From the NCBI GenBank assembly GCA_963682135.1, contig OY821645.1:1216001-1280000 (forward strand): a DNA stretch of 64,000 bases, written 5' to 3'. The translations under genes were made by a program, and so were the position numbers. Shown piece by piece: positions 1 to 64,000 of this stretch. Within the stretch, counting starts at the first letter, position 1. Each line of letters starts with the position of its first letter. The notes beneath the pieces are model-generated. The model did no database searches. It had not been told where the DNA came from and saw only the letters and a list, made by a program, of their open reading frames with translations. Origin of the DNA: Methanothrix sp. Lineage in GTDB: Archaea > Halobacteriota > Methanosarcinia > Methanotrichales > Methanotrichaceae.

Positions 1-183
1 GTATGGGGCCACAGAAAAGACCTGGATGAGTACTTCACTGTAGAAGATGCCACTATGGAAGAGATTCGCGCCCTGGCTGCCAGCGGCGCATCTGCCGATG
101 ATGTAGCCAATCAGATTCAGAGAAAGTCCAGGATCGGCTCAGAGCTGATCAAGTACATCGCCAAGACTAAAATTACCGCCTGA
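1..183 (+). CDS. 3' end of DUF1699-family protein (5' part outside window)
   Basis: Frame 1 reads VWGHRKDLDEYFTVEDATMEEIRALAASG...KITA* with stop at 181-183; the VWGHRKD..EY motif is typical of Methanosarcinales DUF1699 proteins. Confidence 0.7.
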   Translation, partial: VWGHRKDLDEYFTVEDATMEEIRALAASGASADDVANQIQRKSRIGSELIKYIAKTKITA

Positions 184-276
184 GTCCGCAACTCTGTGCC
201 CGGCTCAGCTACCCCCCCCTAATTTATTATTTGTCGATTTTCTAGTCCTATATTTTTTTCGACCGCCAACTACAAA

Positions 277-300
277 TATCTATAACGATTATATAGATAG
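277..300 (+). promoter_or_regulatory. Putative archaeal TATA box within a near-palindrome upstream of the structured element
   Basis: tatctataacgattatatagatag; TTATATA lies about 30 nt before the first helix at 325. Confidence 0.5.
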
Positions 301-324
301 TTTGTCGCTTCGTGCCATTGAATA

Positions 325-735
325 GGGTGGCGGGTGTGCCGTGGGCTTAACGTATCCGATGATGCTCTGATGATGGAGATGCATGCCTTCGTGGCACTGC
401 ATTTGGCTACGGGCCTGTGAGGCTGTAAAACATCGGCGGGCTGAAAAAGTTGCGTGCTGTGACAGGTGCAGCAATCCGCCGGATCTCACGCTAATACACG
501 GTCGGGGGCACGAGTCGGCACAGGTAGAAGCCGAGGACGAGAGGGCGAGCAGCATGGCCCTGCGAGAAAGGGTTCCTATAAAACGGACGCTGTGCGAGAT
601 TCCAGCGCTAATGCCGCCTTCCACCCAGGCTAATTAAAGTCGAGCTTCGGGCAGGGTCAGGCCACCACCTCGCGGTGATTGGCTCCTCTGCAAGAGGGCG
701 CAGTGGATTATGCGCAGGCCCTGCCTGGGACTTGA
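325..735 (+). ncRNA. Candidate large structured non-coding RNA, family unassigned
   Basis: Many nested helices read by eye: 325-330/621-626, 339-343/497-501, 343-354/408-416, 379-387/393-402, 417-421/485-489, 434-439/476-481, 515-519/530-534, 542-546/557-561, 588-592/603-607, 649-658/717-726; TATA upstream, T-tract at 741-747; no credible CDS. Confidence 0.65.
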
Positions 736-888
736 TATCGCTTTTCTTGATCATTACTCTGAGCAGGATAGTATGTTCTCAACTTGAAGCGAAATCCTTT
801 TATCTCGGTAATTGACGTACAGTGTATTGGCGAAAGTCGATGGCCAAATTTCCCTCCTACATCCAATTGACTTTCTCCTCCCTCCTTC

Positions 889-1524
889 TTATCCATATTT
901 CAGGAACCTTAAATTTCCTCCAGCGTTTCTATGCCGATCTTCTTCACGGATCAGCTCATCTTCCACAGCCAGATTTCTGTTCACCCAGTAAAACCGGGAA
1001 AAGAGCAATCCCACAGTTGGGCAGTCGTCCGGCTCGTACCACTTCAGATAATCTTCGATATTATCAAAGTGGCTCGGTGCATCCGGATGGTATAAACCTT
1101 CCCAGGGCATGGGAGTGGGCGGCTTGGCGGTTACATCCATAGAAAGCAGTTCCCGGCACAGATAGAGGAGCATGTTGCTGATGTTATCCTCTCCTCCATA
1201 GGTTAGGTAGGCATTGGCGGTGACCACAACCTTTGCAGGTGCTGAGGAGCTGAGCCAGTATGATTGATCGTCGCCGAGGCATACGATGGGCTTACGCTTT
1301 CCGATCTCACTCATCTTGGGCTCGATCTCATCCCAGAGGGCTTCGCTGCCGCGATGCGTGAAAATCAGGTCTGATTGTTCCATGGACTTTATTGCTTCGT
1401 CCAGAAGGCCGGGCTGATCGTCCAGTCGCTGGGTGGAAAAGAGCCGCAGATCGAATCCGAGGCGCTTGCAGGCTTTGGCAATTATCTGCAGATATGAATT
1501 TCCAACAAGACAGGTGAGTTTCAT
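889..1524 (-). pseudogene. cobN: Cobaltochelatase CobN, N-terminal fragment only
   Basis: YLTYGGEDNISNML, PWEGLYHPDAP and VGLLFSRFYW are CobN/BchH N-terminal motifs; only 211 aa versus ~1200+ for full CobN; similarity appears to stop after EDELIR. Confidence 0.8.
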
Positions 1525-1627
1525 GATTGCTCCTTTTCGATCAAATATTCCTGATTTCTGCGCAGTTGTTTTAATTTAGTTGTATGTATTTTTAATCGTG
1601 TCATATCTCTTCCCTAAATTACAAAAT

Positions 1628-1646
1628 TAATACGTTCTTAGTATTA
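1628..1646. promoter_or_regulatory. Inverted repeat TAATAC-N7-GTATTA upstream of cobN, possible metal-regulator operator
   Basis: Perfect 6-bp inverted repeat in an AT-rich promoter; operator function is inference. Confidence 0.3.
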
Positions 1647-1804
1647 TCTTTTTTGATTTAAATGTTAAAAAAGAATAAAGCCTGATTCAGATTAGCGCTT
1701 TACGCCAGGAATGGACGAACACTGCACAATTCGCTGCAACGTTTAGATCGTCCGGACTTTCTTATTGCTTCATTATGGTTCTTTGGAGCCGCACACAAGG
1801 CGGC

Positions 1805-2914
1805 TCACCAGAACTCCTTTTTTCGGCGCAGGAATAGATAAACAAAGAACGGGACACCCAGGAAGGCAGTCATTATTCCCACCGGCAGAATCACGGGCGC
1901 CATTATGGTTCTCGCCACGGTGTCCGCAGCCAATAGCAGCAGTCCTCCTACCAGTGCAGAGGCAGGGAGCAAAAACCTGTGGTCCCCTCCGATCACCATG
2001 CGAGTGATATGCGGAGCGACAAGGCCGATGAAGCCGATGGTTCCCGTGAAGCAGATAACGCTCGCGGTGATGACTGAGACCAGTACCATGCAGATTACAC
2101 GCGTCTTCTCCACGTTAACTCCCAGGCTCTTAGCGGTTTCATCGCCTGTTCCCAAGGCATTGATATCCCAGGACTTGAGGAGAAGATAGGGGAAACTGGC
2201 AACGATAACGCCTGTTACGATCCAGACCTTATCCCAGGAAGATCTCCCTAATGAGCCCATCATCCAGAAGACCACCTCTTGCACCTGCTCGGCATGTCCT
2301 ACGTACTGCAAGAAGGATGTCATGGCCGAGAAGAGATACATGATGGCTATGCCTGCCAGGACCATTGTCTCCGGTGTGATGCCCTTGTACTTTGCCAGGC
2401 CATAAACACTCATGGAGGCGAGGAGGGTGAAGATGAAGGCGTTGCCGATGATGAGATACTCTCCTCCTACAAATCCTGCTCCCATAACTATAGCCAAAGC
2501 AGCACCAAATCCCGCTGCAGAAGCAATGCCCAGTGTGAATGGGCTGGCCAGGGGATTTTTGAGGATGCCCTGCATTACAGCTCCCGCAATGGCCAGACCG
2601 ATGCCACCCACAATAGCCAGAAGAATGCGGTGCAGACGCAGACCCCAGACGATTGTGTCCGAGAACCAGGTGGTCTCAAAGTGGCCGGGCAAGAACCTGG
2701 CTATGATGGTTTTGTAGACATCAAGAACGCTTATGTCAGCCGAACCTCGCGTGGCTGCATAGCCTGCCAATAGAATTATGCCAAAAATGAGAGATATGAG
2801 AAAGAGCATCTTCTTGCCGATGAACTTTTGATACTCTGCCCTCAGATCTGCTGTGGGATTATCCTTGGAATGCAAAGAAGACATTTGCTCACGCCTCTGG
2901 ATAGACAAAGACAC
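1805..2914 (-). CDS. FecCD/BtuC-family ABC transporter permease (cobalamin/iron complex); start may be 2884
   Basis: LAIAGAVMQGILKNPLASPFTLG, GDETAKSLGV and GTIGFIGLVAPH motifs. Confidence 0.93.
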   Translation of the reverse strand: MSLSIQRREQMSSLHSKDNPTADLRAEYQKFIGKKMLFLISLIFGIILLAGYAATRGSADISVLDVYKTIIARFLPGHFETTWFSDTIVWGLRLHRILLAIVGGIGLAIAGAVMQGILKNPLASPFTLGIASAAGFGAALAIVMGAGFVGGEYLIIGNAFIFTLLASMSVYGLAKYKGITPETMVLAGIAIMYLFSAMTSFLQYVGHAEQVQEVVFWMMGSLGRSSWDKVWIVTGVIVASFPYLLLKSWDINALGTGDETAKSLGVNVEKTRVICMVLVSVITASVICFTGTIGFIGLVAPHITRMVIGGDHRFLLPASALVGGLLLLAADTVARTIMAPVILPVGIMTAFLGVPFFVYLFLRRKKEFW

Positions 2915-4112
2915 CCCTATTTATTACATCGACCTTTGCACCCTGAAACTCGTCGAGATATTCCTGATATGCATTACGTGGGTTATAATCCAGGAATATC
3001 TCCGGCTGCAGCCATTTTCCTAAGTAGCCCATTCCCAGATAGAACCTCCCTCCGCCCTTGGTGCAGTCCCAGGTTATCATGTAAGCTTTCTTGTTTTTCA
3101 CGGCAACAGTTTGGTTCAATTCTGTCCGGGCGAGCATCTCGTCAACTAAAGCTTCCAGTGCGACGGTATCACTCAAATCTTTGTCTATTCCAGGACTGTC
3201 CTTGAGGTATTTATATCGCAGAATGATTTCCGGATTCCTCATGGCAACGGATTCCGGGTCAACCTGTTTGAATCCCTGCAATTCCGAGAAGATATTGTTC
3301 CCACCTGCTGCCACGAGAAGGGCATTATGGGCATGACCCGAGCCACAAGTGTAATAGGTCTGGCCGCCACCAAAGTCTGCCTCCAGATAGACCTTAGGCT
3401 TCTCACTGGAAGGAAGGGCTGATACTATATCCAGGTATTTGCCAAGCTTCTTCTCAAAGAACTGATTATATCTCTTTGCCTCATCATTTCTATCCAGTAG
3501 ATAGCCCATTTTGTTGATGATATCATTATATTGAGATATGTTTCCGGAATCCAGGCGGATCACGGTGATATTGGTATCCTTGAGATTCTGATCCAGGTCT
3601 TCCTGTTTGGGGCTGCTCATGTATGTTATGACAAGATCCGGCCTGACCTTGATCAAAGCCTCCCAATCGACCGAAGACGTTGGAGAGCCAATGTTTACTA
3701 GGCCCGCGCCATCCGTATAGAGGTCCCCGCAGCCCTGCTCCCTGCTCTGCACAACATACTTGCCGGCAGCAACGATCTTATCTGTGCAGTTGAGGGTGCG
3801 CAGTATCTCATAATCCTCTGTGGTCAATACAGCGATCCGCTCGATTGGCTTATAGAAGGCAATCTCACTTCCTGTCGAATCGTTGATCTTCCTGGGATAG
3901 CTCTCATGAATGAGCCTGATATTCTCAAGCTCTTCATGGCTGATCCTTCCGTCCTCAGAGACTTTTTCTGCTGCCTTCAATTCTTCTGCAGAGATCACTT
4001 TGTCGCCATTCGAATCCCCAGGAACAGAAACATCCTGATAGGCGGCTGCTAGCCCCAGAGAACTGAAAATGCAGAAAAGCAAAACCAAACCGTATATCAT
4101 CTTCATGCCCAT
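2889..4112 (-). CDS. ABC transporter substrate-binding protein (BtuF/FepB-like) with signal peptide and dockerin/EF-hand-like N-terminus
   Basis: Hydrophobic leader; GDSNGDKVISAEEL; PIERIAVL, WEALIKVRPDLVI, AGGNNIF, VDPESVAMRNPEII. Confidence 0.88.
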   Translation of the reverse strand: MGMKMIYGLVLLFCIFSSLGLAAAYQDVSVPGDSNGDKVISAEELKAAEKVSEDGRISHEELENIRLIHESYPRKINDSTGSEIAFYKPIERIAVLTTEDYEILRTLNCTDKIVAAGKYVVQSREQGCGDLYTDGAGLVNIGSPTSSVDWEALIKVRPDLVITYMSSPKQEDLDQNLKDTNITVIRLDSGNISQYNDIINKMGYLLDRNDEAKRYNQFFEKKLGKYLDIVSALPSSEKPKVYLEADFGGGQTYYTCGSGHAHNALLVAAGGNNIFSELQGFKQVDPESVAMRNPEIILRYKYLKDSPGIDKDLSDTVALEALVDEMLARTELNQTVAVKNKKAYMITWDCTKGGGRFYLGMGYLGKWLQPEIFLDYNPRNAYQEYLDEFQGAKVDVINRGVFVYPEA

Positions 4113-4175
4113 TTCCTAAATTCAAGTCTTTGAAACCTGTTTAGGTATCTTATACACATATTAATAAGTCTTTTG

Positions 4176-4188
4176 GTAATAGTATTAC
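4176..4188. promoter_or_regulatory. Palindrome GTAAT-AGT-ATTAC in the divergent transporter/chelatase promoter
   Basis: Seen directly; operator function is inference. Confidence 0.3.
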
Positions 4189-4478
4189 TAGATCATAATT
4201 GATTCCATAAAACGCTATATTAGTGCACCTGTATGCCGCAATTGATTTATCTATGATACAAAAAGGCGATCATAGCCGTTTTAAAGATACTCTTATCTCC
4301 TATGAAGCGGTTTTAATAAAGAAAGAGCAGTTCAAATGAATAGAATATTTAAAAATTTATAATATCTATTGGTAATCAATTTGTACAAAATGCGTAAAAA
4401 TGATGAAAAAAATAGTACTTTTTAATACAATGTAAAGCCTTAAATACATAAACGATGAGCTGGAAGAAGGAGATATCA

Positions 4479-6527
4479 ATGCATCACCTGAAGAGAAAGA
4501 CCATACCGTTTACAGCCATCGTTGGGCAAGATGACATGAAGTTCTCATTGATTCTAAATGCCATCAACCCCCGCATAGGCGGCGTCCTGATCAGAGGCGA
4601 CAAGGGAACTGCTAAATCGACAGCTGTGCGGGCTCTTGCCGACCTGCTGGAGAATATTAAAGTTGTAGAAGACTGTCCATTTAATTGCGATCCGGAAAAT
4701 GCAGAAGACATGTGCGACCTGTGTTTTGAGAAGAGCCAGGCAAACCGGATAAGAGGAATAGACCGAAAAACGCCGGTTATAGATCTGCCATTAGGAGCTA
4801 CTGAGGACAGAGTAGTTGGTTCTCTGAATGTCGAACGTGCCATCAAAGAAGGGATCAAGGCCCTGGAACCGGGCATTCTCGCCGCTGCCAATCGGGGCAT
4901 CCTCTACATAGACGAGGTCAATCTCCTGGATGATCATGTGGCCGATGTGCTTCTCGATTCCGCGGCCATGGGAGTAAATATAGTTGAACGCGAAGGCGTA
5001 TCTGTAGCCCATCCATCTAAATTCATCCTGGTCGGAACCATGAACCCGGAGGAGGGAGAGATCCGGCCTCAACTGCTGGACCGATTCGGGCTGCAAGTGA
5101 GCGTTGTCGGCATCGAGGATGTGGATCAAAGGATGCAGATCGCCAAGATGGCAGAAGCATTTGATGCCGATCCAGATGGATTTACGCAAATGTGCCGAGA
5201 AAGCCAGGCACAATTGAAGGAAAAGATATCCCAGGCCCGCAAAATCCTCCGGAAAGTGAGCATGAGCGATGATCTTCTTCGGTCCATCGCCTCAACCTGC
5301 ATCGATCTGGGCGTGAAGACGCACCGGGCTGAGATTGTCATCACCAGGACCGCCAAGACCATTGCCGCCTTTGATGGAAGGACGGAGGTAAACCAGGAGG
5401 ATGTCAAGAAGGCTATGGAGCTGGCCCTGGCTCACAGGATGAGAAGCAGGCCTTTTGAGCCGCCCACCCTGAACAAGGAGAAGCTGGAGAAGTCGATGCA
5501 GCAGCATCAACACGAACACCAGCACCAACATCAAGATCCCAAGCAACAAAAAAAAAATGAGCAACAGCCCCGAGAGCCCGACGAGCAGCAGGACACAAAT
5601 CAAACTCAAGCTGCCCAGCCTCAGGAACAGGTCTTTGAAATCGGCACGCCCATAGATACCCGTGCCATAGACACGCCCCGCAAGAGAGACAGAATTGCCC
5701 GCCGCAAGACCAGCGGCAGAAGAATGAACACTCTCGCGCTACGAAACAGAGGAAGATACCTGCGCCAGAGGATGCCACAGGAAGGAAAAGATATCGCCAT
5801 CGATGCTACGATTCGAGCCGCTGCCCCCTATCAGAAGGTCCGATTAGGCCCCAATGCCATTAGAGTGTTGAGCGAGGATATCCGGGAGAAAGAGAGAGTG
5901 GGGAAGACCTCTGCCGTAGTCCTCTTCGTGGTGGACGCCAGCGGCTCTATGGGAGCCAATCAGAGAATGGAGAGCGCAAAAGGTGCCGTTCTCTCCCTGC
6001 TCATGGATTCCTACCAGAAGAGAGACAAGATTGGCATGGTAGCTTTCAAAGGAAAAGAAGCCGAGATTGTCCTTCCACCCTGCTCCAGCGTTGATCTGGC
6101 TCTGAGCCGCTTGCGAGAGCTTCCCACGGGAGGCAAGACGCCTCTCTCCGCCGGACTCTCCCGGGCATTGCAGCTTTTGCAGGGCGAATCGAGAAAGGAT
6201 GAAGAGACCAAACTCATGATGATTCTCATATCCGACGGCAGAGCAAATGTGGGAATGGGAGGCAAGATCAAGGACGAACTGATGGAGATCTCGGAGAGGG
6301 CCCGCAATCTCGGGATTCATACCATCGTCATTGATACCGAAGTTGTGGATAGCTCCTTCATGGATATGCGGCTGGGCTACTGCCATGAGATTGCAGAGAA
6401 GTGCGCCGGAAAGTACTATCCCATATCCAGCTTGAGCCCGGAAGCGCTCTATAGCATTGTGAATGGAGAGCAAAAAGACTTATTCGATAGAATGAGTTCG
6501 ACAATAAATGAATACGCTACAACATAA
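4479..6527 (+). CDS. ChlI/ChlD-type AAA+ and VWA fused chelatase subunit (putative cobaltochelatase partner of CobN)
   Basis: [26 protein letters not shown], His/Gln-rich linker, [27 protein letters not shown]; GGAGA RBS before ATG 4479. Confidence 0.92.
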
Positions 6528-6579
6528 ACCGAACTGATATATCGTTTTACTATTATTATGGTGATTGCAAGAGGCATTT

Positions 6580-7452
6580 ATGAGCAAGATGATTGAGATA
6601 TCAGGCCTAAACAAGGACTATTCCGGTAAAAAAGTAATTGACGGCCTGGATCTGGAGATCGACCACGGAGAGCTCTTCGGATTTCTGGGGCCAAATGGAG
6701 CAGGCAAGACCACCGCCATTCGCATCCTAACCACCCTTACCAAGCCATCATCCGGAATGGTTCGTATCAATGGAATTGATGTAGCTAAAGAGCCTGCCAA
6801 AGTGAAGTCTGAGTTTGGCATAGTCCAGCAGCACCTCAGCCTCAACCGGGACCTGACCATTAGCGAGAACTTGCAGCTTCATGCCAGACTGCATCACCTC
6901 TCCAAGAAGGAGCGAGATGAGAGGATAGCTGATCTTTTGGATTATGTGGAGCTGTCCGATCATGCAGACTACCTCATCGATGACGTCTCCGGAGGGATGA
7001 AGAGGAGAGCCATGATCGCCAGGGCTCTCATCCATAGGCCCAAGCTACTCTTTCTCGATGAGCCGACGGTGGGATTGGACGCTCAGACCCGCCGCAAGGT
7101 CTGGGATCTCATTCGCAGGATGAATACCGAGGGCACAACTGTCTTTTTGACCACACACTACATTGAGGAGGCTGAGGCTTTATGTCAGAGGGTGGGCGTT
7201 CTTCATCATGGCCGGATCATCGCCATTGGCTCGCCACTCAGCCTGCGAGAGAAGCTGGGCTTGGTTGCTGTGGAGATGAATCTGAACCTGAACGGAAACG
7301 CAACAGAGTACAGGTATTTTCCGGATAGAGCTCAGGCCGCCCAGTTCATCGAGGGCCTGCCCGGCACGGAGCACGTTATTATGCGGGAATCAAATCTGGA
7401 GGATGTATTCATAGAGCTTACCGGCCAGAAGGTGCTGGGAGGAGTAACATGA
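6580..7452 (+). CDS. ABC-2 type exporter ATP-binding protein
   Basis: GPNGAGKTT, SGGMKRR, LFLDEPT, TTHY. Confidence 0.93.
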   Translation: MSKMIEISGLNKDYSGKKVIDGLDLEIDHGELFGFLGPNGAGKTTAIRILTTLTKPSSGMVRINGIDVAKEPAKVKSEFGIVQQHLSLNRDLTISENLQLHARLHHLSKKERDERIADLLDYVELSDHADYLIDDVSGGMKRRAMIARALIHRPKLLFLDEPTVGLDAQTRRKVWDLIRRMNTEGTTVFLTTHYIEEAEALCQRVGVLHHGRIIAIGSPLSLREKLGLVAVEMNLNLNGNATEYRYFPDRAQAAQFIEGLPGTEHVIMRESNLEDVFIELTGQKVLGGVT

Positions 7453-8186
7453 TAGATGCTTACAGCATACTGTGGGCGGATCTCATGGCCCTGAAACGCC
7501 GGGGACCCAGATATCTCATCACCACCCTTATCAGTCCTATTCTCTATCTTGTGGCCTTCGGATGGGGCCTGGGACGCGGCATCAACCTCAATGGAACCAG
7601 TTATCTAGAATTTGTCATACCTGGCATCATTGCTCTTACTGCCATGACCACCAGCTTCAACGGAGCCGGCACGAGGCTCAATGTCGACCGTCTTTACTTC
7701 AAAAGCTTTGATGAGTGTCTGATGGCCCCCATCGGCCTGACATCTCTTCTCATGGGCAAAGCCCTGATAGGAGTAGTGAGAGGTCTCATGAGCTCTGTGG
7801 CGTTTCTCATCGTGGCCCTGTTGATTGCGCCCCATATGCATATCGGACCGCAATTTCTGCTCGGCCTCTTCCTCACCTGCCTGACCTTCGCCTTTTTGGG
7901 GGTGCTGGCGGCATTGATGGCAAGGTCACATGAGGACATGGCCGTCTTCGGAAGCCTGATATTGATGCCCATGACCTTCCTTGGGGGAACATTCTTCTCA
8001 CTATCTCAGGTGCCAGTGGGACTCAAGTATGCTCTTTACGCCCTTCCCCTCACCCATTCCAGCCTCTTTCTGCGGGCGGCGGCATTGGATCAGCCTCTGC
8101 CCTGGGGATCATTTTTGATTCTTCTGGCCTTCCTGATGGCGTTCCTGGTTGGTGGGATGATGACTCTCAAGAAGATCAGCATTTAG
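7449..8186 (+). CDS. ABC-2 type transporter permease
   Basis: YLEFVIPGI, PMTFLGGTFF, LPLTH; about six hydrophobic segments; ATGA overlap with the ATPase. Confidence 0.9.
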   Translation: MIDAYSILWADLMALKRRGPRYLITTLISPILYLVAFGWGLGRGINLNGTSYLEFVIPGIIALTAMTTSFNGAGTRLNVDRLYFKSFDECLMAPIGLTSLLMGKALIGVVRGLMSSVAFLIVALLIAPHMHIGPQFLLGLFLTCLTFAFLGVLAALMARSHEDMAVFGSLILMPMTFLGGTFFSLSQVPVGLKYALYALPLTHSSLFLRAAALDQPLPWGSFLILLAFLMAFLVGGMMTLKKISI

Positions 8187-8306
8187 TGGCCAAAGTGGTG
8201 AATAGAGAACGCACAGCTTCGGCGCAAGGAAATGGCAAACCAATATGCCATGTTCTTGGGCGGACCTGTTTATCACTTTTTTCAACTTGTAGGATTGCGA
8301 AGGACG

Positions 8307-8500
8307 GATCTCGCTTGACCTCTCCCTGTCCAGAAAGGCAGCGCAAATTGCAGTAGAGCATCGCCTGCGAGGTGCCGATGCGGCATATGTCGCCGCTGCT
8401 TGATGCGTTTGATACTGCTCTGATCACCTGGGATCAAGAGATGCGCAAGCGATGCCCGGTCGCAGTGGCGACTATGAAGCCGGAAGAAAAGGCGCAGTAA
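8307..8500 (+). pseudogene. 3' remnant of a PIN/VapC toxin, paralogous to 15794-16216
   Basis: Aligns by eye with 16018-16200 (gatctcgcttga...gcagtagagcatcgcctgcg..ggtgccgatgcg...tgggatcaagagatgc); lacks 5' half and has a +1 nt frameshift near 8400. Confidence 0.85.
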
Positions 8501-8547
8501 GCGGTGATGGTCAAGACGCTCTTTGGCGGAAAGCTGGTGCATGCTGG

Positions 8548-8624
8548 GGCCGGGCCAGGCTTCTGGCGACGCTCGGGACTCGGGGGGCCGCCTGAGCGCG
8601 CTCGTGTGCGGGCGCAGGAGGCCG
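8548..8624 (+). repeat. GC-rich repeat X, copy 1
   Basis: ctcgggactcggggggccgcctgagcgcgctcgtgtgcgggcgcaggaggccg matches 15040-15090, 15331-15382 and 16280-16330. Confidence 0.8.
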
Positions 8625-8682
8625 GTCGGGCCTGGAATCAGGAAGCCCTTGAACCCGGAATGGGCTTTTTTCGGGCGCATGA

Positions 8683-8910
8683 TTATAGGTCTGCAACTTC
8701 GACACGAACCTTTCCGATGAAAAGGCTCTCTTCAATTGGAGCCGCTAACTGATTCTCTTTTGAGGCGATCAGATGGGATTCGATGGCCTCCTTAGTGTTA
8801 TGCAGGGTTTCATCGATGGTCTCACCCTGAGAGTAGCAGCCCGGAAGTGCAGGAATCTCAGCCCAAAAGCCTCCCTCCTCTGCCTGATGTATCAGAATCG
8901 TGTATTCCAT
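8683..8910 (-). CDS. hicB: HicB-family antitoxin
   Basis: EEGGFWAEIPALPGCYSQGETIDE..N.KEAI signature. Confidence 0.9.
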   Translation of the reverse strand: MEYTILIHQAEEGGFWAEIPALPGCYSQGETIDETLHNTKEAIESHLIASKENQLAAPIEESLFIGKVRVEVADL

Positions 8911-8917
8911 TGTCCAA

Positions 8918-9142
8918 TCACTCCGTTAGAAGCATAATGAATTCATCATCGCCCAACCCGGCCGTTCTTATCGCAGACTTCAGGAGGCCTATCTTCAAAT
9001 CACCTGTGACAGGAATGGTTATTAGTTGCCCATCGGACATCTTTATGTTCACGTGATCGCCCTTCCCACGCCGCACAACTCCCCACGCTTTGATAAAGTC
9101 TTTGATCGCTTCCTTGCCGCTCACGCTTCTTAACAGGCTCAC
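8918..9142 (-). CDS. hicA: HicA-family toxin (probable GTG start at 9142)
   Basis: SGKEAIK...RGKGDHV...ITIPV.GDLKIGLLKSAIRTAGL; directly upstream of hicB. Confidence 0.85.
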   Translation of the reverse strand: MSLLRSVSGKEAIKDFIKAWGVVRRGKGDHVNIKMSDGQLITIPVTGDLKIGLLKSAIRTAGLGDDEFIMLLTE

Positions 9143-9212
9143 TGTGAATCCGTCCAGAACTGCTATAGACTCTTGCATTATTGTGGCTGTTTTTATACAT
9201 GTAGCTTTCGTA

Positions 9213-9335
9213 GAACAGTGATTCGGCTCGAATGGTCTGCATGCAGCTCTACGTCTGCGGTTACTAATTATCTTCCGATTCCGGGCCAATGGCGAACGAA
9301 CCCAACCACAAAGAGCACAAAGGCCTTTTCGGGAT
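9213..9335 (+). repeat. Repeat Y, copy 1
   Basis: gaacagtgattcggctcgaatggtctgca...ggttacta...aacgaacccaaccacaaagagcacaaag matches 15093-15225 and 16334-16415. Confidence 0.75.
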
Positions 9336-9496
9336 ACGAATAACTGCATCATCCAGGCGATTGCAGAAGCCGTCCATCCCCTAGAAGATCCATGCGGTCG
9401 CTGCATGCCAGTGCCCTGGCAGGCCCCCGCTTCGCAAATCTGCCGACTCACGTATGACGTGGACGCTCGTGGCTGCCTGGGGCCTTAGCGGCTGCA

Positions 9497-9545
9497 GGCT
9501 GCCCACCGGGCCGGGCCTCGCTTCGGGATGCGGCTCGGGCTCGGG
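9497..9545 (+). repeat. Repeat X, partial copy 2
   Basis: ccgggccgggcctcgcttc...gctcgggctcggg matches 15010-15052 and 16257-16292. Confidence 0.65.
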
Positions 9546-9900
9546 ACATCCATGCACGCACTTGCATCTGGTCACATGAAACACCATGAGCACTGTTTCA
9601 GCCGAGGGTCAGTGTGCAATGCCTTGCCGAATGATAAGGTGCAGAGGATGCGAACCCCAACCATCTTTTCTAGAACTTGAGATCATATTATGAATAATTG
9701 TTCGAAAATTTTACTAAAATGAAATCCCTAATAGTTCGATTCGATATTATTTATAGTATTAAAATTTATCACATACATATTATGGTTGTACCCCATCTTG
9801 GTTTTGGTGACTCATTCAAATCCTTGCGATCTGCATATCCCAAGATGCTCATATTGAAAGCAATAATTAAATACGGGCAATAAGAATCCAAAGGACAACT

Positions 9901-11538
9901 ATGGATATCACTGCCTTAGATGGATTACTTGAGGATGCATCGAAATACTATCAGGAGCTAAATTATAATAATGCTCTGGAAAAAGTCAATGAGGCTTTAG
10001 CTTTGGATAAAACCAGTAAGCGAGCAAGAGAGTTGAAGGCATGCATATTAATAGAATCATGGGATGGATCTAATCATACTCAAGCCCAAATTATGGAAGC
10101 AGTTTCTCATTTTAATGCATTAATGATAGAAGACCCTGATAATAAATGGAATTCCCTGTCTAATATAGGAAATGCTTATTTTAAATTAGCAGAATCTAAA
10201 TTAATAATTAAAAGAGATAAACTAAATAAAGAGGCCATCGATGACCTGATGGAAGCAAAAGATTTTTATGATAAATCACTAGAATTAAATGAAGATCAAC
10301 CACATATATGGGTTAATAAAGGTAACTTGCTAGATTATATTGGAAGACATTTAGAGGCAATTGAGAGTTATGATAGGGCTTTATTAATTAATGACAAACA
10401 TTACAATGCAGGGGGAAATAGAGGTTTCTGCTGCTGGACACTATCGAATTTGGTCAAAAATGAAGCGGATAAAAGACTCCTTTATGTCCACGCAATGAAA
10501 TATATTGGCATAGAATTAATGCTATATCCGGATTTCCTCATATCGGATGAACTTAAAGCCAATGTTAAAAAATATTTATCTAAGCATGAGATTGAAACTG
10601 ATCTGAATACTACTATTAAAGAACAACTGCCAAAGAAAAAAACGCTTCTTGAGGAGGATTTCAATCTTTATGAGATCAATGGATTAAGTTTCGAAAAATT
10701 CTTTTATGCTTTTTGTGAAAAGGAAAATTTTTTCTTAAATATTCATTTCGACTGCAACAACTGCGGGTCCAGCCACTTAGATCTAATTGAATTTAGTTTC
10801 ACAACTGCAATAGATGAACACAAACAAGATTATAAATTTTTTAAGAGACTTTATAATATATTGGATAGTTACACTACAGCTCGTTTTCTCTTAGCATTAG
10901 CCCAATACAGAGGTAAAGACTTCTTATTCTTGGATAAACAACGCTATGAACCAGACTACAGCCTAAATTATTTGCATAATGTAGAATTACTCAAAGAAAG
11001 CTTTACAATAATAATGAATATTTGTGATAAAATAGCATTCTTTTTAAAAGATTATGAAAGATTAACCAAAAAGGATGGAGAAGAGATAGACGATAAATAT
11101 ATATCTTTCTGGTCACCAAGAAGTATTTTTACTGTTACAGATATTTTAATTAAGAATAAGTATCAAGCAGATCTTGTAGCAATGGATACTATTCGAAAGG
11201 ATTTTGAAAAAGGTGAATTCATGAATTTAAGAATGGTGAGGGATTTTCTTGTACACAGATACTTCATACTACATGATATAATAGATCCGAAAGAACTCAC
11301 TTATCCCTATGACCCTAAAAAGGAACCTCTAGATGATCTTGATTATCATAATGATATTGGCAATTTCTACAGAATTACAAAGAAATCATTGAGATTAATG
11401 AGAAATTTGCTCTTTTCATTATCATTTTTTGTACAATATAAAGAATCCCAAAAAATATCCAAGATAAAAGGCCCTGTTGCCAAAATGTATTGGAGCCATG
11501 CAGATGAAGAAATGAATGCAGATAAGGATAAGAAATGA
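9901..11538 (+). CDS. TPR-repeat protein with C-terminal LA2681-like HEPN domain
   Basis: TPR motifs (WVNKGNLLDYIGRHLEAIESYDRAL); C-terminal FLNIH, YTTARFLL, CDKIAFFL and Rx4H motif RDFLVH; visibly very AT-rich. Confidence 0.78.
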   Translation: MDITALDGLLEDASKYYQELNYNNALEKVNEALALDKTSKRARELKACILIESWDGSNHTQAQIMEAVSHFNALMIEDPDNKWNSLSNIGNAYFKLAESKLIIKRDKLNKEAIDDLMEAKDFYDKSLELNEDQPHIWVNKGNLLDYIGRHLEAIESYDRALLINDKHYNAGGNRGFCCWTLSNLVKNEADKRLLYVHAMKYIGIELMLYPDFLISDELKANVKKYLSKHEIETDLNTTIKEQLPKKKTLLEEDFNLYEINGLSFEKFFYAFCEKENFFLNIHFDCNNCGSSHLDLIEFSFTTAIDEHKQDYKFFKRLYNILDSYTTARFLLALAQYRGKDFLFLDKQRYEPDYSLNYLHNVELLKESFTIIMNICDKIAFFLKDYERLTKKDGEEIDDKYISFWSPRSIFTVTDILIKNKYQADLVAMDTIRKDFEKGEFMNLRMVRDFLVHRYFILHDIIDPKELTYPYDPKKEPLDDLDYHNDIGNFYRITKKSLRLMRNLLFSLSFFVQYKESQKISKIKGPVAKMYWSHADEEMNADKDKK

Positions 11539-11669
11539 GCTTTGAGAAGGCTGTATCCATCGCAGTCTTATGAGCTATCAAGTAGAGGCACATATTGCTG
11601 TACCTTGATAGCTTTACCACAAAGGGCTCAGGTTTCCTGCTAGTTCGCTCGCCCGCCAGGCCCCCCGCA

Positions 11670-11932
11670 CTCAGGATTCGCCCCCCGTGCCTTTCTTCTT
11701 GCCGACCTCATCCGCCCGAAAAGGTACACCCCGCCGCTCCAGCTCCGCCAGCAGCTCCTCCATGAACACGCCCCGCCCGCTCACGCGCGCGTGCTCGGCT
11801 GCGCCCGGCAGCCCGCCCGTGTAGCCGCTGCTCGTCGTCTGAACGCCGCAGCTGGGGCTGCCCCCCATGCTCACATACTGTTCGATCAGGGCGCGACAGA
11901 AGCGGCGAAACTAGGGCACATCAAGCTGATTT
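11670..11932 (-). pseudogene. Partial copy A of the 3' end of the TudS/DUF523-like gene (20744-21262)
   Basis: Encodes GSPSCGVQTTSSGYTGG...VSGRGVFMEELLAELERRGVPFRADEVGKKKGTGGES*, near-identical to the intact C-terminus; internal deletion near 11870. Confidence 0.9.
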
Positions 11933-11994
11933 GCCATAAAATTCAAGGAGCAATGCTTTTGTGTACACGCATCCAAAAGTAATCAGGTGATGGT

Positions 11995-12156
11995 ATGACG
12001 GACCGGACATCTAACGCTGCAAAATTTGATCCAGAAAATCCTTTGCCCTATGGCGGTACCACTAACATTCTCGGCAATATCATCCAGGTAATTACTAAAG
12101 AGGAACATGATGCAATGCTCGTCAAGGTAAGGAGAGCTTTCGGGAAGAAGAGATGA
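11995..12156 (+). CDS. Small hypothetical protein (53 aa, below the ORF-track cutoff)
   Basis: AGGTGA RBS before ATG; MTDRTSNAAKFDPENPLPYGGTTNILGNIIQVITKEEHDAMLVKVRRAFGKKR*. Confidence 0.45.
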   Translation: MTDRTSNAAKFDPENPLPYGGTTNILGNIIQVITKEEHDAMLVKVRRAFGKKR

Positions 12157-12201
12157 CAGACTTCACAATCGATACGGATTTGCTCTTCCTTGCTATGGCT
12201 A

Positions 12202-12489
12202 TTACACCCTTTGCCGATACGGCCACCATGAAGCAGAAAGCAGGATGTCATTCGCCTTCTCTCTGAGAAGTGAGATTGCCGTATCATCATCATGCAATTG
12301 GCGGCATAGCTGCTCATAGTTTGTAAAATGATGCCGCCCATAGCTGAGCAGCTGCTGAATTGAAGGACGTGGGGTGCCGTAGTGCCTGGAGACCTCGTTA
12401 TAGAAATCTCTGGGTGTAGACGTTATTTTGACATGGCAGTTATATGCCCGTATAAGGGACTTATGGTCATACGATGATTTCGCAGGCAT
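12202..12489 (-). CDS. Hypothetical protein (95 aa)
   Basis: ATG-start ORF with plausible composition between repeat copies A and B; no motif recognised. Confidence 0.4.
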   Translation of the reverse strand: MPAKSSYDHKSLIRAYNCHVKITSTPRDFYNEVSRHYGTPRPSIQQLLSYGRHHFTNYEQLCRQLHDDDTAISLLREKANDILLSASWWPYRQRV

Positions 12490-12682
12490 ATTTGCCGTCC
12501 TTGCTCAATAAGACACCGTCGAGATAGCAGTATTCTTAAAGGTTCCTATTGCCTAACCCCCTTTGCTGGAATAGAGTTTGAGTCAGAATTGCCAGTAAAT
12601 CATTTAGGGAAGGTATCAATGATTGCCCACATGCCACGGATTAGTTTTTTGAGAGTGATGGGACATTCATCCAGAATACCTT

Positions 12683-12827
12683 CATGCACCGGCTCCCGCT
12701 CTCAGGATTCGCCCCCATGCCATTCTTCTTGCCGACCTCATCAGCCGAAAAGGCCACACCTCGCCCGCTCACGTGCATGTGCTCAGCTGCGCACGGCAGC
12801 CCGCCCGTAGCTACGGTTCGTCGTCTG
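12683..12827 (-). pseudogene. Partial copy B of the TudS/DUF523-like 3' end
   Basis: catgcacc...ctcaggattcgccccc...ttcttcttgccgacctcatc matches 20721-20800; segment between two acacc microhomologies is deleted. Confidence 0.85.
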
Positions 12828-12854
12828 CATCATCTCCTCACACATTGCCATCAT

Positions 12855-14219
12855 TCACTCCCTTCCCGGATCGCTGACTCTGCCTATGAACAGGATAGTT
12901 CCGGTCTCTTTATCCTGGATAAAGAAAATAAATGGGTGATCTGCCCAGAAGTCTGGCGGGCCGTAGCCCGGCATACATGCCATCACATTATAAGCCCCAG
13001 TAGCTGCTGCTGCTTCCGTTCCCTGTTCGTTGACATCCACAAACGATTGATGAATTACATCGCTTATGAATAGGTCGGTTCGGCCATTGATTCCTGAAAA
13101 GTCTGCACCTGGCGTGAATGTGGTCTGCATTCCTAAATCTTTAAGATCATCCGTCAGAGAATACTTGGATGAGAAACTGAACTTTGGAATACGAACGTCA
13201 CCAACTTCGATCTCAACAAGACTCTTTCTCCACTGCATGAGCCTCTCTAAAGATAGAGATTTCTCCAGAGATGAAGTATTGTTGCCCGCAGGCAATAGAA
13301 TTATCATTGAGAGTCTCTTGCCCTTGTATGGAAGCTCAAGCACCTGCGTATCATTTGTCTCATTATAATTGAATTGCCGTCCGCTCGAATAAAGTTCCAT
13401 CATAGGAATCTTTATGATCCTACCATCGCTTGTTGTGAAATCCCGTTCCTGCGTCATGTTTTTATCGAACGATTCGTCCCACATGCCCTTAAAGTAGACC
13501 GCATTGGTTATCAGAAGCTGAGTGTCTGGACTAATATGAGAAATTAGGTTCTTTATTCTGTTGCCGGTCCGGCTTTCGACCCAGGAATTTATCATCAATT
13601 TTGCATCATCAGGCGCTCCTTTGAAATCCACATTCCTGGCAACGCCGTGGTAATATCGATCTATGTCGGCGGCAAAATTGGGCTGCAGAGGATCCTCTTT
13701 ATCGACCCAAAGGGCGTTGGCCGTTGAAAGCGTATACTCCGCATCAATGGCATTGAACTTATCGTAGGCAGAAGCAAACGAAATCTTACATTGGCTATCG
13801 TTCTCTGGGAAATGCATCACCGGCCGCATTTCTTCCGCGGTCTTGCCTCTTGCGCCTTCATTAGCCATAGCCAGGGCGGAATAGATGCTCCAGGGCGAAA
13901 AGAACACATTTACATTTTGCCCCCCCAGCTCAGAGAAAAGGTCCAGAGCGAACTTGTTATTTCCATTAGCCAAATCTGAAATGTTCCATTGATCACTCTT
14001 AGATGAGGTTGCTGGCATTTGCCCTATCGGAACATTGCTCTGATTATTTTTTGGAATTATTGCTGATATTTCCTTTTTCGAGATGTCCCCTTGACTGTGA
14101 GGTGTGTCGGATGTTGGTGCCTGCCTTATGGAAACGCATCCACTCATCACCACAGAAAAGAGCAATAAAACTATTACGACAAGCGATAAGGAATATTTAT
14201 CCGATCTGCCCAACGACAT
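12855..14219 (-). CDS. Serpin family protease inhibitor, predicted lipoprotein
   Basis: NNKFALDLF, NVFFSPWSI, TNAVYFKGMW, VLELPY, hinge EQGTEAAAAT, ADHPFIFFI..LFIGRV; leader ending MSGC. Confidence 0.95.
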   Translation of the reverse strand: MSLGRSDKYSLSLVVIVLLLFSVVMSGCVSIRQAPTSDTPHSQGDISKKEISAIIPKNNQSNVPIGQMPATSSKSDQWNISDLANGNNKFALDLFSELGGQNVNVFFSPWSIYSALAMANEGARGKTAEEMRPVMHFPENDSQCKISFASAYDKFNAIDAEYTLSTANALWVDKEDPLQPNFAADIDRYYHGVARNVDFKGAPDDAKLMINSWVESRTGNRIKNLISHISPDTQLLITNAVYFKGMWDESFDKNMTQERDFTTSDGRIIKIPMMELYSSGRQFNYNETNDTQVLELPYKGKRLSMIILLPAGNNTSSLEKSLSLERLMQWRKSLVEIEVGDVRIPKFSFSSKYSLTDDLKDLGMQTTFTPGADFSGINGRTDLFISDVIHQSFVDVNEQGTEAAAATGAYNVMACMPGYGPPDFWADHPFIFFIQDKETGTILFIGRVSDPGRE

Positions 14220-14268
14220 AAAATCTTATTGCCACTTTTAATTATTCAAGATTTCGATCCTTCCCCAA

Positions 14269-14452
14269 TCCAGTTCCGCCAGCATCAGCTCCATGAACAC
14301 GTCCCGCCCACTCACTTGCGCGCTGGCGGAGCCTGCTCCCGTGGGCAGCCCGCCCGTGTAGCCGCTGCTTGTAGTAACAACGCCATAGATGGGGCTGCCC
14401 GCCAGGCCCACGATGCAGAGGCGCGTCCCCTGGCGGGCCAGCATCTTTAAGA
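14269..14452 (-). pseudogene. Partial copy C of the TudS/DUF523-like gene
   Basis: Encodes MLARQGTRLCIVGLAGSP.YGVVTTSSGYTGG...VSGRDVFMELMLAEL, matching 20811-20989. Confidence 0.9.
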
Positions 14453-14541
14453 GAAGGATATGCCGGCTTCTTCGGAGGCGGTCTGCTTATGAGCATGGAT
14501 GATCGTCAGTCTTTAAATATCATGAATCGGAAGTAATAGCT

Positions 14542-14715
14542 ATGCTTGAGAGTGTGGAGCGCAAGAGCCGGACGATAGAGCTCCCTTATGATATGGAAGA
14601 AGAAGATGTCACCATAGGGCTAATGAAACTCTCCGAGCTATCGCTGCATGACTTCTTGTCGAGAGAGCCGGATATCTACACGGATAAAGATCCCAATAAC
14701 TCTATCCGCAAATGA
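14542..14715 (+). CDS. Small putative antitoxin (57 aa), C-terminus probably altered by a deletion
   Basis: MLESVERKSRTIELPYDMEEEDVTIGLMKLSELSLHDFLSREPDIYTDKD..; resembles short partners found upstream of PemK/MazF toxins (recollection, not searched). Confidence 0.45.
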   Translation: MLESVERKSRTIELPYDMEEEDVTIGLMKLSELSLHDFLSREPDIYTDKDPNNSIRK

Positions 14716-14890
14716 TATATTGATAACAAGGGGGGACGCCCTCCTTTGAAGAGTCCGGCTTGATTCACAATTCTGTCATCAAAATAAATAAAATCACAAC
14801 GATAAAGACACATTTCATCGCGGTTCTGCTTGGATCTGCCGACGAAAGCTTGCAAGGGCAGATCAATCGGGCCCTGGATGCATGCTTGAA
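14690..14890 (+). pseudogene. C-terminal remnant of a PemK/MazF-like toxin
   Basis: FEESGLIHNSVIKINKITTIKTHFIAVLLGSADESLQGQINRAL resembles the MazF C-terminal half; frameshift in the G-run at ~14730; no N-terminus. Confidence 0.5.
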
Positions 14891-14999
14891 GTTCCCAGCA
14901 TTTCCAAATCTATAATAATTTTATACAGTCATCTTGTTAAACTGCTGGACAAAGATGCACAAGCCCCCCCGTGGGCTCCCTGGTGCCTTGACAGGGAAA

Positions 15000-15238
15000 G
15001 GGCAGCCCCCCGGGCCGGCCTCGCTTCCCGACGACGTTCCTCGGGCTCGGGGCCCGCCTGCGTGCGCTCGTGTGCTGGCGCAGGAGGCCGAATGAGCAGT
15101 GTTTCGGTTCGAATGGTTTGCAAGTAGCGTTCGGTCTGTGGTTACTATTATCACCATCTTGCTGACCGACAGGTAACGACTCCAACCACAAAGATCACGA
15201 AGCTCACAAAGGACGCACAAAGACTTTTTTCAGGGACA
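15000..15238 (+). repeat. Composite repeat X+Y (copy X3/Y2)
   Basis: X hairpin core directly followed by gagcagtgtttcggttcgaatggtttgca...ccaaccacaaagatcacgaagctcacaaaggacgcacaaag. Confidence 0.8.
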
Positions 15239-15302
15239 TTTGACCTATTACCCAATCCTAAAAGCGCATGATAATCACTCGATCGTCGCAGGCTCGCTCA
15301 TG

Positions 15303-15382
15303 TGGGCTGTCTGGGCCTTGGCTGTCGCTCCTCGGACACGGGGCCCGCCTGCGCGCGCATGTGTGCGGGCGGGGGAGGCCGA
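15303..15382 (+). repeat. Repeat X, copy 4
   Basis: ggggcccgcctgcgcgcgcatgtgtgcgggcgggggaggccga. Confidence 0.75.
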
Positions 15383-15533
15383 TCCGGCAGACTATGTGGT
15401 TGGCGCAATGCCAGACAGCTGTGGAGATCCAGTCGATCATATGGAAAGATACTTTATATTATTATGTTTAATAGTAGTTCCTGTTTATCAAGAAATAATG
15501 ATCTAAAAGCCATTAAACAAGAAATGAGGCTGG

Positions 15534-15797
15534 ATGATGACGGAAGCTGTGTCCATCAAGAATGCCGAATGCAACCTAGAAGAGCTTCTCAAAGGACTGC
15601 CATTCGGAGAATCCATCACGCTGACTGGCCCGGAAGGCAGACCAGTTGCCCTGTTAGTCTCGCTGAAATCAGGAAATGCTGAGCGAAAGCCGATTTCAGA
15701 CTGGGATGCTCAAATGGATGAATTGGCCCAGAAGGTGAGCCGCGCCTGGAAAGGAGAAAAGAGTGCCGTAGAGGTTCTCTCGGAGATGCGAAGGTGA
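15534..15797 (+). CDS. Phd/YefM-like antitoxin
   Basis: VSIKNAECNLEELL...GESITLT...GRPVALLV; GTGA overlap with PIN toxin. Confidence 0.75.
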   Translation: MMTEAVSIKNAECNLEELLKGLPFGESITLTGPEGRPVALLVSLKSGNAERKPISDWDAQMDELAQKVSRAWKGEKSAVEVLSEMRR

Positions 15798-16216
15798 GAA
15801 TCACCATTGATGCCAGCATCTTTGTTTCATCTGCTCGATCTGATGAGCCAAATTATCTTTTGAGCAGAAAATTTCTTCGAGATGCGCGGTCCATGGAGGT
15901 CTATTGTCCCACACTCGCCCTGGCAGAATGCGCCGCTGCCATTGCCAGGCAAACCAGTGATCCATATCTGGCCTGGGAGCTTGTCAGCATGATCGAGGAT
16001 TTTCCTGGAATAGAGCTGATCTCGCTTGATCTCCTGCTGGCCAGAAGGGCAGCGGAAATCGCAGTAGAGCATCGCCTGCGGGGTGCCGATGCGACATATG
16101 TCGCCGTTGCTAATGCGTTTGATGCCGCTCTGATCTCATGGGATCAAGAGATGCTGAAGCGATGCCCGGCAGCAGTGGCAACAATGACACCGGCGGAATG
16201 GTGTGGGGATCGATGA
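15794..16216 (+). CDS. vapC: PIN-domain (VapC) toxin
   Basis: ITIDASIF, LAEC, LRGADATYVAVA, LISWD acidic PIN motifs. Confidence 0.9.
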   Translation: MRITIDASIFVSSARSDEPNYLLSRKFLRDARSMEVYCPTLALAECAAAIARQTSDPYLAWELVSMIEDFPGIELISLDLLLARRAAEIAVEHRLRGADATYVAVANAFDAALISWDQEMLKRCPAAVATMTPAEWCGDR

Positions 16217-16242
16217 TCGGCAAGAAGCTCTTTGGCAGCAGT

Positions 16243-16415
16243 GGGCTGCCCTCGGTCCGGGCCTCGCACGGGGGTGCCGCTCGGGCTCGGGGCCCGCATG
16301 CGAGCACTCGTGTGCGGGCGGGGGTGGCAGGATGAGCAGTATTTCGGCCCGATGGTCTGCATTCAGCGTCCTGTCGATTGACGGCGAACGAATCCAACTA
16401 CAGAGCGCACAGAGA
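16243..16415 (+). repeat. Composite repeat X+Y (copy X5/Y3)
   Basis: gcccgcatgcgag-ca-ctcgtgtgcgggc hairpin, then gagcagtatttcggcccgatggtctgca...aacgaatccaactacagagcgcacagag. Confidence 0.8.
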
Positions 16416-16656
16416 ATTCTTGTCGAGAACATCCCGCAGTACAAAAATTCTAAACAATGTTTTATTGATGCTGATTATAGTGAGCTAAACATGCAGCAGT
16501 TAACTTTATAAGTTCAATCGACTCACAAGATTTGGTGGGACTGCTATGAAAGGGTCTATATTTGATTCATTCACATGTCGCGAACAAGCAATCCCGGATA
16601 ATTTAACACCCCAAGATGAATGCACCTATATTAAAGAAAGAATCAGTAAAAATCAA

Positions 16657-17373
16657 ACTGCGTGCGGCCACCCCACCCTAAAGGGATGGGGTATGCTTCG
16701 GGCCGCACGCACGCCCAGTTAGCTGGAGATCAGAAATCATCGAGCCTTCTTTGCCCAGATTCCTTTGATCTGCAAAATTGCGATTCTGCTTTTGTTTTCC
16801 CCTGAGATTCCTTAATATAGTGCTTTATTGTGTCAGCAGTCACATTTCCGACGGATCGAAAGAATTTGCCACTTGACCACAAGCTTCCGCCCCAATATCT
16901 TTTTTTCAATTCGGGATGAAGCTTGAACATTCTATATGAACTACCTCCTTTCAAAAATTGAACGACTCTTGATAGAGAAGAGCTCGGGTGGAATTCCAGA
17001 AACAAGTGAACATGATCGTCTACAATTTCCATTGCATGAATTTTATAGCCTTGCTCCATGCAAATATTGATGAGAATTAGCTCGCAATCCTTTTTAACTC
17101 GCTTATCATAGAATATCTTGTATCGATACTTTGGCACCAGTACGATGTGGTAGGTAATTTGACCATAGCCATGGCTAAAACTGCGCAATTCCAACGCTTA
17201 TCACATCCTAGCCATAGGTGGGTGGCACCACCTGTGGCTAAAGTGCCAAATACGATTTCATTTTAAAAGAAGCAACGGTTGATCGATATGAATTAACGCA
17301 AAAAACGGCGAGGGTTCACTTCATCCCCAACCTGAAGGTTGGGGTATTCGTGACCCTCCGCACTCCAGATGTA
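16657..17373 (-). mobile_element. IS200/IS605-family element, tnpA only; ends approximate
   Basis: Subterminal hairpins accccaccctaaagggatggggt (~16670-16693) and ccccaacctgaaggttgggg (17325-17344) flank tnpA; no TIR or TSD. Confidence 0.85.
16730..17194 (-). CDS. tnpA: IS200-family Y1 transposase TnpA
   Basis: YHIVLVPKYR, HUH motif DHVHLF, LKGGSS, LWSSGKF..SVG and catalytic Y in IKHYI. Confidence 0.95.
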   Translation of the reverse strand: MELRSFSHGYGQITYHIVLVPKYRYKIFYDKRVKKDCELILINICMEQGYKIHAMEIVDDHVHLFLEFHPSSSLSRVVQFLKGGSSYRMFKLHPELKKRYWGGSLWSSGKFFRSVGNVTADTIKHYIKESQGKTKAESQFCRSKESGQRRLDDF

Positions 17374-18114
17374 ATAAAAATAGAAGAGATATTTCAATAA
17401 TTTTGGTTTTTCTTATTCCAATTATTTTAATCTTATTTATAGTATTCTTTAAAGATCCACTTGATCACTTGAATCTTCTCTTTTTAACTTATATATATGC
17501 AATGGGATTTTGGATTTATTTCATATTTTTAATATTTAAATCTTCGAATTATATACATAATTTTGAGTCGCAGCTTAGAGATATAGAAAATGAAATTGAT
17601 TTAGCAGCGATCGATTTAGATTCGATTGAAAAAAGAGCAGAAAAACTATTTAAGCTCCACCGATATGAATTAGATAAATATTACACTCAAAACCTCCGAC
17701 AAGGAAATCAAATATTTATAATGGGATTTATTTTCTTTATTGTTGGCTTTATTATTGTATCAGGATCAATATATATAATAACTTATGAGGGTGTGGATGA
17801 AGATCGTTCGGTTTTTATAGCTGGTTTGGGTGCCATTGGGACAATCCTCTCCAACTTCATTGCAGCTATTTACATTAAGATGTTCTCAGAGACTGCTAAA
17901 ACGTCAACTCAATTTCATAACCGATTAGTTACCACGCACAATTTAATGTTTAGTAACTTTATAAGTTCCAAGATAAGTGATAAAACTCTTCGTGAAAATA
18001 CATATAGTTCAATCGCTGGCAATTTAGCCAAGCTTACCCGATCTACAGAAGACGACTCGAATAAGTAAAATCTATTGATCTACAATCTTCAAATTCTAAA
18101 GATAATTCCATTCT

Positions 18115-18410
18115 GGGGTGTGATAGCTCTCAAGGGTGACACGCCGGAGTATGTGCGCAGGATGCAACCGGAGTTGTTTGAGGCTATAGCACCGGGCGAG
18201 AAGCAGAGAGGAGCTCAGTATTGTAGAGCCAATGGCAAAAGAGGTTCGCGATAGTTACATGGATGGACTTGAGAACACGGATGTAAAAGATCTCGCGATC
18301 CATCGCAAGGTGAGTAGGGTGAGCTATTCGCAAAGATGCGCCGATGGATCGGCAGTGCAGGAATATCAGAAACGCGGATTACCTCTGGCTCTGGGCATGA
18401 GTATGCAGCC
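18115..18410 (+). pseudogene. Fragment resembling the C-terminal part of an accessory family-B DNA polymerase
   Basis: KGDTPEYVRRMQPELFE, then in another frame DVKDLAIHRKVSR.SYS.RCA..SAV...LALGM; frameshifted, no start. Confidence 0.55.
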
Positions 18411-18642
18411 AAATGGAAAGTTGATGCGGAGAGAGATATGGGCTATAGGGTGTTCTTACTATAAACTGCATAGAAAAAAAGGATTATAGTATAATTGGAG
18501 AAACGACCGATATAACTCATATTGGTCATATTAGTCATTTCTATAACCTACTGCATGGAAAGAAAGATGGATCAATCGAGAAGGATGATGAAATAGCCCA
18601 TACGACCAATACAATACCTGCATCTCGGTTTTCAATTCCGCA

Positions 18643-20271
18643 TTATTTTAGTGGCTCAAAGGGAGCTATATCATCTGGAATTCCGTCGCTACCCAATGTG
18701 TTATCATGCACAAGTGCTGAATTGCCTGTCAGTTTGCCATTTTTTCCATTATAAATTCCTCCACCATCTTTTGAGGCATGGTTATGATCGATGGAGCCGC
18801 TGTTTAGGTTTAAGGTTCCGCTATTCACAATGCCTCCGCCGAGGCCATCTCCATTCTTATCGGCTGTATTGCCATGTATTCTTGTACCGTCTAGGGTCAT
18901 CTCCCCCCCGCCATTTACAGCACCAGCACCGATCCTTGCAGTGTTGTCGTGGATAGAGCCACCATTCAGATGATTAGCAGATCCACCATAGCAACAGATA
19001 CCGCCACCTGATGAATATGCATCATTGGCAAAAATTGTTCCATTGTGCAAGGTCACTGATCCACCCAGACTATGAACGCCACCACCACTGTTTTTCGCAA
19101 CGTTATTTGAAATGGTGCCACTATGGATACTTATATTTCCACGGTAACCTATATAAATGCCGCCACCACACTGCTCCGCCTCGTTATTCGCCACGGTTCC
19201 ACCATTCAGGTTTATCAATTCTCTATTTCCGTAAATTCCGCCTCCATTGTGTGCAGCGTTATGTATCACGGATGCTCCTTTTTCTAAGTTTACAGTTCCT
19301 TTGTTAAAGATGCCGCCACCATAATATGCATTATTGCCAGAAATTATGCTATCCGTTAAAGTAAGTCTGCCATAGTTGATAATTCCTCCGCCACATATGT
19401 AATTATTTGCGTCATTGTCATCGACAGATACGGAGGTTCCAGTTCCACCCATTATGGTCATCCCGGATAAAGTCACATCTATATTGGATCTATTCTTGCC
19501 TATAATGATCACTGAGCCAGCTTCTGAGCCAGATTGACTTCCATTTATAATGGTTTTGCCCTCTCCAGCTCCCTTTATCTTAAATGGTTTATCGATACGC
19601 AAGTTCTCTTGGTAGGTACCAGCAACTAGAATTATGGTATTACCGGGATCTCCTGCATCAACTGCCTCTTGGATACTTGAATACTTGCGGCCTTGAATAT
19701 AGACATCAGGCTTACCTGATGCAGTGACATCACCATCATTTCCAATTGAAGTTGTAGCCCGGCATTCTCCGTTCTCTAGGTCCAACATCTTGACAGTATC
19801 GTCGTTCGAGCCAGATTCCAGTTTCTTCTCAGGCTCTTTTTGGGCCACTGGCGCTGACGCTTCCACCTCCTCCCGGCAGGCGGCCAGCAGTTCGCCGAAC
19901 GCGACCGGCGTCTCCTGCCGAAAGTCCACGTACTTGTAGCGGCGCAGAGTGTCTGGCAGAGTGCAGTCGGCTAGCAGCAGTGGAACGAAGCGGCGGCCGG
20001 TATTGGTCGGGTCGCGGAAGAGGACCGTGCTGCGTTCAAGCGTCACCCACTCCGAGCCCAGCGCTGCGGGCGAGAGGCAAAGCACCTGCACCCGAGCCGC
20101 TTCTAGCCCCCGTTCGATGGCCAGGTAGATGTCATCCCCTGCCTTGATGACCCAGTCATCGAACCACACCCGCAGCCCGGCTTTCTTCAACCGCTCGGCC
20201 AGCTTGCGCACCTGCGTCTTATCCTGCGAGTTGTGGCTCAGAAATACATCATAGGTGAAGCTATCTGTCAT
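18643..20271 (-). CDS. TIR-domain protein fused to right-handed parallel beta-helix (pectin-lyase fold) repeats
   Basis: YDVFLSHNSQDK, AGLRVWFD, SEWVTLE; then SIQEAVD..GTYQEN and many GGGIYN/N.A repeats. Confidence 0.88.
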   Translation of the reverse strand: MTDSFTYDVFLSHNSQDKTQVRKLAERLKKAGLRVWFDDWVIKAGDDIYLAIERGLEAARVQVLCLSPAALGSEWVTLERSTVLFRDPTNTGRRFVPLLLADCTLPDTLRRYKYVDFRQETPVAFGELLAACREEVEASAPVAQKEPEKKLESGSNDDTVKMLDLENGECRATTSIGNDGDVTASGKPDVYIQGRKYSSIQEAVDAGDPGNTIILVAGTYQENLRIDKPFKIKGAGEGKTIINGSQSGSEAGSVIIIGKNRSNIDVTLSGMTIMGGTGTSVSVDDNDANNYICGGGIINYGRLTLTDSIISGNNAYYGGGIFNKGTVNLEKGASVIHNAAHNGGGIYGNRELINLNGGTVANNEAEQCGGGIYIGYRGNISIHSGTISNNVAKNSGGGVHSLGGSVTLHNGTIFANDAYSSGGGICCYGGSANHLNGGSIHDNTARIGAGAVNGGGEMTLDGTRIHGNTADKNGDGLGGGIVNSGTLNLNSGSIDHNHASKDGGGIYNGKNGKLTGNSALVHDNTLGSDGIPDDIAPFEPLK

Positions 20272-20743
20272 GCCTTATCCCCCCAATTTTCGGCCATTGC
20301 ATGATTGCGTCGCCATCGTCAGCAGGCCAATGACCAAGCTCACCAGAGGCAATAGATCGCAGTGGAATTGCTCATCTGGTGGAGCGCCTTCTTGGTATCT
20401 CAATACTTGAACTTCTCCACTGTTTGCTAGATCTCCTATTTCAGTCTCACCATATAGTTGGCTTTAGGTTGTCGTTAATGTATTGATGCTTGAACACCAG
20501 ATAATCCAGCTTTTTGTACCGGCGAATATTCCGTTTGCTCTTTAGCCACAACAAATCATGCCAAGGAGGAACGGCGAAACTGCTTGGATTAGGTTTCGAG
20601 TCGCATGAAGATGACATCGCTTCCAAAAATTGATTTTGCCTTTTTCAGTCGAAAAGTCTTGAGCCTGAATCCTGCGCCTTTGACCTGGCTTGGCACCTCC
20701 ACAAAGGTGACAGCCAATCTCATGCACCGCCAGTCCGGCCCCC

Positions 20744-21262
20744 TCAGGATTCGCCGCCCGTCCCTTTCTTCTTGCCGACCTCATCCGCCCGGAAGGCCAC
20801 ACCCCTCCTCTCCAGCTCCGCCAGCAGCTCCTCCATGAACACCCCCCGCCCGCTCACGTGCGTGTGCTCGCACTCCCGCACCCGTCCACCCGTGTAGCCG
20901 CTGCTCGTAGTAATAACGCCACAGCTGGGGCTTCCCGCCAGGCCCACGATGCATAGCCGCGTCCCCTGGCGGGCCAGCATCTCTAAGAGGTCCGCGTAGT
21001 CTTCGATCAGGGCGCGGCAGAAGCGACGGAACTGGGGCACGTCGAGCTGATTTCGGGTAACCGCCCAGCGCTCCAGGCCCAGGTAGAGCGCCTCCGGGCA
21101 GGGGAGCTGAACCGTGGGGCCCTCGGGCCGAAAAGGCATGGGTGCGAGCCCCTTCACCCGCGTCAGAGGGTTGAGCAGGCAGTGGGCTGCGACGGTGACC
21201 ACTTTCTCAGCCTGGGCGGCGCCTTTATCTCGATTTTCTTCCGGTTTTGCGGTGGATGTCAT
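20744..21262 (-). CDS. DUF523 / TudS-like (2-thiouracil desulfidase-related) Fe-S protein
   Basis: AHCLLN, QLPCPE, GSPSCG, GRGVFMEEL. Confidence 0.8.
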   Translation of the reverse strand: MTSTAKPEENRDKGAAQAEKVVTVAAHCLLNPLTRVKGLAPMPFRPEGPTVQLPCPEALYLGLERWAVTRNQLDVPQFRRFCRALIEDYADLLEMLARQGTRLCIVGLAGSPSCGVITTSSGYTGGRVRECEHTHVSGRGVFMEELLAELERRGVAFRADEVGKKKGTGGES

Positions 21263-21678
21263 TATCTTCCTGAACCGGACTTAATTTGCTTGATATAATG
21301 AAAGAACTGAATACCGTCCATGTCGTCATAAAAGATGATACTCTCTGCCCTCTCTCCCACTTTAATCTTCAGAGTGTTGTTGTGAAACTCATCCACGTAC
21401 AGCACATCATCGATTACATCCAGGGGCACAGTCTGCACGCTGTCCCAGGCAAGTCCCGGCCTCACAAAATGCACATTCTTGTCCGTGGTCACCAGATAGC
21501 CCAGCACCTTGTCCAACATGCCTATCCTGGCGATGGCCAGCATCTGCTCGGATGCCTTGCTTTGCAGGATAGCTGGAGCGATCTGCACCAGCTTCTCGCC
21601 TGCTGCTGCCAGCTTCTTGGCAGTGCGGTTCAGCTTCTTGGGAACCACTATTTCGCCCACTTCTATCGTATCGGTCAT
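21262..21678 (-). CDS. PH-like domain hypothetical protein
   Basis: GYLVTTDKNVHF..VPLDVI pattern; host-like codon use; coupled to the next gene. Confidence 0.6.
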   Translation of the reverse strand: MTDTIEVGEIVVPKKLNRTAKKLAAAGEKLVQIAPAILQSKASEQMLAIARIGMLDKVLGYLVTTDKNVHFVRPGLAWDSVQTVPLDVIDDVLYVDEFHNNTLKIKVGERAESIIFYDDMDGIQFFHYIKQIKSGSGR

Positions 21679-21756
21679 ATTGATCTGCTTTAGATTATGA
21701 TCGTTTCTTTGTGCGCCCTACGACTTAGTGCTCTGTGATCTCTGTGCCTCTCCATT

Positions 21757-22899
21757 CTAAGTCACAATCTTTTCCAGACAGTCATTCTCCAGAGCGAGAC
21801 GCACCTCGCGCGCCAGCCTGCGGCCTGTGGACATGTTAGTGCGCCAGAGGGCATTTCCATAGGGATGCCCGACGGCCATGTGCACATTTGTGCCGCCGCC
21901 GATACGCGGAGCAACATCGTAGATGTAGAAGTTGAGGTCCTTGTCCACACAGGTCTGCAGACAGAAGGGACCGATGATGCCGGGAGAATAGTACTCCTGC
22001 GTCGCCTCCACATACTTCTCAGCCAGAACAAAGGCCTTCTCCAGGAGCGACTCGCGCAGAGTTGCCGAGTTATGGCCGCAGACGGTGTACTCGGGATTGA
22101 TCTGCTTGTCGTTAAGAGTAAGCTGCTGAGGCGCAGGCAATCGGCAGTGCCCGTCCAGTGATGTCTCGAAACGCCAATCTATGCCGATCAGCTCGATCTG
22201 CTTGCTGATGGGCGAGTAGAAGAAGTCCAGATTGAATACCGGCCCGATCACGTAGCGCTCAATTCTGGCCAGCTCAATTCCGTCCTGATCAATCACATTC
22301 TGACGCAAAAGCTGATCGGCCTTCTGACAATACTCCTCGTAGGAGGCGGCTGTGAAGAATCCCCTCTCCAGGGTCTTTACTGCATGAGGCAGCTTGACCA
22401 TCACTAGCTCTTTGATATCCTCTGCCTCTACGGGCTCGGGGTATGGCAGCCCTGCCTTCTCCAGTATCCAGTAATAATCCCTCTTGTCGCCCCGCTCCTC
22501 GGAACGAAGCAGGTTTCGAGAGCCCAGAAGAGGAATCTGAAACTGATCTTCAACGGCATCAATGCCGCAGTAAGAGGTAAACGACCGATTGGGCACGAAA
22601 AGAGTATTCTTGGCCTTGAGAAAATCCTGATTCTCCTGCTCTAAAATCTGGGAAAATTTTTTGAGCATCAGGACCTCGTCGATCATGCCGTTTATGATTC
22701 TGCCAGACTTATCCCGACCGGCGCGGAAGTACTTGACATAAGGCTTCTCCCGCCCCTCCTGGCACACCGCCAGCGTCCGGAAATTCTCCTCTACTGCGCC
22801 GTCTGCCGTATCCAGGGCAGAATGGGATGCAATCATCCCGATTCGCAGATCATCGAGGTCGTATCCCCTCAAGACCTCTAATACCTTGCTGCGATCCAT
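21757..22899 (-). CDS. purP: PurP-family ATP-grasp protein (FAICAR synthetase-like)
   Basis: SHSALD..DGA..E.F.T, VPNRSF, ERGFF, GHNSATLRESLL, IGPFCLQ, APRIGGGTN. Confidence 0.88.
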   Translation of the reverse strand: MDRSKVLEVLRGYDLDDLRIGMIASHSALDTADGAVEENFRTLAVCQEGREKPYVKYFRAGRDKSGRIINGMIDEVLMLKKFSQILEQENQDFLKAKNTLFVPNRSFTSYCGIDAVEDQFQIPLLGSRNLLRSEERGDKRDYYWILEKAGLPYPEPVEAEDIKELVMVKLPHAVKTLERGFFTAASYEEYCQKADQLLRQNVIDQDGIELARIERYVIGPVFNLDFFYSPISKQIELIGIDWRFETSLDGHCRLPAPQQLTLNDKQINPEYTVCGHNSATLRESLLEKAFVLAEKYVEATQEYYSPGIIGPFCLQTCVDKDLNFYIYDVAPRIGGGTNVHMAVGHPYGNALWRTNMSTGRRLAREVRLALENDCLEKIVT

Positions 22900-22956
22900 C
22901 AAGTCAGAGCACCTCAAAATAATTATGTTGTCCCCTCATATTTCCATCCCGATTTA

Positions 22957-23727
22957 TCAAGATGACCCCACTCCCACCAGGAGTTCGCCTTTGCCGTTAT
23001 CAACCAGGTCGCCTGCATACTTCTGGAAGGCCAAGCCATCAACCTGCACGACCTCCAATCTTTGGAAGCTGGGCAGAACCTTGGCCTCTCCTTTTACAGT
23101 TATAGTTCCTTTGCTCATCTCCGCGCCCGGCAGATAGGCGCGACCACCGATGAAGATTGTGCCGCCCTGATTGGCGGCTCCGGGAAAGTCGCCCGCATCC
23201 CCAAGGACGCGAATGCTGCCCCCGCAAAGATGCTCGCCGAGGTATGCCCCCGCGTTTCCCCTTACCTCGATCTCTCCGCCGCGCATGCCGCACTTCTCAC
23301 CCCGGTATCCGCCGCCCAGGTAGTTTCCGGCATTCCCCATGACGACAACCTTGCCGCCCCGCATCTCCCTGGCCAGCCAGTCGTCGGCATTGCCGGCAAT
23401 GCTCAAAAGGCCGCCTTTCATATTATTGCCAGCATGCATGCCCACGCTTCCTTCAGCCAGCACCACTCCCGCGGTCATGCCTTCTGCGATTCTCTTTACG
23501 GAAGAGAAGTCGCCTACAAGCCGAATGCTAATCTCTTCAGCCTTTGCCGGCGCATCATCGCCTTCTATCACAAAAAGGTCGGATAACGTGCGCTGCCTAT
23601 TTCCCTGCCAGACAGCCAGGCTCTTTATCTGGCTCAAGGTGAGAGGCGCAAACTTGTCGGGTGATATGTTTTCCGCCTCTACGGAGATGCGAAATGCCCC
23701 CTTGGGTGCAATGGTTATATTTCTCAT
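22957..23727 (-). CDS. fwdC: Formylmethanofuran dehydrogenase subunit C
   Basis: EAENISPD; glycine-rich M.GG.I.V.GNA repeats; GDLVDNGKGEL. Confidence 0.93.
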   Translation of the reverse strand: MRNITIAPKGAFRISVEAENISPDKFAPLTLSQIKSLAVWQGNRQRTLSDLFVIEGDDAPAKAEEISIRLVGDFSSVKRIAEGMTAGVVLAEGSVGMHAGNNMKGGLLSIAGNADDWLAREMRGGKVVVMGNAGNYLGGGYRGEKCGMRGGEIEVRGNAGAYLGEHLCGGSIRVLGDAGDFPGAANQGGTIFIGGRAYLPGAEMSKGTITVKGEAKVLPSFQRLEVVQVDGLAFQKYAGDLVDNGKGELLVGVGSS

Positions 23728-25428
23728 CTAAGCCACCCCCCGAGGAACAGGAAGACCTGCCCGAATTACTTTCCCATGGGGAAGATAGGCATCCTGCACC
23801 GCGTAATTGGCGATCTGCACGCTATAGTACCTGGCGAACTTCTCCTCCAGATCAACCATAAGCCGGTCTGTGTCCGGCTGAGGCACGACGGCATCCACCC
23901 AGAAGGTTCTGCCCGGCGGCGTTGCCAGAATCTGACCCTCCTTGGATACAACCACTCCACCTTTTATGGTGTACTTGGCCTTTGCCAGAGATTTCTTAAC
24001 CAGCGCATGATCCTGGCTGGTATCCACTTCCTCAGGCCGCAGGTCGTAAATGGACACATCCCCGTCAGCCCCCGGTCCCAGGTGTCCTTTATCGTCCAAT
24101 CCCAGGATACGCGCCGGAGCCGCGCGCGTCATTATGGCGATATCCGTCCAGTCCATCTCCCTCTCAATGCTGCCAAGCGTAGTGCGTTTAGGCACCTGAT
24201 CATGCAGCGTGGCCATCTCCACTTCCCTCTTGGGACGGCTCATAAGCAATGTGATGACCTCAGGATAATTAACAAAGGGGCTGCCATTGGGATGATCTGT
24301 GGTCATGAGCACCTTCCAGGGATCTTTAACCAGCAAGGCCAGTTCCAGTCCTATAGCCCATTGCACGGCATTGACCAGCATCTTTCTGAAGTAGGCCATG
24401 GGCACCACGCCGCTTGACTCCTCCAGCTCGATATCGTGATTGGACCACTTGTTATGAGTGAGACGGGCATTGCCGTACTCCAGAGGAGCATCGGCGGTCA
24501 TGGTGGTGGCGCTGCCGAAGAGCAACTGCCCCATATCCATGGTAGCATGGCTGTGACAATTGAAGTAGTCAGCAATAACGGGAGCTTTGGACTCGAAGTC
24601 GCGCCAGCTTGTTCCTCCGTAGGCGGAAAACTGCATGTGCGCCACGTGCACGACCTGTCTCATGCGGCTGGGCTTGATGTCCTTTAGCATATCCAGAGTC
24701 TCGATGGCCGTGGTGTAGTTGCCGGGCTTGCCCAGGTTATTGAAGTGCAGATGAATAGAATGGGGCAGGTGTAGCATCTCATTGGCCTCTGCCAGTCCCC
24801 GGATGATCTCCGCGGGAGTCACATCGAAATTGGGCACGGTATCATTGACGCCCTTAACATTAGCTCCAAATCCCCAGGCCTCGCCTCCGCCGGGATTCAC
24901 GATCTTTACGCCGTAGCCCCGAGCAGCTCGCAGCCCCCAGGCCAGGTAGGCAGCCAGCTTGGATAGGTCTTTGTCGCGCACGCACTCCATGACCTGCCAG
25001 TTGTTGCCAAACAGAGTGAGAGCTCCTTTATCGATGATAGGGATCTCCTCCAGCTCTTCATGGGTATGCCGCGCCTCCAGTATGGGCGTGGCCGCTTCGA
25101 AGGCGGTGGTGTAACCCATGCGAGCATAGCGATAGCCCATAGCATAGCAGTTGGGAACGGTATAGCCTGTCGAGGGCCTGCAGACTGCCGAGCGGGCTTC
25201 GGTGCCCAGTCGGGCATCATCGGGCCTCATAATCCGGCCGGTGTTCACCTTCTTGCCGGCAATGTGGGAGTGAGCATCGACTCCGCCAGGCATGACCAGA
25301 AGGCCGCGGGCATCTATCTCTTCCCCTTTGGCCGACTCGACCATTCTGCCCTTATCAATAAAAAGGTCCATCTCATCGCCATAGATGCCGTTTGCCGGAT
25401 CGTAGACAATTCCACCTCTGATTATCAT
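23728..25428 (-). CDS. fwdA: Formylmethanofuran dehydrogenase subunit A
   Basis: GGVDAHSH, VKIVNPGG, HSIHLH, TTDHPNG. Confidence 0.95.
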   Translation of the reverse strand: MIIRGGIVYDPANGIYGDEMDLFIDKGRMVESAKGEEIDARGLLVMPGGVDAHSHIAGKKVNTGRIMRPDDARLGTEARSAVCRPSTGYTVPNCYAMGYRYARMGYTTAFEAATPILEARHTHEELEEIPIIDKGALTLFGNNWQVMECVRDKDLSKLAAYLAWGLRAARGYGVKIVNPGGGEAWGFGANVKGVNDTVPNFDVTPAEIIRGLAEANEMLHLPHSIHLHFNNLGKPGNYTTAIETLDMLKDIKPSRMRQVVHVAHMQFSAYGGTSWRDFESKAPVIADYFNCHSHATMDMGQLLFGSATTMTADAPLEYGNARLTHNKWSNHDIELEESSGVVPMAYFRKMLVNAVQWAIGLELALLVKDPWKVLMTTDHPNGSPFVNYPEVITLLMSRPKREVEMATLHDQVPKRTTLGSIEREMDWTDIAIMTRAAPARILGLDDKGHLGPGADGDVSIYDLRPEEVDTSQDHALVKKSLAKAKYTIKGGVVVSKEGQILATPPGRTFWVDAVVPQPDTDRLMVDLEEKFARYYSVQIANYAVQDAYLPHGKVIRAGLPVPRGVA

Positions 25429-25432
25429 CTCT

Positions 25433-26752
25433 TCAAGCCCCCTCGTTTGCCTTCATTTGGCGCTGCTTATGCACGCTCTCCAGTATTCCCGCCAGTATCT
25501 CTTCGTCGCTGGGAAGATTGCAGTCCACCAGCTTTCTCAAGCGCAAAGCCAGGCCATCCATGCGATAGGCTGTACCCTCCGCTTCTACTCCGGCAATTGC
25601 ACAGGGAATGACCACATCGGAAAGGATGGTCGTGGGATTCTCATAAGGATCGATCTGAATGACCGGAATGCTTGCCAGGCCTTGGGCAGTGGCGTGGGGG
25701 AAGTTGGATACGGCATCTGCTGCTATGATCAGCGCCGCATCGACATCTCTCTTGGCAAGAAGATCGCAGGCTGCCGTCTCGCCGGGATTGAAATAGGGCG
25801 CACCCCTGGTGAAGTCTACTGACATGGGATATCCGGAAGACCAGGCCAAGACCTGCCCGATTCCGCCGACATTATAGTGACCACGCATGGGCATAATCAC
25901 AAATTTGGTATGGCTGTTCAGCTCTGCCACCAGGGAGAGGGCATTATCTATGTTCTTGTACCGGCCCCTGCTATGAGTGATGCCCAGACCGAAGAAGATC
26001 GCTCCGAACCTGGCAGCTTTCAGCGTAGCCGCAATATCAGTCAGATCAGCCTTGTGGACGCCCCCCACCTCATCAGGCAGGCCCTCACCTTTTCCGGCTA
26101 TAAGCATGCGCAGCGCCGAGATCACCTCATAATCAGAGCCGGGGTTTATCCTCAGGAATTTGTCTGCATTCTTGGAGGTTCTGGTCTCGCGAACATCTAC
26201 TACGATGATCTTTCGGCCCTCGCGACCCTGGGGTGTGAATTTGCCGCAGGAATTGGATGAGTAGCGCAGAGAATGTCGAGGGTGAGCTTCCGCGGGATTG
26301 CAGCCCCAAAAGACAATAGTGTCTGCCCGGTTCTTCACCTGGCCTAAGGTTGCCCCGGGCAGCCCCTTCTCCTCGATGCCTATGACGGACGGTCCGTGGC
26401 AGACGGTAGCAGTGGAGTCGAGCACGCCACCTACCTCCTCAGCCAGAAGAATGCCCTTTTTGGCAGCCTCGCATGATGTGGAAGCCCAGCCGTAGAGGAG
26501 AGGTTTGGCCGCAGCCAAGAGGATCTCTGCAGCGCGCTCGTATGCCTCGGGAAAGCTCGCCGCCACCAGCACGCCGCCCTTGCGAATCATGGGGCTTTCG
26601 ATTCGCCCATGACCCATTATCTTGCTGGAGCCCAGGCGGCAAGCATGCCTGACCCTCGACACCTTGCCATCTTCTATCTCCACATTAATATCATCGCACA
26701 GGCAGCCGCAAAAGGAGCATACGGCATCTTTTATCATAATAGCTTCAGACAT
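25433..26752 (-). CDS. fwdB: Formylmethanofuran dehydrogenase subunit B
   Basis: CSFCGCLCDD, VCHGPS, WGCNP..HPRH, PMRGHYN, GTAYRMD. Confidence 0.95.
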   Translation of the reverse strand: MSEAIMIKDAVCSFCGCLCDDINVEIEDGKVSRVRHACRLGSSKIMGHGRIESPMIRKGGVLVAASFPEAYERAAEILLAAAKPLLYGWASTSCEAAKKGILLAEEVGGVLDSTATVCHGPSVIGIEEKGLPGATLGQVKNRADTIVFWGCNPAEAHPRHSLRYSSNSCGKFTPQGREGRKIIVVDVRETRTSKNADKFLRINPGSDYEVISALRMLIAGKGEGLPDEVGGVHKADLTDIAATLKAARFGAIFFGLGITHSRGRYKNIDNALSLVAELNSHTKFVIMPMRGHYNVGGIGQVLAWSSGYPMSVDFTRGAPYFNPGETAACDLLAKRDVDAALIIAADAVSNFPHATAQGLASIPVIQIDPYENPTTILSDVVIPCAIAGVEAEGTAYRMDGLALRLRKLVDCNLPSDEEILAGILESVHKQRQMKANEGA

Positions 26753-27140
26753 TGCCAGACGCCCCTTTGCCGGCCATGCCGGAAAAAAGCTCGCGAATAT
26801 TAAGAACAGGCGAATTTGTCGCGGCCACATCCACTTCTAATCCCTTAAAATGGGGCGTGCCGCATCCTCCTGTCTCCGTTCCGACTATTACATTGGCCCA
26901 GGGACCCATGGGTATGAATACCATGCTATCCGGCAGCCCGCCGTCCATCTTTGCCGTGAGCACCACCTGTCCGTAATCGTTCTTGATCAGGACATTGCGT
27001 CCCTCGGACAACTCCAGCGATTTAAAATCATTTTCAGACAAATGGCATATAGATACTGCTTTGAAGAAATCGGGAGACATTTTATTCTCGCACCCCGCCC
27101 CTTGGGCTAAAGTGCGCCCGGAGATCATGGTCGCCAACAA
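26745..27140 (-). CDS. fwdD: Formylmethanofuran dehydrogenase subunit D
   Basis: ISGRTLAQG, FIPMGPWAN, G.P.FKG. Confidence 0.92.
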   Translation of the reverse strand: MLATMISGRTLAQGAGCENKMSPDFFKAVSICHLSENDFKSLELSEGRNVLIKNDYGQVVLTAKMDGGLPDSMVFIPMGPWANVIVGTETGGCGTPHFKGLEVDVAATNSPVLNIRELFSGMAGKGASGNV

Positions 27141-27305
27141 TTCGTATCACCTGAGCTATCTAATCCCTCATTCCCATTGCCGGTAATAAAAGGTGCTGTT
27201 GTCATTTTATTATTTTTATGCAGTATTTTCTAGAGGCTCTTCTCGGGAATTTTTCGTGCATTACTTTAATATACATCATTATCATGAGAATACAGTCCAC
27301 TGATC

Positions 27306-27815
27306 ATGGAGTTGAGTTTTTTGGCGGGCAAAGCTTGGAAGTTTGGAAACGATATCGATACGGATGCCATCATTCCCGGACGCTATCTGGTTATCAATGA
27401 TCCGGGAGAGCTGGCAGCTCATCTCTTCGAGGGCGTTCGCCCGGAGATGGCAAAGATGGTGGCTCAGGGCGACTACGTAGTGGCCGGGGAGAACTTCGGA
27501 TGCGGATCCTCCCGAGAGCATGCCCCCATAGCCATGAAGGGCGCTGGAGTCAAAGCAGTTGTTGCCAAATCCTTTGCCAGAATATTCTTTAGAAACTCCA
27601 TCAACATCGGCCTGCCTCTGTTTATCTGCCCCCAGGTGGATAGAATCGCTGATGGTGCGCAAATAGAGATAGACATGATCGGTGGTGTGATTTACAACAA
27701 ATCCAGCGCTGAAGAATACAAAACGACCCCTCTTCCCAATTTTCTCCAGGAGATTGTTGATGTAGGAGGACTCGTGGAATATACCAGGCGACAGGTGGCC
27801 AAGGTGACGACATGA
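27306..27815 (+). CDS. leuD: 3-isopropylmalate dehydratase/homoaconitase small subunit
   Basis: [32 protein letters not shown]. Confidence 0.9.
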
Positions 27816-28936
27816 ATTATAAAGTACCAGTTATCCCAGGTGACGGCATCGGCCCGGAGATCATTGCTGAGGGCCAGAAAGTTTTGCAAGCGGCAGCAGA
27901 CAAATACAATTTCTCCCTGGATTGGACAGAGTATTCTCTGGGAGCGGAGCACTACCTGAAGACAGGAGAGCTTGTGAGCGAAGAGACTCTAAAAGATCTG
28001 GGACGCTTTCCTGCCATCTACCTGGGTGCCATCGGCGACCCACGGGTACCCCCAGGCATCCTGGAAAAAGGCGTACTGCTGGCCATGCGTTTCTACTTTG
28101 ATCAGTATGTGAATTTGCGGCCCGTTAAGCTCCTGGAAGGCGTCTGGACGCCACTCAAGGATAAGACGTCCAAGGACATCGATTTCGTGGTGGTTCGCGA
28201 GAATACGGAGGACTTCTACATAGGCATAGGCAGTCGCGCACGCCGGGGCAAGAGCCACGCAGATTTTGAAATCAAGCGAACGCTCTACAATATAAAATTC
28301 GGCCTGGATATAGATACCGATAGCGACGAGATTGGCTATCAGATAGGGGAAGTCAGCCGCGAGGGCTGCAAGCGTGTCATAAAATATGCCTTTGATCTGG
28401 CGGCAAAGCGAGACCGTCAGGTATCTTCCGTGGACAAGGCCAATGTGCTCAGCGATATCTATGGCTTTTGGCGCGAGGTCTTCCTGGATGTTGCCAAAGG
28501 CTATCCGCAGGTCAAACACGACTTCAACTTTGTGGATGCCATTACCATGTGGTTTGTCAAGAACCCGGAGTGGTTTGATGTCGTAGTCGCTCCCAACATG
28601 TTCGGAGATATTATTACCGATCTGGGGGCCATGATTCAGGGGGGCCTGGGCCTGGCACCCGGTGCGAATCTGAATCCGGAGGGCACCAGCATGTTTGAGC
28701 CCATTCACGGTTCAGCACCCAAATACAAGGGACAGAATAAGGTCAACCCCATTGCCACCATATGGTCAGGGGCACTATTGCTGGAGCATCTTGGCCAGAG
28801 CAAAGCGGCAGCAGATATAGTCACTGCCATTGAGCGGAACTTATTTGAAGGCAGAATAAAAACGTATGATTTGGGAGGAAGCTCGACCACCTCTGAGGTT
28901 GGCTCAGAGATAGCTCGCCTAGTGGGACTTGTCTAA
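27812..28936 (+). CDS. leuB: Isopropylmalate/isocitrate-family dehydrogenase (probable LeuB)
   Basis: [39 protein letters not shown]. Confidence 0.88.
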
Positions 28937-28943
28937 GTCCCAC
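28922..28943. terminator. Perfect 9-bp hairpin spanning the leuB stop codon
   Basis: gtgggactt-gtct-aagtcccac. Confidence 0.5.
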
Positions 28944-29022
28944 AAGGGAAAAGGCTTTTATGTGGGATGCTTTTATCCTCAGTAAGTGCAGCATAATAGT
29001 CGTGAGGCATGTCAGGCAGCGG

Positions 29023-29113
29023 GGGCTCGTAGCTCAGTTAGGCAGAGCGTCTGGCTTTTAAATTTTTGTGTGAAGATACCAGGTGGTCGAGGGTTCAAAT
29101 CCCCCCGAGCCCG
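29023..29113 (+). tRNA. tRNA-Lys(UUU) with a 17-nt intron at canonical position 37/38 (29061-29077)
   Basis: Acceptor gggctcg/cgagccc, D arm tagctcagttaggcagagc, anticodon TTT 29057-29059, T loop ggttcaaatcc; bulge-helix-bulge with cttt/gaag helix; CCA not encoded. Confidence 0.95.
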
Positions 29114-29164
29114 TTTGGAGTTTCCTGGCCTGTTTGCTGCTCCTTCTCCAATAAGGTGGTTTGA

Positions 29165-29401
29165 GTGACCAAGTTTGCCGTAAAAGATCATGAAATGGTT
29201 CCGGAACATGTGCTGCTCACACCGGAAGAGTGTGCCGAGGTGTTGAAATCATATAATATAGATGCACCTCAGCTACCTAAAATTCACGTAACTGACCCTG
29301 CGGCTAAAGAGATCGAGGCGAAAGTTGGCGATATCATCAAGGTAATCCGAAAGAGTACAACAGCTAAGCAATCGATCTTTTACCGGCTGGTAATCGATTA
29401 A
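29165..29401 (+). CDS. rpoH: RNA polymerase subunit H (Rpo5)
   Basis: HEMVPEH, QLPKI..DP, YRLV. Confidence 0.95.
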   Translation: MTKFAVKDHEMVPEHVLLTPEECAEVLKSYNIDAPQLPKIHVTDPAAKEIEAKVGDIIKVIRKSTTAKQSIFYRLVID

Positions 29402-29411
29402 GGGTGGTCTT

Positions 29412-30902
29412 TTGCTCGATAGAAATGTTCTTTATAGCTCCTATTTTACCAGGGACAAGTTGGTGCACCATCATATAAACTCATTTAATGATTTTATAGA
29501 TAAGGGTCTGCAGAAGGTCATAGATGAAGTAAATATCATCGAGACCAATATCGAGAATACCTATGTGAAGCTGGGCAAGATTCGAGTGGCAAAGCCCATG
29601 GTGCGCGAAGCGGACGGCTCCATCGAGAGGCTCTACCCCAATGATGCCAGGCTTCGCAATTTGACCTATGCCTCGCCCATCAAGCTGGAGATGACCATAG
29701 TGGAAGGCGAGACCGAGAAGGATCTGGTTGAGGCGGACATAGGCACATTGCCTATTATGCTCAACTCCAAGATCTGCAATCTTTCCGGCCTAACTGCAGA
29801 CGAGATGATAACCTATGGTGAGGACCCTTCCGATCCAGGTGGTTATTTCGTGGTCAACGGCTCAGAGCGCGTCATCATGACGTTGGAGGATCTGGCGCCA
29901 AACAAGATTCTGGTCGAATACAACCAGCGCTACGATGAGAATATCGAAGTTGCCAAGGTATTCAGCCAGAGGCAAGGCTACCGCTCCCTGGTTATTGTGG
30001 AGCGCGGCCGCCGCTCCATCCTGGAGGTATCCTTCCCCTCTGTCTCAGGACGACTCAACTTCGTGACACTGCTGCGCTCTCTAGGCATGGACACTGATAT
30101 GGAAATTGTGAAATCCGTATCAGACAATCCTGAAATCATAAAGTTCATGCTGGAAAATCTGGAGGAAGCAGAGGTTTCGACCAATGATGAGGCCCTGGAA
30201 AAAATCGGCGCACGCGTAGCCGCCGGCCAGGCCAAGGAATACCAGAAAAAGAGGGCGACTTATGTCCTGGACAGGTACCTGCTTCCTCACATAGGCGTGG
30301 AGGAGAAGGATCGCTTTTCCAAGGCGCTCTTCCTCTCGCGCATGGCAGAAGCCTGCTTCGAGCTGGCGCTGGAGCGACGCGGCGAGGACGATAAGGATCA
30401 TTACTCCAACAAGAGGCTGAAACTCTCCGGTGATCTGATGGAGGATCTATTCCGGGTGGCTTTCAACCGCTTGACCCGTGACATAAAGTACCAACTGGAG
30501 AGAGCCAGCATGAGAAACAGAGATCTTAATGTGGTGACCACGGTTCGCGCGGACGTCCTCACAGAGAGAATGATTCATCCCCTGGCCACAGGAAACTGGG
30601 TCGGCGGGCGCACAGGTGTCTCCCAGCTTCTGGATCGCACCGACTATATGGCATCGCTCTCCCATCTGCGTCGCGTGATCTCACCCCTCTCCCGATCTCA
30701 ACCGCACTTCGAGGCCAGAGATCTGCATGCTACCCAGTGGGGTCGCATCTGTCCCTGCGAGACTCCGGAAGGGCCGAACTGCGGACTGGTTAAGAACTTC
30801 GCCCAGGGAGTGGAGCTTTCCAAGGGTGCTGACGATTCAGTTAACATCAAGAAAATATTAATGGATTTAGGCGTGATTTCGGTAGGTGGTAATGTTGGCT
30901 GA
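29412..30902 (+). CDS. rpoB2: RNA polymerase subunit B'' (Rpo2N)
   Basis: [38 protein letters not shown]. Confidence 0.97.
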
Positions 30903-32724
30903 AGCCTTGACTAGCGGCGCACGAATTTATGTAAACGGTGAGATCATAGGGCATCATGAAGACCCAAAGGCATTGGTCATGAATTTGCGTCGCCTGCGGC
31001 GTTCCGGCAGCATCAGCAGCCAAATGAACGTGGTCTATTTCGAGGACACCAATGAGATCTTCATGAACAACGACTCCGGCCGGGCCAGAAGGCCGCTCAT
31101 TGTTGTGGAAAACGGAAAGGCGCTGGTAACGCAAGAGCATGTAACCAAGATAAAGAACGGCGAGATGACCTTTGCTGATCTTGTGTCATGCGGCTTGGTC
31201 GAGTATCTGGATGCTGAGGAAGAAGAGAACACCCTCATTGCCATCTGGGAAGAAGATATCAAACCCGATCACACCCATCTGGAGCTGGACCCTTCGCTGA
31301 TTTTGGGCATCGCTGCGGGACTTGTGCCCTATCCGGAGCATAACGCCAGCCCCAGAAATACCATGGGCGCAGGAATGGTCAAGCAATGCCTGGGAATGTC
31401 CACCGCCAATATGAGGCTGCGGCCTGATACACGCGGCCATTATCTGAACAGTCCGCAAAGAGGCATAGTCAGGACCAAGACCTCGGGTGCCATAGGCTTT
31501 GAGGAGAGGCCTGCTGGACAAAATTTCATGGTGGCGGTCCTGGCGTATGAAGGATATAACATTGAAGATGCCTTGGTTATGAACCGCGGTTCTATCCAGC
31601 GCGGTCTTGCTAGGAGCCACTTCTTTCGCGTCTCAGAAGCTGAGGAGCGAAAATATCCGGGTGGCCAGGAGGACAAGTTCGAGATTCCTGATGTGGAGGT
31701 TCGGGGCGCACGAGGCAGTGAAGCTTACGATCAATTAGATTCCGACGGACTTGTCAACCCCAATGCCTATGTTGGCCCCAATGACGTGCTCATCGGCAAG
31801 ACCAGTCCGCCTCGATTCTTGGAGGAGCCTTCTGAGTTCGGCCTGACGCCCCAGCAGAGGCGAGAGACCTCCGTGACCATGCGTTCCAACGAGAAAGGTG
31901 TGGTGGATATGGTCATCCTCACCGAATCCTCTAACGGCAACCGCCTGGCCAAGGTCAAGAGCCGAGACCAGCGCATTCCGGAATTAGGTGACAAATTCGC
32001 CTCTCGACACGGCCAAAAAGGGGTAATCGGATTGATCGTGCCCCAGGAGGATATGCCCTTCACGGAATCCGGCATGGTGCCCGACCTACTGCTGAATCCT
32101 CATGCTATTCCCTCTCGAATGACTGTGGGCCACGTCCTGGAGATGATCGGTGGAAAGGTTGGATCATTAGAGGGCAGATTCGTGGACGCCACCGCCTTCC
32201 TGGGCGAGAACGAGCCGGATTTGCGCGGCGCTTTGAAGAAGTTCGGCTTCTCCCATACCGGCAGAGAAATCCTTTACAATGGAGCTACGGGTATGCAAAT
32301 CATGGCTGACCTCTTCGTGGGAGTGATTCTCTATCAGAAGCTCTATCACATGGTCACCGGCAAGATGCATGCCCGTTCCCGCGGACCGGTGCAGGTCTTA
32401 ACCCGCCAACCCACTGAAGGTCGTGCTCGCGAGGGTGGTCTGCGGTTTGGTGAGATGGAGAGAGATGTGCTCATAGCTCATGGCGCAGCCTTGGCTCTGA
32501 AAGAGCGTCTGGTTGATGAGTCGGATAAAGTTACGGAGCTTGTTTGCAGCCACTGCGGCATGATCGCTATCCATGATAGGCGCAGAAATGCGGACTTCTG
32601 CCCGACCTGCGGTGCGGATACGGAGATCTACCCCGTGGAGATGAGCTATGCCTTCAAGCTACTGCTCGACGAGATAAAATCATTAGGTGTAGCACCGCGG
32701 CTAATCCTGGAAGACGCGGTTTAG
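30892..32724 (+). CDS. rpoB1: RNA polymerase subunit B' (Rpo2C)
   Basis: [29 protein letters not shown]. Confidence 0.97.
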
Positions 32725-32732
32725 GTGGAAAT

Positions 32733-35360
32733 ATGACGGTCCCCAAGAGAATTGGCAAGATCCGCTTCGGCCTCATCTCGCCACAAGAGTTTCGCAAGAT
32801 GAGCGTAGTAAAGATCATTACCGCGGATACATACGACGACGATGGTTTTCCTATTGAAATGGGTCTCATGGACCCCCGGCTGGGTGTCATCGATCCGGGG
32901 CTGCGCTGCCGATCCTGCGGCGGTCGGCCCGGTGAGTGTCCCGGACACTTCGGCCATATCGACTTGATTGCCCCTGTTATTCACGTGGGCTTCGCTAAAT
33001 TGATCAGAAAGGTGCTGAGGGGCATCTGCAGAGATTGCTCGCGTCTCATGCTCAAAGAAAATGATAAGAAGATGTACCTGGGGCAAATTCAAGAACTTGA
33101 GCGATTGGGGCAGATGACTGACGACACAGTCAATAAGGTCTTCTCAGAGGCACGCAAGAACAAGACTTGCCCCTATTGTGGAGCACCCCAGAAGGAAATC
33201 AAATTCGAACGGCCCCTCTCGTATATCGAAGATGGCCACAAGCTCACTGCATCAGACATTCGTGATAGATTCGAAAAGGTCCCTGATGAAGATATTGCCG
33301 TCATGGGCATGAATCCAGCGACTGCACGCCCGGAATGGATCATCCTAACTGTGCTGCCCGTGCCGCCCGTTACCATGCGCCCCTCCATCACTCTGGAGTC
33401 CGGCCAGAGGAGCGAAGATGATCTCACTCATAAGCTGGTGGACATCATCAGGATCAACCAGCGTTTCCAGGAGAACCGCGAGGCAGGCGCACCCCAACTG
33501 ATCATTGAAGATCTTTGGGAGCTACTGCAGTATCATGTTACCACATTCCTGGATAATACCGTTTCCGGCGTGCCGCCCGCCCGTCATCGCAGCGGCCGGC
33601 CACTAAAAACGCTCTCCCAGAGGCTGAAGGGTAAAGAAGGACGTTTCCGAGGATCACTATCAGGAAAGCGCGTCAACTTCAGCGCCAGGACGGTCATCTC
33701 TCCTGACCCCAATCTCAGCATTGGTGAGGTAGGCGTGCCTATGGAGATAGCCATGGAGCTGTCCGTGCCCATGATTGCCAACGCCCGAAACATGGAAATT
33801 GTTAAGACCTTTGTGAGGCGTGGACCGGAACGACATCCGGGCGTGAATTATGCCACCAGGCCCGACCAGAGGCGTGTCAAGGTCACAGAAAAGAACTGCG
33901 AGGAGGTTGCCGAGCAGATCGACATCGGCTGGAAGATAGACAGACAGCTTGCCGACGGCGATATAGTCCTCTTCAACCGCCAGCCCTCCCTGCATAGAAT
34001 GTCCATCATGTCCCATCGCGTCAAGGTCATGCCCTACAAGACCTTCCGGCTCAATCCGGCCGTCTGCCCTCCCTACAACGCAGACTTCGACGGGGATGAG
34101 ATGAACATGCACGTGCCTCAAACCGAGGAGGCGCGTGCCGAGGCCGAGATCCTCATGCGCGTGCAGGAGAACATTCTCTCGCCCAGATTCGGCGGTCCTA
34201 TCATCGGCGGTATACACGACTATGTGACAGGCTCATTTCTGCTCACACATGGCAGGAAGCCCATCGATCGGCGGGGTGTTATGGAGCTTCTCAAGAAGTT
34301 CAATATTCCCGAGCTGCCGAAGCCCGAGGGTGTAATAGATGGCAAGCCCTACTGGACAGGAAAGCAGGTATTCAGTCTCGTCCTGCCGCGGGGCCTGGAC
34401 CTATCGTTTAAGGCCGATTTCTGCTATAACTGCGATGTCTGCAAAGGTGCTGATTGCGAGAACGATGCCTTTGTGATAATTGTTGACGGCCAGCTCTTGA
34501 AGGGTACCATTGACGCCGAGGCAGTGGGCGCTTTCAAAGGCAAGATAACAGACAGAATAATAAAGGAGTACAGTCCCTCCGTGGCAAGCGAGTTCCTGGA
34601 TCGGATGACCCTACTTGCGCTGCGGGGCATCATGCATGCGGGATTCTCCTTCGGTATAGATGATGAGGACATCCCCAAGGCTGCCGTGGATCAGATTGAG
34701 GAGACAACCAGAACCGCTCGCGAGAAGAGCCGGCAACTCATCGAGGCCTACAACGCAGGCGAACTGGAGCCCCTGCCCGGCAGGACTCTTGATGAGACCC
34801 TGGAGATGAGGATCATGCAGACACTGGGAAAGGCCAGGGATACAGCAGGTAAGATTGCCGGCCGTCACCTGGGACTGGACAACTCCGGAGTGGTCATGGC
34901 TGTGAGCGGAGCGCGAGGCAGCATGCTCAACCTCACCCAGATGGCAGCATGTGTCGGCCAGCAATCGGTGCGCGGCGAGCGCATCATGCGTGGTTATGCC
35001 GGCAGAACGCTCCCTCACTTCCGACCAGGAGACCTCGGCGCAGAAGCGCACGGCTTCGTGGAGTCAAGCTACAAAGGCGGCCTCAATCCCACAGAGTTCT
35101 TCTTCCACGCCATCGGTGGTCGCGAGGGTCTGGTGGATACGGCCATCAGGACATCCCAGAGCGGATACCTGCAGCGCCGGCTGGTAAATGCTCTGCAGGA
35201 CCTGGAGGTAAGGTACGACGGCACAGTCAAGGAGACGAGGGGCATGATTGTCCAGTTCCAGTACGGCGAAGACGGCGTGGATGCATCCCGGCGAGACTAC
35301 GCCAGTACAGACAACGTCAAGCGCATCATCAAGAGTGTGCTGAAGAAGGAGTCGGCATGA
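32733..35360 (+). CDS. rpoA1: RNA polymerase subunit A' (Rpo1N)
   Basis: CPGHFGHI, catalytic [22 protein letters not shown]. Confidence 0.98.
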
Positions 35361-36496
35361 TCCTCACAGAAAAAGACATCACAGAGAAGCTAGTGGAGCT
35401 TGACCTTCCCCCGAGCATCAAGGAAGCAATAGAAAACGGGCTAAAAGGAGCTACAATAAGTTCAGAGCAACTGGAGGATATCACATCCCAGGTGGCCTCT
35501 GACTACGAGCACTCCAAAGTCGAGCCATGCGAAGCGGTGGGCGTTGTCGCGGCCCAGTCCATTGGTGAACCCGGCACTCAGATGACCATGCGTACTTTCC
35601 ACTACGCAGGCGTAGCTGAGATCAACGTAACCCTGGGTTTGCCGAGACTCATAGAGATTGTGGACGCGAGAAAGATTCCCTCCACACCTACTATGACCAT
35701 AAAGCTTAATCAGGATTATGCCCACGATCGTGACCTGGCAAGAGAAGTGGCCTGGGCCATAGAGTCCACCTCCATTCTCCACCTGGGATCCATAGCCACC
35801 GATCTAGCAGAGATGAATGTAATCATTGAGTTGAATCCCAGTGCAATGGAGCAGCGCAAGATCACTGCAGAAGAGGTCGCTTCAAGATTGAAAGAGGAAA
35901 CCGGTCTTAATGTAGATCAAAAAGAGAACCTGCTGGTGATGGTCCCCAAGGAACCCTCTTACCGTGAGCTACTACAACTGGTGGAGAAGATCAAGAGGCT
36001 ATCGCTCAAAGGCGTGGAGGGCATCAAGCGCGTCGTCATCCGCAAAGAAGGCGATGAATACATCCTTTACACAGAAGGCTCTTCGATCAAGAAGGTCATG
36101 CAGTTTGAGGGAGTGGACCCCGCTCGCATCAAGACCAATAATATAAGTGAGATCGGAGAAGTGCTTGGCATCGAGGCGGCACGAAATGCCATCATAAATG
36201 AAGCCACGGACACGCTACGCGAGCAGGGTCTCTCAGTAGATGTGCGACACATCATGTTGGTGGCGGACATCATGACCGTAGACGGAGAGCTAAAACAGAT
36301 AGGACGACATGGCGTCTCAGGCGAAAAGGCCAGTGTGCTGGCCAGAGCTGCCTTCGAGGTCACGGTCAACCATATTCTGGATGCGGCCATTCGCGGGGAC
36401 GTAGACGATCTAAAAGGTGTGACGGAGAACGTAATCGTTGGCCAGCCCATACAGCTTGGCACGGGCGACGTTACCCTGGTGGCAATAAAGAGATGA
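35357..36496 (+). CDS. rpoA2: RNA polymerase subunit A'' (Rpo1C)
   Basis: [25 protein letters not shown]; ATG 35357 overlaps the rpoA1 stop. Confidence 0.97.
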
Positions 36497-36506
36497 GGTA
36501 ATAACG

Positions 36507-36815
36507 ATGATAAACGTAGATAGAGCCCTAAGAAGTTCCATCAGAACCGGAAAAGTGGTGCTAGGATCGAATAGGACCGTTGAAACAGGACTTGACGGAC
36601 AGGCTAAACTCATAGTGTTCGCGGTAGACTGTCCTATGGATGTAAGGATGCAACTGGAGACCATAGACGTCCCAGTCTACGGTTACCAGGGTATGGGCAA
36701 GGACCTCGGATCTGCCTGCGGGAAACCCTTCTCCGTGGCCGCCTTGGCCATCATCGAGCCAGGTGACTCGGAGATAATGGCACTGCAGCGCGAGATCCGA
36801 GGTGTTGAGGCATGA
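36507..36815 (+). CDS. rpl30e: 50S ribosomal protein L30e
   Basis: TGKVVLGS, LGSACGKPF, PGDSEI; conserved synteny. Confidence 0.95.
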   Translation: MINVDRALRSSIRTGKVVLGSNRTVETGLDGQAKLIVFAVDCPMDVRMQLETIDVPVYGYQGMGKDLGSACGKPFSVAALAIIEPGDSEIMALQREIRGVEA

Positions 36816-37243
36816 GTGAGTTTAAGCTCACCACCGAAGGAATCAGATATATTGCTTTGTTCGAGAGCCTGACGGGCGGCATGGCCAGAGATTGCGTCGT
36901 AGATGCGGAGAACGAACGCATCATTTTTGTCATAAAAAAAGGAGATATGGGCGCAGCCATAGGCCGAAAGGGCTCAAACATCAACCGGGTCAAGAAGTCG
37001 GTAGGAAAGCAGATAGAGATCGTCGAGTACAGCGACGATGTAAAGGAATTCTTGGAGAACCTCTTCCAGCCGGCGGCCATAAAGAATGTTATGGTCGTTG
37101 ACAAGAACAATAAGCGATTGGCTTATGTAGAGGTAGCAAATAAGGACAAAGGCATTGCCATCGGCAGAGATGGCAGAAACATACTAAAAGCCAAGATGCT
37201 TGCGCAGAGGCATCACGGCGTTGATGATATCATAATTCAATAA
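36812..37243 (+). CDS. nusA: Archaeal NusA (two KH domains)
   Basis: GAAIGRKGSNI, GIAIGRDGRNI. Confidence 0.95.
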   Translation: MSEFKLTTEGIRYIALFESLTGGMARDCVVDAENERIIFVIKKGDMGAAIGRKGSNINRVKKSVGKQIEIVEYSDDVKEFLENLFQPAAIKNVMVVDKNNKRLAYVEVANKDKGIAIGRDGRNILKAKMLAQRHHGVDDIIIQ

Positions 37244-37272
37244 CGGTTTGCGATTTACTCAAGGTGAAATAA

Positions 37273-37701
37273 ATGGGAAATGGAATCTATGCCGCCAGGA
37301 AACTGGAGAGTGATAGGAAGGCGCTCCGGTGGAGCGATCCTAAGTATATCCGAAGGATGTCGGGGAGCAAGATGAAGGCTGACCCCCTGGGTGGAGCGCC
37401 TATGGGACGGGGAATAGTTCTCGAGAAGGTCGGAATTGAGGCTAAGCAGCCCAACTCAGCCATAAGAAAGGCGGTGCGCATACAGCTCATCAAGAATGGC
37501 CGTCAGGTTACAGCTTTTGCTCCGGGCGATGGAGCCATCGGATTCATAGATGAGCATGACGAGGTCACTGTCGATCGTATCGGCGGTCGTCAGGGACGGT
37601 CCATGGGAGATATCCCTGGAGTCAGATTCAAGGTTATCGCTGTCAATAATGTCTCCTTGCTGGAGCTTGTCCGAGGGAGAAAGGAAAAGCCGGTGAGGTG
37701 A
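37273..37701 (+). CDS. rps12: 30S ribosomal protein S12 (uS12)
   Basis: [20 protein letters not shown]. Confidence 0.97.
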
Positions 37702-38264
37702 TTATTGTGAAGCTATTCGGCAAGTGGGATGCATCTGAGGTCGAGGTTGCAGACCCGAGCACCAAGGGCTATATGAACCTGGCATCCAAGTCAGTCATGA
37801 TTTCGGGCGGCAAGCATGCCAAGCAGCAGTTCAAGAAGTCCGAGCAGCACATCGTAGAGCGCCTGGTAAACAAGATGATGAGAACGGAGAAGAACACAGG
37901 CAAGAAGCTCAAGGCCTACGGCATAGTCGAGAGTGCGTTCGAGATAGTTGCCAAGAAGACCAAGGAGAACCCGCTATCCGTTCTGGCCAAGGCCATAGCC
38001 AACGCCGGACCGCGAGAAGAGGTTGTCCGTCTCAAGTACGGCGGCATTACTGTGCCCAAAGCCGTGGATACATCTCCTCAGAGACGTGTGGACACGGCCC
38101 TCATGTTCCTGACCAAGGGAGCACATGCTGCATCCTTTAAGAAAACCAAGAAGGCTGATGTCGCTCTGGCGGATGAGATCATATCCGCAGCCAACCGCGA
38201 TGTCAAGAGCTACGCCATCAACCACAGGGATAGTGTGGAGCGCGTGGCCAAAGCAGCCAGGTAA
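37698..38264 (+). CDS. rps7: 30S ribosomal protein S7 (uS7)
   Basis: [33 protein letters not shown]. Confidence 0.97.
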
Positions 38265-38286
38265 TCCGATTTCTAGCGAGAAAGAT

Positions 38287-38325
38287 AGGCGCGGGAAAGG
38301 CCGCGTCTGTCAAGTCATTTTTTTA
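38287..38325 (+). terminator. Hairpin plus T-tract after rps7
   Basis: aggcgcgg-gaaagg-ccgcgtct followed by a run of T. Confidence 0.5.
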
Positions 38326-38645
38326 GCCGTTTAGATTTCCAGACCGGCAGGAACGAGTTGATTTACCCAGGTACTCAAGTCTGCATCAGCTTCACCCTTC
38401 TTTCTATCGTCAAGAATGCACTTGACCGTTATTGCATCGTCATATGTCTCCGGATCCGTGCAAAGTACTTATGTGGTTCATCTGGAAGAGACATGGCAGA
38501 TATTTCCATTAAGCCCAGCATTACTTCGTCTTTGGACATATCAGCATCAGATCTATAGGAGATCGTTCTCCTTGTCAGTTTTTCGTCATGCTCGCACGCG
38601 AGGATGGCAAAAGTCATGGGCTGGCCATATTTGACCGGGCAAATT

Positions 38646-39458
38646 TTATAAAGTCTTCCTGACGGCGTCCGATAGATCCAATCTCCGGATCGGCATAAAG
38701 TTCCCGCTACCGATCAGCCAGAATATTTTATCCAAGGCATATGGTGTGACTTTAGCATTTCTAGCCACGCGGATGATTGCCTTAAACAATTTATAGTCAT
38801 CAATACCCTCATCACATAGCGCAAGAGCCGTGAATATATCTCGTAAATGTACGTCCGGTTTGGGAAAATTGACGTATCCGAGTTCCTTTAGGAAATTGCA
38901 GGAAAGGGCAAATCCGAATCCTTCGATCTCATGATCCAGAAGCATGGGCAGGCATGCCCTTGATCGATCGTCTCGATCAAAATAGTCGGCCCATTTGAAG
39001 AATTCATCTGCTGAATCAAACTGATCGATAAATTCAGCAGCAGAAAGGATTGTTTGGCAGTAGCGGGGCCAAATGCTTCTCGAAGTTCTGCGAATCTTGC
39101 CCCGTGGTTTTAGCTTTTCCACGATCTGATCGAGGACTGCTTCCCAGTTACTTGCATATGTTTTCAATACATATTCCGGGTCGAAACCATTTGAGATCAA
39201 GGCCAGCCTGTCCACTCCACCGATCGCATCTCCAATAACATTGGCTTTCATATTGGCATTCTGCGCGGAGTCAAGCAGTCGATGGTAAAGGTCATTCTTC
39301 GACGATGGTTTGGGACGGGAAGATGGTAGATTCTGATATTTCTCGACAATTATTTCGGTAACACCAGGTATCGTCAGCAGATAGCCTCTTGCTAGTTCGT
39401 AAGCCTTCCGATCCATCTCAGGAGTTGTATTCATCTTATTCGACCTTGCATTCTTCAT
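38646..39458 (-). CDS. Hypothetical protein with HhH DNA-glycosylase-like motif; C-terminus possibly frameshifted
   Basis: IEGFGFALSCNFLKELG...KPDVHLRDIF resembles an HhH followed by a PxD(V)H motif; LDKIFWLIGSG. Confidence 0.6.
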   Translation of the reverse strand: MKNARSNKMNTTPEMDRKAYELARGYLLTIPGVTEIIVEKYQNLPSSRPKPSSKNDLYHRLLDSAQNANMKANVIGDAIGGVDRLALISNGFDPEYVLKTYASNWEAVLDQIVEKLKPRGKIRRTSRSIWPRYCQTILSAAEFIDQFDSADEFFKWADYFDRDDRSRACLPMLLDHEIEGFGFALSCNFLKELGYVNFPKPDVHLRDIFTALALCDEGIDDYKLFKAIIRVARNAKVTPYALDKIFWLIGSGNFMPIRRLDLSDAVRKTL

Positions 39459-39871
39459 TTGGGAGCATCATCGCCACGGCCAATGCGATCCCACTTATTG
39501 CGATAATCATCCTTATCATATGCCGCTATTTCGAGCCAATGAGAAACCTTTCCATTCTTCTCGCCTCTATGAATCCCTCCCAAAACTTCCGAGGGAAGCA
39601 TAATAAATGCACACGGCTCCTGAACTACATTTATTACTATGATCCAAAAATCACCCATGATCTTGTCCAAACTGGCACCGATAGGAACTGGGTTGCACTT
39701 GCTCAATGCCTTGACTTGCAGCTTCAAAAAGCGCAATCCGTCTGTGCTATATGCTATAATGTCGATACCGCGCGCATTACGGGATGTGGGCATGACATTC
39801 CAGCCCATGCGAGACAGTTGATAACACGTATAAAATAGACCGGAGTTTCCTGTTATTTGTTTTTCAGGCAT
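39455..39871 (-). CDS. Small PD-(D/E)XK superfamily nuclease-like protein
   Basis: TGNSG..Y..YQLSRMGW, GIDIIAY, LQVKAL; ATGA overlap with the downstream gene. Confidence 0.7.
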   Translation of the reverse strand: MPEKQITGNSGLFYTCYQLSRMGWNVMPTSRNARGIDIIAYSTDGLRFLKLQVKALSKCNPVPIGASLDKIMGDFWIIVINVVQEPCAFIMLPSEVLGGIHRGEKNGKVSHWLEIAAYDKDDYRNKWDRIGRGDDAPK

Positions 39872-39938
39872 ATTCTTGATCTCTCCTTCAGTCAGATCTC
39901 GATACTCGTAGGCTAGAGTCTGTGTTCTTCCGGAATAT

Positions 39939-41003
39939 TTATTTAAACCTCTTTATAAACGACTTATCAATCCAGCTCTTCAGCGAGTAGATCAGCCTCG
40001 TCGGCACGCCGATGCAGGTCTTGCCCACCACGCCAACAGCGCAATCCGCGCCCAAGGATATCAGCGCCACCTGGCTGTCTGTGCTGGCCCGAACCGAATA
40101 TTTCTCGAAGGTTTGGCCTTTGATCATGTTTCTGAAATGGCGGGCCAGGTACTTGGCCTGTCGCTCCGCTTCCAGGCCGGTCTTGGTGGCAAGCCTACCA
40201 TCGACCTCGATCCAGGCGCAGTCGCCCATAGCAAAGATATTGCCTTTGGCATTGAGGTGATCGTCCACCAGTATCCAGCCATTCTTCTTGGGCAGGTCCA
40301 GATCCTGGATGAATGGAGAAGGTTTGACTCCTGCCGTCCAGATGGCCATGTCGCAGTCCAGGCTGGAGCCGTCCGTGAAGTTGATGCAGTCCGGCTTGAC
40401 CTCGGCGACCTGGGTGGAAGTGAGGATGTTTACACCCTTCTTGGAGAGCGCCTTTTCCACAAGCCCGGAGGTCTGCGCTGAGAATAGGGGCAAGACCCGC
40501 TCCCTGGCTTCGATAATATAGATGCTGGCGTCCATGCTTTCGGCCAGAATAGACGCTGCCTCCACGCCGGTGAGGCCGGAACCCATGATCATGATGCGCT
40601 CAGGATAGTTATCTTCCACGTAGCGACGCGCCCTTTTAGTCTCCTCGAGAGTGTTGATGGAAAACGTATTCTCGACGCCCTTGATGCCGAAGTAGTTCTG
40701 AGCAGCGCCGGTAGCCACCACCACATAGTCAAACTCAACTTGCGACTTCTCACAGACAACGGTGTTGCCCTCCAGGCGCAGGGCCTTTTCTTGAATGTGT
40801 ACGGCACCCAAGCGCTCGCAAAATGGCTTGAGAGGGGCTGCCAGATCCTGCAGCCTGGCCACTCCCCCCAGGTATTCGGGATACAGGGCCTGCATCTCCA
40901 CCTGCTTCTTGGGCTCAATCAATGTGAACTGCAGAGGGCAGGGTGAGGCGACTCTAATCAACTCTGCACCGGCTATGCCTCCTCCAATGACAGCAACCTT
41001 CAT
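39939..41003 (-). CDS. FAD/NAD(P)-dependent oxidoreductase, type II NADH dehydrogenase-like
   Basis: VIGGGIAG, DYVVVATG, GSGLTGVE, WTAGV, IFAMGD. Confidence 0.88.
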   Translation of the reverse strand: MKVAVIGGGIAGAELIRVASPCPLQFTLIEPKKQVEMQALYPEYLGGVARLQDLAAPLKPFCERLGAVHIQEKALRLEGNTVVCEKSQVEFDYVVVATGAAQNYFGIKGVENTFSINTLEETKRARRYVEDNYPERIMIMGSGLTGVEAASILAESMDASIYIIEARERVLPLFSAQTSGLVEKALSKKGVNILTSTQVAEVKPDCINFTDGSSLDCDMAIWTAGVKPSPFIQDLDLPKKNGWILVDDHLNAKGNIFAMGDCAWIEVDGRLATKTGLEAERQAKYLARHFRNMIKGQTFEKYSVRASTDSQVALISLGADCAVGVVGKTCIGVPTRLIYSLKSWIDKSFIKRFK

Positions 41004-41111
41004 GATCTCGAAACCTCTCTGTTTTAGGTTTGAAACAAATCGGTTATAAATGCATCGTGCTCGGCAATTGCATACAATTTTATAATGGCATATTCATATC
41101 AGGCCGTTGAA

Positions 41112-41540
41112 ATGATCACCGTTTACTTCGACGGGCTGTGCTATCCCAAGAATCCCGGCGGGGTGGCCGCTTATGGCTATCTTGTCTACAAGGATAGCGA
41201 GCCGATCTGGCGCGGATTTGGCGGCGTGGGTGAGGGCAAAGGCATGACCAACAACGTGGCTGAGTATGAGGCGCTTATGGCAGCCGCTCAGTGGCTGGTC
41301 GATGAGGAGATCGAGGATAAGATCCTCATCAAAGGCGACTCTGAGCTGGTAATCAAACAGATGAAGGGCCAGTACAAAGTCTCTTCCGCCACCTCCAAGA
41401 AATATGTGCCCGAGATCAAGAGACTTCTGCAAGGAAAGGACGTCAGCTTCTCCTGGGTGCCGAGAGAGGAAAACGAGGAAGCGGACAAGCTCTCCCGGAT
41501 GGGTTACGAGAGCTACCTGCGCCGGAAAAGAGATAAGTAA
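41112..41540 (+). CDS. rnhA: Ribonuclease HI
   Basis: VYFDG..NPG, TNNVAEYEAL, GDSELVIKQM, WVPREENEEADKL. Confidence 0.93.
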   Translation: MITVYFDGLCYPKNPGGVAAYGYLVYKDSEPIWRGFGGVGEGKGMTNNVAEYEALMAAAQWLVDEEIEDKILIKGDSELVIKQMKGQYKVSSATSKKYVPEIKRLLQGKDVSFSWVPREENEEADKLSRMGYESYLRRKRDK

Positions 41541-41656
41541 CTCGCCTCAGGTGAGCGCATTCACACACAACAGCGCGTCCATCTGCGCTCGCGCGCCCTA
41601 CCGCGGGTACGGGGACTCAACGGGCAGGCCAGGGACACAATTAGAGCCACTGGCTA

Positions 41657-42367
41657 CTACTCATTTCTGCTTGTCTTCGTGCACAGATAGAGCGCAAAGA
41701 ATCCATGGCTTTGCTTCGCTTGTTCTATCTCAAAGCCCGCCCTCTCGATCATGCCCTGCATAATCCAGTCCATGGTGGAGTACTCCTTCTTTACATGATC
41801 AGAGATGCTGCTGGAAAAATTGGTCCCGGCCTTCTCTGCAGCCTTCGAGATAAAATCATCCAGGAATTTTTCGTGGCTTCTGGGATCAAAGGAGAAGACC
41901 ACATCCCGCAGGCAGAGCTTGCCGCCATCTGCCAGCAAGTCTGCCATTCGCAAGAGCGCGATCTGTTTCCAAAAGTCAGGAAGATGATGCAGAGCAATCT
42001 GACTGACGATGCCGTCCAGCGGCTCGCCCTCATGGCGGTAGGTGAGAAATCCGCCCGACAGAAATTCAACATTAGCAACGCCACGCGCCCCGGCCTTCTT
42101 CTCGGCATAGCGCAGCATGCCTGCCGAGAGGTCTACGGCGTAGACTTTGCGACAGCTACGGGCGGCGGCCAGGGCGAACTCGCCTGTGCCCGTGCCTATC
42201 TCCAGGATGCTCTGATCGGAACGCAAGTCGAGGAAGTTCAGGATCTCATCGATCTCGCCCTGAACATCTCGAAACTTTTGCATATTGCGGTCGTAAATCT
42301 CTGCCAGGGCGTCGAAGTCGGCGCCGGGGTGGTCGGGTTCGTGGTACTGCCAATCGGGGGAGGACAT
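41657..42367 (-). CDS. Class I SAM-dependent methyltransferase
   Basis: ILEIGTGTG, AVDLS..ML, ALHHLPD. Confidence 0.9.
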   Translation of the reverse strand: MSSPDWQYHEPDHPGADFDALAEIYDRNMQKFRDVQGEIDEILNFLDLRSDQSILEIGTGTGEFALAAARSCRKVYAVDLSAGMLRYAEKKAGARGVANVEFLSGGFLTYRHEGEPLDGIVSQIALHHLPDFWKQIALLRMADLLADGGKLCLRDVVFSFDPRSHEKFLDDFISKAAEKAGTNFSSSISDHVKKEYSTMDWIMQGMIERAGFEIEQAKQSHGFFALYLCTKTSRNE

Positions 42368-42477
42368 TTTTCTAAATCTCCATTGTATTTTTCACCATTA
42401 CTTTTGCGGATGGCATCAGGTCAATAAATTCTAGGATTCCCTAGACTCCATAGATTTAAATCATATTTATCCCGCGA

Positions 42478-43038
42478 TCAACGCACTCCAATCCAATCTT
42501 TGGTCTCAATCACCCTGGCAAAGCGCATCGCCTGGGTCACCATCACCGCACGATGCAGATCCGGGGCCGAGATAGCTCCCGCGCTGTTCTGCACAGCCAG
42601 AGTTCCTATGGCATCGGAGAGAAAGTCCACATGAAAACCCAGATGAAAAGCCTGGCGCGCCGTCGTATCGCAGCACATCTGCGCCAGGTAGCCGCAGATG
42701 GCAACCCTTCCCGCGCCCGCCTCCCGCAGCCACTTCTCCAGCCCAGTTCCCGTGAAGCTGCCCGGCAGGCTCTTTTCAATCAGAATATCGCGCCTCCTAA
42801 GCTCAATTTCCGGGTGCAGTTTCCATCCCTCGCTGCCTCTTCGAAAAGTCGGCGAGTCCTTACCGGCTGCACTGTGCTGGATGATGGCTACGGGCACACC
42901 CGCGCTGGCGGCATAGTCCATCGCCTTCAAAATATTGTTGAGACTGCCTTCCGGAAAGGTCACGGGCAGACGGCCTGTGAAGTATTCGTTCTGCACATCG
43001 ATGACCAGCAATGCCTCATTAACCTCAGTCGTTGTCAT
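42478..43038 (-). CDS. Isochorismatase/cysteine hydrolase family protein
   Basis: ALLVIDVQNEY, EKSLPGSF.GT, QMCCDTTAR. Confidence 0.9.
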   Translation of the reverse strand: MTTTEVNEALLVIDVQNEYFTGRLPVTFPEGSLNNILKAMDYAASAGVPVAIIQHSAAGKDSPTFRRGSEGWKLHPEIELRRRDILIEKSLPGSFTGTGLEKWLREAGAGRVAICGYLAQMCCDTTARQAFHLGFHVDFLSDAIGTLAVQNSAGAISAPDLHRAVMVTQAMRFARVIETKDWIGVR

Positions 43039-43528
43039 GACCCATCCATCCTTTGAAATTCTCTTTTTCCAACTCCATCTCCTGGAAATCCACCACAATA
43101 CCGTTAACCTCTTTGCGGTACTCTCCAGTATCCTTAAAGCCGCAATGCAAATAGAGCTTTCTGGCGCGAAGATTGCTCCTTCGCACTATGAGATAGATTC
43201 TCTTTAGCCCGAGCTGCTCGAATCCATTCCTTATCGTCATTCGGGCGAGCTTCTCCCCTGCACCCTGCCCCAGGATATGCGGATGAAGCGCAATGCGAAA
43301 CTCGGCTCGGCTGCTCTTGCCGTCTGCATCATCTATTGAGAGAATTGTAAAGCCGATCAAAACGCCCCGCTCCTCGGCAACGTAAATCGTGGCTCCTTCC
43401 TTTCCGAGGTATTCGCTTATCCATCCAGCCTCACGCAGGGCATAATCAAGATCCTTGAACTCCTCCGGATAGACTGGCCAGCTTTGGATGACGGAAACAT
43501 CCTGCTCGACAATTTCCCTGAGAATCAT
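43025..43528 (-). CDS. GNAT family N-acetyltransferase
   Basis: LGQGAG, VRRSNLRARKLYLHCGF. Confidence 0.85.
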   Translation of the reverse strand: MILREIVEQDVSVIQSWPVYPEEFKDLDYALREAGWISEYLGKEGATIYVAEERGVLIGFTILSIDDADGKSSRAEFRIALHPHILGQGAGEKLARMTIRNGFEQLGLKRIYLIVRRSNLRARKLYLHCGFKDTGEYRKEVNGIVVDFQEMELEKENFKGWMGHDND

Positions 43529-43696
43529 CGTTCTCGTCCATGGAGAGCTGCCAATTAAAAGAGTTGGCTTGCCTAATGCAGATAGGTGAGAGATCCGCCA
43601 TGCGGGAACTCGGCGTTAACCACGCAGAGCGCCTGGGCCTTCTTTTCTGCATGGCACAGCTTGCCAGCAGAGAGTGCCACTGCTTGTACATGTGGC

Positions 43697-46600
43697 TCAA
43701 CGAAAAATCTCCCCTAAACGATAAGTGAGTCGTCGGGCACTGGGCCAACCAGCTTGGACAAAAACATCAAGAATCTCGACCAGGATTATTCTGCATTTCT
43801 CGTCTTCACTTAGAAGTGTCCGGTATTCTGCCAAATAGCGCTCGACGAGCTTGACCACGAGATCGACAGCTAAAGACTCGTGTTGGTACCCTGCCTGCTT
43901 ACCTGAGCGAACAACTCGGCCGATACGAAGAAACACTTCATGGGGTTCTAGCGGGATAAAAAATCCTAACGTTTCAAGTAGACGATGCGCAACGCTTGGT
44001 ATGCTCACATCGGCGAGTTCGTCGAAGATCGTGCTTGCTTCTCGATAAAAACGTTCTGATTCGGGTTTTATGGTGCGAACTGTTCCCGGCTGTCCATTGC
44101 GCTCACGATCATATGCACCAGAAGCAAAATAAAATTCGCTTCCAAGACTATCCATGAGTCTCACGAATGATTTGGCCCTATCTTTGTCGTGCTGGGACCA
44201 TTCGTTGAACGTAATCATTTTGTTTTGTTTCTCAAGCTCCTGCAGATTTTCGCGCCCGGAACGCAGGAGAGTTGCAAGCAATTCGAAGGCACGCATGCGA
44301 ATGGCTTCAGCATCTGGATCATAGCGATTCGTAGGCCCGTGCGTTAGCGGCTCGCGTAAGTTCATTAAGACACGGTGCGCCTCATCAGGGTATGTAGCGG
44401 GATTGGAGGCAATTCCTCGAACGATTTCACTGCAGGGGAAATGACCACGCCAAATGCAGAGACCTGAAAAGATGTTCACGCATTGCCCCCTAACCTCAGT
44501 AGCACCAGGTCCCTCCTTTACACGGTCGAAGATCGCTTTTGTAAGACCTACAATTCGATCCGGTTCAACATCTGCAAGCCTGCCAATCGGTCCACCTAGG
44601 AGTCCACAAAGAACTCCTCTGCTTAGTTCGTCACAGCACATGCTCTCAATGATTTGCCACATAGATTCCCGTGCCGTTTGATAAAGGGCATTTGTGTAGG
44701 ATGCTATCTGAAAACGCACTGCAGGAACGGGATCTTTGCTTAACCGCTCAATTGCGTCTAGAACATCGGAACTTGCACAGGTCGGGTTACGAGCAAGCAC
44801 AACCAGCCCCTTTGCCGCCTCAATTCGTGGTGCTGGAAATCCCCACGAAGGATATTGGTCAAACTGATCTTTGCCTTCCGGATTCAAGGTGGGTTCGAGA
44901 TAATGACTAGCTTCGAGAAGAACTCTTTTTATCAATGCGCATATCTCATCGTCATTTGAGGGCATCTCAATTTTTGCGATGCAGGCACATGCGTCTGTAA
45001 GATATCCCCAACCAAAGTCTCGCTGCTTTGAATGAATCCAATCAGCATCGGCGCTTGAGAGAGCGCTATGAAGCTCTCGAAGAGCCGAGTGTATATTGTG
45101 TACTTCCTCTAATGTGGGATCTGAATTGCGGTGCTCGTCCACAAACACCTTGACTGGACGCTCCAATTCTCGGATCTTTCGGTTCACCTCTGCTTCGACT
45201 GGCGCACCTATGTCCGCTGGATATTCCTCCTCACCGTAAGGCACGTCCATTACCCCACCGAAACTCACCATCGGCTCATTAGCCGGGACTGCATTTTTGC
45301 TCCTCAGCTCCTCAAGTATGTGCCATGCCTCTGCGGTGACGATGCTCTCATTTTCCAGGCATCCGAGGAGGCGATTTCGTATGCGTTCGCCTGCCTCTAT
45401 ATGTACAGTCTCTGGGATTCTCAGAATCGCCTGCTCGATATGCTTGCGCTCCTGGCGGTCCAAAGTAGGAAAGATGACATTGAGAAACTCACCGACCTGC
45501 GTTGTTGTATCATAACCAGTGAGGATCGGCATAGTCCAGCTGAGTTGAAGGATTTCTCTGCCGAGTGTGCTCGGGAAGCGACTGCCCATGATAAGGAGAC
45601 GCCTCCAGAGAACTGCTAGGCGGTTTTCAGAGGCTATTATTTGGACCAGTACGCGAAGTTGTTCAATACGGTCATGTTTCTTTGCAAGTTCCTCAAGATA
45701 TCGCTGAAACTCGTTGAGCATCTGGAGGGGCTTATGATGACCGTAGACACTATGGTCCCAGATAGTGCTGTAATCCTTGAGGAGACGTGCCTGGATACCA
45801 TTGAAGTCGAATACCACTTCATGCCCTTCAACCGAAGACATTGAGTGATCATGGGCCACATATGCTTCCATCACTGCGATGAGAGCATGGGTCGCCTTTT
45901 CTGGTGCGCACTCTAGAAATTGCGGAAAAACTTCCGCGAGCTTGTATAGCGCCATATCATAGTCTTGCCGACGATTAGAGGTCAACGGCAGGATACGACT
46001 CTGACCGATGGGTGTTGTCTCATTTGAGGTTTCATGGTGGCTAAAGGTTGCGCGGTAAATCTCCTCGACTAGCTGCGGATCAAGGGAAATTAACAGCTTG
46101 ACCTCTTCGGCCAGAAACGGTATCTCTTCGAATCCAAACTGCGAAAGGTGTAGGGGCTCCAGGCATTGCCGAATCAGCCTGGCCGATGAGCCAGGATTGC
46201 TCTCAAAAGTACGGCAGACACATTGCAGGGCATTGATTACTAGCCGTCGGTCTCTAGGCATCTGAGACCATGCAAATTCGAAAAGCTGACGCGCGGTCTG
46301 CCCGGCCGCAATACGTTGTTCAGGAGGGAGATCTTCAGTGTGCTCGCTGATGATTGTTAGAAGAGACTGAACCGTGTAAGCCACATGCAGGCAGAGGCTC
46401 CTGCTAACGCACTCGATGAATTCACACCAGGGACCTGCATCGCTCCCAACGAGTCGTTTTTCATTGTGGGTGACTTCTGATAGTGCCCCAAAAAGGTGCC
46501 ACAGCACTTGCTCAGAAGTGCTTTTGGTCTCTACATGTGGATTATTCAGAGCCGAAAACAACGGCTCAAGATCGGACAGCGCTCTGACCAATTCCGCTGC

Positions 46601-48676
46601 CACGGAGGGACCGATCAGCTTACCAATCTCAGGTATACCGGCTGCCCGATTGACTCGAAATACGAGATCCCAAAACTGTGGGATGCCAATATTCCACAAG
46701 TGACGGAAGTGTAGCATGAGACTGGGCCGAATCACGATCACCAGGTCTGGGTCGTCAAGAAGGCGATGTACCACTCGCTCAGCACTACCACGCAGAAGTA
46801 GTCTTGCGACCGCGTAATCGAAGAGAATGTTGTGCCCAAACGCTAGGATATCGCGGTCTGGTGATCTTATCGGTGATGACTGCCACTCGATGAGGACTTG
46901 CATGCTGAGAAGATCCCGAAGCAGGCCACTGGTATCCGTGCGTGCCACAGCAAATCGGTCAACATGGAGTGCACGTTTTGCAACCATCTTTTCGCATACT
47001 TCCCTCAGAACAGCTTCACGGGCGTCCCCCTGCGTGTCATCGTTTGAATGGATCACTCTACGCAACCAATATTGGTCCAGTAATCCGAGCTGCGTTCTAA
47101 TCGGCAATAATTCGTTGTAGCTATCACCAGTGCCAAGTAATTCAGCTCCGAGCTGTAGGTTGAATGGTACACTCAGAAGATTATATAATTCGGTGGGCGC
47201 GCTCTTGATAAGTGCATAGAGCTCGGAAGACTGGGAGGAGATTTGATTAATTTCATCCACAGAGAGACAGGGGATGTTCAGATGACGAACATGGCTGAAC
47301 TCAGCGTCCTGGAACTCCGACAGTGGATCTCCAACGAAGAGCGACTTGATCTCTTCGCCGTAACGCAGATCGAACTTGCGAATGGAGGCTATTACGTGCC
47401 AGCGCCCGTTTCTTTCGACAATCCGGCGGATTAGATCCCTAATCATTCTCCCGGCAGGATCCACACGGGCAGTGTCCAGAGCATCAATGACAAGGAAGGC
47501 AGGTTGTAGTCCCGGCCAATTGTCAAGCACCTCAATTAATTCGTGATTCAGACCAATCTCACCCCGAAGGCCACCAAGACTCCGTGCGTCGAGGCGATCG
47601 ACCGCAAGGAAGATGTAATCTCGTACCTGCTCCTTTAGGGTCTCAACGAAATCATGCAATGCGCCGGACTTTCCGGCACCAGGTTCTCCGACTACAAGAA
47701 TCGACTTCTCTTCGACTGCCAGTTTCAGCACTTCAGTGCAGTGACGCCTAATTTTTACCTCTGTGGAGCCAACGCGAATTCTCGCCAGATGAGCGAGCGA
47801 TTCGAAAATTGACTCTGAGTGCTCCTTGAGTCTTTCAATATCATGGCGGTAGCTTCGGACAGTTTGGAGTTCGATCCCTGCATCTAGGAGTTCTCGCTGG
47901 AGATTCTTTCGATCGGTTTCTGACCGGTGCACCGCAAAGCCTGCACATAAGCTGATGAGTTGTGACCATGCTACGTCAGCCTTTTCTGGGTCACGTAATA
48001 CGGCAGTGCGTAGGAGATTTTTCGCTTCGTTTTCATTGGTACATCCTTCATCCAGGTCAAGTACCTGCACATGGATTAAAGATAGGAATTGCCGGAACTC
48101 ATCGTCAGAAGGATCTGCACCTGAAGCATTTTGCCAAGATCTAGCCACATGCGTCTTCACAACCGAGAGAACATCATGGTCCTTGTAGTTTCTTTCGGCT
48201 TTATCCATTGAATGGTTTGAGAGGAGGTGTCGCACCCGACCAAGTACCTCTTTAAAGTGAAGCCGGATTTTCTCTGAGCTGGTAGGTGAAGTGACAATAA
48301 CGAGGCGATCCTTTTCAGGATCGAGGGGCCGGTCCAAAGCCTGCGTCCCCGTGGTTTTGCTCTGGCGAACGATGAACTGACGAACAAACTGGTCGAGGAC
48401 GGAGGCCAGATCCGATTTGTCCCCCTTCAAAAGCTTAAGTGTTCGCTTGCATTGGACAAACAGTAATCTGTTATCCGAGGTCCCTATCTGCAGATCATCT
48501 ACCGGCTGTTTGGTCTCGCATTGAAGCCACTCGAGAGTCGTCTCTGCTGAGAGATTCCAAGGAGCGGTTGCATCTTTTTCGGCCAGAATGTAGACGGTTG
48601 CCCAAGCTGCTACGCGGTGTTGAAAGTCCATGCCGCCTGCTGTGGCTGCTCCTCCGGCTACGGCTTTTACCTTCAT
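43697..48676 (-). CDS. Avs-like NLR: N-terminal Cap4-like PD-(D/E)XK nuclease, STAND/NACHT ATPase, long helical sensor region
   Basis: GMDFQ...ET..PVDDL...FVQCK; Walker A GEPGAGKSG; Walker B FLVIDALD; VIASIR; PFNL; ~1000-aa helical C-terminus. Confidence 0.8.
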   Translation of the reverse strand: MKVKAVAGGAATAGGMDFQHRVAAWATVYILAEKDATAPWNLSAETTLEWLQCETKQPVDDLQIGTSDNRLLFVQCKRTLKLLKGDKSDLASVLDQFVRQFIVRQSKTTGTQALDRPLDPEKDRLVIVTSPTSSEKIRLHFKEVLGRVRHLLSNHSMDKAERNYKDHDVLSVVKTHVARSWQNASGADPSDDEFRQFLSLIHVQVLDLDEGCTNENEAKNLLRTAVLRDPEKADVAWSQLISLCAGFAVHRSETDRKNLQRELLDAGIELQTVRSYRHDIERLKEHSESIFESLAHLARIRVGSTEVKIRRHCTEVLKLAVEEKSILVVGEPGAGKSGALHDFVETLKEQVRDYIFLAVDRLDARSLGGLRGEIGLNHELIEVLDNWPGLQPAFLVIDALDTARVDPAGRMIRDLIRRIVERNGRWHVIASIRKFDLRYGEEIKSLFVGDPLSEFQDAEFSHVRHLNIPCLSVDEINQISSQSSELYALIKSAPTELYNLLSVPFNLQLGAELLGTGDSYNELLPIRTQLGLLDQYWLRRVIHSNDDTQGDAREAVLREVCEKMVAKRALHVDRFAVARTDTSGLLRDLLSMQVLIEWQSSPIRSPDRDILAFGHNILFDYAVARLLLRGSAERVVHRLLDDPDLVIVIRPSLMLHFRHLWNIGIPQFWDLVFRVNRAAGIPEIGKLIGPSVAAELVRALSDLEPLFSALNNPHVETKSTSEQVLWHLFGALSEVTHNEKRLVGSDAGPWCEFIECVSRSLCLHVAYTVQSLLTIISEHTEDLPPEQRIAAGQTARQLFEFAWSQMPRDRRLVINALQCVCRTFESNPGSSARLIRQCLEPLHLSQFGFEEIPFLAEEVKLLISLDPQLVEEIYRATFSHHETSNETTPIGQSRILPLTSNRRQDYDMALYKLAEVFPQFLECAPEKATHALIAVMEAYVAHDHSMSSVEGHEVVFDFNGIQARLLKDYSTIWDHSVYGHHKPLQMLNEFQRYLEELAKKHDRIEQLRVLVQIIASENRLAVLWRRLLIMGSRFPSTLGREILQLSWTMPILTGYDTTTQVGEFLNVIFPTLDRQERKHIEQAILRIPETVHIEAGERIRNRLLGCLENESIVTAEAWHILEELRSKNAVPANEPMVSFGGVMDVPYGEEEYPADIGAPVEAEVNRKIRELERPVKVFVDEHRNSDPTLEEVHNIHSALRELHSALSSADADWIHSKQRDFGWGYLTDACACIAKIEMPSNDDEICALIKRVLLEASHYLEPTLNPEGKDQFDQYPSWGFPAPRIEAAKGLVVLARNPTCASSDVLDAIERLSKDPVPAVRFQIASYTNALYQTARESMWQIIESMCCDELSRGVLCGLLGGPIGRLADVEPDRIVGLTKAIFDRVKEGPGATEVRGQCVNIFSGLCIWRGHFPCSEIVRGIASNPATYPDEAHRVLMNLREPLTHGPTNRYDPDAEAIRMRAFELLATLLRSGRENLQELEKQNKMITFNEWSQHDKDRAKSFVRLMDSLGSEFYFASGAYDRERNGQPGTVRTIKPESERFYREASTIFDELADVSIPSVAHRLLETLGFFIPLEPHEVFLRIGRVVRSGKQAGYQHESLAVDLVVKLVERYLAEYRTLLSEDEKCRIILVEILDVFVQAGWPSARRLTYRLGEIFR

Positions 48677-49010
48677 GGGTCACACACCACTTTGTTCAAA
48701 ACTCGTAGACATGAGACGAATTCGCTTATCTTAAAACGCAGAAACCACACCTGCAAGAACTCACCTTCTGTTCAGAAGTGGCGTCTCCAGCCGCAATAGC
48801 ATCTGATGTGGTCGATCCAGAAGCATCACCTTTCCACGGACAGGTAAGACGCTCGATGGCGGCACGGGCTCGCCCTCCCAAGTGGTCTCTACAGGATAAA
48901 GGGTCTCATCGATTCGCATCTTATACCCACATTGCAGCTTTCGGATTTAAGGAACTATAGTATAATACAATCATAAATATAATGCACTTATAAAGATCTA
49001 AAGATCGATT

Positions 49011-52000
49011 TCACTTGGATCTCAAGGCCTCTTCAAGCTCGGTGATCAGATTTTGTGTTTCCTGTACTTCTTTGGCCTCGGCCGGTCCGCAAGCCTCGAA
49101 CTTTTCCCGGGCTGACATGGCATATTCCAGGGCATCGGATAGCCGACCGGCGTTCTTAAGGCACAAGGCTACATTGCGGCGAAATCTTGCCATAGCGTAA
49201 AGATCACTTAACTCATCTGCATAGCGAATGGCCTCCTGGAAGTTTCTCAGAGCCTCGTCGAACATGCCGGCATAATAATAAACACTGCCTAGTCCATTAT
49301 TGATAGTTGCTAGATCATCCACAGCATTCTCCGGCAGTATCTTCAAGGCTTGTTGGTAAAACTGCCGTGCAGCCTCAATATGCTTGCCTTCGGGTTTGCC
49401 TGCAGTTTGAGTATCCAAAAAGCGCTCACAAGCCAACCTCCCCATTAAGGTAAGGCCCTTACTGCGACCTAGCCAGTCGGACTTGATGATCATATCCAGG
49501 TAGCTCAGACACCAATATTCAGCCTTATCCAGATTACGGATTCCAGCCATATCCATGTACATATTACCAAGCCTCATGGATATAACTGCAGTCTCCTGCC
49601 TGAAACCATGCGCTTCACTCTTTTCGATAGCCTCCTCATAACTCTGAACGCATTTCGTATCGCCTATTTCGTTTTGAATTTCAGCCAAATCGGATAATAA
49701 GATAATATAATTCCGGATAACGTTTCGACCTCTCTCATCCGTCTTATGAGGGGCAGCGACTAGGGCCGGTCCATCCTTTTTCCAAGCCCATTCTATGGAT
49801 TTTTTCTGTATTCTCAATGCCTCATCCCATTGACGATACTTGATGGCTAGTTTTACTCGATAGTCAGAGACTACGCTCCACTCCTTCTCCCGGCCTGCAA
49901 TGGGGCCATCCGTTTTCAGGTCCACACATAATGGCACGATCTCCTCGACCAAGTGTCTCCACTCCATCCACTGTCCAGTCTGATTGTAGAAATGAAGTAG
50001 GCCTTGCATGGTAAAAACGACTGCGTCCCACCATCCTTTTTTCAATGCCATCTGCCGGGCAAAGCGCAAATTAGCCTCATCATCAGCCAAAGCTGACACG
50101 ACATCTGTATGACCAACCTCATATTCCTGCTTATGGATGCCCCCCATAAGACCTACAGCCATCACGAAGGCCCTGGCAACCTCGTCTTCCCGGCCTTTGA
50201 AGTACTTTTGGAATAGATCCCGGAAGAACCAGGGCAATGCAGGATGAATACGGTATACTCTCTCGTCAAATCTGGTGAGGATTCCCACCTCCTTGGCCCT
50301 GTCCAGGAACTTAATACCAGTCTCGTAATCAAGCCCTCGTACCTCTTCCAGAGAGAAAGAATTATAGCCCATGAGCATTAATACACCCACATCCACGTAC
50401 CCCTGGAAGAAGCTGAGCAGCGCCAGGATACGCCTTTCCTTTTCGTCAAAGGCATTTTCCGACCCGTAGCGAAGCGATGCCCCCAGGGACCTGGACCGGC
50501 CCTGGCTTTCATCATCCTCGATCTCCTTCTCTCCGGACCTCAGTTGCTCCACGAACCTTTCGATCTGCTCTTTTGTGCCCAGGCCCTCTCGCAAAACCTG
50601 ACCCACCAGGACAGTTATGGTCAGAGGGTTACCTTCAGTGTACCTCAGCAGCGGCCTCCAGTTTTCCACATCGATCATCCTGTGCCCCTGCTTGTCGGCT
50701 ATGGCTCGGGCCAGCTCCATCCTCTCAAACATAGGCATGGGCGGGACTGGAACTCTGCGAGGCAGATCGCCCAGCCACTCTCGCTCCTCTCGCCGAGACG
50801 TGAGCAGGAACTTGGCCCGGGTGTCTCTTGCCGCCCGCAGGAAGTTGGCAAGATCCTGTTGCTCCTCTGTGCTCCAGGCCGATTCAGTTCCTATGGGAAA
50901 GCCAGCCACCGTCTCGACGTTATCCCATATCCAGAGCACGGGTATTTGCTTCAGCACCTGTATGGCCAAAGACCGTCTCTGTTCGTCATCCAGGGTCAGC
51001 CAGTGGATGCCCTGCTCTTCCAGAGTCTTGCCAAATACCTGTCTAATCTTATCCAGCACACGAGACAGCGGCATATGCCTCTCGAAGGACGTGAACAGGA
51101 CCGGTCCATCCACACCGCCAGTCAGAGAATACCACCGGGCAAACTCAGCGGCAGTGGCAGTCTTGCCGTTGCCGGCATAAGCATGCAGTAGGACAATTTT
51201 ATAAGAGTCAAAGGCGCGATCGATGGCCATCAGCGTCTCGTCCCTGCCAAAGAAGCCTGTATCAGGACTGGTGGGCAGAGTTGGGTCCAAATAGCTCCGC
51301 TTAGGTATGGCCTCGTTCTCACGTATCTTGATCTCAAACATCTTTTCGCCTTTCTGTCGGGAGAAGAGGGCCAGAGTGCCGGCTTCAAAGACCACGGGCA
51401 CAGACCAGTCCAAAAGCTCACGTTCCCGGAAGGCTATCTCACGCTGTGGCTGGTCGTGAAGATGCTTTCTGCCCAGGTTTACCGCCTCTTCCAGAGTCCT
51501 GCCCTGCACCAGAGCATCATAAAGCTCGGCCACGAACTGGGCGGCAGTCACCACATAGACCACATACCTCATGGCCACCACTCCAGCCGAGCCAGAATGC
51601 ATCACCTCCTGGGCCAGGGAGCCGAAGGCTCTAACCCGCGAGTGAGCATCCATCTGCTTTGCATCCTCAGCGGATGCTGGCTCGTTGGAAGATTCGGTAT
51701 AAGCGGAACGGCATGCATTGAGCACCAGAATGGGGACCTCGGCCTCTCTCAGAAGGTTTCCGAGGCTAGTTCCATCCACCAGCTCCATGTTTTCCTTTTG
51801 ACGAGGATTCTCGAAGAGAAGATAGCCGCATGGACCGGGCCTTCGAGAGTCGAACGTGTTTCTGTTCACTCCGCCAAAGCCACTTGAACCGCCCAGATCT
51901 GCATAAGTTCCGTGGCCGTCAAAATGCAGCACATGATAGGGCTTGCCCTCGTCTTTGGCCTTTCTCAGTACCCGCCCCAATTGGTCGAAGGTGGGCGGAC

Positions 52001-52613
52001 GGAGAAGATCCAACTGGAAACGAGAGCCACCTTCCTTGCTCAGGCCGCTTATGACCCGGCTGGCTACCGATCGGAAGGGGACGTCATTATCTCCGGCTGG
52101 CCGGCATATGGCCAGAAGAATGCGTATTGAACCTTTGGTGGTTCTTTTAAATTTAGGAGGCACAGCTGCCTGGTTATAGGTGCGCAGGAATGAGGCGGTA
52201 CTGAGTGCCAGGGGCTGAAGCGTATCGGGATTGCAAATCAGCTCCCAAGGTATGGTGGTGGCCTCCTGGACATCGGTTACTATCTCTACGCGAGTATCGT
52301 TAAGTTTGGGAAGAGCATAGGACCAGATCTTGTGAGCATCGAAGTTGGACTTGAAGATTTTATCGAAGAGTTCGATGCCGATTTTTCTCAGTTGCCCCTC
52401 TACTTGACCAGCGATACTTGGGGCAGGATCCTGGGGATATTGAAGATAGTCCTCGAAGTACCAGCGGAGACGTTCCTGGTCCTGGAGGGACAGATTGAAC
52501 TCAAAGGATACATCAGTAGTCTGAGGGAATTCATCTTCTCTTAGCAGTTCTATTCGAACGTTGTATTTGCCCAGAGAGGGAGGGCTTTGGGTAAGGCGTA
52601 GGATTTGGGTCAT
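49011..52613 (-). CDS. CHAT (caspase-like) protease, STAND/NB-ARC ATPase and TPR protein
   Basis: IPWELI, catalytic LHFDGHG and VLNACRS, VVAMRY; FFGRDE, AYAGNGKT, WIWDNVE, LLTSR, GNPL; C-terminal TPRs. Confidence 0.88.
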   Translation of the reverse strand: MTQILRLTQSPPSLGKYNVRIELLREDEFPQTTDVSFEFNLSLQDQERLRWYFEDYLQYPQDPAPSIAGQVEGQLRKIGIELFDKIFKSNFDAHKIWSYALPKLNDTRVEIVTDVQEATTIPWELICNPDTLQPLALSTASFLRTYNQAAVPPKFKRTTKGSIRILLAICRPAGDNDVPFRSVASRVISGLSKEGGSRFQLDLLRPPTFDQLGRVLRKAKDEGKPYHVLHFDGHGTYADLGGSSGFGGVNRNTFDSRRPGPCGYLLFENPRQKENMELVDGTSLGNLLREAEVPILVLNACRSAYTESSNEPASAEDAKQMDAHSRVRAFGSLAQEVMHSGSAGVVAMRYVVYVVTAAQFVAELYDALVQGRTLEEAVNLGRKHLHDQPQREIAFRERELLDWSVPVVFEAGTLALFSRQKGEKMFEIKIRENEAIPKRSYLDPTLPTSPDTGFFGRDETLMAIDRAFDSYKIVLLHAYAGNGKTATAAEFARWYSLTGGVDGPVLFTSFERHMPLSRVLDKIRQVFGKTLEEQGIHWLTLDDEQRRSLAIQVLKQIPVLWIWDNVETVAGFPIGTESAWSTEEQQDLANFLRAARDTRAKFLLTSRREEREWLGDLPRRVPVPPMPMFERMELARAIADKQGHRMIDVENWRPLLRYTEGNPLTITVLVGQVLREGLGTKEQIERFVEQLRSGEKEIEDDESQGRSRSLGASLRYGSENAFDEKERRILALLSFFQGYVDVGVLMLMGYNSFSLEEVRGLDYETGIKFLDRAKEVGILTRFDERVYRIHPALPWFFRDLFQKYFKGREDEVARAFVMAVGLMGGIHKQEYEVGHTDVVSALADDEANLRFARQMALKKGWWDAVVFTMQGLLHFYNQTGQWMEWRHLVEEIVPLCVDLKTDGPIAGREKEWSVVSDYRVKLAIKYRQWDEALRIQKKSIEWAWKKDGPALVAAPHKTDERGRNVIRNYIILLSDLAEIQNEIGDTKCVQSYEEAIEKSEAHGFRQETAVISMRLGNMYMDMAGIRNLDKAEYWCLSYLDMIIKSDWLGRSKGLTLMGRLACERFLDTQTAGKPEGKHIEAARQFYQQALKILPENAVDDLATINNGLGSVYYYAGMFDEALRNFQEAIRYADELSDLYAMARFRRNVALCLKNAGRLSDALEYAMSAREKFEACGPAEAKEVQETQNLITELEEALRSK

Positions 52614-52933
52614 GCAGATTGCCCATTTAATTCTGACCATTCAACAGCCTAAACTGTTAAAGCTCTTTTGCTGGGATCGCAGATCTTGATAATCTGGCCG
52701 CGCAGCTTGAGGTGCGAGCAGTCCTCCACGCCCGGAAGTATCTTGATGTTGATCCTGCAATAGATTCAAGTGCATGGGGGTGGATCGAGACGATCAAGCT
52801 ACCCGAGTTAAGCAAGATCTCTGCAAGACCAGGCGAGCGGACGTCTCATTCTCGTTGAAGAAGCAATTCAAACAGGAAAATATATCTGCCATTAAGCTTT
52901 AAATTTAGACCTAAGGAGCAGATCAGCGAGCTT

Positions 52934-53119
52934 ATGACCAAGCTCTCGCCACAACACCAGCAGGAGGTTTTGGATTTCGCATTATACCTCGCCGAAAAGA
53001 ATAACCGACCTAAGCGAAAAAAGCTCAGGCTGGACTGGGCAGGCGGATTGGCTGAGTTCAAAGAAAAATATACATCTGTGCAATTGCAGAAAGAATCCCT
53101 GAATTGGTGGGGCGATTGA
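52934..53119 (+). CDS. DUF2281-like antitoxin
   Basis: QQEVLDFALYL...DWAGGL...TSVQLQ; overlaps the PIN gene. Confidence 0.75.
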   Translation: MTKLSPQHQQEVLDFALYLAEKNNRPKRKKLRLDWAGGLAEFKEKYTSVQLQKESLNWWGD

Positions 53120-53535
53120 GCTACCTTGTTGATTCCAACGTCTGGCTGGAGCTGCTTTTAAAGCAGCAGCGAGCCGATGAGGTCCGCCAATTCTTGCAGA
53201 TAGTCCAACCAAATGAAATAGCTCTAACTGAATTTACGCTCTATTCAATTGGTATCATAACTTGCCGCCTTAATAAGGAAGACATATTTGCTACCTTTCT
53301 ATCAGATATCCTGCTAGAAACGGGGGTAAGGAGAATCTCCTTGAGCCTTGCAGATCTAAGGGATTTGCTATCTGTTATGCGAGAGCTAGATTTGGATTTC
53401 GACGATGCTTATCAATACGTTGCTGCTAGAAATAACGATCTGATCCTTGTAAGCTTCGACAAAGACTTTGATACAACTGATATGAAGGGAAAGACGCCCG
53501 CAATGGCCTTAGCCCAAAGAGCAGATTATAATTGA
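53116..53535 (+). CDS. vapC: PIN-domain (VapC) toxin
   Basis: YLVDSNVWLE, LDFDDAYQY, LVSFDKDFD. Confidence 0.88.
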   Translation: MSYLVDSNVWLELLLKQQRADEVRQFLQIVQPNEIALTEFTLYSIGIITCRLNKEDIFATFLSDILLETGVRRISLSLADLRDLLSVMRELDLDFDDAYQYVAARNNDLILVSFDKDFDTTDMKGKTPAMALAQRADYN

Positions 53536-53551
53536 ATAAAATTTGGAAATA

Positions 53552-54358
53552 TCATCTTCCTATCTCCGTCATCGCCCTCTCCATCACCCTAGCCACGCTC
53601 GCCCTCGCCATCCTGCTCTGCACCGTCACTGCCAGCGCATTGGCCGCCCTCGCCCGGGAGTACTCGTCCACCTGCCAGTCCAGCCCCTCGTAGCCCACAT
53701 CCATGAGGATCAGCCCATCCGCCGGAGCCGTTGGCGCGCCATGGTTCAGCTCAGGCCGGAGCAGGTCGGAAAACCAGCTCATCTCCTTCTGGCCAGCCCC
53801 CACCTTCTCCAAAGCCCCTACGATCTTGCGCACCATATTCCAGAGAAAGCCGTTGGCCCGAATGTCGAATATGAAGAGACCATTCTCCTCTGAAATCTGC
53901 AATTTTTGCACAGTCTTCACCGTATCCACCTTGGCTGAGGAGAAGTTTCGAAAGTCGTGCTCGCCCAGGAGCAGCGCTGCTGCGACTTGCATCTTCTCCA
54001 TGCTCAGGCCAGGATGCCACAAAAGATAGCGATACTCTCGCCACTGGGCATTCCAGCGGGCGCTAAAACCGATGGGAGCTTTTGCCCAGGCCCAGGTCCA
54101 GATATCTCGTGGCAGCCGGCCGTTTACGCAGCGCGGGCGGGTCAACTTGGCCTTGTCCTCATCGATCCAAAAGTCGATCACCTGACCCAAAGCCGAGACG
54201 CCACGATCCGTTCTGCCGGCGTAGCAGAAGTCGCCATGAATGACGCCTATTTGTGATAGCGCCTTACGAACCTCGGAATCAACAGTGATCAGATCCGGCT
54301 GCTTCTGAAAGCCGTAGTAGTTGTCGCCCAGGTAGGCGAGCTTGAGTGCAACCTTCAT
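53552..54358 (-). CDS. truA: tRNA pseudouridine(38-40) synthase TruA
   Basis: YYGFQKQP, AGRTDRGVSA, GEHDFRNF, FLWNMVRKIVG. Confidence 0.95.
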   Translation of the reverse strand: MKVALKLAYLGDNYYGFQKQPDLITVDSEVRKALSQIGVIHGDFCYAGRTDRGVSALGQVIDFWIDEDKAKLTRPRCVNGRLPRDIWTWAWAKAPIGFSARWNAQWREYRYLLWHPGLSMEKMQVAAALLLGEHDFRNFSSAKVDTVKTVQKLQISEENGLFIFDIRANGFLWNMVRKIVGALEKVGAGQKEMSWFSDLLRPELNHGAPTAPADGLILMDVGYEGLDWQVDEYSRARAANALAVTVQSRMARASVARVMERAMTEIGR

Positions 54359-54382
54359 CCAATTTATCCTGGAAATTGTCGT

Positions 54383-54448
54383 CTTTGTGACTTTGTGTCT
54401 TTGTGTGAACGGAACAATTCCTAACCACAAAGGCACAAAGACACAAAG
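54383..54448. repeat. Inverted repeat built from three 8-nt units per arm
   Basis: ctttgtgactttgtgtctttgtg ... cacaaaggcacaaagacacaaag. Confidence 0.85.
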
Positions 54449-54465
54449 CGAAATAATTATCTGAA

Positions 54466-55734
54466 CTAAATCTCCCTGGGGTCGGTGATGTACCCGGTGA
54501 TGGCGCTCGCTCCCGCCGTGGCTGGCGAGCAGAGGTAGACAAACGCCTGGGGGCTGCCCTGCCGGCCCACGAAGTTGCGGTTAGATGTAGAAAGGCAGCG
54601 CTCGCCCGCACCCAGCAGGCCGAAGGACCCACCCATGCACGGCCCGCAGCAGGCCGACTCAAACATGGCCCCTGCCTCCATGAACTTCTCGATGAGACCG
54701 GCATGCAGACATTTCATGTACTCCTCCCTGCTGGCCGGCACCACGATCATGCGCACGCCCCTGGCAACGGGCTCGCCCTTCATCATCTGCGAGGCAAGCA
54801 GAAGGTCCTCGAATCTCCCGTTGGTACACGAGCCCAGGAACACCTGATCGAGCTTGGTCTGTGGCACCTCGCTTATGGGCAAAACATTGTCCACATTGTG
54901 GGGCAGAGCAATTTGCGGCTCCAGATCGCTGACATTCCAGCTCTTCCTGGCAAAGGAAGCATCCTCATCGGTTCGCACTATTCCCTCACGAATGGAAGCC
55001 TTGTCCTTCACCCGGGTCTCCAGGTACTTCGTAGTTACCTCATCCACCTCGAAGATGCCTGCCTTGGCCCCCATCTCAATGGCCATGTTGGAGACAGTCA
55101 TCCTCTCCGGGATGCTCATGCGCCTTGCAGCCTCTCCCAGGAATTCGCAGGCCAGATAGTTTGCTCCGTCCGCGCCGATATCACCAATGATTCTGAGCAC
55201 AGCGTCCTTGGAGGTGACGCGAGAAGGCAGCCTTCCTTCTATCATGAGCTGCAGTGTCTTGGGCACCATAAACCAGAGCTTGCCTGTAGCAAAGACGGAT
55301 GCCATGTCCGTGGATCCGACCCCGGTGGCAAAGGCCCCCAGGGCGCCGTAGGTACAGGTATGTGAATCAGTGCCCAGGATGATTTGCCCGGGCAGCACAT
55401 GCCCCTTCTCGGGCATAACCTGATGGCATACCCCGCAGAGTATGTCGTAGTTTAAGATGCCCTGCTCCTGCGCGAATTTGCGGAGCATGATGTGATTTTC
55501 CGCTGCCTTCAGGCTATCCGCGGGAACCTGATGATCAAAGAGCAGGACGATTTTCGCAGGATCCCATACCCGAGCATCCTTGCCCGCGATCTCGTAAAAT
55601 CCCTTGACCGCCAGCGGACCGGTGATGTCGTGTATCATAGCGCCGTCTATGTCCGCCATGACGAACTCGCCCGCATGTGCCTCTTTTGCTGCCGCATTGG
55701 AAAATATCTTCTCAGACAGAGTTTGGCCACTCAT
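54466..55734 (-). CDS. leuC: 3-isopropylmalate dehydratase/homoaconitase large subunit (LeuC/HacA)
   Basis: [43 protein letters not shown]; leuC versus hacA not resolved. Confidence 0.85.
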
Positions 55735-55893
55735 GGCAAGGTCCATCTCATCCATGATAAATAAATCCTTACCTCGAAGCCGGATTGATATCATGCAAAA
55801 AATCATCAGACCCGTTCAAAGCCTTTAAATAAATCCGATAACACCAACGATGTACAGAAGATTGCATCATAGTTTAAAGATGGAGTGTCCCCG

Positions 55894-57246
55894 ATGAAGA
55901 TCAAGTACTTGCTCGACGAGGAAGAGATACCCAAGAAGTGGTACAACGTAGCCGCCGACATGCCCACGCCCCTGGACCCGCCTCTGCATCCCGGTACGCT
56001 TAAACCGCTCTGTGCCGCAGACATGGAAATGATCTTTCCAAAAGCTCTCATCCAGCAGGAGATGAGCACAGATCGCTGGATAAACATCCCGGAAGAAGTG
56101 CGCGACATCTACCGGCTCTGGCGGCCTACTCCCCTTTACCGAGCCGCAGCCCTGGAGAAGGCTCTGCAAACTCCTGCCAAGATATACTACAAATATGAAG
56201 GCGTGAGCCCCGCCGGCAGCCACAAGCCCAATACTGCCGTCCCTCAGGCCTATTACAACATGAAGGAGGGTATAGAGCGGCTGGCCACGGAGACCGGCGC
56301 CGGGCAGTGGGGATCGGCACTCTCTTTGGCCACCTGCCTCTTCGGCCTGAAATGCACCGTTTACATGGTTCGATCAAGTTTCGACAGCAAGCCCTACCGT
56401 AAGAGCGCCATGCGCGTCTGGGGTGCTGAATGCTTTGCCAGCCCATCCGATAAGACCAATTTCGGCAGAAAGATACTGGCAGAGATTCCGGACACACCGG
56501 GCTCTCTGGGCATAGCGATCTCCGAAGCGGTAGAGGATGCAGCCAGCCACAGTGATACCAATTATGCCCTTGGCTCGGTGCTAAACCATGTTCTCCTCCA
56601 TCAGACCATCGAGGGTCTGGAGCTTAGGAAGCAGTTCGATCTGGCCGACGACTATCCGGATATCATGTACGGCTGCTGCGGCGGAGGAAGCAATTTCCCG
56701 GGTATGGTTTTCCCATTCGTACCTGACAAGATGAAGGACAAGAAGGATCTGCGCATGGTGGCCTGCGAGCCATCTGCCTGTCCCTCGCTCACCAAGGGAC
56801 TTTATGCCTATGACTTCGGCGATACCGCCGGCATGGCACCGGTGATCAAAATGTTCACCCTGGGACATGACTTTATCCCGCCCGGCATTCATGCTGGCGG
56901 CCTGCGCTATCATGGAGACGCACCCCTGCTCTGTAATCTGGTGCATGACGGCCTTATCGAGGCCACAGCCCTGCAACAGACAGAAGTCTTCGAAGCCGCC
57001 ACACTATTTGCGCGCTGCGAAGGCATAATTCCAGCGCCGGAGGCGGCTCATGCCATCAAGCCGGCGATAGACGAGGCACGAAGGTGCAGGAAGACGGGCG
57101 AGACAAAGACCATCTTCATCTCCCTTACCGGTCACGGCCACTTCGACCTGGCAGCTTATGATGCCTACAACGATGGCAAGCTTGTGGACTATGAATATCC
57201 GGCGGATCTGGTGAAGCAGTCTCTTGCCAAGCTACCCCAGGTCTAA
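55894..57246 (+). CDS. trpB2: TrpB2-type tryptophan synthase beta-like PLP enzyme
   Basis: [33 protein letters not shown]. Confidence 0.93.
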
Positions 57247-58363
57247 GATTGGCTTCCTGATCAACCCCATAGCCGGCATGGGCGGTTGTGTCGGGCTGAA
57301 AGGCACGGACGGCCTGGCGGGCCAGGCTTTTGCCAGAGGGGCAAGGCCTCAGGCGATAGAGAGAGCTAAAGCATGTCTGCGGCTGATATCTCGGGAGGCG
57401 GAAGGCCTCCTCTTTTTTGCCGCCAGCGGCGAGATGGGCGAAAGCGCATTGTTGGAATGCGGTCTGCGTTGCCAGACAGTCTACCCGTCCCCGCCAATCT
57501 CAGGGTCCTCTGACACAAAGGTCGCTTGCCGGACTTTCCTGGAAAATGGCGTTGATTTAATCTTATTTTGCGGAGGCGACGGAACGGCACGGGATGTAGC
57601 CAGCGTCGCCGGTCAGGTGCCAATTTTGGGCATCCCTGCGGGGGTCAAGATGCATTCCGGCGTCTTTGCCATCAGCCCTCAGGCCGCTGCGGAACTTACT
57701 CTTGGCTTTGCTCGGAGCGAACTGTTGGCCCGGGAGACAGAGATCGTGGATGTGGACGAGGAGCTTTACCGCGCCGGAGAGCTGCAGACAAAGCTTTATG
57801 CTACCGCTAAGACGCCCTACAAATCAGTTCTAGTGCAGGAGCGAAAGAGGACCTATGTTTCCGGCGATGAGGAAGAGTTCAAGTATCAGATCGCTCTCTT
57901 TGCCTCCGAATTCATGAGGGACGGATCCGCGTATATTCTGGGCGCAGGAACTACTACCAGCAGGATTGCCGAACTTTTGGGATTGGAGAAGACGCTGCTT
58001 GGCGTAGATGTAATTCAGAAGGGAAAGCTACTCCTCAAGGACGCCTCTGAGAGGGACCTCCTGGCTTTGCTGGACAATGAGAAAAATGTCAAGGTCATTG
58101 TCAGTCCCATAGGTGCCCAGGGCTTCATCCTTGGACGGGGCAGCCAGCAGATCAGCGCCGCTGTCCTGCGGCGCGTGGGTGAAGAGAATTTGATAATCAT
58201 ATCCACGCCCCATAAGCTGGCGGAGCTGTCACGACTACTGGTGGACACAGGCGACGAGCAGATGGATAGAATCCTGGCAGGCAAAAGGATGGTTGTCACA
58301 GGCTACCGCATTGCGCAGAAAAAAGAGACTGCTGCGGCATCAGTTCTTCCAGAATTTCCATAG
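57224..58363 (+). CDS. ATP-NAD kinase family protein
   Basis: [43 protein letters not shown]. Confidence 0.85.
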
Positions 58364-58382
58364 ACACTCGTTTATGTGGAAA

Positions 58383-58437
58383 TAGTAAGGATAACCGTAA
58401 GAGTCATATACCTAAATTAGTTAGGATATGCTTACTA
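58383..58437. promoter_or_regulatory. Candidate MarR operator pair
   Basis: tagttag-gatatg-cttacta (58418-58437) imperfect palindrome plus related tagtaaggata at 58383, at the marR start. Confidence 0.45.
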
Positions 58438-58985
58438 CTATGAACACATCAATAATTCAACTCAGAAAATCCATTGCCCTTTTGCAGGTGAGCATGAACA
58501 GGATCCTGGGCAAGGATAAGGGAAAGAAGGATGAGATCTCCTCAATAGGCATATCTATTCTCCACTTCTCATATTACCGGAAAATGAGAATGAGCGATAT
58601 TGCCAGAATACATAACGTCAGCAAGAGTACGGCCACAGATTATATCGACAACCTGGAGAGGCGGGGTTATGTGCGCCGAATGAGAGGTGCAGACGATATG
58701 AGAGATGTCTTCATCGAGCCTACCCGCAAGGGCAAGGAGTGGGTTGAAGGAATGGATCAATTGATTCACGATTATATGCAAGAGGGGCTTTCCCGACTTG
58801 ACACGGAGGAACAGGTACAATTCATCGCCCTCTTCTCGAAGTTTGTCGGGGTCAGAGATGATATCCCCTACGATAAAGTGATGGAGAATCTAATGAAACG
58901 CCCTCTGAGAAAGGATGAAAAAGGCTCGAATTCTGCTTTGACAAACTCGGTCAAGAAACTGGCGGATGATTCTCCCCATGATTGA
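58428..58985 (+). CDS. MarR-family transcriptional regulator
   Basis: MSDIA....VSKSTAT..IDNLERRGYV.R....DMR...PT.KG. Confidence 0.9.
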   Translation: MLTTMNTSIIQLRKSIALLQVSMNRILGKDKGKKDEISSIGISILHFSYYRKMRMSDIARIHNVSKSTATDYIDNLERRGYVRRMRGADDMRDVFIEPTRKGKEWVEGMDQLIHDYMQEGLSRLDTEEQVQFIALFSKFVGVRDDIPYDKVMENLMKRPLRKDEKGSNSALTNSVKKLADDSPHD

Positions 58986-60441
58986 GTTGAATAGAGAAAA
59001 CGAGAGCCATAAAGAGGATAGAGACCCCGGTGGCCCTCAGGTATGGGAAGGACATCCCCATCGGTACCCAATATTGTTTGTAATCCTCATTGGCATATTG
59101 ATGTTCGTGGTGGACGCCGTAGTAGTAAGCATTGCCCTTCCTACCATGACAACATACTTTCATGCCAGCGTAGCTCTGACTCAGTGGATTATAACCGCGT
59201 ACCTCATTTCTATCACCAGCCTGCTCCTCATTTGCGGCAGGATCTCAGAATATACGGGTAGGTCCAGGATGTTCCTGGTAGGCATCATCCTATTTACCAT
59301 CAGCTCTCTTGGCTGTGGCATCTCCTCTAGCCTTTCCATGCTAATTCTCTTCAGAATCCTTCAGGCTGCTGGCGGGGCAATGGCCTTCTCCATCAGTGCA
59401 GCTCTTATCTTTCAGACCTTCCCCAAGGGTGAGCTGGGAAGAGCTATGGGATATATTGGGTCTACGATTGCTGTGGGGAGCATAGCTGGACCCGTCCTTG
59501 GTGGCTACGTCGTGGATCTCCTGGGATGGCAGTACATATTCCTCATAAACGTTCCAATAGGCATTACGCTTCTTCTGCTTGCCATGAGGTACCTGAAGAT
59601 AGACGAGATAAGGCGAGATCGGCTGGAGATGGACTGGATAGGGGCAGGAACAATGATCTTCTTCATGGTCGCCTTGATGCTCTTCCTGGGAGAGCTGGCA
59701 TCTCATATCAGCCTAGGCCTGAGAACTGCAGCCTACGCCTTGATGTTCTTTGGCGGATTTTCGGCCTTTATTGCAAACGAGCGGATACACAGGCGGCCAT
59801 TGCTGGATCTATCAGTATTTAACGAGCTGAAATTTACCTTGCCAGGCATTAGCATGATGCTCTACTTCGTATGTAATTTCATGATGGTAATTGCAGGTCC
59901 TTTCTTCCTTCAGGGTGCGATGAAGCTCTCGTCGTCACAGGTAGGTACAATATACTTGATAGTCCCGACGATAGTTGTAATTGGGTCACCTCTTGCGGGC
60001 TGGCTTTATGATAGATTTCACTATAGATATCATGCTGCCATCGGCATGCTGATAATGACAACTGGCTTCCTGCTCATGAGCTATATGTCCCGCAGAATGG
60101 ATCTCGCTCATTATATTCTGGCATATCTGCCCTTGGGTATAGGCAGTTCCCTCTTTCAGAGCCCTAACAATGCAGAGATCATGAGTGCTCTGCCTCCGGA
60201 AAAGCTGGGCATGGCTTCAAGCCTCACCGCCACTATAAGAAATCTCGGCATGGCCCTGGGAACCTCTGCATCTGGCATTCTGGTATCCTGGCAGCTCAGC
60301 CAGGCAGATTATTACGGTCCCATCTTACAGGCAAGTCCAGAGTTGCTTTCTGCTACCATAAGCAATATAATCTTCATAGCAGGGGCTATATGTGCGCTAG
60401 GAGCTATGGCATCTTTGATGCGAAATATGAGAACTGAATGA
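58966..60441 (+). CDS. MFS transporter, DHA2/EmrB-QacA type (start may be 58978)
   Basis: VSIALPTM, WIITAYL, FRILQAAGG, GPVLGG, WQYIFLINVPIG, FQSPNN. Confidence 0.92.
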   Translation: MILPMIELNRENESHKEDRDPGGPQVWEGHPHRYPILFVILIGILMFVVDAVVVSIALPTMTTYFHASVALTQWIITAYLISITSLLLICGRISEYTGRSRMFLVGIILFTISSLGCGISSSLSMLILFRILQAAGGAMAFSISAALIFQTFPKGELGRAMGYIGSTIAVGSIAGPVLGGYVVDLLGWQYIFLINVPIGITLLLLAMRYLKIDEIRRDRLEMDWIGAGTMIFFMVALMLFLGELASHISLGLRTAAYALMFFGGFSAFIANERIHRRPLLDLSVFNELKFTLPGISMMLYFVCNFMMVIAGPFFLQGAMKLSSSQVGTIYLIVPTIVVIGSPLAGWLYDRFHYRYHAAIGMLIMTTGFLLMSYMSRRMDLAHYILAYLPLGIGSSLFQSPNNAEIMSALPPEKLGMASSLTATIRNLGMALGTSASGILVSWQLSQADYYGPILQASPELLSATISNIIFIAGAICALGAMASLMRNMRTE

Positions 60442-60580
60442 GGGCATGAGCATCCCGGCTTGCCGCGGCTTCCCTTCGATTCAATGGGAAGCAAGAGCGC
60501 TCTCTTTCGAAGCCCCAACAACACCGAGATCATGAGAGCGCTGACAATACATTTATATTGGCATTACTGTATTTCTCTTC

Positions 60581-60925
60581 ATGAATTCCCTTGCTCTAAT
60601 TCCCGTAATTTTGTTGCTGCAAGCGTCATACTTCGATATGCAGGGCACTATTGTGGATGTCATCTCGCCGTCCAGCCTCTTGATTGGAAATATCACGGTT
60701 AATTTGGCGGATGTGGACGCCTCCGGTCTCACTACAAGACAATATGCTTATCTGATGAATGATCTCAAGAGCAGCCTGCCAGGAAAGGATGCATTCGTCA
60801 AAGGCGGATATGTATTTTTTGATTTAACAGGAAGCTACAATTCACACAGCATCAATGAGATGACTGCAAAAGAGATCTCAGACCTAAAGGAATCATGTAA
60901 ATTCGTCTATGATGAAGACTGTTAA
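60581..60925 (+). CDS. Small secreted protein, possibly degenerate thermonuclease-like OB fold
   Basis: Hydrophobic leader; GTIVDVISPSSLLIG...VNLADVDA...SINE. Confidence 0.5.
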   Translation: MNSLALIPVILLLQASYFDMQGTIVDVISPSSLLIGNITVNLADVDASGLTTRQYAYLMNDLKSSLPGKDAFVKGGYVFFDLTGSYNSHSINEMTAKEISDLKESCKFVYDEDC

Positions 60926-61121
60926 AGCCTATTGCGTATAATATTGCCACGCTCTAATAATATATTTTCCGTAGAGAACCCAGATAAGAACGAAAATCCC
61001 AAAAATAATATAGAGGTTGGTGATATACACCAACCACTGAAGAAGACGCATCTTCTTCTCAGCCGTTCCAAACCAGCCCTCTGCTTTTCGCTCAAACCAG
61101 TTGGACATGGGCTTTAGACGA

Positions 61122-61817
61122 TCAAGCTGAAGCCTTGTCAGCAGCTGCTCTCTCTGCTTCCTTCTTGGCTTCTTCTGCTGCGGCTTTCCTCTCGGACTTG
61201 CCCTTCAGCATCTTCATCTTGACCAGGTTGTCCCTTTCCATCTCCTCCAACGCCATCGAGATGAACTTGATGGTGTCCTTGACTTCTGGAATCACCTTGA
61301 ACTCCAGAGCATTGACACGCCTCTTAGTTTTGTCGATATCCTCGACAAGCCTTATCATGGCGGTCTCTACCTCTGCAGCCAAAATGATCTTATCCAGCAA
61401 GCCCTCATAGGCATCGGCGGCCTCATCGATGGCTGCACCGGTCCCAATGATGCCGTAGCCTCGCTCGAACATCTTCTTATGCACGGCCTCTGCCGCGATC
61501 TTGGGAACCACTACACCCATGATGTTTCTGGATTCAAGCTGGATGGCCGGCTCTTTTTGCAGGGAATAGGCCACGCTTCCGATGGCAACTGTTCCCTCGA
61601 TGGCCATAGCCATTTGAAGTCTCTGCTCGGCTACGAGCATAGATTCAACCAGCTCTTTCCTGACCGTCTTGGCCTTATTTAGCACCTCGAAGAACTCAAT
61701 CATGAGGCCGTCGCGCTTCATTTTGAGGAGCGAGTGACCGGTCTTTGCGAGCTTCATCCTTTTCTTGAGAGCGATCAGGACTGCCCTGGTCGGTTTTGTT
61801 CCTCGAATTACGGCCAT
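61122..61817 (-). CDS. atpD: A1Ao ATP synthase subunit D
   Basis: KPTR..L, GHSLLKMKRD, NIMGVVVP, KTKRRVNALE. Confidence 0.95.
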   Translation of the reverse strand: MAVIRGTKPTRAVLIALKKRMKLAKTGHSLLKMKRDGLMIEFFEVLNKAKTVRKELVESMLVAEQRLQMAMAIEGTVAIGSVAYSLQKEPAIQLESRNIMGVVVPKIAAEAVHKKMFERGYGIIGTGAAIDEAADAYEGLLDKIILAAEVETAMIRLVEDIDKTKRRVNALEFKVIPEVKDTIKFISMALEEMERDNLVKMKMLKGKSERKAAAEEAKKEAERAAADKASA

Positions 61818-61821
61818 GTTC

Positions 61822-63207
61822 TCACTTCTTCGCTGTGCTTGCGTACTTGGGATGGTAAGCCTTGATGTATTTATCGTCAATCCTGGTGAGCATAGCTTCA
61901 GGCAGATCTGCCAGCAGTTCCCATCCGATCTGGAGGGTATCGAAGATAGACCGGTCCTCATCTCTGCCCTGATTGACGAATCTCTTCTCGAACTTATCAG
62001 CGAACTCCAGCACCAATTTATCGCGCTCAGAGAGAGCCTCTTTGCCGACAATGGCCGCGAGACCGCGCAGATCGTTGCCCTCTGCATAGTAAGCATAGAG
62101 CTGATCCGATACTGCCCTGTGATCCTCGCGAGTGTGGCCCTTACCGATACCGGAGTTCATAAGCCGGGAAAGGGAGGGGCGAATGTCGACGGGCGGATAA
62201 ATGCCCTTTCTATGCAGCTCTCGGGAAATGAGGATCTGACCCTCGGTGATGTACCCGGACAGATCCGGGATGGGGTGAGTGATGTCGTCGCCGGGCATGG
62301 TCAGGATGGGGAACTGGGTGATGGAACCCTTTCTGCCCTTGATGATTCCGGCTCTCTCGTACTGAATGGCCAGATCGGTGTACATGTATCCTGGATAGCC
62401 GCGTCGTCCGGGCACCTCTTCACGAGCAGCGCCCATCTGTCTGAGCGACTCGCAATAGTTGGTCATGTCCGTGTAGATGATGAGCACGTGCATGTTCAGA
62501 TCGAAAGCCAGATACTCGGCTGTGGTCAGTCCCAGCCTGGGTGTGAGAATCCTCTCCACAGCCGGATCATCGGCCAGGTTGAGGAACACCACTGCTCTCT
62601 CCAGAGCGCCTGTTCTCTCGAAGTCAGCCAGGAAGTGCTGAGCCTCTTCGTTGGTGATGCCCATGGCGCAGAAGATAACTGCGAAGGCCTCGGCTTCACC
62701 GAGAGCCTTGGCTTGCCTTGCAATCTGCAGAGCAAGATCGTTGTGGGGCAAACCTGCACCAGAGAAGATGGGCAGCTTTTGGCCGCGCACCAGTGTGTTT
62801 GTGCCGTCGATGGTGGAAATGCCGGTCTGGATAAAAGCGCGCGGCTTCTCACGGGAAGCTGGATTGATGGCAGCTCCTGCAATATCTCTCAATACCTCAG
62901 GCACAATCTCCGGGCCGCCGTCTCTGGGCTTTCCGGATCCGGATAGAACGCGTCCCACTATGGCGGGAGACAGAGGCATCTTGATGACGTCTCCGGTGAA
63001 ACTGACGGCAGAATCCTTGGACAGACCGCCGGTTCCTTCGAATACCTGGATAACCACGATCTCATCGGAGGAATCCAGCACCTGTCCTCTCTTCAGCTCT
63101 CCGCCAGTTCTGATCTCGACGAGCTCCATGTAGCCCACAGGCTCTGTCTTCTCCACGAAGAGGAGTGGTCCGGAGATCTCAGTAATAGTCTTGTATTCCT
63201 TTGTCAT
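61822..63207 (-). CDS. atpB: A1Ao ATP synthase subunit B
   Basis: [35 protein letters not shown]. Confidence 0.97.
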
Positions 63208-63219
63208 TTTGAACCCACC

Positions 63220-64000
63220 TCACTTCAGCGCCTTGAACTCGGCGTCCATCTGAGCCAAAACCTTTGCAAGGATGGGCTCATACTCGGCTTCCAGCCTCAC
63301 CTTGGCCAGGGCATCCTTGGATGGAACGGATATGATCTGCGCCACGGGTATGCCCTTCTGGACCGCATCGAAGGCATAATCTCGGAACTTGAGGATGGCC
63401 TCCAGAAGGTCGAACTGCTTCTTGTAGGGAGCAAAGGTATCCACCGGGTGGAATGCGCTCTGTGCCAGCCAGAAGTTGATGATCATCCTGGCGACTTCCA
63501 GCGTGACCTGCTGGTCCTCGGGCAAGGCATCGGAACCGACGAGCATCACGATTTCTTCCAGCTCGGCGTTCTCCTGGAGTATGGCCATAGCGCGCCTCTT
63601 GTTCTTGTTCCAGTTCGGACTGACGTTCTCCACGAACCAGGGTTCCAGAATCTGGTCGTATAGAGAATAGGAATCCAGCCAGTTGATGGACGGGAAGTGC
63701 CTGCGCTGTGTAAGCTTGGAGTCCAGTGCCCAGAATACCTTGACCATTCTCAGGGTGTTCTGAGTGACGGGCTCGGTGAAGTCTCCGCCGGCAGGGGACA
63801 CAGCACCCACGATGCTGACTGAACCCTGGCCGCCGTTGAGAACCTCGGCACGCCCGGCGCGCTCGTAGAAGTCTGCGAGTCTGGCGCCAAGGTATGCAGG
63901 ATATCCTTCCTCACCAGGCATCTCTTCTAGACGAGAACCCATCTCTCTCATGGCCTCTGCCCACCGGGAGGTGGAGTCAGCGGTCATCAAGCAGTCATAG
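63220..64000 (-). CDS. atpA: A1Ao ATP synthase subunit A, 3' part (5' outside window)
   Basis: ADSTSRWAEA, MPGEEGYPAYL, VSPAGGDFTEPVTQ, RRHFPSINW. Confidence 0.96.
   Translation of the reverse strand, partial: YDCLMTADSTSRWAEAMREMGSRLEEMPGEEGYPAYLGARLADFYERAGRAEVLNGGQGSVSIVGAVSPAGGDFTEPVTQNTLRMVKVFWALDSKLTQRRHFPSINWLDSYSLYDQILEPWFVENVSPNWNKNKRRAMAILQENAELEEIVMLVGSDALPEDQQVTLEVARMIINFWLAQSAFHPVDTFAPYKKQFDLLEAILKFRDYAFDAVQKGIPVAQIISVPSKDALAKVRLEAEYEPILAKVLAQMDAEFKALK

What the first reader, a model, noticed from the sequence alone, without database searches (positions are those of the whole stretch)
325..735. Unassigned ~410-nt multi-domain structured RNA with its own promoter and terminator
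Seen: a GC-rich block between an AT-rich TATA region (277-300) and a T-tract (741-747), with most of it pairing in nested helices. Domain 1 is closed by GGGUGG 325-330/CCACCC 621-626. It contains CCGUG/CACGG (339/497), a junction (343-354/408-416) carrying two hairpins, GUGAG/CUCAC enclosing CGGCGG/CCGCCG, and three more hairpins (515-534, 542-561, 588-607). Short motifs recur in the linkers: GCUAAU three times, UAAAAC twice, GCGAGA twice. Established: RNase P, SRP, tRNA and cobalamin riboswitch signature motifs are not visible. Inference: a stand-alone large ncRNA, possibly an RNP scaffold or ribozyme, of a family I cannot name.
Basis: partly seen in the sequence, partly recalled or inferred. 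Interest (0 to 1): 0.85.

Follow-up and report, generated by a model that had tools for sequence, protein, structure and literature searches.

The report
New large structured archaeal RNA family
This is a gene for an intricately folded RNA of about 450 bases that codes for no protein, belongs to an undescribed multi-copy family seen only in one family of methane-producing archaea, and is present in environmental RNA libraries, so it is a strong candidate for a new functional RNA whose job is still unknown.

Summary
The finding holds. Window ~300-748 (+) is a stand-alone non-coding RNA gene. No Rfam family matches at E<=1, in the window or in 7 related loci. RNase P and SRP RNAs lie elsewhere in the genome.

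It belongs to a multi-copy family. I aligned 47 full-length copies, mean identity 74%. A consensus fold of 133 pairs is 93.2% paired, against 37-41% when partners are slid. Fifty pairs change on both sides, against 18-28. A second set of 67 distinct metagenome sequences gives the same picture for the core.

Coding is excluded.

Contigs from four RNA libraries cover ~300-712.

A covariance model finds the family in 40 of 74 other genomes of the same family. It finds none in 76 genomes of four sister families, nor in 146 genomes of 25 other families of the phylum.

The RNA starts near 300, not 325.

A small hairpin-RNA-like gene follows 38 of the 47 copies.

Function is unknown. A trans-acting folded RNA or RNP is most likely.

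The parts
256..299 (+). Conserved upstream promoter-like stretch with two TATA-like words (272-285 and 289-296)
   Evidence: Similarity among paralogous copies begins about 45 nt before window 300 and not earlier. Which TATA-like word is used was not determined. The word at 272-285 fits a start near 300.
300..748 (+). The non-coding RNA gene: about 445 nt here, about 500-550 nt in most other copies
   Evidence: 47 full-length homologues. Consensus fold with covariation. No Rfam match. RNA-library contigs cover about 300-712. Not coding.
303..520 (+). 5' domain, closed by helix P1 (303-308 and 310-315 with 508-513 and 515-520)
   Evidence: helices 1 and 3: 11 pairs, 6 of them with changes on both sides, 94.9% and 85.1% of cells paired.
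335..504 (+). Helix P2 (335-336 and 338-343 with 497-504) enclosing a multi-helix junction (344-347/412-415, 351-354/408-411, 356-359/403-406)
   Evidence: helix 4: 99.5% paired, 2 pairs with double changes. Helices 5-7: 87-99% paired, 4 pairs with double changes.
365..378 (+). Short hairpin whose loop (between 373 and 375) is the site of a variable expansion in other copies
   Evidence: In alignment A1, 39 of 47 copies carry about 60-150 extra nt here and 3 carry a short extra hairpin. Five copies have none: the window copy, L006, L042, L043 and L045. Loose ends at 373 and 375 in the RNA contigs carry the expansion sequence (table 7).
379..402 (+). Nearly invariant hairpin (379-387/393-402, one bulged base)
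   Evidence: helix 10: 9 pairs, 97.9% paired. Many invariant columns.
416..490 (+). Long three-part arm (416-422/484-490, 434-439/476-481, 449-458/465-475)
   Evidence: helices 11-13: 23 pairs, 10 with changes on both sides. Independent metagenome set, helices 5-7: 23 pairs, 9 with double changes.
490..501 (+). Most conserved segment of the RNA (GCUAAUACACGG); its 3' half is the 3' strand of P2
   Evidence: GCUAAU at 490 is identical in 44 of 47 copies. Invariant columns. An 18-nt word built on it hits at least 120 metagenome stretches.
530..627 (+). Domain 3: stem 541-551/612-620 bearing three hairpins (557-560/570-573, 574-576/585-587, 588-594/602-607). The outer pairs 530-532/625-627 and 536-537/622-623 are weak.
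   Evidence: Helix 16: 10 pairs, 6 with double changes, 88% paired. Helices 17-19: 95-98% paired. Helices 14 and 15: only 73.7% and 82.4% paired.
640..735 (+). 3' domain: long outer stem with three inner hairpins
   Evidence: helices 20-24: 36 pairs, 13 with double changes, 91.6-96.1% paired. Folding z = -4.59 with 0 of 200 shuffles, against -2.58 for the opposite strand.
739..750 (+). T-rich run, the likely archaeal termination site
   Evidence: Read directly. A T-rich stretch stands at the same place in the aligned copies. The 3' end itself was not mapped.
782..897 (+). Linked neighbour, 'element 2': a BRE/TATA-like word (about 790-806), then a hairpin (829-878) with a CCCUCC loop and a CCUCCCUCC-type tail
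   Evidence: Present 22-113 nt downstream of 38 of 47 full-length copies. 14 copies in the own genome. The 9-pair stem is kept in 37 of 37 aligned copies, with 1 pair showing double changes. Folding z = -3.51.
1..183 (+). 3' end of a DUF1699 gene. It is the upstream neighbour here but is probably not part of the RNA unit.
   Evidence: PF08004, E = 8.3e-56. Upstream of only 12 of 47 copies.

Best explanation
Window ~300-748 (+) is a stand-alone gene for a highly structured non-coding RNA. It has its own conserved promoter-like region and a T-rich end. It is one of two full-length copies in this genome. It is a 'minimal' member, lacking the expansion arm, of an undescribed multi-copy RNA family restricted, as far as searched, to part of one archaeal family.

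Shown: the family, the fold (three domains of nested helices kept by compensatory changes), the absence of a reading frame, the absence of any Rfam relative, and the presence of the sequence in RNA libraries.

Inferred: the RNA acts in trans as a folded RNA, most likely the scaffold of a ribonucleoprotein. I put this at about 45% within this explanation. Catalytic or ligand-binding RNA gets about 15%, and decoy or other roles the rest. The invariant bases lie in junctions and loops, while the helices drift by compensation. Several old paralogue lineages are kept side by side across species. No protein gene or downstream gene is constantly linked to the RNA. The constant partner is a small hairpin-RNA-like gene directly downstream, which may work with it.
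For: Family. There are 4 matches in the own genome. 24 of 61 genomes of the family have BLAST matches, including 15 of 15 in the own genus. 47 full-length copies have mean pairwise identity 74%, minimum 58%.

Fold. RNAalifold consensus. On A1 (47 sequences, 133 pairs), 93.2% of cells are paired, against 36.7-41.0% when partners are slid. 50 pairs have changes on both sides, against 18-28. 171 such cells, against 34-55. 0 of 500 shuffles reach any of the five measures. Independent sequences: the core model R1 matched 77 times in 76 of the 80 metagenome loci given to it. On the 67 distinct sequences, 97.2% of cells are paired against 26.8-46.1% slid, 12 pairs have double changes against 2-6, and 73 cells against 3-12.

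Not coding. The two ORFs of the window copy are open and in frame in 1 of 46 and 0 of 46 other copies. 736 of 869 pairwise gap runs are not multiples of three. Substitutions by column phase are 953, 1044 and 1054.

Not a known RNA. Rfam 15 gave 0 matches at E<=1 in window 1-3000 and in 7 other loci totalling 23,793 bases. The genome's RNase P RNA (216 bits) and SRP RNA (193.5 bits) lie elsewhere. ARAGORN finds nothing.

Strand. The + strand folds better in the 3' domain (-56.1 against -42.1 kcal/mol). Many kept pairs are G-U. The conserved upstream stretch is on the + side.

RNA libraries. Contigs of 4 of 4 runs laid (X1-X3 wetland, 2017; X5 sediment, 2022; 4 study codes) lie on about 300-712. 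140 to 1541 pieces were laid per run. Summed word depths reach up to 4.5e4, 5.5e5, 8.5e5 and 2.0e6. The tool warns that these sums mix organisms and are a poor measure of expression.

Old paralogues. The tree has several deep clades, each with copies from several genomes. One genome (G017) sits in at least 4 clades. Neighbour clustering shows several different synteny groups and no transposase or integrase.

Distribution. Model R1 hits 40 of 74 other genomes of the family and 0 of 76 in four sister families. It hits 0 of 150 other genomes at phylum level, 4 of them from this family and 146 from 25 other families.
Against: The whole-molecule folding energy is not better than shuffles (z = -0.91). 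Domain 3 (z = -0.66) and the 335-415 part (z = -0.99) are also unremarkable.

The consensus structure was derived from the same alignment on which it was counted. A4 was fitted to the model. The sequences are related. All three facts inflate 'cells paired' and the shuffle control. The slid controls and the double-change counts are the sounder measures.

Two outer helices of domain 3 are weak, at 73.7% and 82.4% paired.

Contigs cannot show transcript ends, strand or level. No start or end was mapped, and no cultured-strain RNA-seq was seen.

Truncated and internally deleted copies exist, and copy number varies from 1 to 6 core matches per genome. Both are also what a selfish repeat would show.

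No partner protein, ligand or target was identified, so the mechanism is inference only. The family was not found in 34 of 74 other genomes of the same family, for example 0 of 7 in genus g6 at 91-99% completeness. It is therefore not essential to the lineage.
Confidence: 0.8

Rival explanations
1. It is the RNA or DNA of a selfish repeat. This could be a non-autonomous mobile element, or the remnant of an integrated element that spreads as a cassette together with element 2 and sometimes DUF1699. Its structure would then serve mobility rather than the cell.
For: It is multi-copy with variable copy number: 1-6 core matches per genome and up to 15 BLAST pieces. There are 5'-truncated, 3'-only and internally deleted copies. 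Similarity between copies extends beyond the RNA, into the promoter stretch and element 2. In the window, a CobN gene fragment matching only profile positions 2-97 of 1090 ends exactly where element 2 ends, while a full cobN lies elsewhere. That suggests an insertion or rearrangement at the cassette border.
Against: No transposase, integrase or reverse transcriptase appears among the neighbour clusters of the 47 loci. No convincing terminal inverted or direct repeats flank the window cassette. blastn finds no match in 72,556 plasmid records or 50,697 phage records. The conserved 18-nt word is absent from the viral contig collection. The paralogue clades are old (down to 58% identity) and shared across species. 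Helices are maintained by compensatory change in all clades, which indicates selection on the folded RNA.
Confidence: 0.1
2. It is a very long cis-acting leader, a riboswitch-like sensor or attenuator, that controls read-through into what lies downstream: element 2 and beyond.
For: Element 2 follows on the same strand in 38 of 47 copies, at a nearly fixed distance of 22-39 nt in 35 of them. A T-rich run lies between the two, where an attenuator would sit.
Against: Element 2 has its own BRE/TATA-like word, and it occurs without the large RNA at most of its 14 sites in this genome. Protein genes further downstream differ between loci, and in the window the next gene is on the other strand. 9 of 47 copies have no element 2. 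No known riboswitch family matches.
Confidence: 0.05
3. It is a precursor or decoy. It would be processed into smaller RNAs, or it would soak up a protein or the neighbouring CCUCC-rich small RNA.
For: There are several paralogues per genome and large contig depths in RNA libraries. Both are features of sponge RNAs such as CsrB; that comparison is recalled, not tested. The RNA is tightly linked to element 2.
Against: No repeated short binding motif is conserved. Predicted duplexes between each large RNA and its own element 2 are no better than shuffles (median z = 0.21 over 37 pairs) and fall at inconsistent sites. The C/D-box-like words of the window copy are not conserved in the alignment.
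Confidence: 0.04
4. It is a protein-coding gene, either ORF 383-637 (+) or ORF 289-624 (-).
For: Both ORFs exist in the window copy, at 84 and 111 aa.
Against: They are open and in frame in 1 of 46 and 0 of 46 other copies. Most gap runs are not multiples of three. There is no three-base periodicity of substitution.
Confidence: 0.01

Closest known systems
OLE RNA and the other 'ornate large' bacterial RNAs (GOLLD, ROOL, raiA); their properties are recalled from the literature, not from a call
   Same: Several hundred nucleotides long, with many nested helices kept by covariation. Conserved bases lie in junctions. The lineage is restricted. Present in RNA libraries. No known biochemical function at discovery.
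   Different: This RNA is archaeal. It is multi-copy, with old paralogues and an optional expansion arm. It has its own promoter and is not inside an operon. No Rfam model of any of those families matches at E<=1, so the likeness is one of kind, not of descent.
Archaeal RNase P RNA (RF00373) and SRP RNA (RF01857)
   Same: Size class of 300-450 nt, multi-domain, stand-alone genes for RNP scaffolds.
   Different: Both are present elsewhere in this genome with strong scores and do not match here. Unlike them, this RNA is multi-copy and was not found in many genomes of its own family.
Guide or scaffold RNAs of mobile nucleases (omega RNAs of IscB/TnpB; HEARO, RF02033); properties recalled
   Same: Large, structured, multi-copy and lineage-patchy.
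   Different: Those RNAs lie next to the nuclease gene. No such gene is among the neighbours of the 47 loci, and there is no Rfam match.
Small archaeal regulatory RNAs with anti-Shine-Dalgarno words, as described in Methanosarcina (recalled, not looked up). This comparison concerns element 2 only.
   Same: A short hairpin RNA with exposed CCUCC-type words and its own promoter.
   Different: It has not been shown to be transcribed here. It is multi-copy (14 in this genome). It is tightly linked to the large RNA (38 of 47). It has no Rfam match.

Membership tests
Any Rfam 15 family (4227 models) | Covariance-model match | tested here: not met
   0 matches at E<=1 in window 1-3000 and in 7 related loci.
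Archaeal RNase P RNA (RF00373) | Model match, and being the genome's only such RNA | tested here: not met
   The genome's RNase P RNA lies at G000:C1:2973124-2973427 with 216.2 bits. There is no match in the finding.
Archaeal SRP RNA (RF01857) | Model match | tested here: not met
   SRP RNA lies at G000:C1:1929548-1929862 with 193.5 bits. There is no match in the finding.
tRNA / tmRNA | Cloverleaf or tRNA-like domain with a tag frame | tested here: not met
   ARAGORN finds 0 genes in window 1-1500.
Box C/D RNA or K-turn element | Conserved C (RUGAUGA) and D (CUGA) boxes able to form tandem G-A pairs | tested here: not met
   The window copy has GAUGAUG and CUGAUGA at 358-373. The alignment consensus there reads GAUAAUG, and the second word varies (CUGUUUGG, CUGUUGG, CUGAACG).
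Group II intron (ORF-less) | Domain V and D1-D4 models; location inside a host transcript | tested here: not met
   The group II intron models, which I recall to be part of Rfam, gave no match at E<=1. A promoter-like stretch is conserved directly upstream in all paralogues.
Riboswitch or cis-regulatory leader | A constant downstream gene under its control | tested here: not met
   Downstream protein genes differ between loci. In the window the next protein gene is on the opposite strand. Only the small element 2 is constant.
Riboswitch or cis-regulatory leader | Ligand-dependent structural switch | not testable with these tools
   Needs in-line probing or a reporter assay.
Insertion sequence, MITE or other mobile repeat | Terminal inverted repeats or target-site duplication | tested here: not met
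   Only short matches that I judge to be chance, around the window cassette. Checked in one locus only.
Insertion sequence, MITE or other mobile repeat | Associated transposase, integrase or reverse transcriptase; presence on plasmids or viruses | tested here: not met
   None among the neighbour clusters. No plasmid or phage match. 0 viral contigs carry the conserved word.
Protein-coding gene | Conserved open frame and codon-phased substitution | tested here: not met
   open in 1 of 46 and 0 of 46 copies; 736 of 869 gap runs out of frame; no periodicity.
Stand-alone structured ncRNA gene (generic) | Helices kept by compensatory changes | tested here: met
Stand-alone structured ncRNA gene (generic) | A discrete transcript with its own start and end | tested here: inconclusive
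   RNA-library contigs cover about 300-712, but contigs cannot show ends, strand or level.

The most novel reading that the evidence does not exclude
The large RNA is an archaeal counterpart of the bacterial 'ornate' RNAs. It would be the core of a new ribonucleoprotein particle, or a ribozyme, specific to this lineage of acetate-using methanogens. It would work as a two-RNA system with the CCUCC-rich small hairpin RNA encoded directly behind it, for instance acting on ribosome-binding sites or on the small ribosomal subunit.
Probability: 0.15. Interest if true: 0.95.

Novelty: categorically new. Interest (0 to 1): 0.8.

Why it matters
Large structured RNAs of unknown function are rare, and nearly all known examples are bacterial. 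Each one that has been solved revealed new biochemistry.

It has a well-supported fold, several conserved paralogues, an optional expansion arm and a constantly linked small RNA gene. Its sequence is found in wetland and sediment RNA libraries. That makes it directly testable by Northern blot, probing, pull-down and cryo-EM.

There is also a practical side. Because it is unannotated, it will be counted as 'unknown' in metatranscriptomes of methanogenic habitats. A model of it could serve for annotation and as a marker of this lineage.

Tried and rejected
K-turn or box C/D reading. The GAUGAUG and CUGAUGA words at 358-373 looked like C/D boxes, but they are not conserved. Dropped.

Pairing between the large RNA and its own element 2. 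RNAduplex on 37 pairs gave median z = 0.21 against mononucleotide shuffles, at inconsistent sites. Dropped.

Its repeated motifs are chance.

A raw scan of all column pairs for stacks, and mutual information with APC correction, were dominated by G+C-rich chance stacks and by relatedness. They were used only as leads.

Coding is rejected.

Plasmid and phage collections gave no match. The viral contig scan for the conserved 18-nt word gave 0.

DUF1699 as a partner. It lies upstream of only 12 of 47 copies. It has no significant match among PDB sequences, best E = 0.095. The AlphaFold model is confident, pLDDT 93.7 and pTM 0.85, from a 33-row alignment. Foldseek against the PDB found 0 matches at E<=0.001; the best, at E = 0.021 with TM about 0.3 and rmsd above 9 Å, were retroviral integrase cores, which I do not take as a fold assignment.

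Terminal repeats around the cassette: none convincing.

Parts of the laid stretch without cover. In one search the bins 200-280 had depth 0 in all four runs. The bins 740-1000 had 0 to 7.7. It is compatible with a transcript bounded at about 300 and about 740 but does not show it. No DNA run was laid beside these runs.

Rare joints in the RNA contigs. Skips 394-407 to 482-484 remove the long arm. Skips 506-522 to 634-639 remove domain 3. Back-joints run from 503-507 to 375. Their depths are 4-510, against 1e5-1e6 for the main contigs. They may be deletion variants, template switching at helix bases or assembly artefacts. I draw nothing from them.

Literature. Searches gave listings and abstract starts only. 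Passages were read from PMC4405575 and PMC10895765. None describes this RNA. The four 'DUF1699' papers, by their titles, concern human FAM83 and casein-kinase proteins, not this archaeal family. The library lacks most subscription journals, and supplements were closed, so a prior description elsewhere cannot be excluded.

No tool named the organism, and I did not try to identify unnamed records.
Full report
WHAT IS THERE

The region sits between the end of a DUF1699 gene (stop at window 183; PF08004, E = 8.3e-56) and a fragment of a CobN gene on the other strand (889-1524). From 301 to 750 the G+C content is 0.53-0.64. The flanks are at 0.36-0.45. A/T-rich TATA-like words stand at 272-296 and a T-rich run at 740-748. 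Rfam 15, searched with permissive filters at E<=1 over window 1-3000, gave no match on either strand. ARAGORN found nothing.

A FAMILY, NOT A SINGLETON

BLAST of 300-760 against the window's own genome found a second full-length diverged copy and partial copies. An nhmmer profile found two full copies and four partial ones. The core model found one copy in the 64-kb window.

Among 61 genomes of the same family, 24 had matches, including 15 of 15 in the own genus, with up to 15 matching pieces per genome. From the loci returned, and from 40 further regions fetched by coordinates, I extracted 47 full-length copies. Their mean pairwise identity is 74% and the minimum is 58%. They were aligned as A1.

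Similarity between paralogues starts about 45 nt upstream of window 300, in the TATA-like region, and not earlier. That is what a conserved promoter would give.

THE FOLD

RNAalifold on the alignment, projected onto the window copy, gives three parts.

The first is a 5' domain closed by P1 (303-315 with 508-520). It contains:
- P2 (335-343 with 497-504);
- a junction of three short helices;
- a short hairpin (365-378);
- a nearly invariant hairpin (379-402);
- a long three-part arm (416-490).

The second is domain 3 (530-627), a stem with three hairpins. The third is a 3' domain (640-735), a long stem with three inner hairpins.

Counted on A1, the 133 pairs give these figures:
- 93.2% of 6172 cells are standard pairs, against 36.7-41.0% when the 3' partners are slid by 1-3 columns;
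- 50 pairs have a change on both sides, against 18-28;
- 171 cells carry such a change, against 34-55;
- 0 of 500 shuffles reach any of the five measures.

Clear single cases: 339-501 is C-G in 32, U-A in 14 and U-G in 1 of 47 copies, and 454-469 is G-C in 29 and A-U in 17.

The weak spots are the two outermost helices of domain 3, at 73.7% and 82.4% paired.

There are caveats. The structure was predicted from this same alignment. The sequences are related. So the percentage paired and the shuffle test are generous. The slid controls and the double-change counts are the fairer measures.

As a second sample, an 18-nt word from the most conserved segment was scanned through the metagenome contigs. 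The core covariance model R1 was built from window 375-504 and its homologues. It matched 77 times in 76 of these 80 loci. On the 67 distinct sequences the core's 36 pairs are 97.2% paired, against 26.8-46.1% slid. 12 pairs have double changes against 2-6, and 73 cells against 3-12. That alignment is fitted to the model.

The thermodynamic signal alone is weak. For the whole molecule z = -0.91. The long arm gives -1.51, domain 3 gives -0.66 and 335-415 gives -0.99. Only the 3' domain is outstanding, at -4.59 with 0 of 200 shuffles. The evidence for structure is therefore comparative.

Right: the CCGUG/CACGG, GUGAG/CUCAC and CGGCGG/CCGCCG helices, the junction at 343-354/408-416 and the hairpin 588-607 are all part of the supported fold.

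Wrong: the proposed closing helix 325-330/621-626 and the hairpins 515-534 and 542-561 are peculiar to the window copy. Over the family they are 64.0% paired, and 441 of 500 shuffles do as well. Of the repeated short motifs only GCUAAU at 490 is conserved, in 44 of 47 copies. The rest are identical in 1 to 17 of 47. Because P1 uses 303-315, the RNA must start near 300, not 325.

NOT CODING

The two ORFs of the window copy are open and in frame in 1 of 46 and 0 of 46 other copies. 736 of 869 pairwise gap runs are not multiples of three. Substitutions are spread evenly over the three column phases, at 953, 1044 and 1054.

NOT A KNOWN RNA

Seven further loci, including expansion-bearing copies, gave no Rfam match at E<=1. 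The genome has its RNase P RNA and SRP RNA elsewhere. The C/D-box-like words of the window copy are not conserved.

Literature searches found no description of such an RNA (listings and abstract starts; passages). The library is incomplete and supplements were closed.

VARIATION WITHIN THE FAMILY

The loop of the hairpin at 365-378 is an expansion site. 39 of 47 copies carry about 60-150 extra nucleotides there, which themselves form hairpins. 3 copies carry a short extra hairpin. 5 copies, the window's among them, carry nothing. The window copy is thus a minimal form.

The tree of the 47 copies has several deep clades, each holding copies from several genomes. One genome appears in at least four clades. 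There are also recent within-genome pairs in the window's own clade.

ORFs around the 47 loci cluster into several different synteny groups. DUF1699 is in 11 loci by this clustering, or 12 by tblastn. Two further clusters, of 7 loci each, resemble by eye an MC1-type chromatin protein (upstream) and a Dabb-type protein (downstream); neither name was checked with a family search. No transposase or integrase appears.

Truncated and internally deleted copies exist too.

DISTRIBUTION

Model R1 hit 40 of 74 other genomes of the family: 31 of 34 in the own genus, 5 of 14 in g8 and 0 of 7 in g6. It hit 0 of 76 genomes in four sister families of the class. In a phylum-wide sample it hit 0 of 150 other genomes, 4 from this family and 146 from 25 other families.

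Weak hits in three further genera proved to be diverged, nearly full-length relatives, several of them again followed by element 2.

There is no match in the plasmid or phage collections. No viral contig carries the conserved word. These are samples: 'not found in those searched'.

IN RNA LIBRARIES

Sixteen of the 24 listed runs that hold part of window 200-1000 are on record as RNA. I laid four metatranscriptomes: three from wetlands (2017) and one from sediment (2022), under four study codes.

In all four, contigs lie on about 300-712. 140-1541 pieces were laid per run. Many are 99-100% alike, for example a 102-nt contig on 396-497 and a 182-nt contig on 481-662 with 0 and 2 differences. Summed word depths reach up to 4.5e4, 5.5e5, 8.5e5 and 2.0e6. 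Loose ends at 373 and 375 carry the expansion sequence, so expansion-bearing paralogues are in the same libraries.

The tool's warnings apply. Contigs show presence, not ends, strand or level, and the sums mix related organisms. My inference is that depths of this size in RNA libraries are unlikely to come from DNA carry-over.

THE NEIGHBOUR THAT TRAVELS WITH IT

Between 22 and 113 nt after the large RNA, 38 of 47 copies have a second conserved element, at window 782-897. It begins with a BRE/TATA-like word. About 25 nt further on comes a hairpin whose 9-pair stem is kept in all 37 aligned copies. One pair changes on both sides, in 6 copies. A CCCUCC word lies in the loop of most copies, and a nearly invariant CCUCCCUCC-type tail follows. 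The window hairpin has z = -3.51.

The element occurs 14 times in this genome, mostly without the large RNA. It looks like a small-RNA gene with anti-Shine-Dalgarno words, but transcription was not shown. Predicted pairing between the two RNAs is no better than chance.

WHAT IT MOST LIKELY IS AND DOES

Shown: a conserved, structured, non-coding, multi-copy RNA gene family with promoter-like upstream conservation, present in RNA libraries, and unrelated to any Rfam family.

Inferred: it acts in trans as a folded RNA. The reasons are these:
- the invariant bases are in junctions and loops, while the helices drift by compensation;
- several old paralogue lineages are kept across species;
- no downstream protein gene is constant.

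An RNP scaffold is the most economical reading. A catalytic or ligand-binding RNA cannot be excluded.

The main rival is a selfish repeat. In its favour are the copy-number variation, the truncated copies and the CobN gene fragment that ends exactly at the cassette border while a full cobN lies elsewhere. Against it are the lack of any mobility gene or terminal repeat, the absence from plasmids, phages and viral contigs, and structure-preserving evolution in every clade.

VERDICT

This is a new RNA family with no known relative and a directly testable structure, in an environmentally important lineage. Function is unknown.

Noticed in passing
window 782-897 (+); also 13 other sites in G000: A small hairpin-RNA-like gene ('element 2') with its own BRE/TATA-like word, a conserved 9-pair stem, a CCCUCC loop and a CCUCCCUCC-type tail. 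It follows 38 of 47 copies of the large RNA and occurs 14 times in this genome. It has no Rfam match. Transcription was not shown.
   Followed up: partly
L029 about 2020-2290 (+), and the same place in L005, L007-L009, L011, L012, L033; not present in the window: Beyond element 2, many loci share a third conserved stretch. It has another TATA-like word and a purine-rich GGAGGAG-type word that, by eye, is nearly complementary to the tail of element 2 (alignment). This could be a target or partner of element 2. It was not tested.
   Followed up: no
window 889-1524 (-): A CobN/Mg-chelatase fragment of 211 aa that covers only profile positions 2-97 of 1090. It ends where element 2 ends. The genome has one full cobN elsewhere, at G000:C1:887924-891184. 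This suggests that the cassette was inserted into, or replaced the rest of, a second cobN next to an ABC transporter with FecCD and Peripla_BP_2 domains.
   Followed up: partly
window 1-183 (+), whole gene L001:950-1384; five more in G000: DUF1699 is a small family: 216 representative clusters at E<=0.001 and six paralogues in this genome. The AlphaFold model is confident (pLDDT 93.7), an alpha/beta domain followed by three helices. It has no significant fold match in the PDB (best E = 0.021, TM about 0.3) and no significant sequence match. Nearly invariant positions are H23, F26 and G74.
   Followed up: partly
G000:C1:2887698-2887920 (+), 1962712-1962905 (-), 2126128-2126250 (-), 2582880-2582941 (-); L062, L064, L065: Partial copies of the large RNA: 3'-domain-only pieces, some still followed by element 2, and copies with clean internal deletions, for example profile 1-78 joined to 454-517 in L065. 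One remnant lies between a DUF1699 gene and an element 2.
   Followed up: partly
window 375-640, seen in RNA contigs of runs X1, X2, X3, X5: Rare contigs skip exactly the long arm (394-407 to 482-484) or domain 3 (506-522 to 634-639), and a few join 503-507 back to 375. Their depths are 4-510, against 1e5-1e6 for the main contigs. They may be deletion variants, template switching at helix bases or circular by-products. This is unresolved.
   Followed up: no
L061 about 1890-1960 (-), within the expansion arm: One paralogue has its expansion arm lengthened by about four tandem units of roughly 12 nt (alignment A1, columns 101-165).
   Followed up: no
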